This document shows, piece by piece, positions 1 through 40,699 of a stretch of DNA of 40,699 bases. The stretch covers positions 1 to 40,699 of IMG/VR virus record IMGVR_UViG_3300020045_002641; one strand, 5' to 3'. How positions within the stretch are numbered: position 1 is the stretch's first letter; each line of letters opens with the position of its first letter. The notes under the pieces were generated by a model. The model did no database searches. It saw only the letters and a program-made list of their open reading frames with translations, and was not told where the DNA came from. The position numbers and the translations under genes are program-made. This stretch comes from a virus. Lineage: Duplodnaviria; Caudoviricetes.

Positions 1-161
1 GGTTCCGCAGGCTTGATGCGGTAGTCAGAAGTTGCCCAATCAAATAACGGCTCTCCTTGTGTGTCGTAATAACTATTTGGATAGGCCGGGCTGTTATTCT
101 GAATCTGCTTACCATCAAGGTAAGCCTGTTGAATCTCGGTGCGTTCTTTGAGTGTTTTCAT
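1..161 (-). CDS. Hypothetical early protein, truncated by window edge; paralog of the N-terminus of 3294..4022
   Basis: Manual translation MKTLKERTEIQQAYLDGKQIQ...FDWATSDYRIKPAE vs MKSLAERTAIQQAYLDGKAVQ...FAWHLHDYRIKPAE; ATGA overlap with the upstream stop. Confidence 0.8.
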   Translation of the reverse strand, partial: MKTLKERTEIQQAYLDGKQIQNNSPAYPNSYYDTQGEPLFDWATSDYRIKPAE

Positions 162-676
162 TCGCCTTTCTCCAATTTGTCAGCTAGCTCATCAAGCTCA
201 ACAACGGCGTGATGTTCCATAGCATCACCGCTTAACGCATACTTTTCTATGAAATAGTCAGCGGCTTTTCGCAAAACCTGAGCATCCCGCTTGCGCAGGA
301 TTTCTGCGCCGGTATCGGTCATAGCGAGAGCTTCCTTTGCGTACCTAAGTTCGTAAGAAACATCTTCATCATCCGGGCTGCGAAGGTCTTCACATTCAAG
401 GTCATGCAGCATCTTTAGCGCATTTCGCAACACTTCGTTCTGCGCTGCGAGTTCGGAAATCTGATCTGTCAATCCGTTGAACCGGGTTTCCTCTACCTCA
501 AGCTCGGCTTCTAGCTCATTGATCCGTGCATCCTTCAGCGCGGCGCAGGCTTGCCATGCGCTCCAGTTTTCCTGCACGCAAAGGGTCTTGTATGTCCCAT
601 TACTGCGCTTCTCGATGTTGCGTGAAACGCTGTCGTCGACGCTGGCCCACTTCTCAAATGATTCTTGTTCGGTCAT
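158..676 (-). CDS. Hypothetical coiled-coil early protein; paralog of 1957..2466
   Basis: Start MTEQESFEKW after a GGAG RBS; shares N-terminal and central modules with 1957..2466. Confidence 0.8.
   Translation of the reverse strand: MTEQESFEKWASVDDSVSRNIEKRSNGTYKTLCVQENWSAWQACAALKDARINELEAELEVEETRFNGLTDQISELAAQNEVLRNALKMLHDLECEDLRSPDDEDVSYELRYAKEALAMTDTGAEILRKRDAQVLRKAADYFIEKYALSGDAMEHHAVVELDELADKLEKGE
281..451 (-). repeat. 171-bp inverted repeat, left copy
   Basis: Reverse complement matches 2257-2427 with 3 mismatches by eye. Confidence 0.92.
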
Positions 677-819
677 TTCTTTTTCTCCATAATGTGGAAC
701 TGCCAACCACAGTGCGGACAGTACATAGTTTTTGTTGGTATCCAGTCCCCAATTGACCACCACTTCGTGCAAGAGTCGCAAAGGAAGTGATATAGGGTTT
801 CTTTGCTAAACTGGATCAT
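673..819 (-). CDS. Small zinc-ribbon protein
   Basis: MIQFSKETLYHFLCDSC...YCPHCG; two CxxC motifs; GGAG RBS; ATGA overlap with the next gene. Confidence 0.7.
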   Translation of the reverse strand: MIQFSKETLYHFLCDSCTKWWSIGDWIPTKTMYCPHCGWQFHIMEKKK

Positions 820-918
820 CACTCTCTCCCTATAACCGTTCAGCGCGCGGTGGCTCAGGGAGTACTGGCTGGCCTTGCAGCAAGGGCGCGAAGTCCGGCT
901 CATCGGCAGGCCAGGGCG

Positions 919-971
919 GTAATCCCCAGCTCGTCAGGTATTCGTGGAGTGCCTGACCGGATGCGGATTGC
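919..971 (+). promoter_or_regulatory. Long imperfect RNA hairpin upstream of the first rightward gene (possible RNase III/processing site)
   Basis: GTAATCC..GTCAGGTATTC gtg GAGTGCCTGAC..GGATTGC, then AGGAGG RBS; function is inference. Confidence 0.45.
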
Positions 972-990
972 ATCGACACAGGAGGTTCAG

Positions 991-1254
991 ATGAGCAAGC
1001 ATACAGCAGTCGTGACGCTCGACCTAGGCGAGCTAGGCGAGACAGAGGTCACGGTGAATTACAGCTACAGTCCGGCAGTGCCGGGTCGGCAGTTCCTGAA
1101 GAATGGCGATCCAGGTTATCCGGATGAGCCGGCGGAGCTGGAAGTCCTCTCCCTCGCTTACGAAGGGATAATCCTGCCGCAATCCTTCTGGGCCTGCGGG
1201 ACCAGCGCAATCAAAGAAGCCCTGAACATCGAATGGGAGGAAGCGCCATGCTGA
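991..1254 (+). CDS. Hypothetical phage protein
   Basis: AGGAGG RBS before ATG 991; GDPGYPDEPAELEV motif typical of small phage early proteins. Confidence 0.75.
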   Translation: MSKHTAVVTLDLGELGETEVTVNYSYSPAVPGRQFLKNGDPGYPDEPAELEVLSLAYEGIILPQSFWACGTSAIKEALNIEWEEAPC

Positions 1255-1415
1255 GCCAGTCACCATTCCAGCGCTTCACCGCCTTGGCAGAGCGGCTCTA
1301 CCCGAACCTGCCTGACCGAAGGCTCCAGCGCCGGCAGGCCAGGCGCTTCATCCACGCAGCCCGTTACGCCCGGCAGACCTCGGCGGGTAAGCGAATCTAC
1401 GGCCAGGAGGAATAG
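1248..1415 (+). CDS. Hypothetical basic protein
   Basis: GGAGG RBS; overlaps the upstream stop. Confidence 0.6.
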   Translation: MLSQSPFQRFTALAERLYPNLPDRRLQRRQARRFIHAARYARQTSAGKRIYGQEE

Positions 1416-1416
1416 C

Positions 1417-1503
1417 ATGAAAAACGAACCAGGCGATGTGGCGGTGTTCTGGCTCGCCCTGGCTGTGCTTACCTACACAACCCTGGAGACAATACCGTGG
1501 TGA
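1417..1503 (+). CDS. 28-aa membrane peptide (not in ORF track)
   Basis: AGGAGG RBS; MKNEPGDVAVFWLALAVLTYTTLETIPW; fills the gap between neighbours. Confidence 0.55.
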   Translation: MKNEPGDVAVFWLALAVLTYTTLETIPW

Positions 1504-1784
1504 CCTTCGCGGAGTATCTCGCCAGGCATGTCTCTGGCCGCCCGGTTCAGCTCAAGGCGGTACTCCCGTTCTGGGAACCGCCAGCTCCGGCGGCTACGGT
1601 GAAGCTAACCCCGCTGCACCAAGAAGTCCTCGACGCAATCCAGGGCGAGATGTCAACGCTGGAACTCTCCGCCATCCTGGGAATCAAGAATGAAGCTACC
1701 CGCTGGCGGGCGTACGCGCTGTGTTATAAGGGACTGCTGGAGAAGGTTCCAGACACGCACCCGCAACGCTGGAGACGGACATGA
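1497..1784 (+). CDS. Protein with C-terminal winged helix-turn-helix
   Basis: QEVLDAIQGEMSTLELSAILGIKNEATRWRAYALCYKGLLEKV...RWRR wHTH pattern. Confidence 0.65.
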   Translation: MVTFAEYLARHVSGRPVQLKAVLPFWEPPAPAATVKLTPLHQEVLDAIQGEMSTLELSAILGIKNEATRWRAYALCYKGLLEKVPDTHPQRWRRT

Positions 1785-1960
1785 ATCACGACTTCACCAA
1801 GACGCAGATCGCCGAGCTGGAGATGCTGCGGAAGCAGCGCGACGAGTTGCTTGCTCTTGTGATTCGGTACAGAACCGAAACACCGCTGGGGCATCAGCCG
1901 CACATGATCGCGCATCTAGCTGACGCAGCAATCTCCAGCGTGAAAGGAAAGAAGCCATGA
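1781..1960 (+). CDS. Hypothetical protein, 59 aa (not in ORF track)
   Basis: MNHDFTKTQIAELEMLRKQRDELLAL...; GGAG RBS; ATGA overlaps at both ends. Confidence 0.7.
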   Translation: MNHDFTKTQIAELEMLRKQRDELLALVIRYRTETPLGHQPHMIAHLADAAISSVKGKKP

Positions 1961-2466
1961 CCGAACAAGAAGCATTTGAAAAGTGGGCCAGCGTCGACGG
2001 CTCCGTGATGCGCAACATCGAGAAGCGCGGCAATGGGATGTACTGGAACGTTAACATACAATCCGCATGGAGCGCATGGCAAGCCTGCGCCGCGCGGAAG
2101 GATGTAGAACTCAACCCGCTGAAACTCGCGGGAAAGGTGGCGCTGGATCGCATAGCGGAGCTTAAAGCAAAAGAATCCCAACTTCGAGCATTGCTCGACA
2201 CCTACAATCTCGGCGGGTGGACAGATGCGGAAAGACTAATCTCAGAACGAGATGCGCTCGCAGCGCAGAACGAGGTGTTGCGAAATGCGCTAAAGGTGCT
2301 GCATGACCTTGAATGTGAAGACCTTCGCAGCCCGGATGATGAAGATGTTTCTTACGAACTTAGGTACGCAAAGGAAGCTCTCGCTATGACCGATACCGGC
2401 GCAGAAATCCTGCGCAGGCGGGATGCTGCTTTGCTGCGTAAACTTGCCGACGAGCAGACAGTGTGA
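1957..2466 (+). CDS. Hypothetical modular coiled-coil early protein; paralog of 158..676
   Basis: Coupled to the upstream gene; shared modules with the leftward paralog. Confidence 0.8.
   Translation: MTEQEAFEKWASVDGSVMRNIEKRGNGMYWNVNIQSAWSAWQACAARKDVELNPLKLAGKVALDRIAELKAKESQLRALLDTYNLGGWTDAERLISERDALAAQNEVLRNALKVLHDLECEDLRSPDDEDVSYELRYAKEALAMTDTGAEILRRRDAALLRKLADEQTV
2257..2427 (+). repeat. 171-bp inverted repeat, right copy
   Basis: Matches the reverse complement of 281-451. Confidence 0.92.
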
Positions 2467-2549
2467 ACATGCCCGCACTGTGGTGGGGTGCCAGGAACTG
2501 GTGGAATTATGTGTTGTGATCTAGATTGGTGACGCACTGGAGAACGAAA

Positions 2550-2798
2550 ATGGCAATGGCTGATTACAGACTGTGTGACGTATGTGGGTGCAAGGCGTTC
2601 TATGACGCAAAACTGAACTACGACTGGCCGGATAAAAACGGGAATGATGAGTTCGGTAACAAGATCGAACCTCACGAGCTTGTCCGCGACAGCGGGCACA
2701 AACTGGACATGCTTGGGGATTGGGCTGTGATCTGTACAGATTGCGCCAAGACGCACAAATGTATCGTCGCGCATCTTGAACTGGGGAAAGCAAAATGA
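2550..2798 (+). CDS. Zinc-finger hypothetical protein
   Basis: CDVC...CTDC; GGAG RBS before ATG 2550. Confidence 0.75.
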   Translation: MAMADYRLCDVCGCKAFYDAKLNYDWPDKNGNDEFGNKIEPHELVRDSGHKLDMLGDWAVICTDCAKTHKCIVAHLELGKAK

Positions 2799-3118
2799 CA
2801 GACAAGGAACTTCTCGAACTTGTGGCTAAGGCTGCGGGGATTGAGGAAGACACTCGTTATGCAGGGTGTTACTACAACGACAATGGGCTGCCGTGGAACC
2901 CTCTCGCTGACGATGGCGATGCTTTGAGGCTTGCGGTGAAATTAAAACTATCAGTCGATACAGACTGGTACAACCCAGATGCTTGCTGGTACACAGAAAA
3001 AACAGTAGTCGCAGGCTCCGAAAGCGTTGAAGAAGAGCCACATAACGCCGATCCCTACGCAGCAACACGCAGGGCGATTGTCAGGGTAGCAGCACAAATT
3101 GGAAAGGAGATGGAATGA
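2795..3118 (+). CDS. Conserved hypothetical phage protein
   Basis: WNPLADDGDALRLAVKL and DPYAATRRAIVRVAAQIG motifs common in proteobacterial phage early regions. Confidence 0.8.
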   Translation: MTDKELLELVAKAAGIEEDTRYAGCYYNDNGLPWNPLADDGDALRLAVKLKLSVDTDWYNPDACWYTEKTVVAGSESVEEEPHNADPYAATRRAIVRVAAQIGKEME

Positions 3119-3297
3119 CCGAAGAAGATCGAGAGATGCGAGCCATAGTAATGCAGCTAGCTGGCGCAGTAGGGTTGCCGGATGAATGGCTAGGGGAGCC
3201 AACGCTAGTGATATTGAAGGCTTGCTACAACCGAGTGCTGGAAGCAAAGTCCTTATTTTCTCAGGGCGTCATGATGTTGAAAGGGGATAAGAAATGA
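3115..3297 (+). CDS. Hypothetical protein
   Basis: AGGAG RBS; ATGA overlaps on both sides. Confidence 0.65.
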   Translation: MTEEDREMRAIVMQLAGAVGLPDEWLGEPTLVILKACYNRVLEAKSLFSQGVMMLKGDKK

Positions 3298-4022
3298 AAT
3301 CACTAGCAGAACGAACCGCCATCCAGCAGGCGTATCTGGATGGGAAGGCTGTGCAGTTCTTTTCGAGGCTCGAAGAAAAGTGGATAAATCTAGTCGGGGC
3401 AGATGGGGATTTTGCATGGCACTTACACGACTACCGCATAAAGCCTGCCGAGCCTGTGAAGTTGTATCAGGCGTTGTGCAAAGCCGGTCGTGGGTATTAC
3501 GTGTCATCCTATTTGTATATCGACGAAGCTGCCGTACGCAAAGAACTGCCAAATGATTTCATCCGTCTTCTTGTGGAGAATCCAATCACTGCTGTCAACA
3601 CGGAAAAGGAGCGAAAAATGGAAAAGATTTTGGCGATAAATGATTACGAAGGAAAAGACGGATATTCAGGTGTTGAAGGGTTTGAGGTTGTTACCGACAA
3701 ACAGAGCATAAAACTCTTCATTGATAACGACCAATCTTGTTGTGAAAAATGGGGTTATTTCTGGTGCAACGAAGACCCGCAAATCTTTATTGGTTCTGAA
3801 CTGCGTGGCGTTACCGTTACCGACGACGCCCTTAACGAAGGGCAGATGAAGGCCAACGACCTGAATCCGAATGACAAGTATTTTGAAGGCGGGATTATGT
3901 TTGTAAATCTCGACACGAGCGCCGGAGTGCTTCAGTTTGTGGCCTACAACGAACACAACGGCTACTACGGGCACGCTGCGAAGGTCGTCAGCACGCAACT
4001 GACGCGTGAAGAAAGATTGTGA
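3294..4022 (+). CDS. In-frame fusion of two hypothetical phage genes (second start at 3618)
   Basis: Internal AAGGAG RBS + ATG 3618 (MEKILAIND...QSCCE...NEHNGYY); N-terminal half is paralogous to 1..161. Confidence 0.75.
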   Translation: MKSLAERTAIQQAYLDGKAVQFFSRLEEKWINLVGADGDFAWHLHDYRIKPAEPVKLYQALCKAGRGYYVSSYLYIDEAAVRKELPNDFIRLLVENPITAVNTEKERKMEKILAINDYEGKDGYSGVEGFEVVTDKQSIKLFIDNDQSCCEKWGYFWCNEDPQIFIGSELRGVTVTDDALNEGQMKANDLNPNDKYFEGGIMFVNLDTSAGVLQFVAYNEHNGYYGHAAKVVSTQLTREERL

Positions 4023-4030
4023 CGGCTAAC

Positions 4031-4164
4031 GCGGCGACGTGTATCACTCGATTTGGCGTCTGATCGGAGCCGAAGACATTGATGGCAACGGGATGTCTCA
4101 GCGGGCCGACGACAAAGCGAAGAGCATTAAGCGCTACCTGCATCACCAAGCGCCTAACGCCTGA
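4031..4164 (+). pseudogene. 3' remnant of a cassette gene
   Basis: Frame RGDVYHSIWRLIGAED...HHQAPNA* ends inside attC like the other cassette genes but has no RBS or 5' part. Confidence 0.5.
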
Positions 4165-4207
4165 ATTCACCGGACTGCTACGCAGCCGGTGCAATGACGG
4201 GTTAGCC
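4152..4207 (-). other. attC-like recombination site
   Basis: Minus strand: GGCTAAC CCGTC ATT(G)CAC CGG CTGC GTA GCAG T CCG GTG AAT TCAGGC GTTAGGC = R'', 5-nt spacer, L'' with an unpaired base, stem-loop, L', 6-nt spacer, R'. Confidence 0.8.
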
Positions 4208-4250
4208 GTGCGCCCGACAATGCACAGCACAAAGCAAAGGAGAAACAAAC

Positions 4251-4475
4251 ATGAGCCAAGAAAAACTAGACCACGTTGTTGCTGGCGCAATTTTCGATTT
4301 CATGGGATGGCTGACTACGCGCCCAGAAAAACTTGTGCTTTCCAGCGCAGACAACGCCGCGCCAGCCGCAGAAGCGGTAAAGGATTTTCTAACGATGCGC
4401 GGCGTTGCGCAGGATTGCGAGCCGATGATTCACGACTGGCCTGCACGGTGCAGCATGGTGACGGCTAACGCATAG
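4251..4475 (+). CDS. Hypothetical protein, cassette cargo
   Basis: AAGGAG RBS; flanked by GTTAGCCGT (4201) and ACGGCTAAC (4461). Confidence 0.8.
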   Translation: MSQEKLDHVVAGAIFDFMGWLTTRPEKLVLSSADNAAPAAEAVKDFLTMRGVAQDCEPMIHDWPARCSMVTANA

Positions 4476-4600
4476 CTTGAGGGACTGGCGGCCGTCTTGA
4501 CCGCTATGCGGCGGTAGTACGGCGACCAGTAACAAGCCGCCGCCCTGATGCTACGGGCGAGGCCAAGAACAGTCATGGGTGCGTTGGTGGCGTTCATCAT
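4430..4600 (-). CDS. Putative 56-aa antisense leader ORF
   Basis: AAGGAG RBS 8 nt before ATG; MMNATNAPMTVLGLARSIRAAAC...; downstream of the minus-strand promoter; reads through the degenerate att site. Confidence 0.4.
   Translation of the reverse strand: MMNATNAPMTVLGLARSIRAAACYWSPYYRRIAVKTAASPSSYALAVTMLHRAGQS
4463..4538 (-). other. Degenerate attC-like site (R' and L' intact, R'' missing)
   Basis: Minus strand ...CCAGTCCCTCAAGC TATGC GTTAGCC; imperfect hairpin 4475-4538. Confidence 0.5.
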
Positions 4601-4650
4601 GGCGGCGACTCCTTAAAAACCGGGTTGCGAAATGCTGCCCTATGTGAGTC

Positions 4651-4678
4651 ATTATATCCACCGGATATAGATTGTAAA
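4651..4678 (-). promoter_or_regulatory. Leftward sigma70-like promoter with overlapping palindrome
   Basis: TTTACA-16-TATAAT on the minus strand; TATATCC-N3-GGATATA inverted repeat across the spacer and -10. Confidence 0.6.
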
Positions 4679-4701
4679 GAGGCGCAAGAGGTATTTTTGA
4701 G

Positions 4702-4791
4702 GGCTAACGCTTAGGTAACAAGCCGCCGCGACCGGTGGCTATTTGACGAACAACGCTCATTGCGGCGGTCTTGTTGACCGTTGAGTTGGGC
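4702..4791 (-). other. attC recombination site (canonical geometry)
   Basis: Minus strand: GCCCAAC TCAAC GGT(C)AACAAG(A)CCGCCGC...GCGGCGG CTTGTT ACC TAAGC GTTAGCC; two unpaired bases 6 nt apart as in classical attC. Confidence 0.88.
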
Positions 4792-4817
4792 TGGTTTTTG
4801 ACAAAGGAATTGACCAA

Positions 4818-5051
4818 ATGATTACGTTTACCGTAGCAGAAATTAAAGACTTGGCCGAGTGCGCAGGAATTGCTTTAGCCAAGGACGTTACCTATGACGC
4901 TGACGAACTGGAAACCGAAATCGTTGTGATGGTGTGCCCGAAAGAAGGGGTTCGGAACGATGACGGGAAACCCGAGCATTACACACACATTGCCTTTTTT
5001 GCGGACTACCCGGAAGAAGGTAGCCACCCACTCGGTGGGAAACTGACTTGA
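4818..5051 (+). CDS. Hypothetical acidic protein, cassette cargo
   Basis: AAGGA RBS; flanked by GTTGGGC (4785) and GCCCAAC (5053). Confidence 0.8.
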   Translation: MITFTVAEIKDLAECAGIALAKDVTYDADELETEIVVMVCPKEGVRNDDGKPEHYTHIAFFADYPEEGSHPLGGKLT

Positions 5052-5052
5052 C

Positions 5053-5088
5053 GCCCAACGCAGAGTAGACACCTATTGAGGTGTCTAC
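5053..5088 (-). other. Terminal att-like site: R' box plus perfect 10-bp hairpin
   Basis: GCCCAAC GCAGA GTAGACACCT attg AGGTGTCTAC. Confidence 0.5.
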
Positions 5089-5118
5089 AACCCAAAAAAC
5101 GAGCAATGGGAGAGTGAT

Positions 5119-5334
5119 ATGACCTTACAGCAAGCCCTCGAATGGGCGGACAAGAACAGCGGGGCAGAAGCAACCGACCGTCTGCGTAGTCGTGCCGTAG
5201 TCAAAACCCTTGCCTCCACTGTCCGGACATACGAGAGATGGATCGAGCAGCACGGAGAGTACAGCAACACATGCACGCGCCTGATCCTCGGCAGGGTCTG
5301 TCCGTATTGTCAGTGCGAACGGGAGGATAAATGA
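5119..5334 (+). CDS. Hypothetical protein with Cys-rich C-terminus
   Basis: GGAG RBS; H...C...CPYCQC. Confidence 0.7.
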   Translation: MTLQQALEWADKNSGAEATDRLRSRAVVKTLASTVRTYERWIEQHGEYSNTCTRLILGRVCPYCQCEREDK

Positions 5335-5516
5335 ACCGCATCCTAGCGTGGCTATTGCCACACCTCTGCCCCATCTGCGGGCGCAGATACCGGAAGGCCG
5401 GCTGGCACATCTGCCGGCTTGAAGACGTCTGCACGCCTTGTGCCCGGACACTCCAGTCCACCCACTCCGCCGCAGAACATCGCCCGGACGGTACAGTTCG
5501 TACAAATACCCATTGA
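5331..5516 (+). CDS. Small zinc-finger protein
   Basis: GGAGG RBS; CPIC...HIC. Confidence 0.5.
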   Translation: MNRILAWLLPHLCPICGRRYRKAGWHICRLEDVCTPCARTLQSTHSAAEHRPDGTVRTNTH

Positions 5517-5540
5517 CACCCATGGCGCATCGCGTATAAT
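5513..5540 (+). promoter_or_regulatory. sigma70 promoter
   Basis: TTGACA-16-TATAAT, both hexamers consensus. Confidence 0.8.
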
Positions 5541-5601
5541 CAACAATTCGGGAACACGGTAACGCCCATTCAAAAGGTTGCCACATTAAGGAGTAGTTAG
5601 A

Positions 5602-6228
5602 ATGGCTGAAGTTAAGAAAGAACGTGAAGTCGAGATCGTTACGCTGGAAGACGGTCGTCAGGTAGAATTCGTCGGCAAGCGCCGTGTGCTGAAGGAAGCT
5701 CTGATCGACGAAAGCAAGATCGTGGTCGAAGGCGATGTAGTCCAGGTCAGCACCGGCGCGCTCAAGGTTCGCTTCGACCTGAAGAATGGCTCAACCCGCA
5801 CCTTCGAGATCCCGGTCGGCATGCTCGTGCAGTTCGCCGGCCACGGCGCGGAACAGAAATACGGCGACGAACTGGCCACGACGGCAGCGAATCCCTTGTC
5901 TGAGGAAGACATGGTCGTAGCCCTCGAAGACCTCGACGCCCGTATCCAGAAGGGCGACTGGCGTGTCCAACGCTCCAGTGGCGGCGGTGTCAGCGGCGCA
6001 AGTACAGTCATCCTCGCCATTATGGAAGCAACCGGCAAGGACCAGCTCACCGTCAAGGCGTTCCTGCAGAAAAAGCTCGACGCAGACCCGATGCTCACCC
6101 GGGCGGCCTTGTACGCATCGTTCCGCAATCCTGCATCGAAGACCGGCGCTATCATCAAGCGTATGGAGGAGATGAAGGCCGCCAAGGTCAGCAAGATCGA
6201 CGCGGACGCTGTCCTCAACGAGATGTAA
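5602..6228 (+). CDS. Hypothetical protein, probably highly expressed
   Basis: Own consensus promoter, TAAGGAG RBS, strongly biased codons. Confidence 0.85.
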   Translation: MAEVKKEREVEIVTLEDGRQVEFVGKRRVLKEALIDESKIVVEGDVVQVSTGALKVRFDLKNGSTRTFEIPVGMLVQFAGHGAEQKYGDELATTAANPLSEEDMVVALEDLDARIQKGDWRVQRSSGGGVSGASTVILAIMEATGKDQLTVKAFLQKKLDADPMLTRAALYASFRNPASKTGAIIKRMEEMKAAKVSKIDADAVLNEM

Positions 6229-6460
6229 GAGTCCTGCTTTTCAAGCAACCCCTCAGCGCATCGCGGGGTTGTTTCTGAAGCAGTCTCCCCGGCGAGTCAC
6301 TCCCTCTCGCCTTGACTGTCTAGCGCCAGCGGATTGAGCCTCCCACCTGGCGCGGGATTCGCCCCGGCCTCTTCCCGACATGGAAGGCCGGGGCTGGAGT
6401 CTTACCCTGGAGGCTGGATACGACGGAAGGTTGCTCCTCGACAGTCTTTCACCGTATCCC
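6229..6460 (+). ncRNA. Candidate structured RNA (multi-stem, pseudoknotted)
   Basis: At least 7 complementary helices in a gene-free interval; family not recognised. Confidence 0.5.
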
Positions 6461-6481
6461 CCAAGTTAGTGTAGTTCTGTA

Positions 6482-6510
6482 TTGACACGTGCGCGTTATG
6501 GGGATATAAT
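6482..6510 (+). promoter_or_regulatory. sigma70 promoter
   Basis: TTGACA-17-TATAAT perfect consensus. Confidence 0.88.
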
Positions 6511-6552
6511 GCGTATTGAATTATACAATTTATCACGCACAGGAGGCTCACA

Positions 6553-6759
6553 GTGAAACCTAGTTTTTCGTTCCCTCTCCCAGTCCGCCAGTCCGTGCCT
6601 ACGCACAACGGCTGGGTCAGCCGGGCATGGGATTACGACGCAGCAATCGCGGCGATCAAGTCAGGCGGATGGTTCAGCCATCTATTGTCGTATGACTGGA
6701 ACTCCACCGCAACGACCCGCGCGGTGTTCCAGTTCCAGCGGGAGCGCTATGATGTCTGA
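6553..6759 (+). CDS. Hypothetical protein
   Basis: AGGAGG RBS, GTG start, first gene after the promoter. Confidence 0.7.
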   Translation: MKPSFSFPLPVRQSVPTHNGWVSRAWDYDAAIAAIKSGGWFSHLLSYDWNSTATTRAVFQFQRERYDV

Positions 6760-7327
6760 CCTGATCGACCTAGACGATCTCTGGACGGATGTGCTAGTCC
6801 AGGCGGCGCCGAAGCCCCAGGCCAAGGCCGTGTCCGAAGACCCCGGAGCGCGGTATACCAAGGCGGAGAACTGGCAGCGCACCCGTTGCATCGCGCTGAT
6901 CCACGCCGAGACGCAGACCTTGCTCGGTAACTTCAGCGAATACCTACATCGCACCGTCGCAGGATGCCGAAAGCTCTGCCGGGAAAGCCTGGACATGCCA
7001 GCTACAGCGGTAGAGCTGGTGTCAGGCTCATGGTGGATCGACCCATGCCATCGCCCGGAACCTGTCCACACCTGGCACACCTCGCAGGAAATCTTCTGCC
7101 ACGTGTATCTGCGTGAGCTGCAAGTCCATGCCCCGGCTGTCGCTCTCACGGTGTTCAAGTCCTACGGCAGCATCGCCCGAGTGGAGCTGGCGCAGCCGAC
7201 CCGTTTCGCCCAATGGCACGAAGGCGGCGCGAGTGGCGAAACCATCCTTGACCTACCCCAGGGTACGAATGTGTGGGAAGTCCTCTCGCGCGACACTCGT
7301 ATCCGCATCCAGGAGGAAACCGCATGA
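6749..7327 (+). CDS. Hypothetical protein
   Basis: GGAG RBS before ATG 6749/6752; operon packing. Confidence 0.75.
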   Translation: MMSDLIDLDDLWTDVLVQAAPKPQAKAVSEDPGARYTKAENWQRTRCIALIHAETQTLLGNFSEYLHRTVAGCRKLCRESLDMPATAVELVSGSWWIDPCHRPEPVHTWHTSQEIFCHVYLRELQVHAPAVALTVFKSYGSIARVELAQPTRFAQWHEGGASGETILDLPQGTNVWEVLSRDTRIRIQEETA

Positions 7328-7500
7328 CCAGTATCCGCTTTCGTTTCTGGGAGTCTGACTCCTGGACCACTATCACAGCCGATGGGCCGGAAGAAGATTC
7401 CGCTGTCGACCTGATTACCGCCCGACTCTTGACGAGTGACTTCACCGAAGTCCAGGTGGAAACAGCCGAGGGCTGGACTCCGCAGGAGGATGCAGAATGA
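7324..7500 (+). CDS. Small acidic hypothetical protein
   Basis: AGGAGG RBS; ATGA overlaps. Confidence 0.7.
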   Translation: MTSIRFRFWESDSWTTITADGPEEDSAVDLITARLLTSDFTEVQVETAEGWTPQEDAE

Positions 7501-7775
7501 GCCGCCCAGCTGCCGTTATCCCCGGCGTCAAGCTAACCACGCAGATACCGCAGGACCTACACCAAGCGTTCGAGCGTATGATGTGGTCGCCGCTGCAGAA
7601 CTGTGTGCCGCGAGGAACCTGGTCGTCGTTCATCAGCACAGCGATCAGGGACTTGCTCCGCACAGAACAGCTCGATCTCGCACCGTATCTCGACAGCTTC
7701 CCAGGCGATCTCATCGTGCGCGGGCATCCCGAAGCGATTCGCGCCTTAACCAAACGACTGGAGAATGACGTATGA
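7497..7775 (+). CDS. Putative ribbon-helix-helix DNA-binding protein
   Basis: VKLTTQIPQDLHQAFE...WSSFISTAIRDLL strand-helix-helix pattern. Confidence 0.55.
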   Translation: MSRPAAVIPGVKLTTQIPQDLHQAFERMMWSPLQNCVPRGTWSSFISTAIRDLLRTEQLDLAPYLDSFPGDLIVRGHPEAIRALTKRLENDV

Positions 7776-7981
7776 GCCCTGAAATGCAAATGCAGATCGC
7801 CGGCTGGCGTAGCAGGATCGCCGACGGCACGATCACAGTGGAGGAGATGAAGGCCGCCATCGCGGCTCTCCGCCAAGACCGAATCAGCGCAGCGTATGTG
7901 AGCGAGTCATCTCGTGCACGTAAGGCGCCGAAACCTGCCCTGTCCGCCGATAGTTTGCTTGGCGAACTGGACGATATGTAG
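7772..7981 (+). CDS. Hypothetical protein
   Basis: ORF in operon, GGAG RBS. Confidence 0.7.
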   Translation: MSPEMQMQIAGWRSRIADGTITVEEMKAAIAALRQDRISAAYVSESSRARKAPKPALSADSLLGELDDM

Positions 7982-8012
7982 CACTATCAACCTGAGACAG
8001 AAAGGCACTATC

Positions 8013-8234
8013 ATGAAAACGCTTCCCGCCATGCCGGAAACCGACATTTCGATTGAAGGCGATCTCGTAACTATCTCACAGCTGGCGCATTACTCCAGCA
8101 ACACCATCACATTCCCATACGCCATGCTTAACCTCATCGTAGAGAGCATTATCAGCGAGCGTCTGCATGACCTGGACCAGCGCGAACCGTGCTGCGGCTC
8201 CTGTACACACGAAGATGAAGAGGCGCCGAAATGA
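8013..8234 (+). CDS. Hypothetical protein
   Basis: AAGG RBS; ATGA overlap with the nuclease gene. Confidence 0.65.
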   Translation: MKTLPAMPETDISIEGDLVTISQLAHYSSNTITFPYAMLNLIVESIISERLHDLDQREPCCGSCTHEDEEAPK

Positions 8235-9151
8235 CCCGCCCACCATTCCCCCACGTCATCGACAGCACGATCATGGCGAGCTTCAAGTCCTGCCCGCAAC
8301 TCGCCTTCCGCCAGTACGTCGAGCATTGGAAACCTCTCGGCGTCAGCGTCCACCTCCACGCCGGGGCGGCGTATGCGAAAGGCCTGGAAACCGCCCGTGA
8401 AGCATTCTATGTCAAGGGAGCTTCTCGTGAAACGAGTGAAGCAATCGGTCTCCAGGCACTCCTCACCGCCTACGGCGACTACGCCTGTCCGCCGGATTCC
8501 GCTAAGTCCGCCGAGCGCACTGCTGGAGCGCTGGAGTTCTACTTCTCTCGCTACCCGTTCGGTGAAGATGATGCTATACCCCTCATCCTTCCTTCCGGCA
8601 GACACGGAATAGAGTTCAGCTTCGCGGAGCCCCTGGACATCCTCCACCCTGAGACAGGCGATCCACTCCTGTACTGCGGCCGGATGGACATGCTCTGCAG
8701 CAAGGGCGGGATGAAGCTCGGTGAGGATGATAAGACTGCATCCCAGCTCGGCGCGTCCTGGCCGAGGCAGTGGGACTTGCGTAGTCAGTTCACAGGGTAC
8801 GTTTGGGGCGCAGCCCGCGCGGGGATCAAGCTGGACGGATTCCTGGTTCGTGGTGTCTCGATCTTGAAGACGAAGTACGACACCCTCGAGGCGATAACTT
8901 ATCGGCCACAGTGGCAGCTAGATCGTTGGGAAGCCCAGCTCTACCGAGACTTAAACCGCATGATGCAGTGCTGGAAGGACGGTTACTGGGACTACAACCT
9001 GGACCACTCCTGTGCTGAGTATGGCGGCTGTCCAATGCGTCAGGTGTGCTTGATGAAAGACCCCCAAGCGCTGCTGGAGCAGCAGTTTGAACAGAGAATT
9101 TGGGACCCAATCGCCAGACGGGAGACTACCCTTGAGATCGGGAATAGCTAA
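8231..9151 (+). CDS. PD-(D/E)XK exonuclease, Cas4/RecB-like with a four-Cys cluster
   Basis: SCPQ...E...GRMD...DDKT...QFTGY...CAEYGGCPMRQVC. Confidence 0.88.
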   Translation: MTRPPFPHVIDSTIMASFKSCPQLAFRQYVEHWKPLGVSVHLHAGAAYAKGLETAREAFYVKGASRETSEAIGLQALLTAYGDYACPPDSAKSAERTAGALEFYFSRYPFGEDDAIPLILPSGRHGIEFSFAEPLDILHPETGDPLLYCGRMDMLCSKGGMKLGEDDKTASQLGASWPRQWDLRSQFTGYVWGAARAGIKLDGFLVRGVSILKTKYDTLEAITYRPQWQLDRWEAQLYRDLNRMMQCWKDGYWDYNLDHSCAEYGGCPMRQVCLMKDPQALLEQQFEQRIWDPIARRETTLEIGNS

Positions 9152-9506
9152 GGTAACATATGCTGAACACGGACAAATCGTTGGCACAGTCTCAGTCTAC
9201 TGCTGTGGATACGAAGACACCCACTCAGGCCACTGGCCCAACGTCGCCTTCGTTTGTCCCACCTGTGGTGACTTGTGGTGCAGAGCTTTCTACTCCCACC
9301 AGTACAACTACAGGCCCGTTGCATCAGCCCTGTGGCGCGTGGAAGTCCGTGTTTGCAGAGCGTGCGGGGACGGAACCTTAGATTGCAGCATCGAACAAGC
9401 CGATAAAGCTTTACTAACGCGAGAACTTCTCGCACTGATAGATAGGAAAGATGATGAACCAGCTAATATGGAAACCGGCGCAAGGCCCCGCAGTTACAGC
9501 AGCTGA
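9132..9506 (+). CDS. Zinc-binding hypothetical protein
   Basis: CPTCG...CRACG; start (TTG 9132) uncertain. Confidence 0.6.
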   Translation: MRSGIAKVTYAEHGQIVGTVSVYCCGYEDTHSGHWPNVAFVCPTCGDLWCRAFYSHQYNYRPVASALWRVEVRVCRACGDGTLDCSIEQADKALLTRELLALIDRKDDEPANMETGARPRSYSS

Positions 9507-9726
9507 GATGGACACAGATCATATCTATAATGTCCTAAATCAGCTTAGCACCCGCGAAACCGCGCACAAGATGCTGATCGAACAAGCCAGCGCCCTTAGC
9601 TACAAGATTCCTGCCTTGGTGGTCCAGGGCCAGTCGGTCGCTGCATGGAGAAAGTATTTCTTCAAAGAGTTGAACAAGCGCCGGAAAGCAGAGTTGAAAC
9701 TTGCCACCTTCGTAAAGGGAGATTGA
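9451..9726 (+). CDS. Hypothetical protein
   Basis: AGGA RBS; EMDTDHIYNVL motif. Confidence 0.7.
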   Translation: MMNQLIWKPAQGPAVTAAEMDTDHIYNVLNQLSTRETAHKMLIEQASALSYKIPALVVQGQSVAAWRKYFFKELNKRRKAELKLATFVKGD

Positions 9727-9727
9727 A

Positions 9728-10582
9728 ATGACTGAACAACACGCATCCCTCAGCGGACCGAAAGTTCTGCTCATGGGGCCGTCAGGCACAGGCAAGACCC
9801 ATGCCCTTGGAACCTTGGTCGACTGGGCTGATAAGAACGACAAGCAGGTCTTCGTCCTGTTCACTGAGAATGGACTGGAAACCCTGCTGGGCTACTGGCG
9901 TGACGGCGCCAGCCCACGACCGGTTCCGCCTTGCCTGCACTGGCATAACATGCTCACCCGTCCCCTGGCGCTGAAGAATCTCATGACCGCAGCCGATAAC
10001 GTCGGGCGGATGTCCTACGAAATGCTGACGAAGATGACCGACAGCAACCGGGGCGGCGAGAACAACGCGTTCTGGAAGATCCTGCAGGCCTGTGCTGACT
10101 TCACCGACGATAGGACTGGAGAGAAATTTGGCAGCGTCGATTCCTGGGGCGCTGATAAAATCTTCATCATCGACTCTCTGTCTGAGCTCAGCAACGCATG
10201 CTTCAAGATGCAGGTCGGGAACAAGCCTACAGCTTCCCCGAGCGACTACGGCGTCAGTCAGAACAATCTCATGAACTTCATCCGCCTGTGCACCCAGGGC
10301 ATAGCGGCCACCTTTGTCATGACTGCCCACGTGGATCGTCAGACCGACGAGATCAGCGGAACCACCAAGATCATGGTGAAGTCCATCGGCAAAGCTCTCG
10401 CCGGCGACATTCCCCAGCTATTCTCCGACGTCATCCTCACAGTTCGGGAAGGGGATAAGTTCACCTGGGACACCGCAGCCTACGGCGTGGATTGCAAGAC
10501 CCGTAGCTTGGGTTATCGTTCCAAGATCCTCCCGGACTTCGGTCAGGTCATGAACGTCTGGACGCAGCGAGGCGGGAAATGA
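9728..10582 (+). CDS. P-loop ATPase, AAA_24/Sak4-like single-strand annealing protein
   Basis: Walker A GPSGTGKT, Walker B IIDSLS, TAH motif; lies between the exonuclease and SSB-like genes. Confidence 0.82.
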   Translation: MTEQHASLSGPKVLLMGPSGTGKTHALGTLVDWADKNDKQVFVLFTENGLETLLGYWRDGASPRPVPPCLHWHNMLTRPLALKNLMTAADNVGRMSYEMLTKMTDSNRGGENNAFWKILQACADFTDDRTGEKFGSVDSWGADKIFIIDSLSELSNACFKMQVGNKPTASPSDYGVSQNNLMNFIRLCTQGIAATFVMTAHVDRQTDEISGTTKIMVKSIGKALAGDIPQLFSDVILTVREGDKFTWDTAAYGVDCKTRSLGYRSKILPDFGQVMNVWTQRGGK

Positions 10583-10866
10583 CCATCTCGAAGTCCAGCA
10601 CATCTCGTCGCCAAGTCGGCGGGGATCATTACCTAACCGTCGCTGTGCAGCCCTGGGACGCCATGCAAGCTTGGCTCTCGCCAGCAGAGTTCCGGGGTTA
10701 CCTGCGCGGTAACGCCATTAAGTACCTATCCCGTTGTTCACGTAAAGGAGGAATCGAAGACCTGAAGAAAGCCTCACACTATACTGACAAACTGATCGAA
10801 GTGTCCATCGCTGAAGATGTATCCGTAGCCGAGCAAGACCTAACCCGTAGTTCAACCAAGGAGTAA
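10579..10866 (+). CDS. DUF3310 family protein (T7 gp1.7/SaV-like)
   Basis: QVGGDHY...QPWD...GYLRGNAIKYLSR..KGGIEDLKKA..Y. Confidence 0.88.
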   Translation: MTISKSSTSRRQVGGDHYLTVAVQPWDAMQAWLSPAEFRGYLRGNAIKYLSRCSRKGGIEDLKKASHYTDKLIEVSIAEDVSVAEQDLTRSSTKE

Positions 10867-10870
10867 TACC

Positions 10871-11353
10871 ATGTCTGCATTTAATCCCGCCGCGTTTCTG
10901 GAAGCCCAAGTCACTGAAGTCAATGAGCGCCGCAATCCCCTGCCGCCAGAAAATCCAGCTGATGAGGGCGGCCTGTACACCGCCTTGATCGGGGAAATCA
11001 CCACCAGTTCCGGCATCATCGGCAAGGGCGACAAGACAGGACAACCCTGGATCGCGATGGTCGTTCCCCTCAAGATCGAAGTTCCGAAGCAAATCCAGGA
11101 CGCTCTCAGCCTCCCGCCAGTCCTCACCATCTCTGACCGGGCGTTCCTGGACTTGAACGCTCAAGGCGGCCTCGACAACGGTCCCGGCAAGAATCGTCAG
11201 CAGAAAGTCTATCGCGAAGCTTGCGACCTGAACAAGCCGGGCGATGTGTTCTCGTGGCGTAGTCTGGGCGGTCGCGTAGTCAAGGTAAAGATCGCGCACG
11301 AGATGTACGATGGTAATATCCAGGAGCGGATCGCCGCCGTTCTCCGCGCCTAA
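10871..11353 (+). CDS. Putative ssDNA-binding protein (DUF669-like)
   Basis: PLP...GLYTALI...LGGRVVKVKIAHEMY pattern; position after the Sak4-like gene. Confidence 0.6.
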   Translation: MSAFNPAAFLEAQVTEVNERRNPLPPENPADEGGLYTALIGEITTSSGIIGKGDKTGQPWIAMVVPLKIEVPKQIQDALSLPPVLTISDRAFLDLNAQGGLDNGPGKNRQQKVYREACDLNKPGDVFSWRSLGGRVVKVKIAHEMYDGNIQERIAAVLRA

Positions 11354-11366
11354 GCATCCCGCCACA

Positions 11367-11402
11367 CCCTCGACTCGCCCTGCGCTTGTCGGGGGTTTTT
11401 TT
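11367..11402 (+). terminator. Rho-independent terminator
   Basis: CCCTCGAC...GTCGGGGG followed by T7. Confidence 0.7.
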
Positions 11403-11417
11403 CGTCAAGGAGTTAGC

Positions 11418-12764
11418 ATGAAAACCATCGCACTGAAAAACATTATCATCTCCCCAACGCGCCAGCGTCGAGACTTCGACCTCGGTCGCCTGAACGAGTT
11501 GCGCGAATCCATCGTCAAGCGCGGGCTGTTCCACCCGATCGTGCTGCGCGAGGATGAAGGGAAGTTCTACCTAGTCGCCGGTGAGCGCAGGCTACGCGCG
11601 GTTACAGACCTGTACGAGCTCGGCGATAACTTGACTTTCGATCAGATAAAACTCCCCCTGCGCCATATCCCTTACGTCAATCTCGGCGAACTGGACGAAC
11701 TCGACCGCGAGGAAGCTGAACTCGAAGAGAACACACACCGGGTCGACCTGTCCTGGCAGGAAAAAGCGATGGCGACTGCACGGCTGGCCAGTCTCCGCCA
11801 GCGTCAAGCCCTATCCGCCAATCTCCCCCTGCCGTCGGTCAAGGATATCACACTGGAAATCACAGGCGACAGCTCCAAGGGCAATCCAGCGTACGAACAA
11901 GCCACCACCCGGCAGGAAATGCTCATAGCCCAGCATCTCGACCGGCCGGAGATTAGCAAGGCGAAGTCGCTCCAAGACGCATACAAGACCCTGAAGCGCC
12001 AGGAATCCCTGCGCACCAACGCAGCGATTGGGAAACTCGTCGGCCAGACCTACAGCAGCAAACTACATAAATGCTTCCAGGACGATTCGGATGTATGGCT
12101 GCGTGAGGCGCCGGCAGGGCTGTACGATGTCATCCTGACCGACCCGCCGTATGGCATGGGCGCGGATACCTTCGGCGATTCCGCTGGCAAAACCGGGACA
12201 GGTTCCAACGAACATGCCTACGCCGACGACGAAGACACATTCATTCGCCTTGTCCGCGTGCTCGCTGAGCAGAGCATCCGCATCACAAAGCCCCAGGCGC
12301 ATCTGTACTGCTTCTGCGACCTGGACAATTTCCACTATCTCCGCGACCTGTTCGAGAGCGTCGGCTGGCAGGTCCATCGCACTCCCCTGATCTGGGCGAA
12401 GACAAACGGCGCCCGTGTGCCGTGGCCTGAGTGTGGTCCTCGCAGGTCCTACGAACTCATCCTGTATGCAGTCCGCGGTAAGCGCCCCGTCACCGCCATA
12501 GCGCCGGATGTCCTCACCTTCGCCGCCGATCCGAACCTCGGCCATATGGCACAGAAGCCTGTCGCACTGTTCGCCGAACTGCTCAAGCGTTCCTGCCGCC
12601 CAGGCGACCAAGTCCTCGACCCATTCTGCGGCACCGGCCCGATCTTCGAGGCAGCGCAAGCACTACAGCTAATCGCCACCGGCGTGGAACTCGACATCGC
12701 GCACTACGGTATGTCTATAAACCGCCTTGAGCGTCTGTCTGCTCAACTAGAACTGGAGGTCTGA
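11418..12764 (+). CDS. ParB/Srx N-terminal domain fused to an N6A/N4C DNA methyltransferase (beta class)
   Basis: GLFHPIVLR...LVAGERRLRA...ELEEN (ParB); TDPPY precedes QKP and VLDPFCGTG; AAGGAG RBS before ATG 11418. Confidence 0.9.
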   Translation: MKTIALKNIIISPTRQRRDFDLGRLNELRESIVKRGLFHPIVLREDEGKFYLVAGERRLRAVTDLYELGDNLTFDQIKLPLRHIPYVNLGELDELDREEAELEENTHRVDLSWQEKAMATARLASLRQRQALSANLPLPSVKDITLEITGDSSKGNPAYEQATTRQEMLIAQHLDRPEISKAKSLQDAYKTLKRQESLRTNAAIGKLVGQTYSSKLHKCFQDDSDVWLREAPAGLYDVILTDPPYGMGADTFGDSAGKTGTGSNEHAYADDEDTFIRLVRVLAEQSIRITKPQAHLYCFCDLDNFHYLRDLFESVGWQVHRTPLIWAKTNGARVPWPECGPRRSYELILYAVRGKRPVTAIAPDVLTFAADPNLGHMAQKPVALFAELLKRSCRPGDQVLDPFCGTGPIFEAAQALQLIATGVELDIAHYGMSINRLERLSAQLELEV

Positions 12765-12766
12765 CC

Positions 12767-15268
12767 ATGTTCCGCCACGGCGACGGGGCAATCCCAGCCA
12801 AGGTAATGCTGATCGGCGAAGCCCCTGGTGAGCGCGAGGAGGCCTCAGGCCGCCCGTTCGAAGGGCCGTCTGGCGAGCTGCTGAACAAGCTCCTCCACGA
12901 AGCCGGGATCATGCGCAGTGACTGCTACCTTACCTACCTAGTGCGGGAGCGCCCGCCTTACAACGACTACACCAGCTTTATCGCGAAGGCGAAGAAAGAC
13001 GTAACCGAACATCACGTCATGCTGCACGGCAAGTACGTAAAGTCATGCGTTACACAAGGCCTAGCGGAACTGGAGCGCGAGATAGCGATGGTCCAGCCGA
13101 ACATCATCGTAACCTTCGGCAACCTGCCTCTCTGGGCCTTAACTGGCGCGTGGAACGTGGTGAAGTGGCGCGGGTCTGAGCTAACCCACCAAGGGATCAA
13201 GCTCCTCCCCACCATACATCCACAGATGATCTTCCGTGACTGGGCCTTCCGCGCTCTCGTCGTGAACGACCTGCGCCGAGTTGCTCGCCACATGAACTCT
13301 AAGGAATACGCTAATGCCAGCCAATGGAATTTTACAGTCCGACCGAGTTATACGGCAGTACATGAGCAGATTACCGACCTGGTCCGCATGGCGGAGCTAC
13401 CGGATGGTGTATGGTTGGACTTGGATATTGAAACTCGGGCCGGTCATATTGCTTGTATCGGCGTCTCTTGGTCGCGGAACGACGCCTTATGTATTCCGCT
13501 TATGTGTGTTGAGAACCCTGCGGGATACTGGAGCCTCGACGAAGAAGCTGAGATAGTCTTCCAGCTCTACCGCCTCTTCACCCACCCCGGCGCGAAGATA
13601 CGCTGGCAGAACGGCCTGTACGACGCGCAGTACATCCACCGCCATTGGCACTTCATCCCGAACGGCAAGCAAGACACCATGATCGCGCATCATTCCTGCT
13701 TCGCGGCGCTGCCGAAGGGCCTTTCATTCCTAGCCTCTATGTACTGTGACCATTATGTATACTGGAAAGACGAAGGTAAGACTTGGACGAAAAACGTGGG
13801 AGAGGATCAGCTATGGACTTATAACCTTCAAGACTGCATCTACACGCGAGAGGTCGGAGAGGTTCTGGCGCGCAACATTAAAGACATGGGCCTTGAAAAA
13901 GTCGACGCAACCCAGCAGTCGTTATTCTATCCGGTACTTCGTGCAATGCTTCGTGGCGTTCGCGTCATTAACGAGAACCGGGCGGAAATGGCAATGCACA
14001 TTCAAGAAGAACTCTCGCGTCGTCAAGCATTCCTTTACAACATTCTTGGACACGAAATCAATACAGGATCGTCTAAGCAAATGCAGGAGCTTTTCTACAC
14101 AGATCTCCAGCAGCGCCCGATCTACAAGCGAACCATTGTTGCGGGTAAGACGAAAGTATCCCCTACTTGTGACGATGACGCCCTACGACAGCTCGCCGAC
14201 CGTGAACCTTTGCTGAAGCCGATTACGAATGCCATCGCAGACATCCGGACCCTTGGTAAATTCATGAATGACTTCGTGATGATGCCACTGGACACCGATG
14301 GCCGGATGCGTTGCTCGTACAATATTGCAGGAGATGCCGGTGGAAAATCAGCCCCGTACTCATACCGCCTCAGCTCGTCCAAGAATGCTTTTGGCTCTGG
14401 CGGCAATCTCCAGACGATCCCGTCGGAGAAATCGAAGTCGTCTAATAAGGCTGCGGCTCGTGGCAGTATGGATTTCACGCTTCCTAATATTCGGCGCATG
14501 TATGGTCCTGATCCTGGCTTTACCTTTTTCGACATGGACCTGGATCGCGCGGATCTTCAGGTGGTAGTGTGGGAGAGTGACGATCCGATGCTAAAGGCGG
14601 CGCTGCGGATGGGGGCGGATATACATCTCTTGAACACCTACGGCATCGACAACGTGGAGCCGCCGCCGCTGGAGGAACTGGTCGAGCGTCACGGCAAGCA
14701 TGAGGTCTGCACCTGTGGCCCCCGTTGCTACTGGGACTACCGCACACCCCGCTCTGGCAAGCGTGAGTTCGCCAAGACATTCTGCCACGGGACGAACTAT
14801 CTCGGCAAGGCGAAAACTATGGCGGCGCACACTGGCCGGACTGTGCACGAGATAGACCAAGCGCAGAAGCGTTGGTTCCAAGCACATCCCGGCATTCTCA
14901 CCTGGCACCAACGCGTAATCGAGCAGGTTACAAAGCGTCGCTTCGTCGAGAATAAGTTCGGATATCGCTGGTACGTCTTCGACCGGATTGATGAGCAGCT
15001 CTTCCCAGCGGCAGTGGCGTGGATTCCTCAGTCCACCGTCGGTATCGTGATTAACAAGGCGTGGCTGAACTTCTCCGCCAACATCCCGGAGGTGCAGGTG
15101 CTTCTCCAGGTCCATGACAGTCTCGCCGGCCAGTTCCCGACCTTCATGCGCGACACCATCCTGCCAAAGATGGCAGAACAATCGCAGATCCTCATTCCTT
15201 ACGCCGACCCCCTCATCATCCCAACTGGCATTAAGACCAGCACGGTATCCTGGGGGGACTGCGAGTAG
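12767..15268 (+). CDS. Family A DNA polymerase with N-terminal uracil-DNA glycosylase (family 4-like) domain and 3'-5' exonuclease
   Basis: IGEAPG..E...GRPFEGPSG (UDG); DIET, QNGLYD, YNLQD (Exo I-III); RLSS..NLQTIP, DLDRADL, R..AK...HG..Y, QVHDS (PolA motifs). Confidence 0.93.
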   Translation: MFRHGDGAIPAKVMLIGEAPGEREEASGRPFEGPSGELLNKLLHEAGIMRSDCYLTYLVRERPPYNDYTSFIAKAKKDVTEHHVMLHGKYVKSCVTQGLAELEREIAMVQPNIIVTFGNLPLWALTGAWNVVKWRGSELTHQGIKLLPTIHPQMIFRDWAFRALVVNDLRRVARHMNSKEYANASQWNFTVRPSYTAVHEQITDLVRMAELPDGVWLDLDIETRAGHIACIGVSWSRNDALCIPLMCVENPAGYWSLDEEAEIVFQLYRLFTHPGAKIRWQNGLYDAQYIHRHWHFIPNGKQDTMIAHHSCFAALPKGLSFLASMYCDHYVYWKDEGKTWTKNVGEDQLWTYNLQDCIYTREVGEVLARNIKDMGLEKVDATQQSLFYPVLRAMLRGVRVINENRAEMAMHIQEELSRRQAFLYNILGHEINTGSSKQMQELFYTDLQQRPIYKRTIVAGKTKVSPTCDDDALRQLADREPLLKPITNAIADIRTLGKFMNDFVMMPLDTDGRMRCSYNIAGDAGGKSAPYSYRLSSSKNAFGSGGNLQTIPSEKSKSSNKAAARGSMDFTLPNIRRMYGPDPGFTFFDMDLDRADLQVVVWESDDPMLKAALRMGADIHLLNTYGIDNVEPPPLEELVERHGKHEVCTCGPRCYWDYRTPRSGKREFAKTFCHGTNYLGKAKTMAAHTGRTVHEIDQAQKRWFQAHPGILTWHQRVIEQVTKRRFVENKFGYRWYVFDRIDEQLFPAAVAWIPQSTVGIVINKAWLNFSANIPEVQVLLQVHDSLAGQFPTFMRDTILPKMAEQSQILIPYADPLIIPTGIKTSTVSWGDCE

Positions 15269-15270
15269 CC

Positions 15271-15714
15271 ATGAAAACATTTGACGAACTATACTGTAAA
15301 ACCGATACATGTTGGCTGTGGACTGGTCCTGTGGACGGGGCTGGTTATGGTAAATATAGAGAGACAAATAAACTGGAAGGCGCACATCGCATAGCTTTTC
15401 GTAGAGCTAATCCTGATATAGATATTACAAATTTAATAGTGCGGCATTCTTGTAATACGCCACTTTGTGTAAATCCTGCGCATCTTTTACACGGTACGCA
15501 ACTTGACAATATGCGTGACCGAAGTTTAAGCGGCCGTGGTTTTATACCAAGCGGTGTAGCTAACGGACGTGCGCTTGTAACACCAGGTTTGGTATTACAA
15601 ATACGGGAAGCTGCTAAGTGTAATACAGTAACTGCGGTAGCTAAACTTTTTAATTTAAAATATAGTTGCTGCTATGCTATATGTGCTTATATCACTTGGA
15701 GAAACGTAAAGTGA
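15271..15714 (+). CDS. HNH homing endonuclease
   Basis: CWLWTG...GYG...AHR...VRHSCNTPLCVNPAHL..GT..DN; AT-rich relative to flanks. Confidence 0.9.
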   Translation: MKTFDELYCKTDTCWLWTGPVDGAGYGKYRETNKLEGAHRIAFRRANPDIDITNLIVRHSCNTPLCVNPAHLLHGTQLDNMRDRSLSGRGFIPSGVANGRALVTPGLVLQIREAAKCNTVTAVAKLFNLKYSCCYAICAYITWRNVK

Positions 15715-16925
15715 GAAACTTTCCTGACTGGATCAACGCATTCGTCAAGTACTCAGACCACATGGAGTCTCCGACGATCATGCGGTTCTGGGCTGGCGTG
15801 TCCGCCATCGCTGGGTGCCTGCGGAAGAAGGTCTGGATGGACGAGCACTACTTCCGCTGGACTCCGAACTTCTTCGTCGTGTTCGTAGCTCCGCCGGGAA
15901 TCGTGTCGAAGTCTACCACAGCCGACGTCGCGATGGAGCTGTTGCGGTCTGTTCCTGGAATCAAGTTCGGCCCTGATGTAGTGACCTGGCCGTCCTTGGT
16001 CACGACCTTCGCGGCATCCAGCGAGGCCTTCGAGTACAATGGCGAGTGGCATCCAATGTCGCCGATGACCCTGGTCGCGTCAGAACTAGGCAACCTCATC
16101 AACCCGCGCGACAGGGAGATGGTTAACCTCTTCATTGACCTGTGGGACGGGCGGAAGAAGCTAGAGAAGCAGACCAAGATGAGCGGGAATGACGTGGTGG
16201 AAGCGCCCTGGATCAACATGATCGCCTGCACCACGCCGAACTGGATAGCGGATAACGTCCCTGCCTCGATGGTCGGCGGTGGATTCACCTCTCGCTGTGT
16301 ATTCATATACCAAGACCGGAAGGAGAAGTTCATTGCCCGCCCAGGTCGGCACGTCCCAAAGGACATCCTCGGCACTAAGTCCAAACTAATCGCCGATCTC
16401 GAACACATGGCGCTGAACATCTGTGGAGAGTTTCGCCTGACCGACGAGGCGCTGGCCTGGGAGGAATCCTGGTACAAGCATATGTGGACAGCGGGGACAA
16501 GCGTGTACGACGATCAGGCAAACGGCTATCGCGCCCGTAAGCAAACCCACGTTAACAAGCTCGCGATGATCCTGGCGGTGTCGAAGTCAGACAATCTCCT
16601 GATCGACCTAGAGACATTCCAGCTAGCCGAGCAAATGGTGTCGACTCTGGAAGCCGACATGCCGAAAGTCTTCGCGAAGATCGGGCAAACCGACGTGTCA
16701 ATGCAGGCGGAGAAGTTCATCGCCTTCGTTCGTGGGAAAGGGAAGATCGGATATGATGAAGCTTATCGCATGATTCATACGCACTTCCCGGACTTTCGCG
16801 ACTTCGAAGGTATCCTGTCCGGCGCGATCCGCTCAGGCCAGATCAGCATGAAGGCGGTTGGAAGTGGATTCGTGCTGGAGGTGCCTGGGTATCAGGCAGT
16901 GGGGCTGGATACTGTTATTACGTGA
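15711..16925 (+). CDS. DUF3987/YfjI-like ATPase, putative replicative helicase
   Basis: ESP..R.W...SAIA; Walker A-like APPGIVSKST; ASELG; LWDG; GFTSR; GTG start overlaps the HNH stop. Confidence 0.75.
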   Translation: MRNFPDWINAFVKYSDHMESPTIMRFWAGVSAIAGCLRKKVWMDEHYFRWTPNFFVVFVAPPGIVSKSTTADVAMELLRSVPGIKFGPDVVTWPSLVTTFAASSEAFEYNGEWHPMSPMTLVASELGNLINPRDREMVNLFIDLWDGRKKLEKQTKMSGNDVVEAPWINMIACTTPNWIADNVPASMVGGGFTSRCVFIYQDRKEKFIARPGRHVPKDILGTKSKLIADLEHMALNICGEFRLTDEALAWEESWYKHMWTAGTSVYDDQANGYRARKQTHVNKLAMILAVSKSDNLLIDLETFQLAEQMVSTLEADMPKVFAKIGQTDVSMQAEKFIAFVRGKGKIGYDEAYRMIHTHFPDFRDFEGILSGAIRSGQISMKAVGSGFVLEVPGYQAVGLDTVIT

Positions 16926-16948
16926 TGTATTCTATAATGCACTACGTA
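16919..16948 (+). repeat. 30-nt palindromic element, copy 1
   Basis: TACGTGATGTATTCTATAATGCACTACGTA; 26/30 identical to the reverse complement of 31423-31452. Confidence 0.8.
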
Positions 16949-16950
16949 GG

Positions 16951-16972
16951 AAAGGGGAGTTCCAGCCTCCCC
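16951..16972 (-). terminator. Terminator for the late arm
   Basis: GGGGAG-7-CTCCCC followed by TTT on the minus strand, at the convergence point. Confidence 0.55.
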
Positions 16973-16983
16973 GATCAGCCCGC

Positions 16984-17247
16984 CTAGCCCTTCTTGAAAA
17001 TGCCAAGGCTGTTATACGTGCTAACCAGCTTCGCTACAATCCCCGACACCACCGGCCAGATCTGTTCAAACGATGCGGCCAGGTTCTTCTCCACAGCATA
17101 CGCGTTGACGAGAAGGCTCTTGAGAATCTCGAGCTTCACCGCCCCTTGGCCACCTTGCGGTATTGCCGCCTCCAGGCTAGTGACGAACTGAATCAGCGCC
17201 GGAAGCAATTGCGCTACTGTAGTAACAACCGCGATAATCGACTGCAT
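16984..17247 (-). CDS. Putative holin/lysis-associated membrane protein
   Basis: Hydrophobic helices, basic C-terminus, AAGGAG RBS, last gene of the lysis cassette. Confidence 0.6.
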   Translation of the reverse strand: MQSIIAVVTTVAQLLPALIQFVTSLEAAIPQGGQGAVKLEILKSLLVNAYAVEKNLAASFEQIWPVVSGIVAKLVSTYNSLGIFKKG

Positions 17248-17256
17248 AACATCTCC

Positions 17257-17547
17257 TTAAAAGTAACAAGTAAGTGTAGTCTCTCCGCCATCTACCACTC
17301 GGTGCTGGTCGGCGGTATCTCCAGGCACCCAGAACAAAATCAACCCTGGCCTACACACCCACCCGCTTGCTCGTAGCTGTTGCGAGATAAGCGTTGAACA
17401 CGATGATAGCATTAGCGAACCCAGCAGCAATGCTGTAAACCGTATCGTTATCCAGTCCGACTCCTTCCGGCGCCAGCATAGCCGCCGCACCAAGAAGTCC
17501 AGCCAATACGTTAGTAAGTATCTGCACATTTTTCCAGGTCGCCGCAT
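17257..17547 (-). CDS. Possible overlapping lipoprotein (o-spanin-like); start uncertain
   Basis: RFTALLLGSLM-LSSC lipobox in an alternate frame of the holin-like gene; fills the otherwise empty 17257-17350. Confidence 0.4.
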   Translation of the reverse strand: MRRPGKMCRYLLTYWLDFLVRRLCWRRKESDWITIRFTALLLGSLMLSSCSTLISQQLRASGWVCRPGLILFWVPGDTADQHRVVDGGETTLTCYF

Positions 17548-17605
17548 TACTCAGCTCCTTTCCATAGCTAAGGGCTTCCAGTCCGGCCTTTACAGCTTTC
17601 CACAT
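17351..17605 (-). CDS. Putative holin (two hydrophobic segments)
   Basis: GAGGAGG RBS; follows the endolysin. Confidence 0.6.
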   Translation of the reverse strand: MWKAVKAGLEALSYGKELSNAATWKNVQILTNVLAGLLGAAAMLAPEGVGLDNDTVYSIAAGFANAIIVFNAYLATATSKRVGV

Positions 17606-17614
17606 AGTGCCTCC

Positions 17615-18025
17615 TCAGGGAAAAAATACATGGTTCCGCGCACCCAGCTGACGTGTGGTGACGTGACACCAGCCAGGCGTAGCGGACGGGTGCTCGAGCC
17701 ACAGGCCTAGCTGCACAAGCTTGTCTTGATTATTCATACACCAAGCATCCAACGCGCCGTCAGGGTCATACAGATCCACCGCCTGTCCAGTCTTGTGCGC
17801 GGAGTTCTTTGCGCCGATGGTGCAGCTAGCCGGCCTGAATCCGCCGTACAGCTCACCTGACACTTCCGTCTTAGTCTTCGGGTTATGCCGCAGGTACACC
17901 CCATCCTTCGCCATCAGCGCAGCCAGAGCATTAACCGTCGGGACCAGTTGCTGTTTGATATTCCAGTACGCACCTTCCGGTACGTCCTTGGCCCAGGGTC
18001 CTATAACGTCAGCTACCGCCAGCAT
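17615..18025 (-). CDS. Endolysin, peptidase M15 family
   Basis: GGFRP..C..GAKNSAH..GQAVD...WCH zinc peptidase motifs. Confidence 0.88.
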   Translation of the reverse strand: MLAVADVIGPWAKDVPEGAYWNIKQQLVPTVNALAALMAKDGVYLRHNPKTKTEVSGELYGGFRPASCTIGAKNSAHKTGQAVDLYDPDGALDAWCMNNQDKLVQLGLWLEHPSATPGWCHVTTRQLGARNHVFFP

Positions 18026-18167
18026 TTGGTGCCTCCGTTGGGGCTGGTTGCGGAGGGGTTAGCTGCACTCCGATGTCGTTGATCAAGGCGTCCAGAGCTG
18101 ACCGGTGCTGGCCGAGCGCTTGGCCGATAAGATTAACCTGCGTTTGTGTTAGTTTAAGTGTATACAT
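18009..18167 (-). CDS. Small hypothetical protein following the tail fibre
   Basis: MYTLKLTQTQVNLIGQALG...LINDI..Q; starts 2 nt after the fibre stop. Confidence 0.65.
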   Translation of the reverse strand: MYTLKLTQTQVNLIGQALGQHRSALDALINDIGVQLTPPQPAPTEAPNAGGS

Positions 18168-18168
18168 G

Positions 18169-19410
18169 TTACATCCCGTAAACTGGAATCCAGTATTCAT
18201 CACCGTCAATCAGAATGCGGAGCTTGCCGGCGAAATCCCCGAGGCCTTCTTCCGTTTCGCTCTTCCATACCTTGCCAGCCTGGCTGTTAAATGCCATGAG
18301 TGCCCAGTCAGCACACCCATCGTGCACCATGCCCCGGAAGTTAAACGCAATCGCCGCCCCATCTTCAGACGTAGCAAGGCTATTCTCGAAGAAGTCAATA
18401 CCGACAGCCCAGCCGCATCGCTCACCGACGCCGGTACTCGGCGCCTGCGAAGCAATCTGTATCGCGCGGGAATGCCTGGCGTAGTTGTCATCGCCCTTAG
18501 CCCCGTGCTGTGGCGCAGTGAATCCATCCGGGCGATTCTTGAACACAACGTCCAGTCCGACCAAGCCGGAATGGTTATCGTGGTACTGGGAAATAATGCT
18601 AACTTCAGCCCCAACCAGCACGCATTGCTGGGCGCCGGTGGTACTCCAGGCTTCGGTCGCGATGCCCCAGCGTGATTGCAAGTGCGTACCGTCCACCGAC
18701 ACTGCGATGTGGGAGGTTGCTACAGCTACCTGGCTGTTGGACGTTACTAGAGTCTTATGGCCGCTATACTCCGTATCTCCATCGTACAGCGCCGTATCGG
18801 TCAAGCTGGTAAACAGCCCTGTCTGCAGCCCGGTCTGCGGGTTATGACTTCCGCTGACCGTGACTCCGTGTGTGTGGTTCTTCGACCAGATGATATTGGT
18901 ACCGTCGCTCGCCAGGAATTCCCCGTCCCGCCCACCAGGCAACGGCACTAACCCCTGCGTGATCGTATCCCACGAGGCTGTAGTTCCGTCAGTCGTAAGC
19001 CATTTGTCAGCGTTGCCGGCTTGCGGAGGCAGCCCTATCACCGGCGTATCGGCCTGGACTGAAGTCTGCCAGCCCACTCCATTATAAGTGACGGAATACA
19101 CCTGGTTCTTAACCAGCTGTCCGGCCTGTACGCGTTCGCCGTTTTGCTGCAGCAGAGGTTTCGCTCCGGTACCAGCTACATTAAGCGTAGCGTTGAGCGC
19201 ACACGTATCATGCAGTTTAAACCGGAACGTATCGCCCGCCAGCAGGGTACTGTACAGCGACGCAGTCGGAAGCGCCAGTGTATACGCGCTGGTAGTTCCG
19301 AGGGTCAGGTTATACGTATAGTCCGTACCCCTGAAGCAGTGGTTGTTAATCTGCTGCAGCCACGTAGATGTTATCGTGGTAATCTTCGACAGAAACGTAA
19401 TATCATTCAT
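18169..19410 (-). CDS. Tail fibre/spike protein
   Basis: N-anchor ITSTWLQQIN; NATLNVAGTGAKPL; LP.Q.GNA.K.LTTDGT.ASW repeats; C-terminal I.IDG..YWIPVY. Confidence 0.75.
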   Translation of the reverse strand: MNDITFLSKITTITSTWLQQINNHCFRGTDYTYNLTLGTTSAYTLALPTASLYSTLLAGDTFRFKLHDTCALNATLNVAGTGAKPLLQQNGERVQAGQLVKNQVYSVTYNGVGWQTSVQADTPVIGLPPQAGNADKWLTTDGTTASWDTITQGLVPLPGGRDGEFLASDGTNIIWSKNHTHGVTVSGSHNPQTGLQTGLFTSLTDTALYDGDTEYSGHKTLVTSNSQVAVATSHIAVSVDGTHLQSRWGIATEAWSTTGAQQCVLVGAEVSIISQYHDNHSGLVGLDVVFKNRPDGFTAPQHGAKGDDNYARHSRAIQIASQAPSTGVGERCGWAVGIDFFENSLATSEDGAAIAFNFRGMVHDGCADWALMAFNSQAGKVWKSETEEGLGDFAGKLRILIDGDEYWIPVYGM

Positions 19411-19437
19411 GGTAATCCTTTATCCGCAGTGTAAGGT

Positions 19438-20862
19438 TTACGGCCGGAAGCTGATACCATCCAGGGCATAGCTAGCGTTGCTCCCGCCAGTTGGAATGAC
19501 ATAGCCCGACGTGTCGATGATAACGCTACCAAACGCCCCATTGCTTACGGCTGGGAATGTACGCACACTACTCGGGCGATACCCAGCGGGAAGTGTGAAG
19601 GCTGACGATTCCAACGTGCCTGATTTGATCGAGCCTTGTAGATGTACCGTGCCATACATGTCTTTCCAGTACCCGGCGGGGCAGTACACTCCGCCTGTAT
19701 TCACCCAGCTATTGGTAAAAGTCGGCGCACCGAGAGTCGGTAGCGTGTCGCAACTGATCGTGTTGGCGTTGGAAATGCGCAATGGAGCTATGATAACGAA
19801 ATCATTGGCGAAAGCCTTGAATATCATCGTACCAGCGGCGACGAGGTCAATGCAATCATCTACAGAGTTAGCTCGGATATAATACTGTCCGCCAGTCTCA
19901 CCGCGGAAGTCAAGGAAAGTTTCGCGCGAGAGCTTGATCGCAGGCGTGTCGTAAATCGTACCACCGGCCAGATCCGGGATGGTCTTCCACTTAATATTTC
20001 CGAGGGAGTAGAAGTCTAGTCCGCAGTCTGTTACGTGCATACCGTCACTTACGAATATGCTCTGCCAGGTCCCACGGAGCAGGGCTAGAGCCGTGGCACT
20101 ATACACCTTAGCTCGTGTGTTGTGCTCAGTGTCGGCTGGATTCTCCGGCGTGCCGCCAACTGTACGGCCCAGGTACATCGTCGAATCATTCTGGAACAGC
20201 AGGCCGAAGTAAGTCCCTGGCGCCGCTTGCTTCATGTTCTCCATTGCAGTGTCATGCACGTTGATGTGACAGCCCAGACCAACCATTGTAGTAGCGCCGG
20301 CATGGTTAGGTGGACCTGTGTTTGTGATGACTTGCGAACCTTCGATCAAGGAAGAGTAGCCGGTTCCGACTGAGTCAAGCTCGTACCAGTACGACACTAC
20401 AGCGGAATCCACTCGCCCGTCAGGGTCAGTCCCTGTCGCATGTACCGCGTGCATGACAGCCGCCAGGTCGCCGCTGTTATCCGAACACGTCACATCGTGC
20501 ATCAGGCCGTAGTGCGCCGTGGCCTTCAGCCCTGCATCCCGCGTAGTGGTCTGATTTGCGCCGTGCGTCACGTTACGCTGCGAGTAGAAGCTCGGCAGGT
20601 AGATAGCGCCATCTGACGGCGTTGACGCCTCAGATGTGATTGTGTCCGTAACGCCAGTCTTCAGCGCATGCCCAACTTTATGCTGTTGCGCTGGCTGGAA
20701 GATTGTCTGCTCAGTCGGAATAGCCGTCTGCTCTTTCGTAATGACGCCAGTACCGTCCTGGAACGCGGAGATTTCATTCTTCGCGGCTAGGAAGTTCTGC
20801 CGTACATCCGCAGTGTAGGCCATAACGGCGGTTGGCTTGGTCGGATCAATTGCGCTAGTCAT
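19438..20862 (-). CDS. Tail fibre/receptor-binding protein
   Basis: N-anchor IDPTKP...VRQNF.AAKNEI; C-terminal NSWVN...YWKD..GTVHLQG.IK...FTLPAGYRP...LDGISF. Confidence 0.78.
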   Translation of the reverse strand: MTSAIDPTKPTAVMAYTADVRQNFLAAKNEISAFQDGTGVITKEQTAIPTEQTIFQPAQQHKVGHALKTGVTDTITSEASTPSDGAIYLPSFYSQRNVTHGANQTTTRDAGLKATAHYGLMHDVTCSDNSGDLAAVMHAVHATGTDPDGRVDSAVVSYWYELDSVGTGYSSLIEGSQVITNTGPPNHAGATTMVGLGCHINVHDTAMENMKQAAPGTYFGLLFQNDSTMYLGRTVGGTPENPADTEHNTRAKVYSATALALLRGTWQSIFVSDGMHVTDCGLDFYSLGNIKWKTIPDLAGGTIYDTPAIKLSRETFLDFRGETGGQYYIRANSVDDCIDLVAAGTMIFKAFANDFVIIAPLRISNANTISCDTLPTLGAPTFTNSWVNTGGVYCPAGYWKDMYGTVHLQGSIKSGTLESSAFTLPAGYRPSSVRTFPAVSNGAFGSVIIDTSGYVIPTGGSNASYALDGISFRP

Positions 20863-20872
20863 GTGTAGCTCC

Positions 20873-21706
20873 TTAGAGTGTAATGGTTACAGTCGGTGTA
20901 GTGGTGAAGCGATGCTGGAAATACGTGTCTGTAGTCTTGTTATACAACAGGGCTGCCGCCGTGATGCTCCAGGTGTAGCCGGGTACAAGCCCTATGTCGA
21001 AGTGCACAGAGAACGTTGGGGTGGCCAGGTAGATTACAGGAGCATAGGCTTCTACAGGGGATACTATCAATTGATAGTAAGCCAGCGCATAGGCAGCGTT
21101 GATGGGTACAGCCGGAACGCCGGTGTAATCTACGGAGTAACTAGACGAACTGACGTGAGTTAGGACAGACGCAGCCGGCGCGAAGGACTCTGGCGTTATC
21201 ACTCCGGGCTCTGCCGCCACATCCCACAGGGTCTGAAACTCATCCCAGAACGTAGTGCCGTCGTCCCAGTTCGTACCGCCGACTACAAGTGGTGGCGGTT
21301 CCCAGTCACAATCCCACACTGTACCATCGTTGTCCCAGGTGGTGTCGTAGTCGTCCCAGTACGTGCAGCGGGACTGCACTATAATCTCATCACAAGCCGG
21401 GCTGAGGTAATCCGCTATAGCACAATCCGCCACGCCCAGGTCAGTCACCGCGCTAGTCGAACACGGCGTGCAGAAGCCAATGAAGCAATCAGCTGGCGGC
21501 TGTACCCAAGGCGGTGTCTGGTTATCCGGCAGCGCTCGCACGAAGTCCTGCGGATGCCTGGGCTCCCAGTGCTCCGGGCATACCCAGTACCCTTGCCAGT
21601 TCTTTTTCATAGTGGACGCCTTGCGTTTGCGCCCGCATTCGAAGCAGACTGCGTTCCAATCGCCTAGCGTCACACGGTCTGCGCGGCCTATGCCAGCCAT
21701 AGCCAT
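20873..21706 (-). CDS. Putative virion protein: zinc-finger N-terminus, Trp-Asp repeats, beta-rich C-terminus
   Basis: CFECG...VCPEHWEPRHPQDFVR; WD repeats. Confidence 0.7.
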   Translation of the reverse strand: MAMAGIGRADRVTLGDWNAVCFECGRKRKASTMKKNWQGYWVCPEHWEPRHPQDFVRALPDNQTPPWVQPPADCFIGFCTPCSTSAVTDLGVADCAIADYLSPACDEIIVQSRCTYWDDYDTTWDNDGTVWDCDWEPPPLVVGGTNWDDGTTFWDEFQTLWDVAAEPGVITPESFAPAASVLTHVSSSSYSVDYTGVPAVPINAAYALAYYQLIVSPVEAYAPVIYLATPTFSVHFDIGLVPGYTWSITAAALLYNKTTDTYFQHRFTTTPTVTITL

Positions 21707-21727
21707 ACTCCCACTTTATGTATGCAC

Positions 21728-21756
21728 AGCATACACATTATTACCCCTAATGTCAA
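21728..21756 (-). promoter_or_regulatory. Internal sigma70-like promoter for the tail fibre/lysis module
   Basis: TTGACA-17-TATGCT in an AT-rich gap; TGTATGC-N3-GCATACA palindrome over the -10. Confidence 0.7.
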
Positions 21757-21773
21757 GAACATCATGCGCAGCA

Positions 21774-24700
21774 TCACTTAGCCGCATCCTGCGCCCGACG
21801 TTCCCGCTCGGCTGCTTTTAAGTTAGCCCAGTCTTCCGGCGTACGCCCATAGATCGGGACGCCAAGGGCTCCGGCGACACCTGCATCAACACCTCCACCA
21901 GCGAGCTGTTGCGCGCCGATTGGACTGAAGGTCTTAGCGACGTGGCCCAGGCGAGAACCCTGCATTGCAGGTCCGGCGGTGATCGTGCGCATCTTGTCGT
22001 TGTAGCGCGGGGATAGATACTCAGTCCCCATGAGCTGATTAGTAATCTCGCGCGGAACTTGGCCAAGCTTGTTAATCGCGAACTGTGCAGGGTGCTGGAC
22101 CAAGTGCGCCGGCTCCATTGTGTGCTTGGAGTATTGCATCTTCCGTCCATCGCCTAGGGGGATGTAGGTCCAGTCCTTCTGATCCCACAGATGCTCGCCG
22201 GTGAAAGCGTAGGTCAGGCCGTCAGCCACGGTGCCGTAGTACAGACCAGCGCGTAGGAGATACTGCCGATGTAGGTCTGCGACGGTTTCGGGCTTGTACA
22301 GTCCCTTGATATTCGTGCCGGGTGTTTCGCCGGTCAGGCGACCTGCTGCTTTTGTCGCCGCACGGACTGTCGAGATAGCCCAGTCCGGCGCAAATAGCGC
22401 CAGGCGCATAACGCGTTGGCCGTTCGGACTGTACACCGAGGCGGCTAGATCGCGACCCCAGCGTGTAGTAGCTTCCTCTGCTATGCGACGCCAGTTCAAC
22501 CCGCCGAATATATCATTCGTGAAAGATGCAGCGCGTTCGGCTAGTACCTTCTCCGCGAGCAGCGGAACCCTTGAATCGGCGGCGTGCGCCTTGGCGTTGT
22601 TAAGCGTGAGGGTTTCGTACTTTTCTGCAAAGAGCTGGAGCTTCAGCCCCGTGTGCAGGCGCTCCCACATGAAGCCGTCGACGGCGTGATTAAGTTTCGC
22701 TACAGCCTCCACACCCTTACCTGCGCCCGGAACTGTCGCATCGACCTGTTGCTGCAGCCACTTCAGTCCGCTGTAGAAATCCTGTCCGACTTCGGTCACA
22801 GCCAGCGGGCCACTCTTTAGCGAGTATTCCAGTCCGCCCTGGATGGACATGTCGATTAGCTTCGCCATCGCCGGATCGTTTTTCCGCAGGGCTTTGACGT
22901 AGGGGTTCTCTCCGAAGACCTTGGGCAAGGCGGCTTGTACTCCAATCTTAAAGCCAGGGTAAGCCATCGCCAGTCCAGCTCCGATCTGCGCGTACAGTAT
23001 CGGATCTTCTCCAAGCACCGCTCCACCAGCTGCACCGATTGCCGCGCCCTTCGCGATGGTGCCGGGTTGCAGTTTAGCTGCACCTGCCATAGCGTCCACG
23101 ATGTTCTTGGCGTGGAACAGACTCAGACTAACCGCCGAACGCTTGCCTGCAGTATTGATCGCTTCGATCGCCCGCATTACAGCCGGTGCGCTATTCGCTT
23201 CGAATGCAAACTTTAGCGCTGGTATTATATCAGGATGTGCAGACAGACCTTGCTTGCCGAAAGCCTGGTAGTTGTGTGGTGCTGTAGCTGTGGTCTGGAT
23301 CAACGGGATGTCGGCGGTGAAAGCGCCATTCTGCACCTTAACCGTCCGCTGTTTCAGCGTGTTGATCAGTTCCCGATTCGCTACGGCCTTGGACAGGCTA
23401 CTACCATACTGCTCAATGATCTCAGCGATGTCAGTCATAATCGGAGGCAAACCCTTCGCCGCCATGATCTGATTCACCTGCGCAATCGTCGGCGGCCCTA
23501 CACGAGTCTTGCCATACAGCGAAGTCGTAGCGCCTTGCTGCCGCACCTGCATCCACTCTTCTATGATCGGTACAGCCGCCTTGCCGTAGACGTGAGTGAC
23601 GTAGTTCGGTAGCAGTTCCTTAATAACCCCGGCGTCAATGCCGCGCTTGCCTATGCCTTCGAAGAACGCCATGACATCCTTGGCGGCGGATAGTTCCTTG
23701 GCGGTCAGGGCGATACCTGGCTGCCCTTCAATCGCGTGGGCAATGGCAGCTCGGCGCGCGGCGTCAGGCACAGTGTCAATGATGTTGTTGGACAGGCGAC
23801 TGCGTTCCAATGCATCCCGGCGAATGGATATTTCGGCGGTGTCCATTTCCTTCTTGATCCGAAACCTGGTATCGTCAGCCGTCGCGGCGGAAATCGGACC
23901 AGGTATGAGCTGCTTCATCCCTTCGATGGGGTGTCCGGACAGCGCAATCCGTGTTGCGTCCAGGACTGCATGGCCTGCCGCCTTGCCATAACGCGGAGCA
24001 AGTCCGCCGAGGAACGCCCCGGCGAGTGTTCCGCCGATCTTGTTATCCTCAGCCATCGAGTAACCGATTGCAGCACCTGTGCCTGCGGCGGCTAGCTTGC
24101 CAAGGAGTTCGGGGTCGGCGGCTCCTTGTTCGTATTTATTAAATTCGGCTGTTTTTTTACGTAATATTTCGTCAGTAGCTAATGTTTGTTCTTTGGGCGT
24201 TATACCAGATATAGCAGACTTAACTTGTGTTTCAGGCTTAAATGCCACAGCTTCCCATGTTTTTCCGTTAATATTGTCAATAATGCCGTCGTAGCCTTCA
24301 CTTAAGAGCAGCGCTGTACGAGCTTTACTTTCAGCTCGTGAGATAGTGCCCCGACCGAAACGTTCAGCGTAAGCTTCAGCAGTCATTGGATTTCGTATGT
24401 TAACATAAGCTGGATATACAGCACCGGCTCTGCCGTACTGATTAGCTCTAGTTATGTTTTCAGTTAGATATAAGCCGTCTGCGTAAAGTCCGTATCCTTT
24501 ACTCGGCATACCGTCTGCCAACCCTACGCCGCCGTGATACAGTGGTTTTAACGTACCTGCTGCATCTACAACTACGGATTCATTAAAAGACTTAAATATT
24601 TCGGTGAATAATTTTGGATGTATTACACCTTTTGTAGCTAATGCAGCGCCGCCTAACATAGCAGCATTGTCGGTTAAGCTTGGATCGAGTTGTTGTAGGG

Positions 24701-25715
24701 CTATTATACCGCCAGTTAGGGCGATACTTTTAAGCACTTGTTCTTTTAGAGCCGGATCAGTCAGTCTAGACGCGCCTGCTTCGTCTATAATGCTTTGTGC
24801 GGCTGAAACAGCAGCTGTAGCTGAAGCTTGCGCTTCAGTGTCCGCGGCTAACTTCTCCGCCAGCGGTTTCCCTTCCGTCGGCACCACCGTCTTTTCCTGC
24901 GTCGGCGTCCGCTGTGCCGTCTCGAGATCAAGCGGCTTCCCGTCTGCCCCCAGGAATCCACTCTTTTTCAGGGTCTTGAGCTGCGCTACTTCCTTCGCCG
25001 CCACGGCTTCAGCGTTGGTTCCGAGGATCGTCGCTGCGTCAAGGGTAGCTCCGCCAGCTGCTGCAGCGCCTTGTGGTGTGTCGGCGACAGTGCGACTTGC
25101 GTTTAGTTCCGCCGCGTTCTTGTACGCCAGTGGCGACAGCGCATCCGGCGGTTGCTCCACTAGCTTCTTCGCGATAGCTCGTCCGCCTGCCGTGGCCATG
25201 CGTCCGCCAAGCCCTGCCATCGCAGCGCCGACGACTGATTGCGTGTCTGCAGCGGGGATACCTGTGGCTGATTCAATACCTGTCGAAGCCTTCTCAATCC
25301 CGGCTCCGAGCATTTCGCTGAACCCCGACTCCGGCAGTGGATTCTCAACCCCCGCGACCTGTGCTGTACCAGCTACAGCCCCACGCAGAGGTTGCGCCCA
25401 GGGCATACCGCCCAGGTTCTGCATCTTTTGGCTGTATTCCTGCCCCAGTGCGCGGCCGTCTTCGCCGGTGACCATACCCTGTACCCGCCCAGCAATGTCT
25501 CCGGCTACGCCAGCCACTACGCCAGGCGCGCCGAGCGCCATGTCAGCCAGTCCAACCGCCTCGCTAGCCATGCCCTTGGCAATCTTTCCCCCAAGCTCCC
25601 TGACAAATCCGCCGATACTCGGCTTCTGCACATACCCCTGCGCCGCCGCGAAGTCTTCCAGCGACATCCGTGGTGCTGCCTGTGACGCTGCGAACTCTTC
25701 CAGTGTCATAGCCAT
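21774..25715 (-). CDS. Large internal virion/DNA ejection (polyvalent) protein with an ADP-ribosyltransferase-like domain
   Basis: 1313 aa, Ala/Gly-rich, last of three ejection genes; ART-PolyVal-like YHG...GLYLT...A..Y...VYPAYV.I.NP...GYDGI...E.VAF.P.Q.KSA. Confidence 0.82.
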   Translation of the reverse strand: MAMTLEEFAASQAAPRMSLEDFAAAQGYVQKPSIGGFVRELGGKIAKGMASEAVGLADMALGAPGVVAGVAGDIAGRVQGMVTGEDGRALGQEYSQKMQNLGGMPWAQPLRGAVAGTAQVAGVENPLPESGFSEMLGAGIEKASTGIESATGIPAADTQSVVGAAMAGLGGRMATAGGRAIAKKLVEQPPDALSPLAYKNAAELNASRTVADTPQGAAAAGGATLDAATILGTNAEAVAAKEVAQLKTLKKSGFLGADGKPLDLETAQRTPTQEKTVVPTEGKPLAEKLAADTEAQASATAAVSAAQSIIDEAGASRLTDPALKEQVLKSIALTGGIIALQQLDPSLTDNAAMLGGAALATKGVIHPKLFTEIFKSFNESVVVDAAGTLKPLYHGGVGLADGMPSKGYGLYADGLYLTENITRANQYGRAGAVYPAYVNIRNPMTAEAYAERFGRGTISRAESKARTALLLSEGYDGIIDNINGKTWEAVAFKPETQVKSAISGITPKEQTLATDEILRKKTAEFNKYEQGAADPELLGKLAAAGTGAAIGYSMAEDNKIGGTLAGAFLGGLAPRYGKAAGHAVLDATRIALSGHPIEGMKQLIPGPISAATADDTRFRIKKEMDTAEISIRRDALERSRLSNNIIDTVPDAARRAAIAHAIEGQPGIALTAKELSAAKDVMAFFEGIGKRGIDAGVIKELLPNYVTHVYGKAAVPIIEEWMQVRQQGATTSLYGKTRVGPPTIAQVNQIMAAKGLPPIMTDIAEIIEQYGSSLSKAVANRELINTLKQRTVKVQNGAFTADIPLIQTTATAPHNYQAFGKQGLSAHPDIIPALKFAFEANSAPAVMRAIEAINTAGKRSAVSLSLFHAKNIVDAMAGAAKLQPGTIAKGAAIGAAGGAVLGEDPILYAQIGAGLAMAYPGFKIGVQAALPKVFGENPYVKALRKNDPAMAKLIDMSIQGGLEYSLKSGPLAVTEVGQDFYSGLKWLQQQVDATVPGAGKGVEAVAKLNHAVDGFMWERLHTGLKLQLFAEKYETLTLNNAKAHAADSRVPLLAEKVLAERAASFTNDIFGGLNWRRIAEEATTRWGRDLAASVYSPNGQRVMRLALFAPDWAISTVRAATKAAGRLTGETPGTNIKGLYKPETVADLHRQYLLRAGLYYGTVADGLTYAFTGEHLWDQKDWTYIPLGDGRKMQYSKHTMEPAHLVQHPAQFAINKLGQVPREITNQLMGTEYLSPRYNDKMRTITAGPAMQGSRLGHVAKTFSPIGAQQLAGGGVDAGVAGALGVPIYGRTPEDWANLKAAERERRAQDAAK

Positions 25716-25716
25716 G

Positions 25717-26796
25717 TCAGTTATTCCTTGGTTTGGTTTCTACTGTGTTGTCAGATCGCACCACATACACAGACTTACCATCCGGCGACACATGCCACTT
25801 GTCCTTTGGGGTCTTGAGCAAGTCAGCCGGTGCTGGCAGAGGACTCTCAGGCGCCCGCCCTAGAAACTTAGTCTGCGTTTCGGCTGTTTTGGCTTTGGTG
25901 TTGGCGATTTGGGCTTCGGTTTTTTCTGGCAAGGTGGCATTTTTTGTTTCCTCCCCTTTGGCTTTGATTGATTGCAGGATGGTTTGTTGCTTCTTCAGCT
26001 CAGTTTCCGCCTTGAGCTTCTCGACCTTGGCGGCTTGGTATTCGCTGGTGTTGCCGCCGACCTTGGCCTTGGCTTTAACCGTAGCATCAGCCAGACGCGT
26101 ACGGGCTTCGGCCAGACCCTTGTTAGCTTCAGCTACCATTTCCAGCATGACCATACGACGTTCGGTCAGGCCAAGCGTCTCTTCCCTTGCAGCCTGCTTA
26201 GAGCGCTCTTCCACAGTAGTAGCCCCCTGTGACATAACCTGCGCCATCTCTGGAAACCAGTCGCGTCCAGCGAACGGACTCGGCTGTCCGTACATCCCAG
26301 CGTAGATCATGTCCGCCTTGGCCTTACCTTCCGGTGTATCCCCGAACTGTTCGAGCATGCCGGAGTAATGCTGCGCCTGCGTAGCCCGCGCCTTGTGCTG
26401 GTTCGTCAGCATCTCGGTCTTGGTCTTGTCGTTCAGCATATCCGTGTGGACAAGTTCCATAGCGCTTTTCAGCCGAGCCGTTCCGGCCTTAACCGCGCCA
26501 TTCTCCACTAGATATTTCGCCAGCTCGAACTGTGTCGAAGGCATTGCGAGAGGAGACTGGCCAGATGCTGCCAGCCCTGGAGACCCTGCAGGCATACCGC
26601 CCGGCGGTGCCACAGGCGACTGCGCCATTTTTTGCTGATAGAACTGTCGGGTTAGGGCGTCCTCTTGCGCGGACTGGGCTAGGCGCTGCTCGGCTTCTTG
26701 CGCATGCGCGTACTGCAACCGCGCTAGACTCTGGTTGTGTTCGTTCTGGATGGCGGCTGTTATGCCTGCCCCAGCTCCGAATACCTCACTCATCAC
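25717..26796 (-). CDS. Internal virion/ejection protein
   Basis: Gln/Ala/Lys-rich helical protein between the pilot and large ejection genes. Confidence 0.7.
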   Translation of the reverse strand: MMSEVFGAGAGITAAIQNEHNQSLARLQYAHAQEAEQRLAQSAQEDALTRQFYQQKMAQSPVAPPGGMPAGSPGLAASGQSPLAMPSTQFELAKYLVENGAVKAGTARLKSAMELVHTDMLNDKTKTEMLTNQHKARATQAQHYSGMLEQFGDTPEGKAKADMIYAGMYGQPSPFAGRDWFPEMAQVMSQGATTVEERSKQAAREETLGLTERRMVMLEMVAEANKGLAEARTRLADATVKAKAKVGGNTSEYQAAKVEKLKAETELKKQQTILQSIKAKGEETKNATLPEKTEAQIANTKAKTAETQTKFLGRAPESPLPAPADLLKTPKDKWHVSPDGKSVYVVRSDNTVETKPRNN

Positions 26797-27857
26797 ATAC
26801 CCCCTGTGTACAGTGGGTTATACTGTTGCTGCGGCTGCGAGGCACCATAGGCGGCTTGGCCAAAGGCAGCTAGGCTATTACCAAGTTGCGCCGTACCAGC
26901 TCCGTACACGCCGCCTTGTGCCTGCAGCACTGACGGGCTCGCGGCGTTAAGCAGATTCTGCTGCTGCGTGTTGTAGTTGTTCATGGCATTCTGGTACGCC
27001 TGTCCGCCGTAGTTAGACAGTGCTGCCATCATATTGCCAGAGCCTTGGTATCCCTGCGCCGACATCTGCCGCTGTACTGCCTCTAGTCCGGCTTGATACC
27101 CCGGCATCTTCGTGATGTTCTGCGCAGTCGGCATCTGCAACAGATTGCCTGGCTGGAACTGCTGGTTCAGCGCAGCCAGGGCGGGAGAGCGCGCTTGTTG
27201 CTGCTGCATGGCTAGGTCTTGTTGCTGCTTGGCGGCCGACATACCCATAACACCACTGCCCAACTGAAGCAGATTAGCCGGCGATCCCCAACCCAGGCGA
27301 TTACCACCCTGTTGCATCATTTGCCGCCGCAGCAATTCCTGTTGCGTAAGCCCTTGCATCTGTCCCTGCGCCGCACCCGCCATGCCGATCGGCTGATCCA
27401 CGCTGCCCAGGTATCCGCCGGACTGTGACCACATGCTGCCCGTAGAATCGACGAAAGGTGTAGCCGCTGACGGCGCCGACATAGAAGCCCCCGCGTAACC
27501 AAGTCCCTGTGCGCCGGTGGAACCGAGCCAGGCTTCAGGCCCACTCGAGAACGTACCGCCACCGAGCAGGTCTACCGATGTACCAGCTCCCGCTGCACCA
27601 CCCGCACCACTTGCCTCGAAGCCTAGTGCCGACGTAGCGCTGTCCCACGTGGACCCGTAGTTAGCCAGATTCCCATTGTACGCGCCGCCCATGCCAGTAC
27701 CGAGCGAAGCAAGCTGCCCCCAGGTGCTGTTCAGCTGCTCCTGACTTCCCTGGCTGGTTAGGTGTTGCGTAATCAGTATAGAGCCGGGATAGTAATAGTT
27801 CAATACCTCGGCTGCAATACTCTCAAGTGAATCTCGAATCTTAGTCCAAGTGCTCAT
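26793..27857 (-). CDS. DNA transfer/pilot protein
   Basis: Gly/Gln-rich; PGYQ.GL.AV.R..SA.G..GSGN...AL..YG motif. Confidence 0.75.
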   Translation of the reverse strand: MSTWTKIRDSLESIAAEVLNYYYPGSILITQHLTSQGSQEQLNSTWGQLASLGTGMGGAYNGNLANYGSTWDSATSALGFEASGAGGAAGAGTSVDLLGGGTFSSGPEAWLGSTGAQGLGYAGASMSAPSAATPFVDSTGSMWSQSGGYLGSVDQPIGMAGAAQGQMQGLTQQELLRRQMMQQGGNRLGWGSPANLLQLGSGVMGMSAAKQQQDLAMQQQQARSPALAALNQQFQPGNLLQMPTAQNITKMPGYQAGLEAVQRQMSAQGYQGSGNMMAALSNYGGQAYQNAMNNYNTQQQNLLNAASPSVLQAQGGVYGAGTAQLGNSLAAFGQAAYGASQPQQQYNPLYTGGM

Positions 27858-27870
27858 GCTATACCCTCTC

Positions 27871-28947
27871 TTACAAACGACGAATGTCTAAACCGTCAGA
27901 ATAGAAATGACCCAAGTCGCCGGGGGCTATACTTGGAAGTGCTGTTGTGGTGAGACTGCCTTCAGGTTTCAATGCTATGCTACGACCACCTGTTGTTTTG
28001 TTGCCGATGAACCAATGCGCAGGGCTGTTTGGAATCTGCACTTCCATCGCGGAAGATAGCGCCCCGGTAAAATAGATAGTGTTATAATCAGCCTGAGCTT
28101 GTGTCAGATGCGTGAGCGATACAGAAGGACTCAGCTCAATGTCTATTTGCGTTATCGCAGAGGCTGCGCCTGCAGCTCCAATAGCTGACGTCACACGCGA
28201 TCCGTCGCAGTAATAATACCCCTGCACGCCGGTGTTTATGGTGACTTCGGTCCCAGGGATCAACTCCCCGTACTCATCTTGCAAACCAACCTTCACCGGA
28301 AACATCCCAGTGTTGCTGTTGCGGATGTTCCAGAGAGCCTTGCGAGGTGGTACGAAAAACACACGCTGCGTTTCGAACGATCCGGTCAGCTCGATGAAGT
28401 TAGTCTCGGCGAGTGAATGCGACCAGATTGAAGCACCGCTGTCCAGAATGATCTTCGCGGCGGTCAGTGCGGTAGCTGCCAGGTTAGCGTTAACCGCAAG
28501 CGTGTCTACGTGAGGTAGGCCGCTGAGCTGTTGCCGCTGGATGTTGTGGTAGTGCCCGGTGAAGCCCTGGGGGATGCGGATAGTCTCGCCGGTGGCTGTA
28601 CCGAAAGTTATGTCGAAGTTACCTATCGTCCGGTTCAGCAGTAACCAATGCGCGAAGGTATCCGGCACGATCACGCGAACATCACCGAGTAGCTTCCCTC
28701 TGAATTCCAACACATTCGTGTTAGCCTGAGCTTCCGTAAGCGTATAGTCTTCCTTGGACAGCGTCAGCGTTGCTACTCGGATAGCGGTAGCGCCTGTCGG
28801 AAAATTAGCACCGATACCGTTAAGGTAGTCTGCTAGGTCTAGAAACCACTTCAGCCAGAGCGGGTTGAACCGCCCGGTCTTGGATTTCTGGTCTACAAGA
28901 ATTACCTCTGCGTAAGTTGGAGGCGGTTGGGTTAAACGCTTAACCAT
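27871..28947 (-). CDS. Tail-associated protein with three tandem beta-rich repeats
   Basis: N-terminal PPP...VD...G..N..W..WF..L anchor right after the gp10-like gene; three repeats. Confidence 0.7.
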   Translation of the reverse strand: MVKRLTQPPPTYAEVILVDQKSKTGRFNPLWLKWFLDLADYLNGIGANFPTGATAIRVATLTLSKEDYTLTEAQANTNVLEFRGKLLGDVRVIVPDTFAHWLLLNRTIGNFDITFGTATGETIRIPQGFTGHYHNIQRQQLSGLPHVDTLAVNANLAATALTAAKIILDSGASIWSHSLAETNFIELTGSFETQRVFFVPPRKALWNIRNSNTGMFPVKVGLQDEYGELIPGTEVTINTGVQGYYYCDGSRVTSAIGAAGAASAITQIDIELSPSVSLTHLTQAQADYNTIYFTGALSSAMEVQIPNSPAHWFIGNKTTGGRSIALKPEGSLTTTALPSIAPGDLGHFYSDGLDIRRL

Positions 28948-30356
28948 TATAGCGTACCCAGGTCGAGTTGCAGTTCCACCGCCTTCATGCGGAACTTCGT
29001 CGGAGAAGCATGGCGAAAGTGGTAGGCACGGCGAATGAAGCTACCATTGTTGGTAAGCATAGGGCGCTTGTTGCCGAGATTTACCTGACGATACGACGAC
29101 CAACCAGTCTCGGAGTAATCAGTATCGTTGTACTGGACGGATAGCGTACTGCCTGGCGTCTGGTCAGCGACAAAGAACATCGAGTTAAGCGTTTTCCGAC
29201 GTAGTGTATCCGCATCCAGATTTGGCGTGTATATATCCACCACAATCGGCTGATCGAAATCCTCAACCAGGTTCGTAGCATACACATGGACCTGTCCTGC
29301 CGTCTCGTGCTGCCAGAGGTGCTGGCGGTCGCTGGTAGTCACCGCCGCTACATACGGAAGGTAGTTACCGTTAGCGTCAGTCCACTGACTCCACAGACGT
29401 TCCTTCACATCGAATGCTAGGGTTAGGTTGTTGTTCCTGAATGTAATGACGTAGAAGCTATGGCCGGCATCCTTGAATGCGAATGAAGCTACATTAGTAG
29501 TGTCGGCGTTGTGCAGTAATCGCTCCACCGCCTTCGTCGAAACAACCAAAGGCTTTGTCCCCTCGACCATCACTACTTGCAGTGTAGCGGACTTGGTGAG
29601 CGACACCCAGAACAAAACATCATCAATGTTCTGCACTAGTTCCGCCGAGGCGCAACCATAACTCATCTTCGCGCCTTGCACCGGCGCTAGAGGCGAACCC
29701 TGCGCATTACCAGCGTCGTAGAAGAATTCAGTAGACCACTTCTTCATCGCCACGGCGTAGACTAGTTGCTTGGCCAAGGCTACTCCGGCATCCGGTTCAA
29801 TTTGCGCCATGATGGAGTTCAGGGGATCCCAGGTACTTGGTTCATTCGACGCGCTTCCCTGGATGTGCGCATTAGGCAACATACAGTACGTCGTGCCATT
29901 CAGGTATGCCCAGCCTTTTACAAAAGGTTTCTGGAAATGCACACTCACAACTTCGTGCAGCATGCCGCCGAAGTAGCAATAGGCGTACAGTCCATTTCCC
30001 AGCAACAGAGTCTTGGTCTCTCCGAGCGTAGATGAGAAGTGATACATTCCGCCTGTCGGCTCGACTTCCCCGACGTACTCGTTATTCCTGTACAGCGTAT
30101 TGCCAAATATAGCGAACACATCGCCTTGCCAGACGTACAGCCCAAGTCCCGCCACTGCGGTTGGTCGGCTGAAGTCGGGGCCAGTAGCCAGTCCACCACG
30201 CTTGTAAACCCAGAACTCTTTCGTATCCCCGGCAGCGTGTGTTTCAAGGTAACAATTCACCAAGCGCGCGTCTGTGCCCGACTCGTCATCGCGGTTGTCG
30301 GCCTCAAGCGTAAGCGGCCAGCGCTTGGGTAATGCTGTTGCTGGTGACTGCGGCAT
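28947..30356 (-). CDS. Tail hub/packaged DNA stabilization protein (P22 gp10-like)
   Basis: RLVNCY; S...P..WDPL....A..EPD; STEF.Y.AG; F...GHSFYV.TF....TL.FD.....W. Confidence 0.82.
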   Translation of the reverse strand: MPQSPATALPKRWPLTLEADNRDDESGTDARLVNCYLETHAAGDTKEFWVYKRGGLATGPDFSRPTAVAGLGLYVWQGDVFAIFGNTLYRNNEYVGEVEPTGGMYHFSSTLGETKTLLLGNGLYAYCYFGGMLHEVVSVHFQKPFVKGWAYLNGTTYCMLPNAHIQGSASNEPSTWDPLNSIMAQIEPDAGVALAKQLVYAVAMKKWSTEFFYDAGNAQGSPLAPVQGAKMSYGCASAELVQNIDDVLFWVSLTKSATLQVVMVEGTKPLVVSTKAVERLLHNADTTNVASFAFKDAGHSFYVITFRNNNLTLAFDVKERLWSQWTDANGNYLPYVAAVTTSDRQHLWQHETAGQVHVYATNLVEDFDQPIVVDIYTPNLDADTLRRKTLNSMFFVADQTPGSTLSVQYNDTDYSETGWSSYRQVNLGNKRPMLTNNGSFIRRAYHFRHASPTKFRMKAVELQLDLGTL

Positions 30357-30364
30357 TGCGCCTC

Positions 30365-30571
30365 CTACAGTTTTATGTTATGGTTGCCCATCAGCCACGC
30401 AACCATCGCCATACCAATCGACCCAACCACCCATAAAACTTTCTTAACAATACTCCGTCCGATGTCAGTGTAGATTGATTCAAGTAATTGCTCCTTGATT
30501 TCATTTAGCTCTTCCTCGGTAAGAGGGCAGTGCGCTGGTCGCGGACACTGTGCTACTTTGGATTCCGGCAT
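30365..30571 (-). CDS. Small membrane protein
   Basis: IYTDIGRSIVKKVLWVVG... single transmembrane segment. Confidence 0.7.
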   Translation of the reverse strand: MPESKVAQCPRPAHCPLTEEELNEIKEQLLESIYTDIGRSIVKKVLWVVGSIGMAMVAWLMGNHNIKL

Positions 30572-30574
30572 AGA

Positions 30575-31285
30575 TCACCTGAAGGTACTCGACGCATACT
30601 GCATCCGGGCATCGGGTTGGAATTGTGTGGATGGATCTTCCACATCCCAGTCTTCCAGCGCCATTCTGTATATCTCGGCTTTTTGCTGGCAGCGGAGCAT
30701 TATGGTCTCGGGCTGGCCTGAGGCGAGCTGATCGGCGAGAGCCCAGACCAGGTACATCCGCCATTCATCAGGGAAACTTGTCGCGCTGGTAAGGTCAAGC
30801 GGTGCGGTGATGGATAGTTGTAGTAATAGGTATACGGTGCCGGCTGCCGTGAGTACATCAGGCGCCGGCCAAAACGATACGGTTAGCTGCGTAGCTTGCT
30901 TATCGACGAAGTATGCATTGATCGCGCTCTGGTGCGTGACCTGCGCCAAGCGGTTATACTCATCCCAGGACAGCGGATTGAGTGGTCGCCGAATGCCCTG
31001 GGTGTTCTCGTAGAATGCCGAGATAACCCGCTTCGGTTTGTCCATCTCGTAGTTGCCGCCAGGTCCGAGTGTGTACGTCGTTTGCCCTGGGGTCAAGCGG
31101 ATGGGGAAATTCTGGTTTAGGAAAAGTTTCAGCCCCTGCGTCTGCTCGAAGCGGACAAGGTCACGTAGCTTACGCAAATAGCGAGATTGCTGGTCAGCAG
31201 TCGGCGTGTCGCCATCGCCCAAAAGGCCGGCGGCTTCCATTGCATCAGCAATTATAACTGCGGGGGTATTGTCGGAATCAGCCAT
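30575..31285 (-). CDS. Head-to-tail adaptor (P22 gp4-like)
   Basis: II.DA...G.L..G.TPT.D.....L..L; YTLGPGG; WP.PD; FP.EW...L.W.LA. Confidence 0.8.
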   Translation of the reverse strand: MADSDNTPAVIIADAMEAAGLLGDGDTPTADQQSRYLRKLRDLVRFEQTQGLKLFLNQNFPIRLTPGQTTYTLGPGGNYEMDKPKRVISAFYENTQGIRRPLNPLSWDEYNRLAQVTHQSAINAYFVDKQATQLTVSFWPAPDVLTAAGTVYLLLQLSITAPLDLTSATSFPDEWRMYLVWALADQLASGQPETIMLRCQQKAEIYRMALEDWDVEDPSTQFQPDARMQYASSTFR

Positions 31286-31358
31286 GATCGGGCATCTTTA
31301 TAAGATTGCTGGAAGGTGGATCATGGTCTGCTGGGGTATAGTGCCCAGAACACAACCC

Positions 31359-31388
31359 ATTCTAACACAGCAAGAATACGCTAGTCAA
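31359..31388 (-). promoter_or_regulatory. sigma70-like promoter for tail genes
   Basis: TTGACT-18-TAGAAT with extended -10 TG. Confidence 0.6.
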
Positions 31389-31412
31389 GTATAATTTGAG
31401 TGGATACTTATG

Positions 31413-31458
31413 AAAATGGCGCTACGTAATGTATTATAAAATACACCACGTAACGCCA
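31413..31458 (-). terminator. Long hairpin + U tract after the capsid gene, containing copy 2 of the 30-nt palindrome (31423-31452)
   Basis: Minus-strand RNA UGGCGUUACGUGGUGUAUU uuau AAUACAUUACGUAGCGCCA UUUU, fully paired with G-U. Confidence 0.65.
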
Positions 31459-31477
31459 CAAATCACACTAACCTACC

Positions 31478-32395
31478 TTACGGCCCATTGCTGCCGTACA
31501 CACCGCGCGGGTCAGTGCAACCCAGCGAGAACCGCATATACGTCGCGGCCTTGGCGTTCTTGGTATCGAAGTCGTTGTCCATATCGAACGTCGGCTCGTC
31601 GCGCCAGAAGAACGTCATACCATTCGGCGCGTTGGTACGGATGAACCAAGCGTGTGCACTGGTGAAATAGTGATTCAGCTTGATGCCGTCCGGGAACGCA
31701 TTCGTCGCCTTCAGAACGTTGATGTTGTTCAACGCAGTGCCGGACTGCAGCACGCTCTTCAGGATGCGATTGGCGTTATACCATTCCTGGCGCCCGATGT
31801 GCAGGGAGCGCGGCATGATATTTATGAGGTTGCCACGGTCGTTCTGGGCACCCATGATCTGGATGCTCAGGTCTTCCAGGGCCGTCTCGGACAGATCAGC
31901 CGCCGGCGACAGGGCGTTGCTGAACGTACCGCCGGTGGTATTAGCGTGCGAAGTGGAGCAGAGAGCTGCACCGTCCGCAGTCGTGTAATACGTCGTGGCG
32001 AAAGCGTTGTTGTACAGGAACGCTGCAGCATTCTCGACTGTCTGGTTGATCGAGAAAGCGTTGGCCTGTGCACGACGCGTAGCGACTTCTTTGTACTGGT
32101 TGTCGCGTAGCTCCTCATACGTCACGATGTAGCCGAGAGCGTAAGCCAGCGGAACATACGTGGTAGTCGGGCCTTGCACTTCGGAGTCATACGACACCGG
32201 GGCGCCTTGAGCCTTGACCGGAGCCAGGCCGAACGGCGTGACCTGCACGTCAATCTCGTACGCCTTGTCGGAATACTTGATGTCGTACAGATCCGTGTAT
32301 TCCTTCTCGTGCTCCGAATAGACCTGGCCCCAGGTATCATTAATACCAGGCCAAAGAAGACGGGGATGGGAACCTGTGTTAATTACACCGGGCAT
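31478..32395 (-). CDS. Major capsid protein
   Basis: LWPG...; S.KAYE; FGLAPVK..G; ALG..VT.E...DN.Y; DG..L.S..H; AWF..T; R.S.G.TDPRG.YGS.G. Confidence 0.9.
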   Translation of the reverse strand: MPGVINTGSHPRLLWPGINDTWGQVYSEHEKEYTDLYDIKYSDKAYEIDVQVTPFGLAPVKAQGAPVSYDSEVQGPTTTYVPLAYALGYIVTYEELRDNQYKEVATRRAQANAFSINQTVENAAAFLYNNAFATTYYTTADGAALCSTSHANTTGGTFSNALSPAADLSETALEDLSIQIMGAQNDRGNLINIMPRSLHIGRQEWYNANRILKSVLQSGTALNNINVLKATNAFPDGIKLNHYFTSAHAWFIRTNAPNGMTFFWRDEPTFDMDNDFDTKNAKAATYMRFSLGCTDPRGVYGSNGP

Positions 32396-32407
32396 GATGT
32401 GACCTCC

Positions 32408-33007
32408 TTATACGCCAGCGCTGTTAGGCGCGAGCTGGTGAGTGTTGATTTTGACTAGCCACTTGGCGTACTGCCCGATGGCGTTGTCTTGGCGGCGGGC
32501 CAGCCCTAGCACGCGACACTGGAACGTAGCGGTTACGGCCTTGCTGGCGTTGTCAAGCTGCCAGCTGGACATATAACCGTTGTTGCCAGAACCGGCGTTC
32601 AGGTTAACGTTGATACCGACGTCGGCTGCGGCGAGAGGCGTGCCTGTGCCGATGTCTTGGACTTCGAATACCACGTTAGGATCATCGACGACCAGAGCGT
32701 ACCAGGCGGCTGCATCGCTGGCCGGGCGGATGGTGGAGTCCAGGTTGGACGGATTGAAGATGCCGCCTTCGTATTTGCCCAGGCCGACTATAACACCGAC
32801 GATGGGGTTGGAAGTTCCAGCGGTGGCGATAGTAATGCCGGGCACACCGTCTGCGTTAGCAGTACCGGACATGACGACAGGATCGCCGATAGCCAAGGCG
32901 GTAGCATAGCTAGCCGCGATGCTGTAGATGTTTGCCGCGCCGTTCCAAGGAGCACCATTGAGGTACTTAACAGGGGACAGACCCGACGGCTTGTTGACGT
33001 TGGCCAT
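32408..33007 (-). CDS. Capsid decoration/minor head protein
   Basis: MAN...P.GL.PV; GDPV; V.DDP..VFEVQ; V.IN.H; directly upstream of the capsid gene. Confidence 0.75.
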   Translation of the reverse strand: MANVNKPSGLSPVKYLNGAPWNGAANIYSIAASYATALAIGDPVVMSGTANADGVPGITIATAGTSNPIVGVIVGLGKYEGGIFNPSNLDSTIRPASDAAAWYALVVDDPNVVFEVQDIGTGTPLAAADVGINVNLNAGSGNNGYMSSWQLDNASKAVTATFQCRVLGLARRQDNAIGQYAKWLVKINTHQLAPNSAGV

Positions 33008-33024
33008 TTAAGGCTCCTTTCAAA

Positions 33025-33549
33025 TTAGCGTTTAGGGGTGAAGAGATTTGTCGAACTACGACGCTGGTCCACGTAGCGCTGACTCGGATCGCCTGGCATC
33101 CCGGATTGATTCCCGATAGTGCCGGAGTCGAAGCCACCGCGCAGACTAGCTGCAACTTTTTCATTTGCCTGTGCTGTGATTGCCATATCTTCTTCGTGTA
33201 ACTCTTGCCTGATCTTCATGAGGATCAGGCGGGTCGGTTGCCCGTCAAATCCTATTTCGTCACCTGCTATGACGCTAACTCTGCTACCCATGTCGGTGTT
33301 GCCTGATGCTGCACTGTCTGATCCCAGCGCAACCGCATTGGTCTGCGTCTCTTGCTCGTCGACAAATTCGTAGCCGGCTTGCAGAGCCCGCTGAATTCGC
33401 GCGGCATCGCCACGGAACCAGTACAGATGATACCCAGGGATTTCTGGAACTTCCAGTCGTTGGACCGGAACACTCATCGGGATACGCTTACGCTCGGCGG
33501 CAGTACGGCCGGCGGTGTTAGCGGGGTTTGCCTTTAACTTTTCCATCAT
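33025..33549 (-). CDS. Conserved head-module hypothetical protein
   Basis: PGY..YW......RI..AL.AGYEFV...LMKI..E..EED. Confidence 0.75.
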   Translation of the reverse strand: MMEKLKANPANTAGRTAAERKRIPMSVPVQRLEVPEIPGYHLYWFRGDAARIQRALQAGYEFVDEQETQTNAVALGSDSAASGNTDMGSRVSVIAGDEIGFDGQPTRLILMKIRQELHEEDMAITAQANEKVAASLRGGFDSGTIGNQSGMPGDPSQRYVDQRRSSTNLFTPKR

Positions 33550-34373
33550 CAGTCCTTAACATTAAAGTAGAGCTCAGCGTATTTGTTACGCCATTCCTGC
33601 GGGGTTTTGTAGCGCTTGCCTTCGCCGACCTTCGAGCGTAGGTCAGCGTCACAGGCGGCCTTGGCTTCGGCGGGTAGGTCGGAGTAGCTGGTTCCAGTTC
33701 CTGCGTTACCGCCAGGACGGGCGCCAGATACCTTATCCACCGGGGCGGCTTTTGGTTCCTTCGGCGACATCACCGCGTCGACCTCAGCTGCTACGCGGTC
33801 CCAGAATGGCTTGCCGACCAGGTGCATCAACGAGGCGTCAGCACGCAGTTCAGCCCCAATGCCATCAGCAAGTGCGGTTCTGCGCTTATCAGTCCCGTAC
33901 CACGGATTCGCCGCCTGCCATTCCACGAACTCCGGCGGAATCGGCGGAAGCTTCGGCTGCGCCACAGTAATCTTCGGCGCTGGAGCCTCGACCTTCTGCA
34001 TCTCGACCAGTTGCTCCGTCAGATCAGCCACACCTTGATGGTCGCCGTTCTCACTAGCCGCGACCAGTTGCGCCTTGAGCTCTCGCTTCGCCGCGTCCAC
34101 TGCGCGCTGCGTCTGTACAGTGTGTTGCTCTTGCATGTCAGCGATAGCTTCCTGAGCTGCACGCAAAGCGACTTGAAGCTCTTGGTGTTGCTGGCGAACC
34201 GACGCGACTTCCGACTGCAATCGCTCGTTATTTTTCTGGAGAATCGGCATGATATGCTTGCCCTTCTCCACAAAAGTCTCCGCATCCACCCAGCGTTCTT
34301 GATCACCACGAAACTCCTCCGCAGGAACCCACCCAAGCACTCTGGCTTGTGCTTCAATCGGCACATCAGACAT
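33549..34373 (-). CDS. Scaffolding protein
   Basis: A...GW.P.EEF.G....W.DA.TF; coiled coil; W...NPW.G. Confidence 0.78.
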   Translation of the reverse strand: MSDVPIEAQARVLGWVPAEEFRGDQERWVDAETFVEKGKHIMPILQKNNERLQSEVASVRQQHQELQVALRAAQEAIADMQEQHTVQTQRAVDAAKRELKAQLVAASENGDHQGVADLTEQLVEMQKVEAPAPKITVAQPKLPPIPPEFVEWQAANPWYGTDKRRTALADGIGAELRADASLMHLVGKPFWDRVAAEVDAVMSPKEPKAAPVDKVSGARPGGNAGTGTSYSDLPAEAKAACDADLRSKVGEGKRYKTPQEWRNKYAELYFNVKD

Positions 34374-34692
34374 CTGAACACTCCTCAGTTATACGACAAA
34401 AAATATCTCGATCATTCACCAGGCGGTAAGTTTCGCCATCCGCCGGACCCTTAGCCATGAACCCAGCGAACTTAGTCACGAAGACCTTGTCGCCCGGTAC
34501 GGCTCTGTGCTCCCGTTCGTCTGACCACGCATCGTTACCGAGCGCAATGACAATAGCCCGATTCTCCAGCATCGCACCGCGTTCCTGTACAGAATCCGGC
34601 AGGGCGATCAAGCCCTTCTTGCGCTCCGGCTCATACGCCTGAATCAACACGGCCTTACCCCTCGGTTCCAGTCCACTCTTGTTTTGCATCAT
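34366..34692 (-). CDS. groES: Co-chaperonin GroES (Cpn10) homolog
   Basis: LEPRGKAVLI...KKGLIALP...VIALG...GDKVFVTKFAG...YRLVNDRDI. Confidence 0.9.
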   Translation of the reverse strand: MMQNKSGLEPRGKAVLIQAYEPERKKGLIALPDSVQERGAMLENRAIVIALGNDAWSDEREHRAVPGDKVFVTKFAGFMAKGPADGETYRLVNDRDIFCRITEECSDV

Positions 34693-34921
34693 CTTCCTCT
34701 GCTATAACTAAATAGTCCAGTTCCTGGACAAATTGATAAACACTGCAAGCACCGGTGGCGCCTGCGTTCTTTACTGCCATCTCAATATCAAACGTGCCGG
34801 TAAAGGCGCCACTAGCCCATAGCTCCATCAGCTCCATCCGTTGGGCCTTCGCCCATGCCCTGAGTTGCTGTGTCGCCGGTAGCTCCAGCCATGCCGTCCA
34901 TTCCTCTGAGGTCACTGCCAC
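34655..34921 (-). CDS. Hypothetical protein
   Basis: EEW.AW...P.T motif typical of small genes after a portal; overlaps the portal 3' end. Confidence 0.7.
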   Translation of the reverse strand: MAVTSEEWTAWLELPATQQLRAWAKAQRMELMELWASGAFTGTFDIEMAVKNAGATGACSVYQFVQELDYLVIAEEDDAKQEWTGTEG

Positions 34922-36890
34922 GTTCCATTCCTTTCATAACTACGTCAGCTTGCTTAGCTAGGGTATCACTGTGCTGCTTCAGCGCACTGATGTACGTCTG
35001 GAACGCAGCAATCTTATGCCCTTCCTTAACTCCGCCAGCTTCTTCCAATGCCAGCGCTGCATCCGCCATCAACTTTGTAATCTTCGCATTGTTGACGCGC
35101 GCTTGCTCTTGCAACTGTTGCACAAACATCATCTGCTTGAGCTCCAGGTCTTGTGCTTTGATCTTGACGAGTTCCATCTTCGGATCGGACGGCGAGCCGG
35201 TCTTGTCAGGTCCTGGGTATATCGCCTCTACGCCTTCGACGTGTAAGGCGCGGAGGAACCTACGCTCTACCGCCTGGCGGTCATAGCCCGGCACACTCAT
35301 AGAAGCGTCACGAAGCATTTGCGCCTGAACCACCTGCATATGATCGCTGGTAATGCTCGGATCAGCCGACGGTACGCAGAGTTCCGGGTTGTGCAGATAG
35401 TCTTCACGATCCGCCATCGGCCCGGTCTCTGGTAGGAACTTACCGTTCAGGATGTACAATTTCCTGAACTCTTCCTTCTCCGCCCGCCAGACACGCTTGA
35501 AGATCGAGGAGTAGATTTTCTGTCCCATCTCGATCATCGCCTGGGATGTAGCGGCTGGGGTATTCTGCCCTGGGTTCTCGCCCACCATCATCTCAGTCGT
35601 ACCAGCCACGCGATTCGAGTACTGGATCAGCAGCGACAGCAGCTGAAACAGCACCATCGACGGCTCTCTTACCGGCAGGGGGAATACCGACTTACGAAGA
35701 TCGTCGCCGGTACTGTCCACACGATTCCAGCCAAAGGGTGAGAACTGATATACACCACCTCTGATCTTCGCTCCACGAGCGAGGAAACCGCCAGCTGTAT
35801 TAGCCATTGTACCGGCGTCGATAAGCTGATTAACCAAGCTATTGACTGACTCATTGAGTGGCCCTAGGAACACACCGAAACCGATGTCGTAGATTCCGCC
35901 GTCAGGTGAAGGGATGAAAGAGAACTTGGTGAAGTACTCTCCCGCCTTGATACTAGCGATGCGCCCGCGATGCTGACCGGACTGGATCTTCTCCATATCA
36001 TCCACATCGAAGCTAGCTACAATGCGCAAGACACAGCCGGATTGTTCCTCAAATGTAACGATGTAGGGCTCTTCGTAACCGTCGCCGTCCAGGTCCAGCC
36101 GACAGTGCTGCTCACGTATGGCCAATTCAGTGGTCTGATCCGCCTGCGGCATGGTCTTGCCCTGGCGGTTATCGGCGAATTGCTGGCGGTCCTCGTACCG
36201 CACTAGTGGAGTAGTGTGATACCAGGGCTCCTCGCGAATATCCCTGAACACCCCCCGCATGATCTTCTCGTGAATCTCATTCCGCTGCATTGGGACGATA
36301 TGGGTCTTACGACTGCAGTCCTCCACAGACTTAGCCCAATAATTCAAGACCAGGTCCTTCGCCATCACCATCTCAGAGACGTTATGCCCCAAGGCGCTGC
36401 TGTAGTAGGTCTTCTTGAAACACGTTCCGATGATCGACAGGTTAAACAGCAGGCGGTCTGTCTGCTCCTCCCAGGCGGTATCCTCTTCCAGCACCTGATA
36501 CGACATGTGGGAAGAGATCTTCTGCGCATGCACCGTCTGCTCGCCTGTCGGATCTTCGCCGACAACGCGGTACTTTACTATATCAGTCCCATTCACAATA
36601 CTAGGATACGCCCGCGCATGAAACTGCATCGCCGCCACTGTCACCAGCGGAAACGCTACGCTAGAACACCCTGGCCAGGGGAAGGACTTGTCCTTCTGGA
36701 CTTGCAGTGCCAGGTCCATCCCGGCCTCGTTCCGCCGAAGCCAATCACGGCGAGAGTTAACATCCTGCAGATATCCTGCGCGGCAGTACTCCCCAATCGC
36801 GTCAAGGTCCTTCAGGGAAAACTTATCACACAGATTCACAGCGCCGATCGCGGCGTCCGTCAAGGAAATTGTAGAGTCGAGATTCAGCAT
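34812..36890 (-). CDS. Portal protein
   Basis: K.FPWPG.S.V.FPL...A.QF.ARAY; LD.DGYEEPYIVT; Y..GFG..L; NQLIDAGT..N..GGF; LP..EPS.VLFQLL. Confidence 0.92.
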   Translation of the reverse strand: MLNLDSTISLTDAAIGAVNLCDKFSLKDLDAIGEYCRAGYLQDVNSRRDWLRRNEAGMDLALQVQKDKSFPWPGCSSVAFPLVTVAAMQFHARAYPSIVNGTDIVKYRVVGEDPTGEQTVHAQKISSHMSYQVLEEDTAWEEQTDRLLFNLSIIGTCFKKTYYSSALGHNVSEMVMAKDLVLNYWAKSVEDCSRKTHIVPMQRNEIHEKIMRGVFRDIREEPWYHTTPLVRYEDRQQFADNRQGKTMPQADQTTELAIREQHCRLDLDGDGYEEPYIVTFEEQSGCVLRIVASFDVDDMEKIQSGQHRGRIASIKAGEYFTKFSFIPSPDGGIYDIGFGVFLGPLNESVNSLVNQLIDAGTMANTAGGFLARGAKIRGGVYQFSPFGWNRVDSTGDDLRKSVFPLPVREPSMVLFQLLSLLIQYSNRVAGTTEMMVGENPGQNTPAATSQAMIEMGQKIYSSIFKRVWRAEKEEFRKLYILNGKFLPETGPMADREDYLHNPELCVPSADPSITSDHMQVVQAQMLRDASMSVPGYDRQAVERRFLRALHVEGVEAIYPGPDKTGSPSDPKMELVKIKAQDLELKQMMFVQQLQEQARVNNAKITKLMADAALALEEAGGVKEGHKIAAFQTYISALKQHSDTLAKQADVVMKGMERGSDLRGMDGMAGATGDTATQGMGEGPTDGADGAMG

Positions 36891-38348
36891 TTAGTATCCA
36901 GTAACAAGAGAGCGTCCTGCGTTTTTGGTTGGAACATGGCTCAGCCAATCCAGTTCCTCGTCATCCATCAAGTCTTCAACTTCCACGTGCAAAAAGTCGT
37001 CGTATCCGCGAGAAAGTAAGGCGGCGCTGTCGAACTGATCGTCCAAGGTGGCCTGTGCCGTACCTGTAAAACGGAGCAATTCCTGTTCAAACCCAGGGTA
37101 CCACTCAGCCTTCTTATCGAAGCGGCAACCGCCTGAACGCATCCGACGCTGGAGCGAGCGCCCACGAGTACCCTTGTCTTTTACAGGAAGAATCGCCTCG
37201 AAGTTTATCCGCATATCGCGGACTTGCATCTCACGATACACCATAGACTTGATCGACTTCCATATCACCCCATCCTCGACCCAGAAGACATCGGGATTCC
37301 ATCGCGCCTGAATCTCGAACATCACCTCGATCCACTCGGACGTTTCCCAGCGACCTACTCGCTGATCCAGGAAGTGTAGGTGGTTTGCAAGATCTTTGCC
37401 GCCGATGCTGAAAGATGTGCGGTTAGCTCTGTCGGCACGCGAGACTGCGAAGTCGGCGGCAGCACAGACGATCTTGTCGGAGTCGTAGTCGTCCTCCGAC
37501 ATCGGCAGGAAGTCATCCCGCTTGAGGAAGGCGTCACTGTGATCCAGGGGATTATTGAGGAATTCCTGGGAGTAGCCAGCCGCATCCCCGTCCTCAATGA
37601 ACTCCTGCTGACGGTAACGTAAACGCGATTCAGGCCACTGTTCTGGCCAGAGAATTCCTGAAAAATCATCAAAACTTTCATGCGCTGCGAAGAATAAATG
37701 TTTCCATGTTTTGTTACGGCGCAGGCGGGATAGCAGGGAATCCTCGTGCAAGACAGTACCGTGTACCCGGACCTTACCGGTCTTGGATAGAGCCTGCTTA
37801 GCGGCGCGGAAGAACCACCGGCGGAACTTCGCCCGGCGATCGCCATTCTCAACCTGCTCATCGTCTTCCATGTCGTCGCAGACGAGGAGATTAGGGCGTT
37901 TCCCCTTCCACATGCGACCGCGGATTCGCTGCTCAGCTCCTCGGCACAGAATGCGGAACCTGTGGCCGCCTTCCAGCTTCACAATGATGTCAGTCTTCGT
38001 GTCCTGCTCGAAACCCTTAACTCCGAACGCTGAGATCAAGTCTTCGTTAGTCCGGAGTTCCTCTGCGATGTTGGTGAGCTGCTCCGCTGCCAAGTCCTCG
38101 GTTGAAGATATCAGAATAATATAGTCTGATATTTTAAACAGAGCCTCTGCAAGGATGTAAACAAAGGTAAGGCTTGTAGACTTCGCGTGTTCGCGAGGCG
38201 CTATGCACATTACCTGCGGGTGCTGGGACGCGTACATCTCCCAAGCTACGCGGTGGAATGCCGGCGTCGGACTGGCGTTATCGTACCGTGGGCTCAGGAA
38301 TGAGCCGGCGAACGCTTCAATCAGATCGGCGGATAGCTCAACACTCAT
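36891..38348 (-). CDS. terL: Terminase large subunit
   Basis: Walker A APREHAKST, IRG, Walker B LVCDDME, GTVLH, QEF.N.P, nuclease AADFA...DDQFD; start MSVELS at 38348 by ATGA overlap. Confidence 0.93.
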   Translation of the reverse strand: MSVELSADLIEAFAGSFLSPRYDNASPTPAFHRVAWEMYASQHPQVMCIAPREHAKSTSLTFVYILAEALFKISDYIILISSTEDLAAEQLTNIAEELRTNEDLISAFGVKGFEQDTKTDIIVKLEGGHRFRILCRGAEQRIRGRMWKGKRPNLLVCDDMEDDEQVENGDRRAKFRRWFFRAAKQALSKTGKVRVHGTVLHEDSLLSRLRRNKTWKHLFFAAHESFDDFSGILWPEQWPESRLRYRQQEFIEDGDAAGYSQEFLNNPLDHSDAFLKRDDFLPMSEDDYDSDKIVCAAADFAVSRADRANRTSFSIGGKDLANHLHFLDQRVGRWETSEWIEVMFEIQARWNPDVFWVEDGVIWKSIKSMVYREMQVRDMRINFEAILPVKDKGTRGRSLQRRMRSGGCRFDKKAEWYPGFEQELLRFTGTAQATLDDQFDSAALLSRGYDDFLHVEVEDLMDDEELDWLSHVPTKNAGRSLVTGY

Positions 38349-38749
38349 CAGTGTGTACCGTAGTTGAAGCCGGTTGCCTGGCCAAGGTTCGGACCGGTTA
38401 CGCCTGCTGCACTGGTCTTGTCTGACTGTACTCGCAAGAGGATGGCGAAGCGCCCGTTTAGCTTGAAACCGAGTCCAGTCTGCAACATGGCTTTCTTGTC
38501 TGACGCGGATGACCACCGCACCGAAGCGAAGAGCCCAAACGGCCAGCAAAGGCGCAAGAAGAATATTCCGTTGTAGAACAGACTCTGCTCGCCCACGCGT
38601 TCCGGCGTCCAGCACCACTCGCCATCCCGCTTGAAACCCCACACGAAGCCGGCGGATTGCATACTATCCTGGGCAACTGTAAGCAGGTTGCCAAGCTTCC
38701 ACATAAGCCAAGGTTCGCCCTCGTGCCGCTCTTCTATGATCTTGTTCAT
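38348..38749 (-). CDS. Hypothetical protein
   Basis: GGAGG RBS before MNKIIEE; coupled on both sides. Confidence 0.7.
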   Translation of the reverse strand: MNKIIEERHEGEPWLMWKLGNLLTVAQDSMQSAGFVWGFKRDGEWCWTPERVGEQSLFYNGIFFLRLCWPFGLFASVRWSSASDKKAMLQTGLGFKLNGRFAILLRVQSDKTSAAGVTGPNLGQATGFNYGTH

Positions 38750-39240
38750 ACGGCCTCCAGGGTGGTGATATGTGCTCCACGTTCCAGAACCTCGCGGACT
38801 ACGTCTGATGGTACTGCGCGACTGTGTAATCGCACTCCAGCACAACGGTAGATAGACTGTACCAGCTCGGCGCATTCCCACGCTTGCGGATTTGTATTAT
38901 GTCCGAAGAATGCCTTTACTGCTTCCCACTCGCTGTAACAGCCACTACCAACCAGGCCCAGGGCGTATTCCCGGGTTTGCTCCGTCCACTGCAGGCCCGT
39001 CGGCGCCCAATAACAGGGTAGCAGATTGCGCAACGGAACGATGCGGACGAGGGGCTTGACTGACTCTACCACCCACACCCGGCCACCGAAGACCATTGCT
39101 ACGCCCACGTGGCTGTACTCGCTACGTGTAAAGAGCCGCACTAGCTGGACCTTGATGTCCTTCCAGGTACTCCAGCCCCGATGCGACCAGGCCAATAGGT
39201 CTCCGTTCTTGATCTTGCTGCGGGCGTCAAGGTAGTTCAT
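38746..39240 (-). CDS. Permuted papain-like NlpC/P60 (YiiX/YebB-like) enzyme
   Basis: GDLL...R.FTRSEYSHVG (His first)...Y...ECAELV (Cys late). Confidence 0.82.
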   Translation of the reverse strand: MNYLDARSKIKNGDLLAWSHRGWSTWKDIKVQLVRLFTRSEYSHVGVAMVFGGRVWVVESVKPLVRIVPLRNLLPCYWAPTGLQWTEQTREYALGLVGSGCYSEWEAVKAFFGHNTNPQAWECAELVQSIYRCAGVRLHSRAVPSDVVREVLERGAHITTLEAV

Positions 39241-39311
39241 AGGAACGTAATCCAGATCACCGCCAGCACAGCGCCGGCGAATACGAGAAGGGATGCGCTG
39301 GTCAGGGTCAC
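39237..39311 (-). CDS. 24-aa hydrophobic peptide (not in ORF track)
   Basis: MTLTSASLLVFAGAVLAVIWITFL; GTGA and ATGA overlaps with both neighbours. Confidence 0.55.
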   Translation of the reverse strand: MTLTSASLLVFAGAVLAVIWITFL

Positions 39312-39790
39312 AGCGTACTAGCAAAAACGAATAGTTGATCCATGTCTTCTTCCGACATCCCAAACGCTGGGGCAAGGGCCAAGATGAGTTGGTTTGTCCG
39401 AAGTACGCTGTTGCTGTACTCCCACTCGATCTGTGCGGCTTCTTTCTGCGGGCTAGGCATGGCGGCGATAGCGGCCTCGACTATTGCCAGCTTTCCTGCC
39501 TGCAACAGCGCTAGGCGGGCTTGTCGCATCGTGACTTCATGGGGGATAACAGGCACAACAGGCGGGAGGTCATTCACCTGCCACTGCTCAGTCCATGTGC
39601 CGTCAAGTTCAGCGGGAGGCAGGGGCGTGATGTACTGCGTCGCCGGGTCGTAAGTCGGGCGAGAGGGATAGACCTTCTCATAGCCGATGTCTGAGAGATC
39701 AGCCCCGTCTGGGATGCTCATATTCGGGTGCTGATAGCGAATGGTGCCCAAGTCGGACACCTGCATAGACGTTGTGTTGATGTATTTCAT
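39308..39790 (-). CDS. Tail fibre assembly/chaperone-like protein
   Basis: P.YDP.TQ...W.EQW.V; VP..VTMRQARLAL...IEWEY...DQLF..A..L; follows a fibre gene. Confidence 0.72.
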   Translation of the reverse strand: MKYINTTSMQVSDLGTIRYQHPNMSIPDGADLSDIGYEKVYPSRPTYDPATQYITPLPPAELDGTWTEQWQVNDLPPVVPVIPHEVTMRQARLALLQAGKLAIVEAAIAAMPSPQKEAAQIEWEYSNSVLRTNQLILALAPAFGMSEEDMDQLFVFASTL

Positions 39791-39799
39791 GAGGTGTCC

Positions 39800-40699
39800 T
39801 TACGAATTAGGGAATGCTTGTGTTGGAGGGGTGAAAGCCACTGTGTATCGGGCGATTCCCGCAGTGACGCGCAGCTCATCGATATTCCCGACGAAGGGGT
39901 ACGAATTGCCCCAGTAACTCCAACCCACGGCAAAGTCTGTCGCGGTTAAATTCGTTGTGACAGTAGCTGTCGCCACCAACACCCCGTTGATGAATTTACG
40001 CACCGTGCCCGATTCTCGCGTGACAGCGATGTGCTGCCACGAACCGTCAGCGGTGCCTGCGGCATCCGCACTAGACGATCCGTTAATATATGCTCGGAAC
40101 AGGCCAGAACCGTTTCCGTACATAATCGCGACGCCCCCCGCGTAGCTGCTTATCCCTGTGGCAAACACGATCTCCCCGGAGGACGCAGTTGTTTTAACCC
40201 ACGCCTCGATAGTGAAGTCGCCTGTTCCGAACGCCAGCGCAGCGCACGTTCCGGTGATTTTGTTCCCGGATGCAAACAAGGCGGAAGCGGTGCCAAACTT
40301 GGGTGATGTGGTCGATGTGGTCGCTCCGGTTACGGTAAGCGCGGTTCCCTTCTCGTCGGTGAACGTAGTGCCCCCGTTCGTGCCGTCCATACGAAGCAGC
40401 AGAGCGACGTTGGAGTAGAACGGGTCGTAAGTGGGCGCGGAGTTGGGAAATGCCGCAGTGGGTGGGGTGAAGTTAGCCGTGTAGCGGGCGATGCCTTTGG
40501 TGATGCGGAGTTCGTCGATGTAGCCATACCACCTATTAGTTCCGCTCGAGTTTTCCGCCCCGATGTAAAACGCTTTTGTTATGCTGGCAGAGGAAGTTAT
40601 CGTCCCTACGCTAACCCCGTTATCGTATAAAGTAATTGTGCTGCCTACGCGAACCATAGCTATGTGGTGCCATGTATTTGTCGTCGCGGTTCCTGCAAT
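39800..40699 (-). CDS. LamG/concanavalin A-like lectin domain virion protein (5' truncated; tandem domains)
   Basis: W.HIA..R.G...; G.IDELR.T.GIARY...FTPPT.AFPNS twice; DFTIEAW; frame stays open to the window end. Confidence 0.88.
   Translation of the reverse strand: MAGTATTNTWHHIAMVRVGSTITLYDNGVSVGTITSSASITKAFYIGAENSSGTNRWYGYIDELRITKGIARYTANFTPPTAAFPNSAPTYDPFYSNVALLLRMDGTNGGTTFTDEKGTALTVTGATTSTTSPKFGTASALFASGNKITGTCAALAFGTGDFTIEAWVKTTASSGEIVFATGISSYAGGVAIMYGNGSGLFRAYINGSSSADAAGTADGSWQHIAVTRESGTVRKFINGVLVATATVTTNLTATDFAVGWSYWGNSYPFVGNIDELRVTAGIARYTVAFTPPTQAFPNS

Follow-up and report, generated by a model that had tools for sequence, protein, structure and literature searches.

A putative attI-led, integrase-less cassette array with reversed cargo in a phage, tied to betaproteobacterial integrons

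The DNA analysed here (the window) is a whole viral record of 40,699 nt, linear and about 89% complete. It carries an integron platform with no integrase gene on the contig, in which a putative attI site is followed by five attC cassettes, some intact and others decayed. This platform is likely acted on in trans by the IntI encoded in the chromosome of a betaproteobacterial host. At the level of sequence we demonstrate the sites, their strand polarity and the homology of the attI; we further show modular breakpoints at AA|C and that bacterial integrons contain cassettes of this type. Clusters of attC sites in phages are already known; what appears to be new, judging by the literature covered, is an attI-led, integrase-less phage array with reversed cargo that is tied to betaproteobacterial integrons.

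The PHROG matches in the window are to DNA polymerase, primase, a Sak4-like protein, terminase, portal and tail genes, and the array is located among small plus-strand genes of the phage early region. No tRNA genes were found in the window, and an Rfam scan of positions 1–9000 gave a single weak chance match. Searches of the atlas returned unnamed clusters only, and blastn of 3900–5400 against 50,697 GenBank phage records gave only a 45-nt piece of the DUF7448 gene. The left end (108–682) is an inverted paralogous copy of early genes at 1948–2427 and 3293–3347 (identities of 98% over 171 nt, 80% over 157 nt and 76% over 55 nt). Either part of a divergent early operon was truly duplicated, or the copy may stem from a join made in the assembly. 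The window also holds a GroES-like gene (34366–34692, minus strand) adjoining the portal gene, and a ParB-like domain fused to a DNA methyltransferase (11310–12764, plus strand). Two promoters that fully match the sigma-70 consensus (5513–5540 and 6482–6510, plus strand) lie farther right than the array.

The two complete attC sites claimed in the preliminary description were both found on the minus strand when the two strands were searched with a covariance model derived from 46 attC sites of bacteria (a non-redundant set of 47 structured sites, from which the shortest was omitted). The 90-nt site at 4702–4791 (top strand minus, bottom strand plus) scores 45 bits (E = 3.8e-7). The 56-nt site at 4152–4207 (bottom strand plus) scores 31.7 bits (E = 2e-4) as compared to 15.1 bits on the plus strand, and the best match beyond the two sites in the whole 40.7 kb has 14.2 bits. 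The model replaced a hand-written attC detector, which gave false matches and overlooked degenerate sites (e.g. those of MW202573). Both sites have R', L', L'' and R'' boxes, spacers of 5–6 nt and an imperfect hairpin, and on the plus strand both hairpins are arranged like the bottom strand of the aadA7 attC given in Table S3 of PMC9892861. In the 90-nt site, T and G are extrahelical on the plus strand and the terminal loop is long. In the 56-nt site, with spacers of 6 and 5 nt, C is extrahelical on the plus strand and the second unpaired base is located on the other arm than in aadA7. Compared with shuffled sequences, the plus strand folds with z values of −3.95 (4152–4207) and −2.28 (the other site). 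The exact pattern of the 56-nt site did not occur in the viral contigs. With two sites above 20 bits, the array is a CALIN by the definition worded in PMC9892861 (at least two attC sites within 3 kb and no intI), as called by our own covariance model.

All five core boxes reported earlier are present, and five of 16 YYAACGC boxes on the plus strand fall within 1030 nt (P = 0.0066 for random placement). The boxes that flank an intact gene are complementary (GTTAGCCGT, 4201–4209, with ACGGCTAAC, 4461–4469; GTTGGGC, 4785–4791, with GCCCAAC, 5053–5059), while the two ends of each attC within the array mismatch at one and two positions. Both features had been described before. As the attC matches lie on the minus strand and the intact genes on the plus strand, the genes are reversed relative to their own attC. 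The usual form of a cassette, with the gene on the attC top strand and the attC on its 3' side, is absent for the intact genes: the attC is 5' and its bottom strand is coding.

Counting leftwards from the attI, cassette 1 (4708–5058, plus strand) has complementary ends and consists of an attC body, a ribosome-binding site, a 77-aa gene and a GCCCAA end. It adjoins the attI and would be the newest. The cargo gene (4818–5051, plus strand) has no Pfam or PHROG match. Of 27 homologues of its protein, 16 end in PN or DN followed by a variable tail (P0027 was counted as a miss), as expected from read-through of the AA|C junction. Cassette 2 (4469–4707, minus strand) is decayed and in normal orientation, with a truncated gene and its own promoter. 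The promoter is sigma-70-like (4678–4651, minus strand, 11/12 consensus) and overlaps a 7-bp inverted repeat (4653–4669); its exact 22-nt pattern had no match in the metagenome contigs. An AAGGAG (4614–4609) precedes the ATG (4600, minus strand), and the gene is cut after about 39 codons, running into a remnant of an attC left arm (approximately 4469–4483). The 30 residues encoded by 4573–4484 are 83% identical to part of a 116-aa protein. A reading of 4480–4530 as an attC loop was rejected, as this is coding sequence on the minus strand. An exact 15-nt duplicate (4529–4543 and 4715–4729) places part of the left arm of the 90-nt attC inside the minus-strand coding remnant of this cassette.

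Cassette 3 (4158–4468, plus strand) contains an attC body, a leader, a 74-aa gene and a ACGGCTAA end, and the same gene occurs in the viral contig L003. The stop codon of its ORF (4251–4475) lies inside the next site. Cassette 4 is a remnant, the 3' half of a gene (4030–4157, plus strand; 44 codons are translated up to the stop at 4164) fused directly to a core box, with the attC and the gene start missing. Cassette 5 is closed by the core box at 4024–4030 (minus strand), which was assigned by its sequence and by likeness ending at 4032 in contigs from the public runs X6 and X8. Its cargo, which lies outside the stretch covered by the preliminary description, is a DUF7448 gene (3618–4022, plus strand; PF24240, E = 1e-13). 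The upstream attC is missing, and the gene is now in frame with an ORF starting at 3294. Homologues of the DUF7448 gene cover 3600/3614–4032 as a unit, with a GTTAG box in the sequence before 3604 in run X2. Three of the five units are broken. The alternation of boxes with single genes, claimed at first sight, holds for the two intact genes; 4030–4157 is a 3' remnant and 4469–4707 a truncated gene. Likewise, three cassettes had been taken to carry backward genes, which is right for 4158–4468 and 4708–5058 and wrong for 4469–4707, a normally oriented unit with its own promoter. The cargo had been called phage-type, and the homologues are indeed small phage proteins, with the 74-aa domain found within viral proteins. 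No plus-strand promoter above 9/12 consensus was found upstream of the array and no minus-strand consensus promoter near the attI; the sole strong one on the minus strand is that inside unit 4469–4707.

The core box at 5053–5059, initially listed as one more core box, belongs to a site of attI type at 5053–5100 (minus strand), identified by this box and by homology to sites adjacent to intI. The core box is followed by a 5-nt spacer, a 9-bp inverted repeat (5065–5073 and 5080–5088, with a 6-nt gap) and a run of A. There is no R'' box and no extrahelical base. By homology and position this is a putative attI at the head of the array, and crossover would occur between 5058 and 5059. A strict motif (AAC-G-N4-6-TAGACACC-gap-GGTGTCTA) occurs in 13 viral loci (two are repeat contigs, and two groups share identical sites). 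It closes the array in 11 of the 13 viral loci. The other two, L350 and L354, are without attC matches; L350 has only 408 nt on the array side and L354 is apparently a chance match. All 31 attC matches of the 11 loci are on the gene-source side of the motif and have a single polarity, and no R'' box was found at attC distance in the viral loci with the motif. A relaxed motif is located 136–158 nt upstream of the IntI match in nine of 34 betaproteobacterial integrons, with 18–24 of 31 nt identical to the window; the motif had been tuned on the phage sites before this count, and the remaining 25 integrons have other attI sequences. These 34 are the loci with at least 170 nt upstream in a set of 36 intI loci. 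The relaxed motif has a single match in the window and none in 290,762 nt of bacterial attC loci. Two further bacterial integrons share the first half of the motif. Among 401 genomes of the order of G034, the genome that holds locus L292 (Azonexus sp.), the strict motif occurs in one, where it leads an array of normal orientation and is located before a remnant of intI. The fixed position at the array end, the lack of an R'' box and the homology to intI-adjacent sites led us to reject 5053–5088 as a decayed attC or a terminator.

Just right of the attI lies a 71-aa ORF (5119–5334). Its homologue in another viral contig (L085, 1375–1482; 64% over 36 aa) starts directly after a reversed attC, and the ORF may therefore be a former cassette gene. 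In L003, a larger reversed array ends in a different attI-like sequence (2712–2760), which by eye resembles those of L385 and L395.

Exchange of neighbours is seen for several cassettes. In L003, a copy of the 74-aa gene (93%) is bounded by the two boxes known from the window. The reversed array around it is another one, in which this cassette is first as compared to third in the window, and the likeness stops three bases past AA|C. In the other 16 of 17 viral relatives, the 74-aa domain forms part of larger phage proteins and is not bordered by attC sites. Eight public runs (out of 24) were compared over 3600–5600 with contigs at 85% likeness; the figures are at-least values, and the contigs can stem from other organisms, none being the window's phage. 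The 74-aa cassette was found in X1, X2, X3 and X6; the likeness ends at 4469–4473 and at least six different sequences follow. In at least seven of the eight runs, the 90-nt attC is preceded by foreign sequence before 4694–4709, and the sequences after 4791–4802 have differing ribosome-binding sites and start codons. Cassette 1 is spanned from 4771 to 5062 by a contig of X2, whereas a contig of X6 ends at 5055; cassette 4 is covered from 4031 to 4125 in X6. Another X2 contig passes from 4025 directly to 4704 at a core of 7 nt common to both places; either three units were lost, or the attC is that of another cassette with an identical site.

The body of the 90-nt attC (4708–4791, 84 nt) is found with 0–3 mismatches 5' of different genes in 20 loci. 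A 22-nt probe for the 90-nt attC gave one viral and 19 metagenome loci; the 20 rows compared are the window and the 19 loci with enough flank, L339 being left out. The body starts at AA|C in all loci but one (L338, AA|T); 16 different 12-mers are found before it and 14 different cargo sequences after it. In 14 of the 20, the first box downstream is the complementary GCCCAAC. Locus L328 (3954–4720) shows two reversed cassettes in an array that shares the 90-nt attC and the attI type of the window, then an apparent tRNA gene as read from the sequence. Homologues bounded at the same boxes, which the preliminary description had asked for, are hence seen in L003, in the run contigs and in the loci with the 84-nt attC body, and the crossover at AA|C that it proposed agrees with likeness ending within 0–5 nt of AA|C.

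These end points bear on the idea that the hairpins are repeats with a regulatory or boundary role and that genes are swapped by homologous recombination through the Sak4-like annealing protein, with no integrase. Such a protein is encoded in the window, and a near-identical attC body in many loci could serve as homology. The likeness, however, ends 0–5 nt from AA|C and not inside the repeats, the cassette ends are complementary while the attC ends in the array are mismatched, the two attC sites of the window are unlike in sequence, and the attI is at one fixed end. We regard this explanation as very improbable.

Polarity was surveyed with one bottom-strand pattern, which gave at least 138 viral loci (6/64 parts) and at least 150 bacterial loci (1/64 parts). 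The unique sites numbered 144 in viruses and 202 in bacteria; 47 and 118, respectively, passed a folding filter, and 41 and 102 had a 250-nt flank. Gene strand was assigned by a crude ORF scorer based on amino-acid composition and trained on the window; with it, the genes flanking filtered sites were reversed versus normal in a ratio of 68 to 4 in viruses and 23 to 150 in bacteria. Sites that failed the filter gave 100 to 14 and 15 to 95, respectively. Counted by contig, 27 of 31 viral contigs are reversed, two normal and two tied, as compared to three reversed, 44 normal and seven tied among 54 bacterial contigs (Fisher p = 5e-15 without ties, the contigs not being independent). A weaker count by stop-codon distance gave 13 reversed, six normal and seven neither for viruses (n = 26) and 10 reversed, 53 normal and six neither for bacteria (n = 69). 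The cassettes of Tetrasphaera phage TJE1 are in normal orientation, so the reversal is not universal in phages. A published phage CALIN, MW202573 (L002, 2069–3738), is reversed, with four minus-strand attC matches among plus-strand genes.

The same attC is also present in bacterial chromosomes. G034 belongs to the family Rhodocyclaceae in GTDB; IntI is encoded in 67 of 121 genomes of its family. The 90-nt attC is found at 99–100% in two of 401 genomes of its taxon, G452 and G662. In G452, it heads the first cassette, with the gene facing an attI-like site beside a truncated intI; the contig has 3.15 Mb, and the genes around this array include those for transposase, FtsX and GGDEF/EAL proteins. 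G662 has the same arrangement, a first cassette headed by this attC with its gene facing an attI-like site, here located between thiC and bacA, and normal-orientation genes follow. Both genomes encode a full IntI elsewhere (on another contig in G662). The cassettes of the metagenome loci L330 and L347 are the same as those in the two chromosomes. Among 20 readable intI loci, the longer ORF of the first cassette points away from the attI in 19. The exception, L364 (2590–3470, genome G037), is a chromosomal integron with intact intI whose first positions are taken by two genes facing the attI, one of which resembles a phage XF1762-type gene. The likeness of the attI and the two chromosomal matches suggest that the host may belong to this betaproteobacterial family. 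An attI is recognised only by its cognate integrase, as stated in PMC2095811, and the attI type of the window accordingly points to the host group.

A bacterial origin of the whole piece would also account for an attI of bacterial type. On this account, attI and cassettes were captured from a bacterial integron and form an inert, decaying piece that is no longer shuffled in the phage; three of the five units are broken, and 17 related phage loci, covering up to 7 kb on each side of a shared gene (less in several), gave no attC match. The 17 loci share genes to the right of 5602 but neither the array nor its flanking genes, and a relative with an empty site was not found among them. Against capture, the first cassettes of bacteria face away from the attI (19 of 20) while those of the window face it, and the cargo is phage-type, with the 74-aa domain free of attC in 16 other viral loci (14 of them scanned with the model). 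The attI motif moreover closes different arrays in 11 viral loci, and the same cassette has different neighbours in L003 and in four runs. An inert capture is in our view unlikely. Three decayed units out of five and the 17 related loci without an attC match nevertheless mean that the array may be a recent or a dying acquisition.

No integrase was found in the window, in agreement with the first description, by profile, six-frame or tblastn searches for a tyrosine recombinase. None of the 51 scanned ORFs had a PHROG integrase match, a six-frame search with PF00589 gave no match (14 of 14 control genomes were positive), and tblastn with six bacterial IntI loci gave a best E of only 0.02. As the contig is linear and about 89% complete, an integrase could sit in the missing part. 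The cassettes might then be moved by a phage-encoded integrase, from the unsequenced part or from a co-infecting phage, with a minor role for host IntI. Bacterial intI genes, however, start approximately 135–170 nt from the attI, and in the window this place holds the 71-aa ORF, with no intI remnant found to the right of the attI. Viral records with such sites gave no IntI match in any of 33, of which only four are at least 90% complete (none of the four has a match), and the attI type is that found beside chromosomal intI genes. A phage-encoded integrase is therefore a doubtful source of the movement.

The preferred explanation remains recombination by the IntI of the host. The borrowing of a host integrase, proposed in the preliminary description, gains indirect support from the bacterial type of the attI and from the reversed cassettes that occupy the first position in bacterial integrons. 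IntI cuts both the attI and the folded bottom strand of the attC at AAC, as described in PMC5027507, so that a new cassette enters the attI in a fixed direction. In bacteria, this direction aligns the gene with a promoter reading away from the attI (PMC5027507), and folding is favoured by single-stranded DNA during replication or phage infection, according to PMC8946536. Host IntI would act on the phage DNA in the same manner. The neighbouring early genes of the phage would read towards the attI; because phage transcription runs in this direction, cassettes with a flipped attC, in which the hairpin comes before the gene, would be expressed and kept. Normal cassettes would be silent in the phage unless they have their own promoter, as in the decayed unit 4469–4707, and reversed cassettes would be silent passengers in a host array. 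New cassettes would enter at 5058|5059, with older ones decaying leftwards.

Like the phage CALINs of Qi et al. 2023 (PMC9892861), the array consists of clustered attC sites interspersed with small genes, with no intI found in the phage. That study reports 17 phage CALINs and recombination of five of six phage attC sites with attI1 by IntI1. Two of its examples are TJE1 and MW202573, normal and reversed, respectively, by our check. Its main text makes no remark on bottom-strand genes, which its figures or annotation file may show, and as described there the only attI-led CALIN is in the cryptic Shewanella prophage M16-3, which has intI. Unlike the CALINs presented in that text, the array of the window is attI-led with no intI on the contig, and its cassettes change neighbours. 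The structure of the attC sites, their polarity to the attI and the attI type are like those of sedentary chromosomal integrons of Betaproteobacteria, and one attC family is shared with chromosomal arrays; the differences are that no intI is beside the attI, that the intact genes face the attI and that the cargo is phage-type. A gene facing the attI is also the outcome of inverted cassette insertion (Nivina et al. 2016, PMC5027507). In that route, as described there, gene and attC flip together and the cut is at R'', whereas in the window R' is the box that is cut, and gene and attC are in opposite orientation to each other (20 loci). Inversion of a whole cassette by top-strand attC recombination was rejected, since the attC keeps its normal polarity to the attI and is cut at R'. 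In the literature covered, mostly outside subscription journals, we found no description of reversed polarity in phage cassettes and none of a phage attI without intI for a lytic-looking phage.

Integrons are treated as devices of bacterial adaptation, and the making of new cassettes is a long-standing open question. The combination of a host-type attI with back-to-front cassettes offers a defined test system, in which attI and attC are named and there are candidates for the cognate integrase, and a near-identical attC on many unrelated genes gives a handle on the creation of cassettes. If the array works as proposed, the host integrase would also diversify the phages of the host, cassettes would pass between phages and chromosomes, and some 'antisense' chromosomal cassettes of unknown function would be parked phage genes. 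We suggest, tentatively and at somewhat less than even confidence, a mirror-image cassette economy, in which phages use the host integrase, its cognate attI and a common attC added 5' of unrelated early genes, with polarity as the code. Phage cargo would then be expressed in a phage array and silent in a host array, and host cargo, for example defence genes, would be silent in the phage. The integrons of the host would unknowingly store phage genes, and new cassettes would arise in the early regions of phages.
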